DNA of 63,421 nt, filler included, from Stramenopiles sp. TOSAG23-6 (taxonomy: Eukaryota): NCBI GenBank assembly GCA_900128565.1. It is 36 parts of 36 records of this genome, joined end to end, with 100 filler letters (N's around TTAATTAATTAA, not from the genome) between each part and the next. Parts side by side here need not be neighbours in the genome. Positions count along the whole stretch, not along the records: positions 45,987 to 47,644 come from LT638737.1; 35 more parts are not named here. One strand, written 5' to 3'. The notes below the pieces were generated by a model. That model searched no databases. It saw only the letters and a list, made by a program, of their open reading frames with translations, and was not told the origin of the DNA. Positions 1 to 63,421 of the stretch are shown in pieces (position 1 is the stretch's first letter; the number at the start of each line of letters is the position of its first letter). The position numbers were made by a program, and so were the translations under genes.

Positions 1-25536: not shown

Positions 25537-26499
25537 GTATCATTATTATTATTAGTATCATTATTAGTAAGCACAACAACAGGCGATCGTTTAGCATATA
25601 ATATTCTACCAATTGCACGAAATAGACCAGGAAATTCATTACGTGTACAAAATGTATTATTATTGTTACTTTTATGTTTTTTATGTTTTTTATGTTTTTC
25701 ATTACAAATACAACTAAATTGTAGACTATTTATCGCATGTCTCAAATCTCCTCTACAAGATTGAACTATATTATCTATACGATCATTAGATATTTTATTA
25801 CCAATATTCGTTTTTGCGTATACACTACGTAATATTTTCTTCAACATTGTATTTGATACAGCATTGATACTTATTTGATATACTAAATGATGACGAAAAA
25901 TTTCTGCTCCTAGTCAATTCTCAGCACATATTGTAAAAACATATGTCAAATTCAAAATTCGTTAATAAAATTTTGTTAAGTATAAAATTTCGTACCAAAA
26001 AAAAAAATTGATTGTTAAAACATACACGTAAAGTGTATTTTGCCTGCTTTACTTCATTCCTTCTACAATTTTCTCCATGCTGAGTCGAGCATTCCGTAAA
26101 GATTAATACTGCAGGTGATGTATTATTTAATATAACTTTCTGTATAATAGCACGAAATTCATCACATGCTTTATCATTATTGATAAAAGGAATTGAATCT
26201 ATTAACAAAATTTGCTTCTTTGTTTTTTTTTTCATTTTTTGAGTTTGAGATATAAATTGTAATTGTCTATATCTAGTAGAACGAAGAAGAAAATTTTGGA
26301 AATCTTGCATTTCAGAAGTTTCATTATTCCAACTTAAATTTGTTCTATTATTCAGATTATTCAGATTATTCAGATTATTCAGATTAGTAATATAGGTGTC
26401 ATGATTTCTATTTATAGCACGTATTGGAGACCCTGACCACTCGCATATATTAATTTCAAGGTCAGAGCAGATCGTACGGATCATCGTCGATTTTCCAAC
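24846..26499 (-). CDS. RAD17: RAD17/Rad24 checkpoint clamp loader fragment
   Basis: End of Walker A (GKST), ILLIDSIP, GDLRHAINSLQF, LFRAIGRILYAKR, FIHEN; family intron at about 25928-26025. Confidence 0.9.
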
Positions 26500-26599
26500 N
26501 NNNNNNNNNNNNNNNNNNNNNNNNNNNNNNNNNNNNNNNNNNNTTAATTAATTAANNNNNNNNNNNNNNNNNNNNNNNNNNNNNNNNNNNNNNNNNNNN

Positions 26600-28265
26600 T
26601 GTCTCATTTACGTGATATCGAAAAATCTGGAGTTCCCGGTACTGTTATATGTAGAGTAGATGTCGATGAGAAAAAGAAAAACAATGCTGATTATATTATT
26701 GATCTATCACTGCCTAATGGAGATTATTGTCAAATCCAGTGTAATCAAAGTTTATTTCGACTTCGACATCGTAAGTATTGTAACTGGTATGTGATAAATA
26801 CTGTAAAAGATCTTCGGTCTCTGATTGATTCTTTGTATTTAAATGGCGAGCGTGAATCCAAATTGGCCAAGGCAATAAAGAAATTACAACCAAAGTTTGA
26901 AGCTATGATGGATCGGATTGGTATAGAAGATGAACTTGAAACGAGTGAAGTAGGCATTACAAAAGTGAACGTCAAGGAATCTATTGCAAAGGAAGTAAAA
27001 AAGAAAGTTAAAAATATGGATGAAACAGAGTCCGAAGATGAAGATACTGCAGAAAATATTTCGATGGCAGTCAAGAAAAAAACAAATCTTCGATTTAGCA
27101 TACCTGTAGCTGAGCGTGCCGCTGGGTTAGATATTTTATCATGTGCTCCTTATGTGCTTGAATCTAGAGGTGAGCAGAGTGTCGTTCTTAGACTTATTGA
27201 ACATTTAAAACAAAAAGAATCGGATCGTCAGGCAAGTATTTCAAAACAAATAGAAGCAAATCGATTAAAGGTGAATAGTCATGAATTAAACAGTGAATCA
27301 AAAGAAAAATCATCTATTTCTATGGACATCGGTGCTCCCGAATTTACAAGTATGGGTGATAAAACTTTACACGAAATATCCGAAAGCCTCGCGTGTACTA
27401 TTCAAGTACTTTTAGATACCAATCCTACTCTTTGGGCATCTTTAAACACGGGTGTTGAACTTGATAGTTTGACTGAAGATGAAGTTGTCGATGTTTCAAG
27501 TACACGTAAATTAGCTGCAGGTATTATAGTTAAGGGTCCACCCGCTAGCGAANNNNNNNNNNNNNNNNNNNNNNNNNNNNNNNNNNNNNNNNNNNNNNNN
27601 NNNNNNNNNNNNNNNNNNNNNNNNNNGATGATAAAGGGAATCATGTGGTCTTGTCAAGTATTGAGATCCCTGAAAAATGGCGCCGAAAGAAAGACTTCGA
27701 GGAAGCTTTACTCGATGCGTATCCAAGACTGGAAACATCGTGGCCAAAGGTTGGTGGTAAACGACTCAATCTTTTTTGTTTGTTTACTGAGGTATGTCGA
27801 CGCGGTGGAGTTGCTGCAGTGAAAGCCCGTAGACATTGGCAGAAGATTACCCCAATCTTAGGTATCAACAAGGGTGCGACAAGCAGTGGCTGGCAACTGA
27901 ACCATAATTATGTCAGGTATTTACTTCGTTTTGAACAGGAAGGTCAGGNNNNNNNNNNNNNNNNNNNNNNNNNNNNNNNNNNNNNNNNNNNNNNNNNNNN
28001 NNNNGACGATGACGAACTTGTATTAGAAGATGCTATTGGCAGTAAACTTTTAAATCCTGGCTGTCAGCGTCTACGTGCTGAACTTTTGGATTTTGGAGCA
28101 GCGTTGCCACACCATGCTTGGAATCCTCAATTAGGTGATTCATGGAATTTAGAAGCGCAACTACAATGGCGTGAACGCGTTGTGAATGCGACGTCTCTTG
28201 TTGAACTAGAGACATCTCTTGAACAACTTGTATTAAAAATGAACTTAGGTAGTTGTGGCGAAGAG
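26600..28265 (+). CDS. Chromatin protein with a WHIM/WSD-like motif and an ARID domain
   Basis: LIDSLYLNGERESKL; PKVGGKRLNLFCLFTEVCRRGG..WQKI..LNHNYVRYLLRFE. Confidence 0.85.
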
Positions 28266-28710
28266 NNNNNNNNNNNNNNNNNNNNNNNNNNNNNNNNNNN
28301 NNNNNNNNNTTAATTAATTAANNNNNNNNNNNNNNNNNNNNNNNNNNNNNNNNNNNNNNNNNNNNGGTACAAAATTTTTATAAAAAAAAAATTCATACAA
28401 AAAAAAAATAAAACATACATGGATACTAGTTTTTCTCTTTTAATTGATTTTGGCCAAACAAGAGATACAATTTGAACAACAATTTTTGCCATGACACGTG
28501 GCATTACAGTATTCGTTTTTCGTGTAAAGGTAGGAATTCCAATAGACGCTAACCCTAGAGATTGTTCAGGTATTGGTTCGTTACCAGGTACAACATTATC
28601 CATTGCAGTGTGTATTGTGAAAAAATATTTAAAAAAAAANCTAAAAAAANCGTTNGGTACGAAATTTCGTACGAAAAAAAAACTCGAATTTAAAAAAAAA
28701 AAAAACATAC

Positions 28711-29883
28711 ATAACAACATCAGCCTCTTTCAATGCCTTGCCTCGACCTTTCTTGCAATGTAAATGTGAATCTTTGCCAAGTAATCCACATGTATTTGTG
28801 AAAAAATATTGTGGTTTTGTACAATTTGTTAGGTACAAAAATTTTCAAAAAAAAAAATAAAAAATTGAAAAAAAAAAAAATTGTTAGGTACAAAATTTCG
28901 TACAAAAAAAAACATACGAGCCATCCCACCAAGGAAGCAAGGGACGCCTAATTTTTGTAATGCATCTGCAAGAGAGAAAGCTCCATACGGTCCATCTTCT
29001 CCCCACAAAAGCGATTGAGAGCCAATGTATTTTGGAACAATATTTAAAAAAAAAAAACTTAAATTTGTTAGGTACAAAATTTTCAAAAAAAAAAATCGAT
29101 TTTTTTGTTTTAAAAAAAAATAAAACATACATGATAAAAACAGGTTTTTTTGCTTTAATAAGTAATTGAGCTGCAGCCTTTACATCTGCCACATTTGGTA
29201 TTGGAACATTAATTTCTAAAGGTTTAAAATGTGGGTGATGTATATCCTTACATGTATTGTGAAAAAAACACGAATTTTACCAAAAAAAAAAAAAATCGTT
29301 AGGTACGAAATTTCCTATGAAAAAAATATTTCAAAAAAAATCTAAAAAAGGTTTGTTAGGTACAAAATTTCGTACGAAAAAAAAATACATGGTATTCCTT
29401 TTGTAGCACCTTTATCCCAATCCCAAGCGCCACGGTGTAAACGTTGAAGACAAAAATCTAAATATAATTCAACAACCCACGGAGCTTTTTTTGCACCTTT
29501 ATCTCTTTGAATAAATATAGGTGTTAATGGATTTCGTTTCATTTTTTTTGTTACGTATATATTGTACAAAAATATTTTTTTTTTTTTTTGTGAATTTTTG
29601 TTAGGTACAAAATTTTCATAAAAAATTTAAAAATAAAAATGAAATTTTTTTTTTTTTTTTTTGTAAAAATATTTTTGTTAGGTACAAAATTTTCATAGTA
29701 AAAAAAAATTAAAATTAAAAATAATAATGTACATGCTTCAGGATCAACACCATGACAACTTGCTTCTACTGGAAGTATTATTTTTGAAAGATTTTTTTTA
29801 CCTGTACTTGACACGAAATCTTTCGCACGACAACGAACACTTAATCCCATATTGGATCTGATTTCACCGACTGAATAAAGGGT
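28711..29883 (-). CDS. ILVBL: ILVBL/HACL2 acetolactate synthase-like protein; GT-AT introns 29557-29732, 29252-29388, 29025-29130, 28790-28917
   Basis: Spliced product KAKKPVFI|IGSQSLL..LGVPCFLGGMA|RGLLG..KALKEADVV matches the ILVBL motif LGVPCFLGGMARGLLG. Confidence 0.9.
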
Positions 29884-30130
29884 ATGTATTGTGAAAAAAA
29901 AAAAAAAAAAAAAAAATCGTTAGGAAGGGAATTTCGATCAAAAAAAAAAAAAAAATTTTAAAAGATTTTAAAAAAAAAAAATTAGGAGGGGAATTTTTTA
30001 CTAAAAAAAAAAAAAAAAAAAAAAAATTTGNNNNNNNNNNNNNNNNNNNNNNNNNNNNNNNNNNNNNNNNNNNNTTAATTAATTAANNNNNNNNNNNNNN
30101 NNNNNNNNNNNNNNNNNNNNNNNNNNNNNN

Positions 30131-30928
30131 TTTTGTATTTTTTGGAATATTTTTACAATTCGACATACTTGTCTTTGTGATTTTTGTGATTTTTAGAATT
30201 CAAACTCTCACTTCCACCTCCCAACAAATCAATCAGTTCGGTAAGAATTTTCTTTTCTTTCATTCTAAATTGTATAATTCGTTTCGTTCTCACATTTATA
30301 TTTGCTATATACGAATCTTCAAGTTCAGGTTTTTTTCGTATTGTTCTCATATGTATTTTGGAAAAATAAATTCTAAATTGAAAATAAATTCGTTAGGTAC
30401 AAAATTTACTATGAAAAAAAAAAAAAAAATTCGATTTTTTTTTTTTTTACCGAAAAAAAACAAAAAAAAAAATAAAACATACATTTACATTTGATATCAA
30501 CGAATCTTCAAGTGTAGGTGTTCCACTTGTTTCATCAATATTTGTTTCAGAATTTAAATTTTGTGTTGATTTAGAATTTAAATTTTGTGTTGATTTAGAA
30601 TTTATATTTTTTTTACTGTATTTATCGCGAGAATCATAATGTGTTCTCATTCCCCTCTCTACATGTATTGTGAAAAAAACACGAAATCATGAAAAAATCG
30701 TTAGGTACGAAATTTTTTTNCCNAAAAAAAAAAAAANTAANTNAATAAATTCATGATGAAAACGTACATGCTGTGCATACATGTCTAGTATTAAAGTATC
30801 TTCACGTAATGTAGTTGAATAACCATTCAGCAAAGTCTCACAAATATGTATTTTGGAAAAATATTTCAAAAAAAAAAACTAAAAAATCGTTAGGTACAAA
30901 ATTTTTATAAAAACCAAAAAAAAAAAAT

Positions 30929-30960
<32 letters not shown>

Positions 30961-30964
30961 CCGG

Positions 30965-30996
<32 letters not shown>

Positions 30997-31794
30997 ATTT
31001 TTTTTTTTTGGTTTTTATAAAAATTTTGTACCTAACGATTTTTTAGTTTTTTTTTTTGAAATATTTTTCCAAAATACATATTTGTGAGACTTTGCTGAAT
31101 GGTTATTCAACTACATTACGTGAAGATACTTTAATACTAGACATGTATGCACAGCATGTACGTTTTCATCATGAATTTATTNANTTANTTTTTTTTTTTT
31201 TNGGNAAAAAAATTTCGTACCTAACGATTTTTTCATGATTTCGTGTTTTTTTCACAATACATGTAGAGAGGGGAATGAGAACACATTATGATTCTCGCGA
31301 TAAATACAGTAAAAAAAATATAAATTCTAAATCAACACAAAATTTAAATTCTAAATCAACACAAAATTTAAATTCTGAAACAAATATTGATGAAACAAGT
31401 GGAACACCTACACTTGAAGATTCGTTGATATCAAATGTAAATGTATGTTTTATTTTTTTTTTTGTTTTTTTTCGGTAAAAAAAAAAAAAATCGAATTTTT
31501 TTTTTTTTTTTCATAGTAAATTTTGTACCTAACGAATTTATTTTCAATTTAGAATTTATTTTTCCAAAATACATATGAGAACAATACGAAAAAAACCTGA
31601 ACTTGAAGATTCGTATATAGCAAATATAAATGTGAGAACGAAACGAATTATACAATTTAGAATGAAAGAAAAGAAAATTCTTACCGAACTGATTGATTTG
31701 TTGGGAGGTGGAAGTGAGAGTTTGAATTCTAAAAATCACAAAAATCACAAAGACAAGTATGTCGAATTGTAAAAATATTCCAAAAAATACAAAA
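30131..31794. repeat. Whole-contig inverted duplication (fold-back) centred at about 30962
   Basis: The left arm is the reverse complement of the right arm, including the N positions. Confidence 0.95.
31080..31772 (+). CDS. SET-domain (Rubisco LSMT/SETD3-like) substrate-binding C-terminus; mirrored at about 30153-30845 on the minus strand
   Basis: LLNGYSTTLREDTLIL..IQFRMKEKKIL; family introns 31158-31262 and 31443-31574. Confidence 0.7.
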
Positions 31795-31895
31795 NNNNNN
31801 NNNNNNNNNNNNNNNNNNNNNNNNNNNNNNNNNNNNNNTTAATTAATTAANNNNNNNNNNNNNNNNNNNNNNNNNNNNNNNNNNNNNNNNNNNNT

Positions 31896-32061
31896 AAATT
31901 GGGTAATTAAAGATGGACTCGGGCAACTCGGAGGTGTTTTATTTGCTAGTTTTATCAATACCCGTTTTGATGCTGATCCAAAGCGATGGCGTATGGTCTC
32001 AGCAATATCATTAGATATTGCCGGTTTCATTGAAATGTTGACACCTTTATTCCCTTCATAC
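31896..32061 (+). CDS. RUS1/DUF647 (root UVB-sensitive) family exon
   Basis: NWVIKDGLGQLGGVLFA..FDADPKRWR. Confidence 0.85.
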
Positions 32062-32269
32062 GTTCTGATTCATTCATTTCAATTTTTAAAAATATTTTTT
32101 TTTTCATACGAAATTTCGTACCTAACAAATTTTACAAAAAAAAAATATTTTTTCACAATATGTGTACGTTTTTCAGCATGAATTTTTTACGTACATTTTT
32201 TTTTTTTGGTAGAAAATTTCGTACCTAACGAAACATTTGATTTGAATGTACAATATTCTCCTTTGAACA

Positions 32270-32560
32270 TTTTTACCTGAAATTGCTGCAAAGTTGTTAG
32301 CCATGGGTTTAGATTGCACCGGAATTCTTTCTGGGATGTTAATAACATTATTTAAGAATAATCTGAATGATTCTAATGTATTTAGAACTTGGGATTTGAT
32401 ATTTCTTTTTGAAAATAATCCAGTGGTATGTACGTTTTCCTCATGAATTTCGAATTTATTTATTTTCTCATACGAAATTTTGTACCTGACAATTTTTTTT
32501 AGATTTTTTTTGAAATATTTTTCCATAATATATTTGGTTTAGTTTTAACATTCTTTGAAG
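32270..32560 (+). CDS. Rab-GAP TBC domain exons (chimeric context)
   Basis: FLPEIAAKL..ITLF..VFRTWDLIF. Confidence 0.6.
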
Positions 32561-33235
32561 AAGCAAGTTTTGGTGACAGGTGTGGATTATAATGCGGAGC
32601 ATCGTGAATTTACCTCACGTGGAAATATGATTCGCCGGTATGGGGACGAACTAGTACAACTTGGAACTGCGAATACGTACACTGGCAGAAAGAGGATAGT
32701 TCGCTCATTAGAAGAATATTTTTCATACATGAGTCTAGACCAACCTGAAGAGAGAAGAGGAAATGAAACGTACTATCTGTTTGGAGATACGCCAGAACCA
32801 TTTTGGCAGGAAGTTCTTGAGAAATATAAAGCTCCTATTTTCTCCAATCCAAATGTCCCATCACCACCAAGACCAGCGCAACTTTTAGCGAGAACGTTAG
32901 CTATAGGTTTTGGAGGTAAATATAGTGGAGTACCATTTCATACACATGGTCCTGGATGGTCGGAAGTTTTACATGGAAAGAAGCAGTGGTTTCTCGTACC
33001 GCATTATTTTGGCCAAGAAAAGGAATCTCAATTTAATTCATTTGACACCGAAGCGTCTCAGTTCCAGTGGTATCAATCTAATAATTACACAGATTTTGAA
33101 TTTAATGAAAAAGGGCGACATGAGTTATTTCAGTGTGTGATTCAACCAGGTGAAGCTCTCTACTTTCCATCACAATGGTTTCATGGTACACTAAATCTTG
33201 ATCCTTATACAGTGTTTGTTAGTAGCTTCACGTAA
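32560..33235 (+). CDS. JmjC domain protein, JMJD8-like
   Basis: LGTANTYT, SGVPFHTHGPGWSEVLHGKKQWFL, PGEALYFPSQWFHGTLN. Confidence 0.88.
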
Positions 33236-33394
33236 TTATGACAGAAAGAAACTTCTCACGAAAAACAAAAAAATCTAAATAAATTGAAAAACTAGAATTG
33301 TTTCATTTTAATTCTCAAAAATCACTGGAACTATATTCTGTGTTCCCCTTTTAAAATGTAAAAGGGCAAAACTTTTATAAACCAATATGGATGT

Positions 33395-33558
33395 TTACAC
33401 TGTTGGTGTAGAATACCAATCTTGGAACTCTTCAAAAGTCAACATACCATCTTCATCAACATCGGCTTCATCAAAGGCTTGGCGGGCAGTAACATCCGCC
33501 AGTTCTTCTGGACTGACTCCACCCATACGTTCTAATGTACCTGGTTGAGTTTCATACA
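33395..33558 (-). CDS. EF-hand protein C-terminus
   Basis: AFDEADVDEDGMLTFEEFQDWY. Confidence 0.8.
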
Positions 33559-34068
33559 NNNNNNNNNNNNNNNNNNNNNNNNNNNNNNNNNNNNNNNNNN
33601 NNTTAATTAATTAANNNNNNNNNNNNNNNNNNNNNNNNNNNNNNNNNNNNNNNNNNNNCGTAGGTTGTGCCTGTATTCTTTTTGGATTTATTCCGTTCGC
33701 ATTTTCAGAACAGAAATCTTCAAAAGATGAAAAACAAAATGCTTCTAATTTACACACACAAGAAATATCTTTAACAGTCTAATTTTCAAAATTATTTAAT
33801 TGTAAATGAATAAATTGATTAAAATAATTTTATTTGATTTTGTTTCTTCACTACTAGTACCACTTCGAATACTCAATGAAGAATACGTTTCTAACATTAA
33901 ATTCATATCTTCATAACGACAAATATTTATGGTTTTGATTTATCTTTATATGATAAGATTTGTTGGTGCTTTGATCTAGCTGCCGCAAAGGCACAGTCAG
34001 CCATTAGACACTTATTAAACAATTTCATCTGCTCAAGAAAATGATCATGTGATTTACTTGGGGCACAG

Positions 34069-35322
34069 TCAGAATTCATTACGTGAAACATTTTCGTTAC
34101 CCATACAGTTTTCTTCTTTCGAGTTACAATGAATACTGGAATGTGTATCTATTTTACTTGATTTGATAGTTGTACTTTTTTGCGTCTTGATTGGTGTTGT
34201 ATCTTTTCTTATCATTTCAAAGCGTGGCATTTTCAAATATTTCTCCCATAATTGAAGGAGTGTAAAGAGAAACTTACGTAAACTATGTGTCGTAGACAAA
34301 GAAACATCACCACTTCCACGAAGTTGCATCTCCTTGTACGCCCCTAAGATTGGCTTCACAGATACTTTCTTAACTTTTGTTTCATTTGAAGATGAAATAT
34401 ATTTTTTCTTCCCCGTTCCTCGTAATATTGGAAACTTCTTTGCAATATAATCCCTAATGTTTTGAAGTTTTAAGGAACCAATGTCGACATCTCGTGATTT
34501 AAAGTAGAATCTTGCACTTTTCCAAGTTTCAAGCATTTTGACACGATCTACAAATATATGATGCATGGCATTACGCACTATGTTTAGTTTTGCAAGGGTA
34601 AGAGGAGCTTCTAGCGTATTTAATAAATTAAGATCATCGTCGCTGGAGATACGAAGATGGTCAAATTGAGACGAAAATAATTTAGAATTCCTCGATTTTG
34701 TTTTGGCTTTAGTGATCGACGAATTGGTTCGTAGACTATTTTCATTATTATCTCTATATTTTAAAGACTCGACTTTATCACAAACGTTAAGTGTATGCTT
34801 TAAAGGGGGGTTTTCGTTTTCAGAGATATTATGAACTGTCTTTTCGGTCAATGGGTTTTGCTCAATTATAATACTATTACGAATCGTGGAATCCTCGGCT
34901 TTTGCTTGAATTATTTCGGATAATAAGGCCTTCTGTTTATCCATTTCAACTTTATGACGNNNCCATTTTTTCAGCCTCGTATTTTGATTTCATTCTTTCT
35001 ATTTCAACAGCATAGCGAGCATTTGCCATGTCCAATTCATTTGATTTTTCTGTCAGTGCATCAACCATAGCAGCTGCATGCATCTCCAAAATCTTTGTGA
35101 TGGCTTGTTCATGATTCTTCTGTTGAGTTTCTAAACGTCCCAGTGTGTTGAAACGTTTTTGTCTTTCTTCAATTTCTTGACACTTTTCAGATTTGGCAGA
35201 GCTCTTCGAATACATGAATTCATTTACATTTGACTTCATATTTTTCTGTTCAGTAACTTTCAAGTTACGGCTTCCTTGTTTATATTTCGTTTTCTGTTTA
35301 TTTACTGTGCGTTTTGTATATT
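34069..35322 (-). CDS. Coiled-coil hypothetical protein (frame broken at an N run near 34960)
   Basis: Two adjacent long ORFs separated by ambiguous bases. Confidence 0.55.
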
Positions 35323-35422
35323 NNNNNNNNNNNNNNNNNNNNNNNNNNNNNNNNNNNNNNNNNNNNTTAATTAATTAANNNNNNNNNNNNNNNNNNNNNN
35401 NNNNNNNNNNNNNNNNNNNNNN

Positions 35423-36109
35423 CACAAATTGCATCTATTCCAATATCACCAATGTAACACGAATGTACGTCTAAAAATTGAATGTAGGGTTAGGGTTATA
35501 AAAGAAAAATTATATTTTAAATTTGTTAGGTACAAAATTTCGTACGAAAAAAAAAAAAAAATTCTGAAATATTTTGAATTGAATAAAACGCAAAACACTA
35601 ATGAATAGAACAACGTACAGAGACTTATTTTCAGTTAAGAATTGGCTCAAGGCAACTGCACCATCATCAAGAATTGCATTTGCACTTAAATCTAAAGTTA
35701 ACAATGTTGAGTTACGTGAAAGAGCTTTTGCAATATATTGAGTACCAATATTCGTAATTGAGTTACAACTTAAATCAAGTTGTGTAATAGTTGTGTTGCA
35801 TTGTAAACCTTCAACCAGAGCATTTATATGAGTACCAAGACCTTTAAAAGAAAATGAAGCAATCGATGACGATTTGTTATTCTCTTGTAACAAACGTATA
35901 CAATCCTCCCATGTTTCAGGTTTTATTGTTTTTGTTGTTTTTGTTGTTTTTGTTGTTTTTGTTGTTTTTGTTGTTTTTGTTGATGTCCCGTTTGATGTCA
36001 AACTATTGTCCTGATTTTTTTCATCAAACTGCCTTGAAGAAAATGATTTTTCCTTTGACTTTACCTTTGACTTTGATTTATTAAGAAAACCTCTTTTAAA
36101 ACCAGACAT
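35423..36109 (-). CDS. RI-like (NLRC3/RanGAP-type) LRR protein; GT-AT intron 35482-35618
   Basis: NTTITQLDLSCNSI..NSTLLTLDLSANAI..NKSL|QFLDVHSCYIGDIG. Confidence 0.85.
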
Positions 36110-37684
36110 GATTGTACAGCTTTATAGTACGTGCAGTGTGTTATAAATATGAAGTGCCAAGCTAGACAGAATGTAAGTCGTAATTATTGTTGTGTGTCAG
36201 GGTACGACTAGTTATCCACAACAGTCGCAGACTCTATGTGTTTATAATGTATTGTACAGAACAAGTAATGAGTTAATGGATAATTATGAATTCAATGTCT
36301 GGTCATTCACCAATCGTATTCGTAGCATCAATAAATAACAATGGATTTGTTGAGAAATCGAAATTTATTACATAATATACAGTTTGTCAAAAAAGTTTTT
36401 CATCTCGATCTCATCTCGGACAAACCTGTTTAGTAGTACTATAATTCATTTGGCGTAGCTCAGATTTCCAAGATTTCGTGCTTACAAAAATGTGAACCAC
36501 TTCAAAATGGTTCACTTTATTTACGAGTTCCAAGATTTCGTGTTTGTCTGAGACTACACTCGATTAAGAAAAAGTGCCGAAAACGGTTAACATTCTTAAC
36601 GGCCAACACTAACAACAACTACTATTATACTTGTAAAGTTTGCTACTACACCTCGACACTAAACACAACAAAGTTCTGTATAGAATATATACAACTACAT
36701 TCATTGAATGGAGCAGAATGTTCTACTTTGCTATTAATATCACGTGACAAGGTTTATAACAGCTTTATTTCTATCTTACAATAAAATCACTTCACTATTT
36801 ACTTAGTTTCTCAAAGTTAAATACTGCTCTCTCTATTTTCTCTACTTGAATTGTCGTATAACACTTATCAGTAAGGCCACCTGACATAGAATATACTACA
36901 TACCAACATCCCGTACACTCTCCATTTCTCTGTACATTCATTACTCAATTCTGAATATACATACTAACTCGATATATTTTAATCAAATCTACCGATAATC
37001 TAACTCGAATTCATCCATTTGTTCGTACGTAAAGAACACTGAAAACCCCAACCAATTGCATTTATACTAGTCATCTGCAATTGANNNNNNNNNNNNNNNN
37101 NNNNNNNNNNNNNNNNNNNNNNNNNNNNTTAATTAATTAANNNNNNNNNNNNNNNNNNNNNNNNNNNNNNNNNNNNNNNNNNNNCGCCTCACTCATGGTG
37201 AGTAAAAATAAAAACTAAAGAGACACCAACGATTACCCATATATCCTTATGAGCGTTCAACAAAATCCGAGTATACGTTGATTTGCTTTTATTTCGAAGA
37301 ATTTCTCTACCGAAGAATCCCCTTTACGAGTATATGAAATTTTAAATACAAAATTTCAAACACATTCAGTAATATAACACGTCCACAACCCAGTATACTG
37401 TAGGACCCACTTTGTATTATACCTTGTCGTCCGTCCTGTGTGTCTGTATGTAGCTTATAGTGGAAGTTGATTGTGACTCCAGGGTCGATTTTGATTGTGA
37501 CGCGCGTGTCGGTTAAAAATTCCAAAAACTTTTGGTACCTTTGGTGTACACTGTACGAATATTTACACACTATCTTTTATAGTGCATTATTACTTGAAAC
37601 ATAGCCCACATTTATCAAATATTTGCGTAACAAGTTTAGAATAATGCATTGTGTGTAATACATTCAGGTTAATATTACAATATA

Positions 37685-38846
37685 ATGCCAAAGCCTTGGA
37701 CTTGGGCTTGGTTTTTAAAGCGAGAGCCCCCCACAAATCTAACTCACGTCGCAAATACAAGTGGTAATCTTTTGGCTGCGGTAACATTTGTTTGGGGTAC
37801 CCAGAAATATTTTGCTCAAAAAAAAGAAGCAATGGAGAAAGAAGTAACTTATCATGCCATGCGTGACATTGACGCGTGTAACGACCAGTCGCGTTTAAAT
37901 AATCCTCGTGTTTTACTCGGCGAAATAAAGCGACATATGCTCAGAAACTTTGATAGTCGCAGCGAAGAGCGTGGCTTATTTGGCGGTTTTCAAAAGCCCG
38001 AAGACTCCAAAACACTCAGTGACCGTTGGATTAAGAGGCGCAATGAAGGTGCTAAATGGGCAATAGAAGTAGACGACCATCGTATACGAATGAGAAATAT
38101 ATGGCATTCAGTATTGAGAGCACACAAACGAAATCCTGAAAGAAGACAAATGATGAGCCATTTATTATATGACGAGCTTCCTTTAGGGAAAGAAGTTGCA
38201 ATGAAAACGCTTTTACTTTTGGAACCACTAGACAAAGCAGCTTGTAGAGCAAACGTACGAAAATCTCCAAAAGGCGTATGTAACTGGGAAAAGAATTGTC
38301 CTACTATTTATCCTTTCATTCGCCAAATTTATAAAATACCTGAAGACTGGCCTCATGTCTTATCAGAACCAGTTTTATCTCGTGAACAACTAGCTATAAA
38401 TGATGATATAGCTGGCACAAAACTACCACCAGAAGCTGTTGAAATATCCACTGGGACTGAAATTCCTGAATTAATTGAAAAGAAGCTAATTGAAGCAGTT
38501 GATGGAAAATCTGGGGATAAGGAAGAGATGCAAACAAACGTTGAAGAAACAAAAGTTACAATGGACAGAAAATTAAATAATTTAAATGATACACACGTAA
38601 AAAATGAAACTGAAGAATCTATTGATATAAAAAATGACAAAAAATATTCACTGCCTCAAGTTGGTATAAGAAGTGAATGTAATGTACAGGAAGAAGAAAA
38701 TAATAAAAAAGAATGTATTGTTGAAAATAGAGAACCAGTGGAAAAAACAAAAGAATTAAAAGAAACAAATGAAACAAATGAAACAAATGAAACAAAAGAA
38801 GAATTAACAGAAACAAAAGAAGAATTAACAGAAACAAAAGAAACCA
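37685..38846 (+). CDS. Hypothetical protein with a Glu/Thr-rich repeat tail
   Basis: Intronless ORF of more than 380 codons. Confidence 0.65.
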
Positions 38847-38946
38847 NNNNNNNNNNNNNNNNNNNNNNNNNNNNNNNNNNNNNNNNNNNNTTAATTAATT
38901 AANNNNNNNNNNNNNNNNNNNNNNNNNNNNNNNNNNNNNNNNNNNN

Positions 38947-39926
38947 ATTTCTTGCTCAGTTGATCCTGATTTTTCTAGAGTTTGCTTCAATTTTCGTTTC
39001 GACCTCCGACTGTATGGCCAATGTTGTTTTCTGTTTTTGTAGGTTCTGGAATGCAATTATTTGGTATGTCCTGTGGAACGATCGCATTTGCTTGTATTGG
39101 TTTTTTATCACCTGCAATGCGAGGAAGTGTCATGATTGCGCTCGTATCTTTTTTTGTTTTTTTGGGAACTGTATCGGGTTATTATTCTGCTGCCATGTAC
39201 AAAGTATTTGGTGGAAAGGACTGGCAAAAATGTATTCTTTTAACGTCACTACTTTTTCCAGGTATTGTATTTGCGATTTTTTTTATTGTAAATCTTTTTG
39301 TCTGGCATCAAGGATCATCAGGGGCGGTGCCATTTACATCCCTTTTTGCTGTATTTTTTCTTTGGGTAGGAATATCAATCCCACTGACATTTCTTGGCGC
39401 ATACTTTGGTTTTCGACGTGAAACGCTTGAAGTCCCATGTGTCGTTTCGCCTTATCCAAGACAAATTCCCCCACAAATTTGGTATTTACGTAAGTGGATT
39501 ACGGTTCCGTTTGCTGGCATTCTTCCTTTTGGTGCGATTTCTATTGAGGCAACTTTCATATTTAATTCACTATGGCTGGATAAGTATTATTATGTATTTG
39601 GGTTTTTAGCCATTATATTTGTACTTTTATGTATTACATGCGCAGAAGTTTCAATGGTTCTTTGCTACTTTCAGTTATGCTCAGAAGATTATCGATGGTG
39701 GTGGCGAACTTTCTTTACTTCTGGCTCAAGTGCAGTATACCTGTGGTTGTATTCAATATTTTTTTATTGCGACAGAATGCATACTGTTACCGCGACAGCT
39801 GCTCTTGTATACTTTTCATACAGTGCAATTATAACAATCGCGTATTTCCTTACCACTGGTGTTCTCGGATTTTCCGCCACATTTTGGTTTGTGCATAAAA
39901 TATATGGGTCCCTTAAGGTTGATTGA
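38947..39926 (+). CDS. TM9SF/nonaspanin (EMP70) C-terminal part
   Basis: FRPP, GFLSPAMRG, PRQIP, GILPFGA, YFQLCSEDYRWWW, IYGSLKVD*. Confidence 0.96.
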
Positions 39927-40235
39927 TTATATGTACAATATTCTATTGTATCTAATCTTTATCTGAAGAAGCATGAAAATAAGTTAAAAAAAAAGAAATA
40001 AAACGATATTGTAAGACTTAGTTTATTATTTATTATCATGTAAGAACTAAAGTTTTCTTCGTCATTCTTCACTTTTTCTCTACATCTGTCNNNNNNNNNN
40101 NNNNNNNNNNNNNNNNNNNNNNNNNNNNNNNNNNNNNNNNNNNNNNNNNNNNNNNNNNNNNNNNNNNNNNNNNNNNNNNNNNNNNNNNNNNNNNNNNNNN
40201 NNNNNNNNNNNNNNNNNNNNNNNNNNNNNNNNNNN

Positions 40236-40608
40236 TCAATCGTAAATTCTATTGAACCAGAATCATTCTCTGCATCAACTTCATCTATTGTCCAATACAA
40301 TACCCCCTCACGTTTATCGTGTTTTGTACTACCAGAAACAGATGAAAATTGTGGAGTAGCTGACGTTCCAAGAGGAATTGTTATTACAAGATTTCTCAAT
40401 GTGAGTGATGTAAGTTCAAGTGTGTATTCAATATTTACACTTGTGGTACTATCGCCAGCTTCAGGCCAACAATTAATTATCAATGGCATGTATGAATCAT
40501 CATTATTACTTGAAAAGCGCCATCGCATTGCTCCAACTCCGTTTCCGAGTGGAAAAGGTCTTGATGTGGATTTGGACCTAAGTATATGCTCACTTGCCAA
40601 AGCTTTGC
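40236..40608 (-). CDS. ARCN1: Coatomer delta subunit, mu-homology domain fragment
   Basis: RPFPLG..MRWR..MPLIINCWP..VNIEYTL..SGSIEF. Confidence 0.88.
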
Positions 40609-40708
40609 NNNNNNNNNNNNNNNNNNNNNNNNNNNNNNNNNNNNNNNNNNNNTTAATTAATTAANNNNNNNNNNNNNNNNNNNNNNNNNNNNNNNNNNNN
40701 NNNNNNNN

Positions 40709-42025
40709 GAATGGTACCGTTGATTTTACGCATAGTTCTTGTAGTTGTGGTGGAAGTTTATCCTTATTTTTAAGTAAAAATTCATTCACATCATAGTGAA
40801 CAGCGCCAGCAAAATGAACGACGGAAAATATATTTTCTTTCTTTTTGTGACCATAAAAATATTCCGATGCTTGTTTCGTAACTTTATTCTTGGCTTTCTT
40901 ATTCAAACCTTTAGCCTTGCCAAATTTTTTACAGCATTGTTTAAGAAATTGTATATCGGTAAATCCATCTTTTCCAGACACATCATCAAGCATTGGGAAA
41001 ACTCCAAGAAATTTCTTTGATTTTTTAACAATCAGATTACAGCAAGGAGTATTATCCTTGTGTTTTGGAATCATTGACGTATCTAGACCTTCCGCAGTAT
41101 ATGCAGCTTCTTCATCGTCAAACACATAATGATTGAATAACTGCTGCAACTTTTCATTCGCAAAATTAATACAGAGCTGTTCAATCGAATTTCGGGGCAT
41201 TACTTCAAATCCAAAAATATCTAAAAGCCCAACAAACGCATCTTTATCACCTTTTGGTTCCAACACATCATTGCAGACTGTCAGAATGAGCCACGAGAAT
41301 GCATTGTCATAAATGTCTTTAGACAAAGCATTTCGATTATCTACTGAGGCTGTTGGATTACACTCTTTATCTGCAAATTTTCCACCAGGTAAATTAAGGC
41401 GATATATACAAAGCATTTCCCCAAAATTATCAGGCATACCCAATAGATTAGATACTTCTTTAGCGTATTCTAAGTCCTTTACCTTGGCTCCTTGTCCGTC
41501 TTTTACAAATTCAACAGAAAGGAGTTTTAAGCAGCCTGCAATAATTTGCCATAGGGAATGTTGTACATCATCTGAAACACCAGCAGCAGTGAGAGCTGCC
41601 CGAGTTCCGGTATCATCTGGATTATCTGTTAAAGGAGCATTGAAACGATTGATATCGTATTCTGGTCCGAGACCGTGTCCGATTTCTGATGACCCACCTT
41701 CGCATAGCAAAGGGTATTCATCGCAGCTTTTGAGCTTAAAATCAGATACTTCAGTATGTCCTCCTTCTTTCCCTCCACGCAACAACTGGTAGAATATATG
41801 ATAGTTGCGCTCACCACTACCTTGACCACACAATCGAGCTTTTTCTAACAAATAATGTTCTAGCTCTGCTCCAACAATTTTACCGTCGCAAAACCAAATT
41901 TTGGTAAATTTACCAAAGCGTGATGAGTTGTCGTTCATATTAGTCTTCGCATTGCCAAACGCTTCCAGAAATGGACTTACGCCAGCTACAAGCGATGTAA
42001 TATCTTTATCACCACCAGCACCACC
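40709..42025 (-). CDS. Myosin motor domain (from switch 1 onward), in frame with the kinesin fragment
   Basis: LEAFGNAKT..NDNSSRFGKF, YLLEK, ERNYHIFYQL, GLLDIFGFE, EQLCINFANEKLQQLF, HFAGAVHY, KNKD. Confidence 0.95.
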
Positions 42026-42368
42026 AACAGCAGATTGTATTAATCGTTTTACATCTGTGAAAACTTCTTCTTGTGTTGTTTTTGACCCAAATACACGATC
42101 AAATTTGTACACACGACGTTGATTACGCTTGTCATGAAAAGCTACCTCGTTTTCGGAAATTGGTTGAATCACAGTTTTATGTTTTTCACCTCTTTCTTGA
42201 ACGTTAGGAGGTCTAACTCTACAATACACTCGAATGTTACCTTTCATGTCTTCTATTTCATTGTAATACTTTTTCCGTAATTCTTGCTCTTGAAGGAAAT
42301 CCGATCGCAATTTTGATTGTTGTGCCTCTAAGGCCTCAAGCTGGACTCGCATTCGCTCAGCTACACCT
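42026..42368 (-). CDS. Kinesin-14 neck and start of the motor domain
   Basis: RKKYYNEIEDMKGNIRVYCRVRP..FDRVFG..QEEVF..LIQSAV. Confidence 0.9.
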
Positions 42369-42468
42369 NNNNNNNNNNNNNNNNNNNNNNNNNNNNNNNN
42401 NNNNNNNNNNNNTTAATTAATTAANNNNNNNNNNNNNNNNNNNNNNNNNNNNNNNNNNNNNNNNNNNN

Positions 42469-44127
42469 TTTTGTAGATTATCTATTGAATCTGTTACAAT
42501 AGCAGNACGNTNTGCATGTCGTTTATCATGAACACGGAATTTTCCTGCAGTCAATGCAATGTCGTGGATTGACCTTAAGGTGTTGTCTGCTTCAATTGCA
42601 TGCCTATACTTATGTGCTGTGTCTGTAATCGATTGATCATGAACTCCAGATACTGGCATTAATGTAAATAATCCAGTTTTGTTTTCCGATAATGTTTGTT
42701 TTTGAATGTACTTTCCCCGATCCGTATTGTACTGTTGTAGTACTACATGTGCATTTGTACCACCAAATCCAAACCCACTTGTCCCAATAACTGCACTACC
42801 TCGTGTATAATCGTCTACAAGATATTCTCCTTCTGTTACAATACGAACACCTAATTCATCAAAATTGATATGCTCATTCGGTTTATTGAGATTAAGACTT
42901 GGAGGAATCCAATTATGATGTAATATTAGTGCTGATTTTATCAAATTTGCAATTCCAGCTGCAGGTTCCAAATGTCCAATATTTGTTTTAACACTTCCTA
43001 CGCGTACAGGACCATTCATAGAAACATCACGAGTACTATTTGCTACAAGAACTCGACCTAATGCTGTTAGCTCTATCGGATCACCAAGTTTTGTACCCGT
43101 TCCATGTGCTTCGACATATGCCACGCTTGATGATGAAACACCTGCATCTTTATACGCAGCATTTAACACGGCTTCCTGAGATGCTGGATTTGGCGCAGTA
43201 AGACCGTTACTTTTACCATCTTGATTGACAGCACTTCCTTTTACTATTGCATAGACCAACCCATCATCGTTCAACGAATGACTCATACGTTTTATAACAA
43301 TCATTCCACATCCTTCACCACGAGCATATCCATTTGCGGTGTTGTCTCCAAACTTTACTTTTGCATCAGATGACAGCATTCCAGCAACATTAAACGCATC
43401 ATATGTAGACTGATTTAGTAAAATGTTGACACCACCAACTAGTGCAGCATTAATTTCTCCATTTCTCAGGGCTTTGATAGCACTATGAAAGGCAACAAGA
43501 CTCGATGAACAAGCAGTATCTACAGCAAAACTTGGTCCGCGTAAATTGAATGTATATGAAATACGATTTGCAGCAACACTTAATGCACCACCAGTACCTG
43601 AATATGGAGTAGAATGTATATTTTCTGCCAAATTCGAATAATCTGCGGCTGAAATTCCAATGTATACTCCAACCATTTCATTATCAATAACAGAACCATC
43701 ATTTTGTAGCATTCCAGAATCTTCGAGTGCTTCTCTCGCTGTTTGCAACAGAAGCCGTTGCTGTGGATCCATCGCACGAGCTTCGCTTGAAGATATACCA
43801 AAAGCTTTCGCATCAAACGTAGTTATAGTTTCTTCTGACAAAAATCCACCTCCACCACCCAGGTCTCGACGCCACGCTGGAGGGTTCATAGACATTGAAT
43901 CATTTCCACTACATAACAAATTCCAAAAAGAATCAGGTGTATTTGAATCTCCTGGGAATCGGCAAGATATTCCAGTAATGGCAATCTTTTCATGTGTATT
44001 TGTCCCAATTTTCCTTGGGACACGGATATGTTTTAACTGTACATTTTTACATTTATTTCCATTTACATTTTCAATAGGCTTTACTTGAGAGTATATATAT
44101 CGTGTAAGTGCGCGTATTGTACTATGC
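42469..44127 (-). CDS. Type I polyketide/fatty-acid synthase, ketosynthase domain
   Basis: IAITGISCRFPG, MDPQQRLLL, DTACSSS, EAHGTGT, KTNIGHLE, FGFGGTNAH. Confidence 0.96.
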
Positions 44128-44281
44128 NNNNNNNNNNNNNNNNNNNNNNNNNNNNNNNNNNNNNNNNNNNNTTAATTAATTAANNNNNNNNNNNNNNNNN
44201 NNNNNNNNNNNNNNNNNNNNNNNNNNNTACCTAACAATTTTTTTTAGATTTTTTTTTTTGAAATATTTTTCCAAATTAAAT

Positions 44282-45259
44282 GATTGGGTTAGATGCAACC
44301 TGGTTAATGGCGCATAGAATTATGGATTATTCACTTCTATTAGGTGTTGTTAGAGCCAGACAAAGATTACAACGACGTCACAGTACGTTTTAAATTTTTT
44401 TTTCATTTTTTTTTCAATTTTTTTTTCATACGAAATTTTGTACCTAACAAAACATTTAATTTTTTTTTTTTTTTTTTTAATTTTTTAGCTAACAAAACAT
44501 TTAAATTCTATTCTGAAATATTTTCCAATTGTACAGATGAGTCAAGATATAATAAATATACTCCAAATGATGAAACATCTCATTTTGAAACAAAATACAA
44601 AACAAATGAAACATCTACAATGTTTGATGATAGAAAAAACTCTATTGTACACCCTAACCCTAGTGTACACCCTAACCCTAGTGTACACCCTAACCCTAGG
44701 GTACATACGGATGAATTTCGTTATTATAAAGTCTCAAGTCGAGTATTAGAAGGACCGATGCGTTACTATATGGGTGTGATTGATATGCTTCAAAAATATG
44801 ACACGAAAAAAAAAATTGAACGATGGTATAAAACATGTATGTTGTATATGAATTTCTAATTTAAGTTTTTTTTTTTTTGGTTTTTTTTCGTAAAAAAATT
44901 TCGTACCTAACAATTTTTTTTTTTTTNAAATATTTTTTCACAATATATGTGTTCTTTGTCAAAATGCTTCCTCGATTTCGTGTGTTGATGAAACTTTATA
45001 TGCCAGTCGGTTTTTATTTTTTATTGATAATATTTGTACTGATGACGGAATTGAAAACCCTAACCCTAAAAAAAAGGCACATCAGTACCCTAACCCTAAT
45101 AACCATAATATTGTCAATAAACACGGAATTGAAAAAAAAAACACTAGTAGTAGTAACAGAATGAATAATAATGATGATTATGCTAATACAGATGATACAA
45201 TGAATGACAATATTAATAGTAGTGATGATCAATGTGGGATGTATAATTACCAAAAATAA
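44282..45259 (+). CDS. Phosphatidylinositol phosphate kinase (PIP5K) C-terminus; introns from 44383 and 44837-44948 (GT-AT)
   Basis: IMDYSLLLG, YYMGVIDMLQKY..KKIE, ISCVDETLYASRF. Confidence 0.9.
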
Positions 45260-45375
45260 AAATTAATCAAACAGATTTCTAATTTTCATTTTAATAGCTA
45301 GTAAATTTTGTACGTAAACAAAAAAACAAAAAAACAAAAAAACAAAAAAAACAACTTTTCAAAACGTTTTTTTTT

Positions 45376-45886
45376 TTAATTATCAAAAATTGCAAATACA
45401 ACATTATCAAAATGATCGCGCATTTTCACAAGTTCCTCTCTGAACATGGCAGCAACGTCGCTCCCATCGTTTTCAAATACGCCACATCCAAGAGCTCCCA
45501 AGACGACATTTCTGTGTNNNNNNNNNNNNNNNNNNNNNNNNNNNNNNNNNNNNNNNNNNNNNNNNNNNNNNNNNNNNNNNNNNNNNNNNNNNNNNNNNNN
45601 NNNNNNNNNNNNNNNNNNNNNNNNNNNNNNNNNNNNNNNNNNNNNNNATCTTTGATTACTCCTGAGATCACAGCCATTATTTGGTCCAGGAGAAGCTTTC
45701 AAACATACCGTTAAATTGTCTTTGCTGCTATCTAGCTTAACTCTGCGTGATAGATCATGTAACACTGTTGACTTCTGAAACTCAGACGGAGTTGACGATT
45801 GAACTGCGGGTAATTCTCCTTTGCTTTCTGCTTGTGGTAATTCTGCTGCAGGTTTTCCGACGGATGCTGCTGCGCTTTGTTCTCCA
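45376..45886 (-). CDS. Microbial-type PARG (TIGR02452/DUF2263-like macrodomain) C-terminus
   Basis: VVLGALGCGVFEN..VAAMFREEL..FDNVVFAI. Confidence 0.75.
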
Positions 45887-46436
45887 NNNNNNNNNNNNNN
45901 NNNNNNNNNNNNNNNNNNNNNNNNNNNNNNTTAATTAATTAANNNNNNNNNNNNNNNNNNNNNNNNNNNNNNNNNNNNNNNNNNNNCGAAATTTTGTACC
46001 TAACAATTTTTTTTTTTTTTTTGAAATATTTTTCCAAAATACATGGATCGATACGGTGGTTTTGCCTTTTTATTTCATAAGAGCGAAACATCTGAAACAT
46101 TTTCTACAAACTTTTCTGAATCTCCGATTGATTTATTTTATCCCGTAATATCACGTTAAATTATATCCAAATAAAATAATATTGTCTTTTGAAAAGAAAT
46201 GTTTTTTGAGATTTTGAGATTTTGAGATTGAATTCGATTTTTACGGGTACCCGGTACCGAAACAAAATTCTGACCCACAATTTTTACTATTCTGAATTCT
46301 GACCTGACACTTGAGGAACTACCAGACTGTAGTAGTATATTACGGCCTTATAAATAGGTATTACGAACTGCTGTTGTTGATTGCTATCATCACTATTATT
46401 GGTTAAGCGGAGAAAAGAGGACCAGATTGTATCAAC

Positions 46437-47553
46437 ATGGATTTTATCGTTGACAAAATGGACGGAGGGAATAAGAGGGTTTTAGCAAACTTCGTTTATG
46501 TCCATCCGAGTGACTTTTCAAAACTAGTTTCAATGTCTGGATTACCAGATAATCTCCCTGCTAACCCTGAAGCTACTGGTATTCTCGTGAAATGTAGAGA
46601 CTTTGTCTATACAGTAAAACCTGGAGATATGGAAGATGAAGGTTGTGCTGCTTTTAATATATTCCAACGTCTTTCTGCGTCACTTCAAACAGGTAGAGAC
46701 AAAGATTACAACCCTCCTAGAATAATCGAAACAGCTCCTCGCATAACGCTAACACCCTTTTCACCATCGTTGGAAAACTTTGCTCTTCGTGCTCTCAAAC
46801 TTGAAGTAGGATTTCGAAGTATGCCTGATAGTACGAAAAAATTGATTTAGATTGTGAAATGCTTGCAGCTTTGGTAAAACATCGATTTAGTGGACAGGTT
46901 TTTTCCGTAAATCAAAGGTTTGCGGTGAAACACAAATTTCAAAATGGTAAGAAGCTGCTTCTTGAATTAAAAGTTATTTCCGTTGATCACCTCAATACGA
47001 ACAGTCTATTGAACAATGAAGGGGAACAGTCTTCTCATGCATCGTCGATGTTCTCTTCTACGTTGTCTTGTGGTCAGTTAATACAAGGAGTTGAAGGAGG
47101 TCATGCAAGTTTTTATTTTTTTCAATTTCGAATTTACTTTTTTTCGTACGAAATTTTGTACCTAACAAATTTTACAAAAAAAAATATTTTTCACACTCCA
47201 TACCGGAACGATAATCACCTTTAAAAAAGATTCTGTTAAAGGGAAGTCCCTCCGTTTACTTACTGCTGACACTGGTGAAGGTGAAAATGAAACTCCTTTC
47301 GAAGGTGGATTAGATCTCAAAAAAATGGGTATTGGAGGCCTCGATAAAGAGTTTGATGAATTACGTACTCGGGCTTTCAATACTCGATTATTACCGGCGT
47401 CTTGGATGCGAAAATTAGGACACAAACATGTCCGTGGTATATTACTCTATGGTCCTCCAGGATGTGGTAAAACTTTAATTGCGCGAAAACTGGCTGAAGC
47501 ATTAAAAGCTCGTGAACCTAAAATTGTTCAAGGTCCGGAGTTGTTAAGTAAAT
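46437..47553 (+). CDS. NSF: Vesicle-fusing ATPase NSF/Sec18, N-terminal part; probable homopolymer frameshift at about 46840; GC..AT intron 47105-47201
   Basis: [46 protein letters not shown]. Confidence 0.93.
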
Positions 47554-47940
47554 GTATGTTTCATTTTTTTTTTTAACAAAAAAATCGAATTTTTTTTGGT
47601 AAAAAAATTTTGTACCTAACAAATTTTTTTAGATTTTTTTTGAANNNNNNNNNNNNNNNNNNNNNNNNNNNNNNNNNNNNNNNNNNNNTTAATTAATTAA
47701 NNNNNNNNNNNNNNNNNNNNNNNNNNNNNNNNNNNNNNNNNNNNCAGCCAGCCAGCTACATTATGGTCAGCACTCAGTAGCTTGTGATTTTATCTTAGCT
47801 ACTAGTCCTATTTTTCTAGTAGAGTAACAATTCCATACACACAGGATGTATTTCCCGCCAATGTATAGTATGTGTTATATGCGTACTTAGTAACCAATAG
47901 ATTGCATTGTAGGTGTTATCGCGTTTCAATTGATAAAGAA

Positions 47941-48237
47941 ATGGTGAAAACTCGTCTGATGAAAATATTTTGTTTACCGTGCAAGCAGCCTTTATATTCT
48001 TATAGAAAGGGAAATCCATCGGGTGCTCTTATTAAATGCTTTGATCATAATATCAAAAAAGATTACACAAAAGTACGTGGCGAATGCCCAAATTGTGGCT
48101 CTGTTTTTGCGCGATATGTATCAATACAAAACAAACCGTGTAACAAACTGATCAGAGGAAAGTATTTTGTCAGAGGCTTCAGTACTTCTTATAGCTTTTT
48201 ATCAACTAGTCAAATAGACAAAAATAAGTATAGATAA
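47941..48237 (+). CDS. Small Zn-ribbon protein
   Basis: CLPC..YRKG..GALIKC..CPNCG. Confidence 0.65.
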   Translation: MVKTRLMKIFCLPCKQPLYSYRKGNPSGALIKCFDHNIKKDYTKVRGECPNCGSVFARYVSIQNKPCNKLIRGKYFVRGFSTSYSFLSTSQIDKNKYR

Positions 48238-48817
48238 TGTATATCAGTTTGGTTTATTATAAACGCAACATTATTCCCATAAAAAGAGGCAATACCAAAA
48301 AGAAAAAAGAATAACCCAAAAGTTGTACAATAAATTTGCCAGGACTCATAATTTCCACCTCCTCTTTTGCATTACTAGTATTATCATTACAATTGTTAAT
48401 TCCCCCCCTTCTTCTTTCTAATTTTTGATGTACTCGTTTAGCTTTGCGCACACTTAAATTGACATCACATCGGTACCTCACTGCAATTTTATGCGCTTGT
48501 TTTGCAACACGCACAGCTGTTTCTATGGCTTTTTTTTTGCTTATTTTGCTTATTTTGATATTATTGATTTCTTTTCCCTTTATACTTTTTTCATGAAGGG
48601 AAGGGGCATGTTGTTTTATGCTTGTTTGTTTTAATGATATTCTCTCTTTTGCAGATTTTGGAACAAAAGGAAAATTGATTGATAGAAAAAACAGTATGTA
48701 TTTTTTACCAGTTGTCAAAGTACGTGCAAGAATTACTCCAAATACTCCTAATACTCCTAATACCGGCGGACCTATTATGTTCATACAAGATCCAATGAAG
48801 ATAATTCAAGCAAAGGA

Positions 48818-49399
48818 TTGTATCGAATTGAACTTGTCCAGGAAGCTTTTGAAATTTTATTGAATGATGTAGAACTTGGTAATTCAGTATTGCCTTATTT
48901 CAAGATGAAACAACCGTTTTTGATTCCTGAGGTCAAACCAAATGTTGAAGCTGTTGAAAATTCAGAGGGAAAACCAAATCTTAAAGGACATCTTAGATCT
49001 GTTGATAGATCAGAAAGAAAAACAAATCTTAGACCTATTGATAAATCAAAAGATCTCCAAGAATCAATAATATTAAAATTGCCATTAATGAAAGCTATAG
49101 AGGTAAATCAATATCAAGAAAAACAAAAAACAAAAATTAAACTGCAAAAAGTAAGTCATCAAAAAAAAAGAAAACCTAAAAAACTTGCACAAAAGACAAT
49201 ATCAAGAGAAAAAAGAAAAGTAAACAATCACGAGATAAAGAAATCTAAAAAAAACGAACGAAAAGCCAAAGCAAAAGAAGAAAGAATTGCAGTCCAACAA
49301 CAAAAACAAAAAGCAATTGAAGACAGGAGGAGAAAATCAAATGACGCGAGAAAGAGAAGCGGAAGGAAATCTGCAAAAGAGAGAATATCATTAAAACAA
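48818..49399 (+). CDS. Lys-rich hypothetical protein; its C-terminus lies inverted at 48257-48655
   Basis: SAKERISLKQ occurs at the contig end and in reverse complement at about 48624-48655. Confidence 0.5.
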
Positions 49400-50217
49400 N
49401 NNNNNNNNNNNNNNNNNNNNNNNNNNNNNNNNNNNNNNNNNNNTTAATTAATTAANNNNNNNNNNNNNNNNNNNNNNNNNNNNNNNNNNNNNNNNNNNNA
49501 TTCTTCATTATTGTAGCACTTTTATAAGTTTTGAAAAGAATAGTTATTTGGATATGTTTTCTTTAGATTTTCAAATCGCAGTAAGCTAAAAACGAATCCA
49601 AATCTGAAATCCAAAAATCCTTTAAAAAAAAATTCAAAAAAACTGAGCTGATTTTTCAAAATCGAATTTCTGATTTATTATTCTTTTTTTTTTATTCAAC
49701 AATTTTCCTATTTTTTAAGCATAAGATTGTAGCATGTTTATCACATTTTGTTGTATATGTACCATCAACATCTTCAATTATTAGTGTTGCCATTTGAACT
49801 AGTCTTTTTGCATCTTCAATAAGTTGTGGAAATCTCATTGTACAATAGAGTTTACAATTTTTTTCAATTTTGAAAATATCATTCATAAAAAGAGTTAATG
49901 CATTTGGAGATTGACAAAAATGACCTTTACCAATTTTTGTTGCAATATATATATGTGGTTATTTCCTCCCTGAGACTTTCAGATACCATTAAACCCTAAC
50001 CCTAAACATTGAGAAAGAAAGATTTTTTTGTCTCACTTTTCTTCTCTCTCAACCCTAACCCTAATCACAACTGCACTCTTTATATTATTATTATACTAAT
50101 TATAATACACTCGTTATATAATATAATAGTTAAGTAGATCATCATTAAATATATAATACTAATTATTTATTATTAGTTTTATTAGTATTATAAGGTTTTA
50201 AATAGTCTAATTATTCA

Positions 50218-51153
50218 TCAAGTAGAATCAAATTGTACATCAGATGAAAGCGAAGAATTAGGTCGTACATCAGTATGATTAGGGTTAGGGTTAGATACAA
50301 TTGTATTTGACTGATTGGCCATCATAATTTCTATTCTAGGCTCATTACTCTTTTGTTGCTTTGATATACAACAAAATGTACAATAACCAAAATGGAACAT
50401 ACAACAACCGACACACAATGACAAACAAACAATCATAATGATTACAATTAATCCATACAACCGAAAAGCGACAGAAAAGAAACTTGGACAAGATGAATTA
50501 AGCAATTCATGTATTTTGGAAAAATATTTCAAAAAAAAAAAAATTTCAAAATTTGTTAGGTACAAAATTTCGTACGAAAAAAAAATTCGATTTTTTTTTT
50601 CGGTAAAAAAAAAAAATAAAACATACATTTTCTTTTGCCTCTGGTGGTTTATAATTCGATCCTTTCTCGTGAATCTCTGAAAGGAAATCAAATATTGTAT
50701 CAAATCCTGGTTCTCCTGATGATGGTGGAATGTGACTCCCCTCACTGCTTGAGGCACGTGTCGCTGATGAAAATTTCGTAGCATATTCATATATTTTGGA
50801 AAAATATTTGAAAAAAAATTTGAAAAATTTATTAGGTACAAAATATCGTATGAAAAAAAAATTTTTTGGAAAAAAATTTGAAAAAAAATTTGAAAAATTT
50901 GTTAGGTACAAAATTTCGTATGAAAAAAAAATTTGAAAAAAAAAATTAAAACATACATTTGTCATGCAGTTGGTAATGATGAGATCTAATTCACTCATGT
51001 ATTGTACAAAAAATTCAAATTTTTGAAAAAAAAAAATCGTTAGGTACGAAATTTCGTAGTAAAAAAAATATTAAATTTGACATTTAAAAAAAAAAATAAA
51101 AAAGTACATGTAGATATACATGGGTAATGAATAGGGCGATTTTTCATTGATAC
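50218..51153 (-). CDS. Membrane-anchored hypothetical protein, 3' exons with three GT-AT introns (e.g. 50509-50626)
   Basis: In-frame joins MTN|EYATK..AKEN|ELLNSSC; C-terminal TM helix. Confidence 0.65.
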
Positions 51154-51492
51154 NNNNNNNNNNNNNNNNNNNNNNNNNNNNNNNNNNNNNNNNNNNNTTA
51201 ATTAATTAANNNNNNNNNNNNNNNNNNNNNNNNNNNNNNNNNNNNNNNNNNNNACTCGTAGGTATCATTTATATGGTAACATAACTTCAAATTGTAGATA
51301 TATATGCAGAAACCAAGTAGTCACACTAGTACTAAAAAAGCTCTAAAAAAAAAAATTTAACGTAAAAAAAAAAAATGAAACTGATTACCTGTGACTGTTA
51401 TATTTGTAAAGAAGGTGCAAAGAAGAGCCAAAGAATCATGATGAACGATAGAATACAATGAAAGAAGACACCGTTATTTTTCTATTAGTATA

Positions 51493-52827
51493 ATGGGTCT
51501 AGAAAATGACACAACTGCGTCGGCTCCAACGAGACCGAAGGATGATACAGTAAGCGTTCCACAAACTCCATTTGTAAACAGTGTGGCTGTTCCTCTCCGT
51601 GAGGTAAATGTTACACAAAACCAACCTGTAAACAATATGGTTGGTTTTGTAAACAACAATCCACAAAATTTGGCCGACAGAGTAGAACCAACTGAGTATG
51701 ATATGAGCTTTCAATATCATGTACGCAGTTTAATTCTGACGATACTTAGTCTTGTCGGAATCATTTTGGCCATATATGAGCAGGAGGTTAAAGCGGTGGT
51801 AGATGGACATGACAATCTCTTTTTGATCCTCGGATGTTGCATGTATGGTGTCTACTTATGTGAAAGCATGATATTTCCAATGTGCTGTGATTGCGTTCTT
51901 GTAAGTAGCACATTTCGATATTTGTTGAAAGTTGATTCTTCTGCAGATTCTAAAAAATATCAGGAAAATTTACAGAGTAACCCCCCAAAAATTACAATGC
52001 ATGTGTCTTGTTATCACTATGAAACAAGGACGCATCATAGTACAGATTCGCAAGGACGGACAACAACAAGTACAACTACTGAAAAAGTTACAACTTATAG
52101 CGGCTGGCAAGAGAAAACATTTAGAAGCTGGGCTGATTGTAGTGGACGGATTCCTGAATTTACACTGAAAGTCCCAGAATTGAATCCAGAACTATCAACT
52201 AATCCTAATCCAGAGCTGTCAACTACATCGCAACAGCTGATACACAGAGTAGTTCACGAAGAAGCTGACGAAGAAGCTGCTCACGTTCAAGAAGAACCTT
52301 ATAGAATAATCAAGCTGAAAATTGAAAAATCATATGAGCCGTTTGATGAAGCTACAACGGCTCATCTTGAACAACAAGCATCAATGTATAAAGCACAACA
52401 CTATTGGAGAGATACTCACATGGACTATTCCGAATCTTTTGATATAGATGATTATGTTTCGAAAACTTTAATTATCGACGGAATACCTCCATCAGGGTTA
52501 GGGTTAGGTTGTTTTGTACTAGCATCTCTTTTTCTCTGTACCTGGCCGTATAGAATATGGGTTGAGACGCATTCTCATCGATGTGAGTATGTTTTATTTT
52601 TTTGAAAATTTGAATTTTTTTTTGTACGAAATTTTGTACCTAACAAAAAATTTTAATTTTTTTTTTGAAATATTTTTCCAAAATAAATGTGGCATTTGAA
52701 GAAAGTCATTAGTGTGGGTGATCTTTCGATTCAACTTCAAAGTAATACTTTACCAAAGGGTTGGATACCCATTGCACAGGCAGTAACTTTTGTATCACCA
52801 TATGACTCTACAATCCCCATTGCAGAA
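51493..52827 (+). CDS. TMEM151-like membrane protein; GT-AT intron 52587-52688
   Basis: YGVYLCE, PPKITMHVSCYHY, WADCS, IKLKIEK, FVLASLFLCTWPYR..CE|WHLKKVISV. Confidence 0.8.
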
Positions 52828-53007
52828 GTATGTTTTTTTTTTTTCAATTTTGAATTTTTTTTTCGTACGAAATTTTGTACCTAACAAATTTTAGTTTTTT
52901 TTTTTGANNNNNNNNNNNNNNNNNNNNNNNNNNNNNNNNNNNNNNNNNNNNTTAATTAATTAANNNNNNNNNNNNNNNNNNNNNNNNNNNNNNNNNNNNN
53001 NNNNNNN

Positions 53008-54661
53008 ACTCGTAGGTATCATTTATATGGTAACATAACTTCAAATTGTAGATATATATGCAGAAACCAAGTAGTCACACTAGTACTAAAAAAGCTCTAA
53101 AAAAAAAAATTTAACGTAAAAAAAAAAAATGAAACTGATTACCTGTGACTGTTATATTTGTAAAGAAGGTGCAAAGAAGAGCCAAAGAATCATGATGAAC
53201 GATAGAATACAATGAAAGAAGACACCGTTATTTTTCTATTAGTATAATGGGTCTAGAAAATGACACAACTGCGTCGGCTCCAACGAGACCGAAGGATGAT
53301 ACAGTAAGCGTTCCACAAACTCCATTTGTAAACAGTGTGGCTGTTCCTCTCCGTGAGGTAAATGTTACACAAAACCAACCTGTAAACAATATGGTTGGTT
53401 TTGTAAACAACAATCCACAAAATTTGGCCGACAGAGTAGAACCAACTGAGTATGATATGAGCTTTCAATATCATGTACGCAGTTTAATTCTGACGATACT
53501 TAGTCTTGTCGGAATCATTTTGGCCATATATGAGCAGGAGGTTAAAGCGGTGGTAGATGGACATGACAATCTCTTTTTGATCCTCGGATGTTGCATGTAT
53601 GGTGTCTACTTATGTGAAAGCATGATATTTCCAATGTGCTGTGATTGCGTTCTTGTAAGTAGCACATTTCGATATTTGTTGAAAGTTGATTCTTCTGCAG
53701 ATTCTAAAAAATATCAGGAAAATTTACAGAGTAACCCCCCAAAAATTACAATGCATGTGTCTTGTTATCACTATGAAACAAGGACGCATCATAGTACAGA
53801 TTCGCAAGGACGGACAACAACAAGTACAACTACTGAAAAAGTTACAACTTATAGCGGCTGGCAAGAGAAAACATTTAGAAGCTGGGCTGATTGTAGTGGA
53901 CGGATTCCTGAATTTACACTGAAAGTCCCAGAATTGAATCCAGAACTATCAACTAATCCTAATCCAGAGCTGTCAACTACATCGCAACAGCTGATACACA
54001 GAGTAGTTCACGAAGAAGCTGACGAAGAAGCTGCTCACGTTCAAGAAGAACCTTATAGAATAATCAAGCTGAAAATTGAAAAATCATATGAGCCGTTTGA
54101 TGAAGCTACAACGGCTCATCTTGAACAACAAGCATCAATGTATAAAGCACAACACTATTGGAGAGATACTCACATGGACTATTCCGAATCTTTTGATATA
54201 GATGATTATGTTTCGAAAACTTTAATTATCGACGGAATACCTCCATCAGGGTTAGGGTTAGGTTGTTTTGTACTAGCATCTCTTTTTCTCTGTACCTGGC
54301 CGTATAGAATATGGGTTGAGACGCATTCTCATCGATGTGAGTATGTTTTATTTTTTTGAAAATTTGAATTTTTTTTTGTACGAAATTTTGTACCTAACAA
54401 AAAATTTTAATTTTTTTTTTGAAATATTTTTCCAAAATAAATGTGGCATTTGAAGAAAGTCATTAGTGTGGGTGATCTTTCGATTCAACTTCAAAGTAAT
54501 ACTTTACCAAAGGGTTGGATACCCATTGCACAGGCAGTAACTTTTGTATCACCATATGACTCTACAATCCCCATTGCAGAAGTATGTTTTTTTTTTTTCA
54601 ATTTTGAATTTTTTTTTCGTACGAAATTTTGTACCTAACAAATTTTAGTTTTTTTTTTTGA
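53008..54661. repeat. Duplicate of contig 51254-52907
   Basis: Same sequence and same ends, offset 1754. Confidence 0.97.
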
Positions 54662-54852
54662 NNNNNNNNNNNNNNNNNNNNNNNNNNNNNNNNNNNNNNN
54701 NNNNNTTAATTAATTAANNNNNNNNNNNNNNNNNNNNNNNNNNNNNNNNNNNNNNNNNNNNAAAAAAAAAAAAATTTGATTTTGAAATAAAAAATCGTTT
54801 AGGTACAAAATTTCGTACCAAAAAAAAAAATCGTCATGAAAACCTACTCGTA

Positions 54853-55207
54853 CGGTGTATTTAACAGACGTTACAGCACTACCGAGATAATTTGTGATAT
54901 GATTGCAAGCAGAGCATGCAAGTGGTGTACTTAGTTTCATTGATTCTAACGAGTATTTAGGATCTTTTAACTCTTCTTCATATTGTTCGAGGGCAATGAC
55001 CAAATCAGCTTTGTTTTTTTCAAGTTGTTTTTTTTCATCATCAGACAAATTGTTTTCATCTGTATTGTCTTGATTTGTTTCAGTGTCGTTTGTTTTATCC
55101 TCCTCCGATGGTGGATCATCACCAAACCAACCTGCGGATACTTGGATATTTGATTGTACAGTAATCAATAGAACGAAACATAAAAAAACTTTTGTTTTGA
55201 GAGTCAT
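54853..55207 (-). CDS. Secreted protein first exon, possibly saposin/canopy-like
   Basis: Signal peptide and LACSAC motif, then a family intron. Confidence 0.55.
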
Positions 55208-55690
55208 TGTGTTAAGAATTAAGACGTCAAACAGTCAAACAATCGTTATACAGTTTGGTAGTAGAACACTTTGAATTACTGCAACAAATTGAATGGATAA
55301 ACAAGTACAGTTCCGTAGAAGAATTTACAAGTAAACAAATGCGTCAATGTTACTCTTTTGAAATAGTATATGTAATGTAAATTTTCTTTACAAGCTCAAG
55401 TTCCAACCTTTTTTTTTTTTTTTTGAAACACACTCTGTAAAAAAAAAAAATCTTTGACACGTTGCATTTTTAATGCCACGTGTCATTCATTCGCTTTTTT
55501 ATCTCGATGATGTCTGCCTGATCAACAATCAATAATTGACACACGCTTTACAAAAACACACCAAAACACACCAAAACAAAAAGAAGAATAGTATTTCTTT
55601 AGTATTTCTCATCATTGATTTATTTCATCTTATAGACGATACAATCTCAAATATAATTGTGTTGTTGTATTGTACAACAAAAGTGTTGTA

Positions 55691-56339
55691 ATGACCACTG
55701 CCGACATTGATCGTCTCTTGGAAGAAGATGCTCAAATGGACATTGAAGTCAAACGACTCATTGGTTCGCATTTAGGTGATACTGACATGTTGCAGCATAA
55801 GCAACGTCAATTTCTTCTTGATTGTGGTGATCCTACAATACCAACACTACCAAGCACACCCTTTGCTGCTCCAAGTACACCATTTCCATGCCACCTGCAG
55901 AGTCCTGCAAATATAATCACCGAAGGGCTTTTAGCTGAAGCAGAGTCGCATAGTAGCACCCGTCCATCCAGACCAATAATCCAACAGAGCACGTCTGTCC
56001 ATACTCAATTTACAAAAGAAAACAATAATAAACATACATTTGATGTAAAACAACAACTTGTTGCTGCATTTGAAACACCACAAACACGTGTCCTTCAATC
56101 AACATCGAATATTCCAACGCTTCGACTTGAAACTCCAAATAATCAAATTATTCAAAACATTCAATTAAAATCAAACCAACAAAACCAACAAAACAACACA
56201 ATATCAACTCATTCTTTGAGTACAGAAAATCAAATTCAACACAATCAACAAAACAAACATATATCCAATGCATCACCATTTATCAAAAATACATTTTCAT
56301 CAACACCATTGATAACAAATACAATTCAACAACCACCTT
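55691..56339 (+). CDS. Low-complexity hypothetical protein first exon
   Basis: ORF ends at a GTATGT family donor at 56340. Confidence 0.5.
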
Positions 56340-58267
56340 GTATGTTTTCATTTTTTTTCAAATTCAATTTTTTTTCGTACGAAATTTCGTACCTAACAAA
56401 AAAATTTAGATTTTNNNNNNNNNNNNNNNNNNNNNNNNNNNNNNNNNNNNNNNNNNNNTTAATTAATTAANNNNNNNNNNNNNNNNNNNNNNNNNNNNNN
56501 NNNNNNNNNNNNNNTCCTCTAACAGATGAAAGTGATAAAGGTGATAAAGAAGAAAAAAAGGAAAGCGGTGCAGTTGTGGTAGAAAATACAAAATGTAAGC
56601 GTTCAATGAGACAGAGGAGGTCAAATAGCATGGATAGTTTAGACGGTGGTGGCGGTAAAAGACAAAAACATGCATAAGTTACATTTAAGTTTGTTAATCA
56701 AAATTTGGTTAATAAAAATCTGGTATAATAAATTTTGGATAATCAGCGCTACGTATTGTTTGTTTATATTTACTGCAAAAGTCTAAAAACTGACTGGTCT
56801 GGTGACCACTGACCACTGAAAAGCTTCATTTAAGATAAAATGTTTTTCGTAGATAATTTCGTACCTAAGGGTTTTTTTTGAAAAGGCTAGTCATAATATC
56901 TACTGCTTGATACGTCACAACAACAACAAGTTATATATCAAAAAAAAACGCAAAAACAACATCATGAACACACTACTCAAGACATTTCTCTTAGTTTTGT
57001 GACATTGAAGAATAATGCATCATCACATGTTATTAGACTCAAATTTGAAGATGTTTCGGAAGATTATTTATACTTAATTCTCATGTGGCGCGAATACTTT
57101 GATGCGACGTGGTCCTCTGTTGCTNNNNNCTAACCTCCCAGGGAGTGATATCCCATCGGAGTGTATGAAGCCTACTTTTTCTAGTCTTTCTAGTCATTGA
57201 CTGAACTTCTTGATGACGAGGGAGACTCGACAGCAGTTGGTATGCGTTGGAAGAAGGACCGTTTGTTCCTTGATCAAATTCTCCTTTTCTTTGAGCGCGA
57301 TTTCTATAGGGATAATTATGGAATGTTTATGGAAGTAGATGACTTAGCTAAATTAGAAAAGTTTAGAATCTTGTATTACAATAGTACGTCAACCTCGTGT
57401 TGTTTAAAAAAAAAACCTATAGAAATAATACAAGTGTACCTCTAAAATACTAAAATATTAACTTATTCATAAATTATTCTTTATACACTTTCACTTTCAT
57501 AGAATTAGACGGAGTTGACTTTTGCAATATACGAATAACAACTGTAATCCACGAGTTCAAAAAGCTAAAGACGCAACGAGACACTATACGCAATGAGAAT
57601 AGGTGTTGCTATTGCAAATGCAAAATGTGAACTATCGGATCTTCGGACAAAACGCAGATCAAAACAAAAAGAATTAGACAAATCTGTTCCAACTGTAACA
57701 AGTATAATCAATGAAATTCAATTAAAATATAATGACCAGAGACTATCTATGAAGCTTGCTCTTTCTAAGAGTGAAAAAGGTGTCAATGTACATGCAAAAG
57801 ATAAAGATCAAACTAGTATTTTAATTAGTGACAATTTTAGTGAAGTTACAGTCAATAAATATGGCCAAAATATGAAAAAGAGGTCTAGAAACCCTAGTAG
57901 TAGCCGTCGTCGGTATCAGAGTAGAGTCACGAAATCCTACACAGATAGGGAGATTGGAAAATTCCTTAAAGATGATTGAAACTGTTCTCAAAACTCATTT
58001 TAGCTTCACAACTTGGTGGGGACATACATGATGGATCTTCACCATACAGAAAGAAACATATTTTACTTTTTAGAACAGAGATTTATTTGATAAATGTACA
58101 ACTAATATTGATTGATATTTTTTTTCGTACGAATTTTTGTACCTAACATTTTTTTTTTGAAATATTTNNNNNNNNNNNNNNNNNNNNNNNNNNNNNNNNN
58201 NNNNNNNNNNNTTAATTAATTAANNNNNNNNNNNNNNNNNNNNNNNNNNNNNNNNNNNNNNNNNNNN

Positions 58268-58853
58268 ATCTTCAGGATGAGCATGTAAGAAATCCTTTGT
58301 AGCATCTTTGCCTGCAAGTTCTGTGACGACACCAGCGCCACCAGGATGCTCCGGTGCAAATTCAGTGAAGTCATATGCCTTACCGTTTATGACACACCAA
58401 CAATCATCCACTGTTTTGTGTTTTTCTACTTCTGAAAAGTGAATCATTGGTGTCGGGTCTGATGATGGATCCTCGGAANNNNNNNNNNNNNNNNNNNNNN
58501 NNNNNNNNNNNNNNNNNNNNNNNNNNNNNNNNNNNNNNNNNNNNNNNNNNNNNNNNNNNNNNNNNNNNNNNNNNNNNNNNNNNNNNNNNNNNNNNNNNNN
58601 NNNNNNNNNNNNNNNNNNNNNNNNNNNNNNNNNNNNNNNNNNATCTTCAGGATGAGCATGTAAGAAATCCTTTGTAGCATCTTTGCCTGCAAGTTCTGTG
58701 ACGACACCAGCGCCACCAGGATGCTCCGGTGCAAATTCAGTGAAGTCATATGCCTTACCGTTTATGACACACCAACAATCATCCACTGTTTTGTGTTTTT
58801 CTACTTCTGAAAAGTGAATCATTGGTGTCGGGTCTGATGATGGATCCTCGGAA
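58268..58853 (-). CDS. Cytochrome b5-like heme-binding domain (present twice across a gap)
   Basis: EVEKHKTVDDCWCVINGKAYDFTEFAPEHPGG..AGKDATKDF. Confidence 0.9.
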
Positions 58854-59031
58854 NNNNNNNNNNNNNNTATACGATGACGATGACGTCATAATTATAAACG
58901 GGCTGCATAAATTTTGACTAGAGACGACGACGATAAAAATACAAATGCCTTTCGACTTTATCAATCGAAGTTGTTTTTCATTTTCATATGTATTTATTGG
59001 TATTTAATTTCTGATTGGCTCTCTTCAAATC

Positions 59032-59919
59032 ATGGTAGATAGAGATGTTGATGTTTTGGAAATAGATAGTGGTACTAGAATGCGTCACACTGTGACAATA
59101 AAGACGAATATAATGACACCAAGCCATGTTGGCGCATGCGAGAGCGAATGAAAACAGTTAGTGTAGCACTTGTAATGTGTTTAAACATTGGAACAGATCC
59201 ACCTGATGCTATAAAATCTTCCCCATGTGCTCGGAAAGAGTGTTGGGTTGAACCTAAGTCGATGCCTCCGACAAAAGCAATGGACACCATAGGTTCACGT
59301 TTGCAACAACAATATGAACGTTGGCAACCTCGCGCGCGATACAAAACACTTTTGGATCCAACCGTATCTTTAGTAAAAAAACTTTGTGGATCACTTCGGC
59401 GTCAAGCAAAAGGTGAACGCATATTATTACATTATAATGGTCATGGAGTTCCACGTCCAACGAGTAATGGTGAAATTTGGATGTTCAACAAAAATTTTAC
59501 ACAATATATTCCAATGTCTGTCTATGATTTAGTTGGTTGGGCTCGTCGACCTGCTATTTTTGTATTTGATTGTAGTGCTGCTGGTATATTATTGCCACAT
59601 TTTAAGAAAATGAAAGATGTTCAAAAACAAATGGATGGTAGGAGAAATGACCAAATTTTAGAATCGGATAAGCAGCGGGGTGGAGTTGATCATCAAAGTG
59701 ATAACCGACATCAAAAAAAGGCTCGACGCCGTCAACGACATCACCATAACCAAAGTAGTACACGTGGTGATAAATACGAAGAAGAAAATAATGTTTGTTT
59801 TATTTGTTGTACATTTCGAATTTATTTTTCGTACTAAATTTCGTACCTAACGATTTGTTTTTGTGAAATATTTTTTCAAAATACATGAGGACCGAAGACG
59901 AACTCAATATAAAAAAGAA
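59032..59919 (+). CDS. RPTOR: Raptor/KOG1 N-terminal domain; GT-AT intron 59793-59886; probable 5' frameshift error
   Basis: [60 protein letters not shown]. Confidence 0.96.
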
Positions 59920-60019
59920 NNNNNNNNNNNNNNNNNNNNNNNNNNNNNNNNNNNNNNNNNNNNTTAATTAATTAANNNNNNNNNNNNNNNNNNNNNNNNN
60001 NNNNNNNNNNNNNNNNNNN

Positions 60020-61670
60020 CTGCAGCCCACAAACCTTTTTTCTCTTTTATATCTGCCAGTTTATCTTGCCACGATTGGGCCTCCTTTTGTAAATCAGATT
60101 CAAGTTTGTTGGCTATTCTAGTAGTCCATTCATTCCACATTTCTCTTGCTAAATAATTTACTTCTCTTTCGTCAGCTGTACCTATATTTTTAATGATAGA
60201 AAAAAATTGTGATATTTAGTGAATAAAAGATATTGAATGTAAAATGTTGTTGGTAATATTGAGTAATGATACGATTATAACATACCATTCCATGCCATTC
60301 GGCCAATTGATCTCACAGCCATACGCTTTACTTTGACATGCGGCGAGTGACACAATGCCAAGAGAATTTGAATGACACAATTTTCACGCAATTTATCGTT
60401 CAAAAGCTGTGATCGACCGGCGAGCCGATCAACAGCATCACAAAAGAAGTGAATGAACTCATCAGTATTTGTCAGAATTACTCGAATACTTTCGTCCCTC
60501 CGCCAAACTTCACGACGCCAAGTAGCTTTATGTACTTCGAATACTGCTTTCTGATTGATTGCATCCAGCTTTAAATCTTCGATAACTTCTCCAAGTTTTT
60601 CAATTTTACTCTCGAGAAAATTTACCAAGTGTGCATGGTTTGTCAAATGCTCATTTTTATCGAATATCTGCCTCATAGCATCACTATGTACTTGAGCTTG
60701 TTGTCGAATGTACTTTTCTGTCTCATCTTTGTATTTATTCGTCTCTTTCCTATGACGTTGCATATCCGTTTGCATAGCTTTAATCCATTTAGTTTTAGAT
60801 TCAATTATTTCTTGCTTTTCTTTGATACTTGCTTTTAAGGCAGTCTCCTTTTTACTGAAATCTAAAGCCATCTTTCTAATTGTACTCTGCATTTTTCTCC
60901 TCTCTTCCTCCATAGCTTCCTGTTTTTTAAGAATATCACCTCTGAGAAACTTCATGGCTTCTCGAGATGAACCACGTATCGCATTAATTTCGACATTCAA
61001 AACTTTCATTCTTCCCTTCATCACATCTCTTTCCAAATCATACTCAAATTTCGTGTCAATGATCTGTTTTTTGAGACTTTCTAATTCTCGTTTTGCAGTG
61101 TATAAATCTCTTCGATTGTTCAATTCGGCATCTTTTATGGCAGAATTCAACATGAATAAATGAAAACTTTCACTAGTGTGTATATTAAATTGTTGCTTAG
61201 ATAAAGCTCTCGCGTCAGATGCGATACCTATACAATGACATAACAATAAAATCTCTTTTGTTCTTATCATTTCTTGATCGGCATCTTTTCGCCTTGTTTT
61301 AAGCTCTATTACATCTCCATTATCTTTCGAAGCAATTTCCGCTTGTCGCAATGATTCCTTCACATCTTGTAGTCCAACGGTTGACGTTGCTAAAACATAT
61401 TTAAAGGTTTCCTTTCGTCGCTCATAATCTCCCTTATATGAAATATACGCCTGCATAGCCTTTTTAAACGAAGCTATATCTTCCTCATATTTATCTTGAA
61501 TACGCTTCTGCATTTCTAATTTATGTTCACGCTCGGCCTTTTGAAGAGCCTCCATTACAGCATTTTGTTCTTCTTTTGCTTGATTATTTGCTTCACTATC
61601 GGATACAACTGGAGAATCTTCAATCATATATTGTTCTGGTATGATTGGTTCGGGAGGTTCTTCTGGCTCT
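60020..61670 (-). CDS. Coiled-coil protein with an ARM-like region; canonical GT-AG intron 60182-60285
   Basis: 450-aa ORF; AWNG|TADERE joined at GTATGT..TATAG. Confidence 0.7.
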
Positions 61671-61931
61671 NNNNNNNNNNNNNNNNNNNNNNNNNNNNNN
61701 NNNNNNNNNNNNNNTTAATTAATTAANNNNNNNNNNNNNNNNNNNNNNNNNNNNNNNNNNNNNNNNNNNNGTTTTTACGAGTATACATTGACTTGATTAA
61801 ATATAAAATTAATTATCAAATATATTTCTTTTTTATTTGTACAAACAACAACACAAACTCGAGTTTGATTGTTTACCCGGTACTCCCGGTATTAAAAATC
61901 TAAACAAAGAAAAATTTAATGTTTTATTTTT

Positions 61932-63228
61932 TTATTCATTGTCATCATTACCCGGTACTGCCATAAAATATCTATTCATTGCATTCACGAAACGTCGTTT
62001 ATATTTTGGTGGAGCAACAATTGTTGGCATATGTTTTGCTACTACTCTTTTTCCATGTAATTTTTGAAAATATTTCAAAATTTTTTCAAGTTTTTTTGTT
62101 AGGTACAAAATTTCGTATGAAAAAAAAAAAAGGTGTTTTTGTTGATTTTTTTTTTTAAATTGACCTACATGAGATTCTACAAATTTGATGACGTCATAAC
62201 ATCGCATATAATCAATAATTCCAACCACTAAATTGTTATTTTCTTCGTCTAAACCTACTAATAATGAATAATCCATACATTATTAGACAATATTTCAAAT
62301 GAGTTTTTGTTAGGTATCAAATTTCGTATGAAAAAAAATGTTTTGAAAAAAATTTGAAAAAATGAGTTTTTGTTAGGTATCAAATTTCGTATGAAAAAAG
62401 TTTTTGAAAAAAATTTGAAAAAAAATTCAAATGTTTAATAAAAATATACAAAATAAATAATGAAAACGTACATAATTTTCCCGGATAACAAAAAATTGAT
62501 GTATTGTGAAGTATAATGCATAAAAAAAAATCGTTAGGTATAAAATTTTGTATAAAAAAAATTTAAATTTTTAAAGAAAAGTTTGTTAGGTATAAAATTT
62601 TGTATAAAAAAAATTCAAATTTTTGATGAAAATTAGGGTTAGGGTTTTGATGTACGTATCATTTGTAACTGCTGAATTTAAAAATTGTTTTGCATTAAAT
62701 CGAAGTGATAAAATGTATTGAATGAAATATTTCAAAAATTTCAAAAATTAGATTTTGTCTTGTTAGGTATGAAATTTTTTTTTTCTTGCGATAAAAAAAA
62801 ATTGAAAAAAAAATTTTTGAAAAAAATTGAAAAAAAAAAAAATTTGAAAAAAATTGAAATTCATGATGAAAACATATGGAAATCCTTTTGTATATTCCAT
62901 AAAATTTTGATCTAATAAAACGCCAATTCCATTATTATTATTATTATTATTATTAGCAGTAGTAGTATCATTATCATTATTATTATTATTATTAGTAGTA
63001 GTAGTAGTATTATTAGGGTTAGGGCTTTGTTCAGGTTGTTTAGATTCACTTTTATGATTATCATTATGATTATTATTATTATTGCTACTACTTGATATAC
63101 TGACATCCTCATCATTAATTTCATTTTGATATATTGCAAAAAATATTTTACATTCATTTTTTTTTTGTAAGTTATAACAAATATCTAAATTTTTTTTTTT
63201 TTTTTTTTTTGGGACGAAATTTTGTATG

Positions 63229-63263
<35 letters not shown>

Positions 63264-63301
63264 TTTTTTTTTTTTGTTTGGGTAAAAATTTTTTTTTTCC
63301 T

Positions 63302-63332
<31 letters not shown>

Positions 63333-63421
63333 TTTTTTTTTTTTGGTTAGGTACAAAATTTCCTACAAAAAAAAAAAAAAAAAAAAAAATCATAATAATA
63401 GAAACAACGTACATCTTCCAT
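61932..63421 (-). CDS. FAB1: PIKfyve/Fab1 PI3P 5-kinase C-terminus; introns 63129-63412, 62713-62877, 62499-62655, 62275-62471, 62055-62168, all ending in AT
   Basis: Spliced: VLLDQNF..GFP|LSL..AVTNDT|NFLLSGKIM|DYSLLVG..LVVGIIDYMR..ESH|GK..PTIVAPPKYKRRFVNAMNRYFMAVP. Confidence 0.93.

Follow-up and report, generated by a model that had tools for sequence, protein, structure and literature searches.

The window analyzed here, a stretch of 63,421 nucleotides from Stramenopiles sp. TOSAG23-6, is composed of 36 short contigs with N linkers between them. They belong to a eukaryotic genome assembly of 21.1 Mb and 6,236 contigs that is both redundant and incomplete; on 18S features, the organism is putatively a MAST-3-type stramenopile. 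Positions 28366-30030 correspond to one 1.66-kb contig (G000:C5701), whose minus strand carries exons of a gene that we presume to be ILVBL, the name used in an earlier note on this DNA, and that sequence searches place among members of the TPP-enzyme family.

Inspection of this strand reveals GT-AT introns at exactly the four intervals that the earlier note had given (Table 1). Their removal produces a single open frame with the junctions FII-GSQ and GGMAR-GLLG, in agreement with the ILVBL junctions read there. The four share a GTA(T/C) donor, runs of T and a GC content of 11-22%, and the last TACCTAAC lies 39-47 nt before the 3' end, with the motif doubled in three of the four; the common architecture and CAT/TAT ends described before are thus real. 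The four introns themselves stand, but their number was an undercount, as the contig carries seven introns of the same family, five whole and two cut at contig ends.

Table 1. Features of the contig at window positions 28366-30030, in the order of ILVBL transcription
Positions	Strand	Feature	Ends and motif copies	Evidence
29884..30030	-	3' half of family intron, cut by contig end		donor follows the ILVBL exon that ends contig G000:C2084
29733..29883	-	ILVBL exon, starts TLYS, continues VELPID		adds 17.5 bits to preceding exon; shuffled copy adds 0
29557..29732	-	family intron, GT-AT, 176 nt	GTACAT...TAT; exon end AT; TACCTAAC x2	3' end undecided by homology
29389..29556	-	ILVBL exon		profile homology
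29252..29388	-	family intron, GT-AT, 137 nt	GTATTT...CAT; exon end AT; TACCTAAC x2	no in-frame GT/GC-AG join among 555 candidates
29131..29251	-	ILVBL exon		profile homology
29025..29130	-	family intron, GT-AT, 106 nt	GTATGT...CAT; exon end AT; TACCTAAC x1	42.7 bits vs 26.1 for best AG join
28918..29024	-	ILVBL exon, GSQ...LGVPCFLGGMA		profile homology
28790..28917	-	family intron, GT-AT, 128 nt	GTATGT...CAT; exon end TC, no duplication; TACCTAAC x2	57.7 bits vs 28.0 for best AG join
28711..28789	-	ILVBL exon, RGLLG...EADVV		open frame and profile homology
28611..28710 (lower end approximate)	-	hybrid family intron: ILVBL donor, 3' half (N bases) leading to a foreign exon
28419..28610	-	exon of another gene		-3.0 bits on ILVBL profile
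28366..28418	-	5' half of family intron, cut by contig end

Splice junctions of an ILVBL gene assembled across four contigs

A phmmer search with a downstream exon returned 754 relatives, and a profile was built from 22 sequences of 520-720 residues among the 150 listed. For 11 junctions, all in-frame joins up to 9 bases from the donor and up to 63 bases from the acceptor were scored. The GT-AT join scores best for introns 29130-29025 and 28917-28790, with margins over the best AG join of 16.6 and 29.7 bits, respectively, and for 29388-29252 no GT/GC-AG join stays in frame. Intron 29732-29557 lies in a lineage-specific insertion of about 50 residues that begins in the second half of the upstream exon, and two AG joins there, located 54 and 60 bases further downstream, reach similar scores (6.7 and 6.9 vs 5.8 bits). 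A +1 shift costs 0.4-2.4 bits at four junctions. Searches for homologues with a 41-residue piece and for a missing micro-exon found nothing, and the gene model does not require such a micro-exon.

The gene is spread over four contigs (C1144, C2084, the window contig and C18). When 17 non-AG introns are spliced out by script, it encodes 689 residues and, along profile positions 30-610, scores 807.9 bits. Conserved residues are lost at several junctions in the public ILVBL model, P0002. Twelve of the 17 introns are GT-AT, one each is AT-AT, GC-AT, GA-AT, GG-AT and GT-AC, and none ends in AG, the near-universal 3' end of introns.

For three of the 17 introns, donor and acceptor lie on different contigs, and two are assembly hybrids, with a foreign exon attached to the donor and another to the acceptor. 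The intron running from 28710 to about 28611 looks like such a hybrid, and the four introns described above do not; the ILVBL acceptor and next exon that match donor 28710 are found on G000:C18, and the exon at 28419..28610 has no match in Pfam, NCBIfam or the atlas. A hybrid origin was also considered for intron 29557-29732, whose upstream exon alone scores -0.4 bits, and was ruled out, as that exon continues the exon of C2084. If the foreign joins of the two hybrids were real, ILVBL would exist in genomic pieces and be trans-spliced via shared intron sequence, and the two window exons tested are indeed single-copy in the assembly. We find this scarcely credible: the switches fall inside the repeated core of the intron, one of them with N bases, and many contigs start or end in this core, so mis-assembly suffices to produce the foreign joins. 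Elsewhere in the window, the contig at 30131-31794 is a perfect inverted duplication around 30960 that resembles an amplification chimera; it holds three family introns in a putative SET/LSMT-like gene. Near-duplicate contig pairs also occur (window 51254-54661 and 17758-21195, as well as C13/C14 and C2432-C2440), and L004:1501-2981 (G000:C137) carries a putative mitochondrial small-subunit rRNA gene, read from its sequence.

Four seawater metatranscriptomes were compared with the part of ILVBL that lies on C18, away from the four introns of Table 1. Among the 32 records listed of more than 5,200, a polyA contig from one of the four runs (151 bases, depth 2.2) joins L013 7257 to 7362. The intron removed by this join is 104 bases long, runs GA...AT and follows a left flank of AAA, which leaves 0 and +1 as the only possible registers. 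In two other runs, contigs continue unspliced across exon-intron borders; the 15 RNA joints among those listed lead from repeat to repeat and were set aside, and high RNA depth on the introns reflects other family copies. Word shares of the runs, at 0.05-0.11, are uninformative on habitat or strain. Precise removal from mRNA is supported, if thinly, by one RNA join together with homology at several junctions. A metagenome scan covered 80 ILVBL loci, none from the same species, and neither an intron-split gene nor an empty allele was seen among them.

A genome-wide intron family and its probable two-base duplication

The earlier note missed that these introns belong to a family that is the main intron type of the genome and is matched by its U1. 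The 16-base family core has 7,759 exact matches in the assembly versus 1 for a reversed control, a figure that is not a copy number because the assembly is redundant. Assembly-wide, the family end sequence closes in AT at 3,449 sites and in AG at 129, and thus departs, as do the ILVBL introns, from the YAG 3' end of U2-type introns. We collected 134 distinct introns from about 0.8 Mb of partly overlapping loci, with donors called by the motif GTAYGTTTT; 94% start with G and their median length is 101, and the 3' end is AT in about 80% of family introns. The donor consensus is CAU/GUAYGUUU (the slash marks the exon-intron border), with T at +7 in 99%, Y at +4 in 96% and T at exon position -1 in 87%. 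A CTAAC branch motif lies 34-43 nt from the intron end (quartiles). Euglenid-type nonconventional introns have a stable hairpin that draws their ends together; in computed folds of the unshuffled sequences here, 51 of 107 introns pair their ends by at least 4 bases, with a median of -9.8 kcal/mol.

Family copies are clustered (variance/mean 1.54 across 579 bins), and all orientable copies stand in the sense of their own gene. The contrast between the 17 introns of ILVBL and an intron-free stretch of at least 1,971 codons in Prp8 accords with the dense gain that had been proposed, and we infer that the gains are specific to the lineage. Viral contigs lack the family core. Another gene, on L008:1-4000 (G000:C13), carries ten family introns over some 3.4 kb and is flanked by long genes free of introns, and at L015 minus/plus ~7490-7690 and window ~32057-32270 two family introns abut directly, head to tail.

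Sequence likeness between unrelated sites had been taken earlier as a mark of copying, and the larger set bears this out. Across 117 introns of at most 125 bases at unrelated sites, nearest-neighbor identity has a median of 88%, and the best pairs reach 96%. For the first 60 introns, identity is 86%, and it falls to 77% once the interiors have been shuffled around intact splice signals. No two of the 117 introns are identical, and the activity of the family may therefore be old.

Copying is also visible at the borders. With exon bases unused, the exon and intron ends of the 134 introns covary at positions -1 (114 vs 107.8) and -2 (99 vs 78.4), and covariation is absent at -3. Of the intron ends other than AT, 16 of 37 equal the exon end where 2.8 are expected, and after 14 miscalls on an internal AAATATTT motif are dropped, 14 of 23 copy the exon end (1.5 expected), the pattern that a target-site duplication of two bases would leave. 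In two pairs of 96% identical introns the last two bases differ as the exon ends do, and the GT-AC intron of ILVBL has AC at its exon end too. The duplication is missing in 29 of 120 introns (20 of them AT-ended), including 5 of the 17 in ILVBL, among them 28917-28790. Among 18 distinct AG-ending copies with a donor, the exon ends in AT in 11 and in G in 5, where G makes up 2% overall. Copies without the duplication could result from drift of the intron end after insertion or from hybrid assembly. A right-side duplication and an empty-site symmetry found no support in these data.

A candidate terminal inverted repeat of 3-5 bases occurs in 86 of 120 introns, a count partly imposed by the intron caller. 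The search for an autonomous partner covered a single family, DDE_Tnp_4, and returned five Harbinger-type hits, with family ends absent from the three contigs checked. L200:3-2769 and L199 carry a Harbinger-type transposase with a facing second reading frame, and no link to the intron family was seen. Spread via RNA, by reverse splicing and reverse transcription into AT/GT proto-splice sites with no DNA transposon, would suit the minimal inverted repeats, the sense orientation of every orientable copy, the frequent restart of exons with G after the intron (62 of 120) and the clean GT...AT unit that 28917-28790 forms in the absence of a left duplication. Reverse splicing would, however, carry along the last two bases of the donor copy rather than those of the target, and selection likewise predicts sense-only orientation, such that we consider this route improbable.

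U1 and the splicing machinery

Genes for U5, U2, U1 and U4 snRNA lie in tandem within 640 bases (L210:9-645, G000:C1146), and U6 is on C3740. The GUAGUA of U2, loop 1 of U5 and the ACAGAGA box of U6 are standard. U1, in contrast, begins with AAACGUACAUG where the Rfam consensus reads AUACUUACCUG, with changes at positions 2, 5 and 9 that are complementary to the donor +7 T, the +4 Y and the exon -1 T. The duplex between this U1 and the family donors has a median of -9.5 versus -1.9 kcal/mol for standard U1 and is better in 128 of 134 introns and in all four of Table 1, a test that is partly circular because donors were called with the GTAYGTTTT motif. The gene matches U1 with 54.1 bits (E 7.5e-12), below the Rfam cut-off of 69.5, but lies between U2 and U4 and has the stem-loops and Sm site; it presumably functions as U1 in the cell. 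No second U1 was found in the assembly. Three exact matches to the standard U1 5' end proved not to be U1 genes. The CTAAC motif pairs with the standard GUAGUA of U2 and presumably serves as the branch point.

The two-base duplication means that a reading shifted two bases leftward, as minor (U12-type) or AT-AC introns, would yield the same mRNA in most copies, and TACCTAAC resembles the U12 branch site. The register argues otherwise. At 28917-28790, where no duplication is present, the left shift loses a conserved Arg and scores 52.6 versus 57.7 bits, and the RNA join excludes left shifts; the reading is thus contradicted at two junctions. The U12-type donor is RTATCCTT, unlike the family donor GTAYGTTTT, which fits U1 instead, and U12 and U6atac were not found in the incomplete assembly. 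We therefore regard a minor-spliceosome reading as very improbable.

As an alternative to gain by insertion, old or mixed-age introns might have been homogenized, had the spliceosome (U1 and the 3' check) changed first, with long signals and gene conversion between introns producing the likeness and U1 selecting AT exon ends. The A at position 9 of U1 accounts by itself for T at exon -1. Much of the likeness is poly-T, as pairwise identity is 73% for real introns and still 68% with shuffled interiors, and neighboring introns are slightly more alike (76.5% vs 73.7%). Moreover, AG-ending copies of the family have the same donor and the same MAATAY end, as do three candidate GT-AG introns that lack the core and are possibly older. 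Homogenization nonetheless leaves unexplained the case-by-case match of GT, TT, CT, AC and AA intron ends to their exons, as well as the 17 introns of one gene against 0 in Prp8, and we judge it unlikely. One core-less GT-AG candidate lies at window 20033-20131 (minus), in a gene that is presumably transketolase-like, with donor ATG/GTACGTTT and end ACAATACAG; like candidates are at ~60182-60285 and 15536-15640.

Among proteins, Prp8, Slu7 and a U2AF65-like frame were found in the assembly. The alpha-finger of Prp8 acts at the 3' splice site, and its sequence here matches the human one exactly. Compared with 118 homologues, Prp8 departs at 42 of 1,167 near-invariant columns, among them the ILMASGSTTF loop, which has become ILMTAGQATF; no claim is drawn from this because the gene is generally divergent. 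On L046:4085-10000 (minus) Prp8 is intron-free for at least 1,971 codons. Neither the 17 CCCH hits nor a degenerate motif revealed U2AF1, an absence that is uninformative because searches for SF1 and Prp18 came up empty as well and the one zf-U1 hit lies in a 509-residue frame.

Proposed mechanism and known systems

As in Micromonas pusilla IE1 and other algal introners, short introns of similar sequence number in the thousands, the donor comes from the element and the 3' site is co-opted from a target-site duplication (PMC11282704, PMC12130899). In contrast to Micromonas-type introners, the duplication is 2 rather than 3 bases, the co-opted 3' site is AT (or GT, TT, AC) rather than AG, and the inverted repeat is short, at 3-4 bases (PMC11282704, PMC12130899); PMC12130899 names AG and AC alone as expected 3' sites. 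The introner elements of Amoebophrya, also a marine protist, are multi-copy non-canonical introns that carry target duplications too, although these span 3-5 bases and U1 is reported absent there, whereas U1 is present here and the duplication is 2 bases (PMC11282704).

Fritillaria borealis and F. pellucida resemble the present case in their transposon-like introns and U2-type spliceosome, and in a YAY that precedes the donor and recurs at the intron end, with 3' AT common (34% and 44%); the minor spliceosome is absent there, and U12 and U6atac were not found in the incomplete assembly here (PMC13326754). Their 5' ends are mostly AG, the U1 5' end is strictly conserved and U2AF is duplicated, whereas here the 5' end stays GT (94%), U1 itself has changed, and a single family with a fixed branch motif reaches 3' AT in about 80% (PMC13326754). 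Entamoeba and Mastigamoeba likewise have a U1 5' end altered to fit an atypical donor, in Mastigamoeba with the same ACGUAC core, and such compensation is termed rare; their changes pair with intron positions, whereas one change here (C9 to A) pairs with the last exon base, and a repeated family with non-AG ends was seen here and not for them in the portions consulted (10.1101/2022.06.08.495308). Literature searches returned no stramenopile described as having GT-AT introns or a changed U1, and no report of the combination; PMC5778133 and PMC12614181, searched for intron terms, gave nothing on the subject.

The best explanation, and one that we consider reasonably probable, is that an introner is removed here by the major spliceosome, with U1 co-adapted to it and the check on the 3' end relaxed; membership among introners is likely. 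Under this explanation, a short non-autonomous element of approximately GTAYGTTTT...TACCTAAC...AAATAC would have inserted at thousands of coding sites, presumably by transposition, duplicating two target bases, usually AT, to give exon-AT, element, AT-exon. The element would bring the donor and the CTAAC branch point, and removal would fall to the major (U2-type) spliceosome, with U1 pairing across CAU/GUAYGUUU, including the last T of the exon, and U2 pairing with CUAAC. The second step would cut after the duplicated pair, making the second copy of the target dinucleotide the 3' splice site, such that splicing would restore the original reading exactly. With the transcript restored base for base, coding insertions would be tolerated, up to 17 per gene. 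The 3' site would need no AG and would probably be set by the conserved T-run-CMAAATAY motif, together with how far this motif lies from the branch point.

These observations touch two old questions, namely the reason for AG at intron ends and the resemblance between exon ends and intron ends. In this genome AT has taken over at both ends and U1 has changed in compensation, while U2, U5, U6 and the Prp8 alpha-finger are standard, which suggests that a spreading element reshaped the splicing machine. One invading element may have become the main intron type and the major spliceosome may have been refitted to it, with U1 changed to read the donor of the element and its duplicated target base, the 3' AG check dropped and AT/G replacing AG/G at both intron ends throughout the genome, a proposal that we advance tentatively. 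In practical terms, annotation that imposes GT-AG yields wrong gene models for this organism, and the repeat causes genes to be mis-joined in assemblies. The genome offers a natural experiment on which component of the spliceosome imposes AG, and on whether it is the splicing signals that adapt to invading introns or the introns that adapt to the signals.

Follow-up and report, generated by a model that had tools for sequence, protein, structure and literature searches.

We consider it probable that an uncultured marine stramenopile, itself probably of MAST-3, carries a very abundant, young, introner-like family of stereotyped spliceosomal introns with GT...AT ends, in which the palindromes of the founder copy are not kept as a hairpin. 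The window, meaning the whole stretch of DNA that was analysed (63,421 nucleotides, 59,514 of them other than N), joins 36 small contigs with linkers of N. The assembly behind it is of single-cell type, with known indel errors and with chimeric and duplicated contigs, and many of its contigs break inside the repeat.

The family is marked by a 25-nt block, TTTCGTACGAAATTTTGTACCTAAC, at 47142-47166 on the plus strand; the interval 47143-47166 given in an earlier note on this DNA begins one base inside it. With up to three mismatches the block has 42 matches in the window and none expected (mean 0.00 and maximum 0 over 100 dinucleotide-preserving shuffles). A looser scan, for a 25-mer ending in a CTAAC-like pentamer with up to eight mismatches and with duplicated contigs dropped, yields 58 unique copies. 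AAATTTYGTACCTAAC occurs 42 times in the window and TACCTAAC 59 times, and TTTCGTACGAAA is present at 14 sites (28 hits when both strands are counted). An independent run of metagenomic DNA (X3) shows a summed depth of 118,243 on the intron core, compared with about 5 on the flanking exon; 2,843 contigs were placed, and the depth should not be read as a copy number. The core is also deep in RNA libraries, which may represent unspliced RNA or contaminating DNA.

The block at 47142-47166 lies in the gene for NSF, the vesicle-fusing ATPase, where the following features are placed.

46832..47104, plus strand: upstream exon, N-terminal region of NSF (open reading frame and alignment to P0002).
47105..47201, plus strand: intron of 97 nt, GCAAGT...CTCCAT (reading frames and homology).
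47105..47110, plus strand: 5' splice site GCAAGT, where the family consensus is GTATGT or GTACGT.
47142..47150, plus strand: variable 5' part of the block, TTTCGTACG, which is the 5' arm of the palindromes (counts of changes in the arm columns).
47151..47166, plus strand: near-invariant branch region of 16 nt, AAATTTTGTACCTAAC, with the putative branch adenosine at 47165.
47184..47201, plus strand: 3' motif ATATTTTTCACACTCCAT, a T-run and then a CA-rich stretch ending in AT, with the predicted cut after 47201.
47202..47570, plus strand: downstream exon, start of the NSF D1 AAA domain (Pfam AAA, E 1.5e-7).

With 47105..47201 removed, an open frame of 91 codons continues in phase 0 into one of 124, and within the intron no AG stands between the branch motif and the conserved second exon. 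The exon at 47202..47570 has a top database match of 99% identity, and the next family intron runs from 47571, with the next donor, GTATGT, and its block at 47590-47622. Against P0002, a predicted protein of a relative, the spliced NSF model scores 700, and a set of boundaries imitating the public model P0001 scores 636; the public NSF gene model omits 27 codons and enters the next intron. Moving the acceptor by -3 or +3 gives 699 and 700 (shifts of 6 give 684-688), so that homology places the NSF acceptor only within one codon; the NSF sequence P0271 is too divergent at the junction to help. A homopolymer indel at 46835 breaks the frame upstream, and the sole X3 DNA contig at that point has one extra A. 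The record 2 contig of X3 (46809-47140) passes from exon into intron, and no DNA contig joins the exons across it. On 45987-47644, where contigs from three metatranscriptome runs and from a DNA run were placed, none bridges 47105-47201, and the joints link different repeat copies, not splice junctions; splicing at this locus is thus read from frames and homology only.

The same termini recur throughout the family. Among 26 complete introns, about 90-176 nt long, the 5' end is GT in 25 and GC in one, and all 26 end in AT, with no AG at all between branch motif and exon in 14 of 24; here the earlier note, with its inference that AG recognition is substituted, finds support as regards the missing AG. 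The 5' sites are GTATGT (14), GTACGT (4) and GTATTT (3), with GTGAGT, GCAAGT, GTAGGT, GTACAT and GTTTGT once each, which makes 18 of 26 either GTATGT or GTACGT. In the 3' motif of 24 introns, T is present at -15 and -13 in every case, at -14 in 22 and at -12 in 23; A occupies -9 in 23, and the last two bases are A and T in all 24. Nearly all known introns end in AG, and those of this family appear to end in AT. They have the GT or GC 5' site of U2-type introns and a branch motif upstream of the 3' end, but AG at the 3' end in 0 of 26, and are on this account a variant of that class rather than ordinary members of it.

Reading frames agree with these ends. At shift 0 the frame is kept by 22 of the 26 3' motif ends that could be tested, as it is by 22 at -3 and 21 at +3, compared with only 6-9 at the six out-of-frame shifts. 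On inspection of the sequence, three of the four misses resemble internal pseudo-ends of dimeric introns; the fourth has the GTACAT donor and is in frame when checked separately (62 + 70 open codons). The upstream exon ends in AT in 20 of 26, so most boundaries can slide by 2-3 nt, and the downstream exon begins with G in 16 of 26. An AG stands close to the end in three introns: 3 nt before it in 1270-1361, 5 nt in 12930-13019 and 6 nt in 16899-17067. The first and third would be in frame, so that AG could be used there.

Two other genes bear on where the introns end and on what the organism otherwise splices.

6155..6311, plus strand: ABC-transporter intron 1, family-like, GTACGT...TATAT (homology).
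6360..6480, plus strand: ABC-transporter family intron 2, GTGAGT...CAAAT (homology, no slide).
6586..6745, plus strand: ABC-transporter family intron 3, GTTTGT...CCAAAT, with two branch blocks (homology).
20033..20131, minus strand: canonical GT-AG intron of a transketolase gene, GTACGT...ACAATACAG (continuity of the Pfam profile).

Residues 60-184 of the spliced ABC-transporter model align without gaps to residues 833-957 of P0121. When the boundaries are shifted by 3 or 6 nt in either direction (24 shifts), 23 score lower and one gives a stop, the losses being -236 to -654 summed over 29 homologues and -9 to -36 for P0121 alone. At intron 6586..6745 it is the acceptor at -3 that gives the stop codon, and the remaining shifts there cost 236-605. 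The boundaries of 6360..6480 cannot slide without changing the message; given that message, its termini are therefore GT and AT. No homologue turned up in a search with 5347-6246. The transketolase gene holds a family intron as well, and the exons on either side of its GT-AG intron meet at positions 29 and 30 of Pfam Transketolase_N. GT-AG introns are thus spliced in the same organism and even in the same gene, which limits the earlier proposal that a structured branch signal substitutes for AG recognition. For a 115-aa open reading frame through intron 62055-62168, a PIKfyve kinase chain of solved structure matches both exons, with a variable loop between them that leaves the junction unfixed; solved structures gave no useful match to single short exons (33-42 aa).

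Conservation within the block is markedly one-sided. Each of positions 10-25 is kept in 55-58 of the 58 copies, bar a C/T site at 16, G17 (48 of 58) and C25 (51 of 58). The pattern by which copies were picked demanded a CTAAC-like end, which by itself accounts for part of the conservation in the last five bases but not for the asymmetry of the arms. In the six columns of the 5' arm there are 87 changes in 330 cells, and in the six of the 3' arm 11 in 330. The six CpG positions account for 120 of the 155 differences in the block, 72 of these being CpG-type transitions, and the T and A positions of the 5' part outside CpG have 11 changes in 110 cells. Despite no sign of constraint, the 5' arm is still recognisable in most copies.

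Likeness over the whole length and the presence of subfamilies make this an introner-like family. The 58 unique copies resemble each other beyond the splice signals in unrelated genes, and inspection of the introns reveals spacer motifs specific to subfamilies. Variants far apart are also linked: copies with C at block position 16 more often have GA after CTAAC (6 of 13 versus 4 of 40, p 0.009), and introns with C at +4 of the 5' site more often have C at -8 (4 of 4 versus 7 of 20, p 0.03). It is unlikely that these are ordinary old introns, made alike without copying by very strict splice signals and AT-rich, low-complexity spacers, and no introner at all. The best-conserved parts are indeed exactly the three splice signals, and the spacers are mostly T- and A-runs that align by composition. 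Signs of a terminal repeat and of a target duplication are weak as well: the terminal inverted repeat spans no more than about 4-6 nt (GTAT...ATAC), 6 of 26 introns lack the candidate AT duplication, the AT/G pattern at the borders would be expected as much from a preference for certain targets or splice sites as from a duplication of 2-3 nt, and no long element was found. However, subsets of copies in unrelated genes have in common spacer motifs that are not splice signals, for example ACCGA(n)TCGAATTT, AACAAAAAAATCGA, CATGAATTTC and TTTTAGATTTTTTTTGAAATATTTTT; the linked variants, the persistence of an apparently unconstrained 5' arm and the breaking of assemblies within the repeat also speak for copying. 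The predicted proteins of the relative, P0002 and P0121, are colinear over five of the intron positions, which, read with the style of the gene-model names, suggests that the relative has no non-canonical intron there; this is the sole hint of a recent gain.

A metagenome scan for close relatives found none; it gave 80 AAA-ATPase loci, with a top identity of 59% and the motif in none of them. Six exact matches to the motif in a scan of viral contigs all lie within unrelated coding sequence and are for that reason taken as chance matches. In the main texts covered by a full-text literature search, GT-AT introns or introners in MAST-3 are not reported.

The earlier note had read the block as a selected stem-loop, formed by two palindromes, that presents the branch site, with a variant U2-type snRNA possibly reading TACCTAAC and the structured signal replacing AG recognition. 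Such a model now appears very unlikely. Both palindromes are present in the consensus, which can form a stem of 6 bp and a loop of 4 nt (-4.4 kcal/mol, a structure that makes up 65% of the ensemble), but the statement that they occur in most copies is true of the 3' half only: all six pairs of the larger palindrome are intact in 17 of 55 aligned copies, the other 38 keeping five pairs (14 copies), four (11), three (9) or two (4). Similarly, the G-U variants that had been named do occur, 41 of 58 copies having T at block position 16 (G-U pair kept) and 3 of 58 C8 to T (U-G pair kept), but G5 to A, the commonest variant (21 of 58), leaves an A-C mismatch, and C8 to G or A (18 of 58) breaks the stem. 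Counted over 47 distinct copies, the C/T change at position 16 stays paired as G-U in 17, A-U in 11 and G-C in 7, and a minority subfamily, GGTAAAAAAATTTYGTACC, has a different, partly complementary 5' arm, both of which favour pairing; against this, 30 of the 47 have lost the closing G-C pair and 22 the C-G pair. Introns that are in frame include some whose copy of the stem is broken, for example 16639-16763, 29025-29130 and 31443-31574.

Nor does the alignment as a whole carry a signal of pairing. Paired cells amount to 73.0%, against 73.1 +- 0.8 in column shuffles, with 295 of 500 shuffles at least equal, and RNAalifold predicts 0 pairs on the aligned copies. The fold of the 30-nt block, at -4.4 kcal/mol, has a z of only -1.93 and is equalled by 10 of 200 shuffles. 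A selected stem should constrain both arms, whereas these decay unequally, and the block has neither compensatory change nor constraint on both sides. No covariation was found beyond the CpG-type transition bias, the outcome that the earlier note had itself set against a stem. The palindrome looks like a remnant of the founder copy, not a working RNA hairpin.

Six RNAs were folded, among them the 30-nt block and four whole introns, and five of them gave z values of -0.85 to -1.93. In the one at z -4.98 the 5' end pairs with the block, not with the 3' end. On paper, the intron 5' end GUAYGUUU can pair with AAA[UUU]YGUAC beside the branch site; the pairing is striking in that one copy, and both sides are invariant.

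The usual branch consensus is CTAAC or TACTAAC, and the corresponding box of U2 is GUAGUA. By its likeness to this consensus, the branch adenosine would be the A of CTAAC (47165). All 24 introns examined have a CTAAC-like motif, placed 36-48 nt before the 3' end, and its atypical form, already remarked on in the earlier note, is confirmed by the counts in the window: TACCTAAC 59, TACTAAC 4, TACTTAAC 3 and TCCTTAAC 1. The assignment of TACTTAAC to a RAD17 intron also holds, the adjoining open reading frame matching Pfam Rad17 (E 1e-10). Argued from the GUAGUA box, TACCTAAC would pair fully with a U2 having one extra G, a point in favour of the snRNA part of the stem-loop model. A search of the window for Rfam families gave no match at the gathering score, nor at E 0.1.

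U12-type introns have the 5' site RTATCCTT and the branch motif TCCTTAAC about 10-26 nt before the 3' end, and Blastocystis is a relative of MAST-3. It is highly improbable that the family is U12-type or AT-AC, with true ends AT...AC two bases to the left and a U12-like snRNA reading the branch motif; minor snRNA boxes matching GTAYGTTT and GTACCTAAC would be implied. AT precedes the intron in 20 of 26 and CAT ends it in 15 of 26, which leaves 11 of 26 formally readable as AT-AC, and TACCTAAC is intermediate between the U2-type and U12-type consensus. However, in 6 of 26 the GT is not preceded by AT, and 11 of 26 lack CAT at the end, so that the redrawing as AT-AC, which fits just 11, was rejected, and GT...AT alone fits 26 of 26. 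The 5' site GTAYGT is that of the organism's own GT-AG introns and unlike the U12 consensus, which is found in 0 of 26 (+5 and +6 are GT, not CC). The distance of 36-48 nt from branch adenosine to 3' end is also outside the U12-type range, and TCCTTAAC occurs only once in the window. As described in parts of one survey, U12-type introns tolerate non-AG ends, and the stramenopile Blastocystis sp. subtype 1 has 253 putative minor introns, 77% of them AT-AC (10.1101/2022.09.24.509304). The same source gives them an extended, conserved branch motif (...CCTTAAC) and 3' ends in AC, AT or AA, which the family here recalls, whereas its 5' site, branch-to-end distance and abundance do not fit (10.1101/2022.09.24.509304).

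It is scarcely credible that the elements are never removed from RNA, being excised from DNA like the internal eliminated sequences of ciliates or lying in dead genes or assembly artefacts: short inverted ends, AT at both borders, chimeric and duplicated contigs and the depth of the core in RNA libraries would suit this, but the full set of spliceosomal signals stands in sense orientation in every gene tested, the X3 DNA contig enters the intron from the exon with none joining the exons, and the host genes keep long open frames and conserved domains. DNA elimination of the ciliate type was dropped as unsupported.

Yeast-type introns have near-invariant GTATGT and TACTAAC. The family here has the same 5' site, the CTAAC core, a distance of tens of nucleotides from branch to 3' end and a 3' site chosen downstream of the branch; it differs from the yeast type in the extra C that gives TACCTAAC, in conservation that reaches 9 bases further upstream and in the AT end.

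With the introners of Micromonas, Aureococcus and many other, mostly aquatic, eukaryotes, as the main texts describe them, the family has in common a large number of short, nearly identical introns spread over unrelated genes, a division into subfamilies and a very high copy number, and also short inverted ends and a short direct border repeat that would let the target supply one splice site (PMC9860276, PMC12130899). Those introners were described from annotated introns, with AG or AC as the 3' sites accepted in the methods (PMC12130899), whereas the family here ends in AT in 26 of 26 and, unlike them, has no transposase partner, clear terminal repeat or target duplication seen. "MAST" and "stramenopile" are absent from the main texts of PMC9860276 and PMC12130899. 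The introners of Amoebophrya, a parasitic dinoflagellate, are likewise repeated non-GT-AG introns of a marine protist, with 3-5-nt direct border repeats, inverted repeats and a puzzle for the spliceosome; as reported in the part of the source used, their terminal dinucleotides are not fixed, their ends are paired by inverted repeats of 8-20 nt, and no U1 was found (PMC7789003). The family here, by contrast, has constant GT...AT termini, a classical 5' site and branch motif and an end-pairing of about 4-9 bp, and so lacks the variable termini and extended end duplex of the end-pairing introns of Euglena and Amoebophrya. Appendicularian tunicates, according to the portion of PMC13326754 relied on here, also combine splicing of the major type with a large-scale escape from the AG rule and an implied change in 3'-site recognition; most of their introns are without both GT and AG, with a divergent U2AF implicated (PMC13326754). 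In the stramenopile GT is kept, only the last base departs from AG, and AG introns stand in the same genes.

A copied GT...AT family, which we favour, could be explained as follows. The palindromes would be a property of the founder sequence, with a 5' arm that is decaying, mostly at CpGs, and a 3' arm that together with CTAAC forms the almost invariant AAATTTYGTACCTAAC, a putative one-sided, extended branch-site signal. Four fixed elements would define each intron. A yeast-like GTAYGT would open it, the branch region of 16 nt would come next, and beyond a spacer of some 20-30 nt a T-run would lead into C(C/A)A(A/C)AAT(A)YAT, with the cut after the terminal AT of this motif, 36-48 nt from the branch adenosine. 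The major spliceosome presumably removes these introns, choosing the 3' site by position and context and tolerating T for G, and the family may have spread by transposition or reverse splicing into AT/G sites. The AT end would then exist because the family enters such sites, where the gene is restored only if the cut follows the second AT.

Tentatively, and with a little less than even confidence, we propose that an abundant uncultured lineage of marine stramenopiles has on the order of ten thousand major-type introns cut after AT, the cut being set by a constant 16-nt branch region and a T-run/CA-rich motif at a fixed distance, beside GT-AG introns in the same genes. If this is true, the second step of the spliceosome accepts U at the last intron position in the right context, possibly by way of a changed U2 branch box or of changed U2AF or step-2 factors. 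At stake is the weight of the terminal G against branch distance and context in the reading of the 3' site; if confirmed in RNA, the family would provide a natural, genome-scale set of GT-AT introns beside GT-AG introns, making 3' splice-site choice testable in a wild eukaryote. A lineage of stramenopile grazers would also join the organisms with multiplying copied introns, and surveys built on annotated GT-AG or AT-AC introns could miss entire families. Two MAST-3 single-cell assemblies have 2,694-3,289 predicted genes in 19-21 Mb, as given in a part of PMC5778133; unmodelled family introns could partly explain such low gene counts in MAST-3, and gene catalogues would be affected.

The 25-nt core at 47142-47166 (+) belongs to a repeat that is matched, at up to three mismatches, 42 times in the window and never in 100 shuffles; at up to eight mismatches the block has 58 unique copies, about one per kb of non-N sequence. 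Every copy lies in the same setting, which opens with GTATGT/GTACGT and leads through a T-rich spacer to the block, closed by CTAAC; ~20-30 nt further on comes a conserved T-run followed by C(C/A)A(A/C)AAT(A)YAT. The window (G+C ~30%) comprises 36 separate contigs of 1,651-1,683 nt rather than a single locus, artificially joined by N44-TTAATTAATTAA-N44 linkers, so that the neighborhood of one contig to the next carries no meaning. Duplicates or palindromic chimeras account for three contigs and, since two contigs are apparently present twice, raw motif counts include duplicates. The repeat family interrupts the assembly, with many contigs ending within it.

Contigs and dispersed motifs of the window
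17758-19426 = 19527-21195, duplicate pair (identical ORF lists, apparently identical sequence)
51254-52907 = 53008-54661, duplicate pair (identical ORF lists, apparently identical sequence)
40709-42367 (-), 42513-44126 (-), 10672-12342 (+), contigs with one unbroken ORF
5349, 5567, 16742 (-), 35485 (-), 44652-44698, 50280 (-), 62634 (-), examples of the telomere-like motif CCCTAACCCTA

Family introns are spread very unevenly among genes, as several contigs form one unbroken ORF of 538-557 codons; one encodes a myosin head joined to a kinesin-like microtubule-binding region, another a ketoacyl synthase and a third a cNMP-binding protein. The telomere-like motif CCCTAACCCTA, which when permuted gives the branch core CCTAAC, occurs at 18 dispersed sites (0 expected), some within long ORFs and some within family introns. 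The contig 30131-31794 is perfectly palindromic, with the same ORF lists on both strands and intron copies mirrored about 30962. Its center is a long T-run/CCGG/A-run within a family intron, and this hairpin probably seeded an amplification or assembly chimera.

The 3′ end of each intron was set by the conserved motif alone, and the flanking open frames were then checked for joining. In-frame joins were obtained for 22 of 26 testable unique 3′ ends (22 at -3, 21 at +3 and 6-9 at other shifts). Three of the four misses resemble, by inspection, internal pseudo-ends within dimeric introns; the fourth, whose donor is GTACAT, joins in frame between stretches of 62 and 70 open codons. All 26 complete introns close with AT, and their first six bases are GTATGT in 14, GTACGT in 4, GTATTT in 3 and one-off variants in the others. 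Lengths range from 90 to 176 nt (median 113, n = 24), and the presumed branch A lies 36-48 nt from the intron end (24 introns). In 14 of 24 introns the stretch from the branch motif to the exon lacks AG; of the remaining 10, seven have it only close to the branch motif, 22-35 nt before the intron end, two at both 22-35 and 3-5 nt, and one only at 6 nt.

Family introns of the ABC-transporter gene and dimeric introns
6155-6311, ABC-transporter intron
6360-6480, ABC-transporter intron
6586-6745, ABC-transporter intron
28790-28917 (-), dimeric intron, two branch blocks
29252-29388 (-), dimeric intron, two branch blocks
29557-29732 (-), dimeric intron, two branch blocks
50789-50956 (-), dimeric intron, two branch blocks

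Spliced at GT...AT boundaries, the ABC-transporter model aligns without gaps to its best homolog, the predicted protein P0121 of a relative (model residues 60-184 to P0121 833-957). Each of 24 donor or acceptor shifts of ±3 or ±6 lowers the score or creates a stop, the losses being -236 to -654 summed over 29 homologs and -9 to -36 for P0121 alone. Because intron 6360-6480 cannot slide either way, its ends are GT and AT, given the ABC-transporter message. The intron that holds the core described first (47105-47201, +, in the NSF gene) is less tightly placed: against P0002, the NSF protein of the relative, its spliced model scores 700, with 699 at acceptor -3, 700 at +3 and 636 for the public gene-model junction, so that the alignment fixes the predicted acceptor only to within one codon. 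That range contains no AG. No RNA contig bridging this junction was found among metatranscriptome contigs; judged from sequence, the family introns would be removed by splicing.

The public NSF model (P0001, 46407-47573, +) omits 27 codons of the second exon and continues into the next intron. At 46835 the A-run lacks one base relative to the sole covering DNA contig of X3, an independent metagenome run, and this breaks the frame. The top database match of the NSF-type ATPase exon, at 99% identity, is a EukProt record named GSMAST32..., followed at 84% by a EukProt model and a JGI protein, and then by oomycete and Blastocystis NSF proteins. From the name of the top match, the host is probably a MAST-3 stramenopile.

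Introns with AG ends are present in the same organism.

Introns with canonical AG ends
20033-20131 (-), 99 nt, GTACGT...TTTTACAATACAG, transketolase gene
14424-15469 (-) and 60265-60285 (-), second, unrelated family GTAYGTNATAATCGTAYCATT...ATATAG

Across the transketolase intron the Pfam profile passes from position 29, at the end of the preceding exon, to position 30, at the start of the following one; the match of the downstream exon reaches position 166, at residue 137 of 139. Just past the 3′ end of that exon lies a block copy (19560-19592) in an intron whose 3′ end is lost in N. The second family has seven tandem copies in an LRR gene, one per 171-nt unit, and one in another gene (8 matches vs. 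0.04 expected), and its 5′ end can pair with CGTAC 12 nt downstream. As AG introns coexist with the family, the organism is not blind to AG. Their 3′ context (ACAATACAG, AAATATAG) equals that of the family (ACAATACAT, AATATAT) except for the last base. The family end thus differs from a normal 3′ site by one base change, and the cut apparently falls at the same position.

The earlier note had seen in the block a conserved RNA hairpin, with variants compatible with a stem, and this reading did not survive alignment of 55 of the 58 copies without gaps (44463, 29917 and 13023, with 7-8 mismatches and unrelated or degenerate-looking, were omitted). For the 6-bp helix (GTACGA with TYGTAC), 73.0% of cells are paired, while column shuffles give 73.1 ± 0.8 and do at least as well in 295 of 500 cases; among 47 distinct copies its outer G-C pair is broken in 30 and the C-G pair in 22. 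The small helix (TTTC with GAAA) reaches 85.1% vs. 83.6% (69 of 500 shuffles do at least as well). RNAalifold predicted no pairs on the block copies, and folding is weak, both for the block at 47142-47166 (-4.4 kcal/mol, z -1.93) and for its whole intron (z -0.85; three other introns -0.92 to -1.67). The arms, mirrored in the consensus, differ in constraint, the 5′ arm having 87 changed cells and the 3′ arm 11, of 330 each (p 5e-18); when only the non-CpG T and A positions are counted, the figures are 11/110 and 0/110 (p 7.5e-4). No covariation was seen, 120 of the 155 differences from consensus falling at six CpG positions and 72 being CpG-type transitions. The palindrome is therefore inherited, not maintained, and it is the one-sided 16-mer AAATTTYGTACCTAAC that is conserved.

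The first 16 nt of one intron, 10173-10268 (-), repeat the block in inverted orientation, apart from a bulge of 3 nt, and the intron folds at -18.9 kcal/mol (z -4.98; 0 of 200 shuffles as stable). Pairing of this kind is also possible in the consensus, between GUAYGUUU and AAA[UUU]YGUAC, and would bring the 5′ splice site next to the presumed branch A (both sides invariant).

Likeness among copies extends past the splice signals. Subsets of introns from unrelated genes share spacer motifs, and variants that lie far apart occur together: at block position 16, C goes with GA after CTAAC (6/13 vs. 4/40, p 0.009), and C at +4 with C at -8 (4/4 vs. 7/20, p 0.03). The 5′ arm, though unconstrained, remains recognizable. 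In run X3 the summed depth of the intron core is 118,243 vs. ~5 on the adjoining exon (2,843 contigs), and in two RNA runs of one sample ~23,000 vs. 2-4, sums that are not copy numbers; in order of magnitude they nonetheless fit one copy per kb in a ~20 Mb genome. On these grounds the family is filed as introner-like. The dimeric introns, in frame at their outer ends only, appear to be two family copies, in some cases from different subfamilies, that fused or were nested one within the other. At 32119-32240 (+), two family introns stand back to back (...CACAATAT, then GT, then GTACGT...), as either a 0-2 nt exon between two introns or one composite intron. The Rad17 intron 25926-26026 (-), which carries the TACTTAAC variant, ends in ...ACAATAT; beyond it all three frames close within 5 codons, and the next long ORF begins 12 nt further on, owing perhaps to a fault in the assembly, another very small exon or decay of the copy.

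The signals, the distances between them and the in-frame junctions are observed. In the most likely mechanism, GTAYGT would be recognized by the major spliceosome, U2 and/or a branch-point-binding protein would select the branch through the 16-nt region, and the second step would use the HAT closing the T-run/CA-rich motif, ~40 nt downstream of the branch. With regard to the possible variant U2-type snRNA of the earlier note, an Rfam search of the window gave no match, even at E 0.1. A metagenome scan for relatives found nothing closer than 59%, and a scan of viral contigs with the motif gave chance matches only. Over five of these intron positions the predicted proteins P0002 and P0121 stay colinear, which would scarcely be expected of an ab initio gene model if GT-AT introns were present; this hints that such introns are absent from that relative.

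The nearest known systems, as far as the parts of the sources considered go, comprise introner elements (PMC9860276, PMC12130899), Amoebophrya with its non-canonical introners (PMC7789003), appendicularian non-canonical introns (PMC13326754) and U12-type introns with non-AG ends (10.1101/2022.09.24.509304). Within those parts, none of the four has a classical 5′ site together with a constant branch region of 16 nt and an AT end that does not vary. The sections considered of a study of MAST single-cell genomes do not mention unusual introns (PMC5778133), and a search of full-text literature, main texts only, found no report of GT-AT introns or introners in MAST-3.

Upstream exons end in AT in 20 of 26 cases and downstream exons start with G in 16 of 26, so the family borders read AT|GT...AT|G. 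These borders fit equally a small DNA element bounded by GTAT...ATAC that duplicates 2-3 nt of its target, insertion into AT|G sites by reverse splicing, or an exon preference of the splicing machinery itself. Under target duplication or reverse splicing, a cut after the second AT would restore the gene, which would explain the persistence of the odd end. The interest of the family lies in its AT-ending, copied introns and not in the hairpin that prompted the finding.
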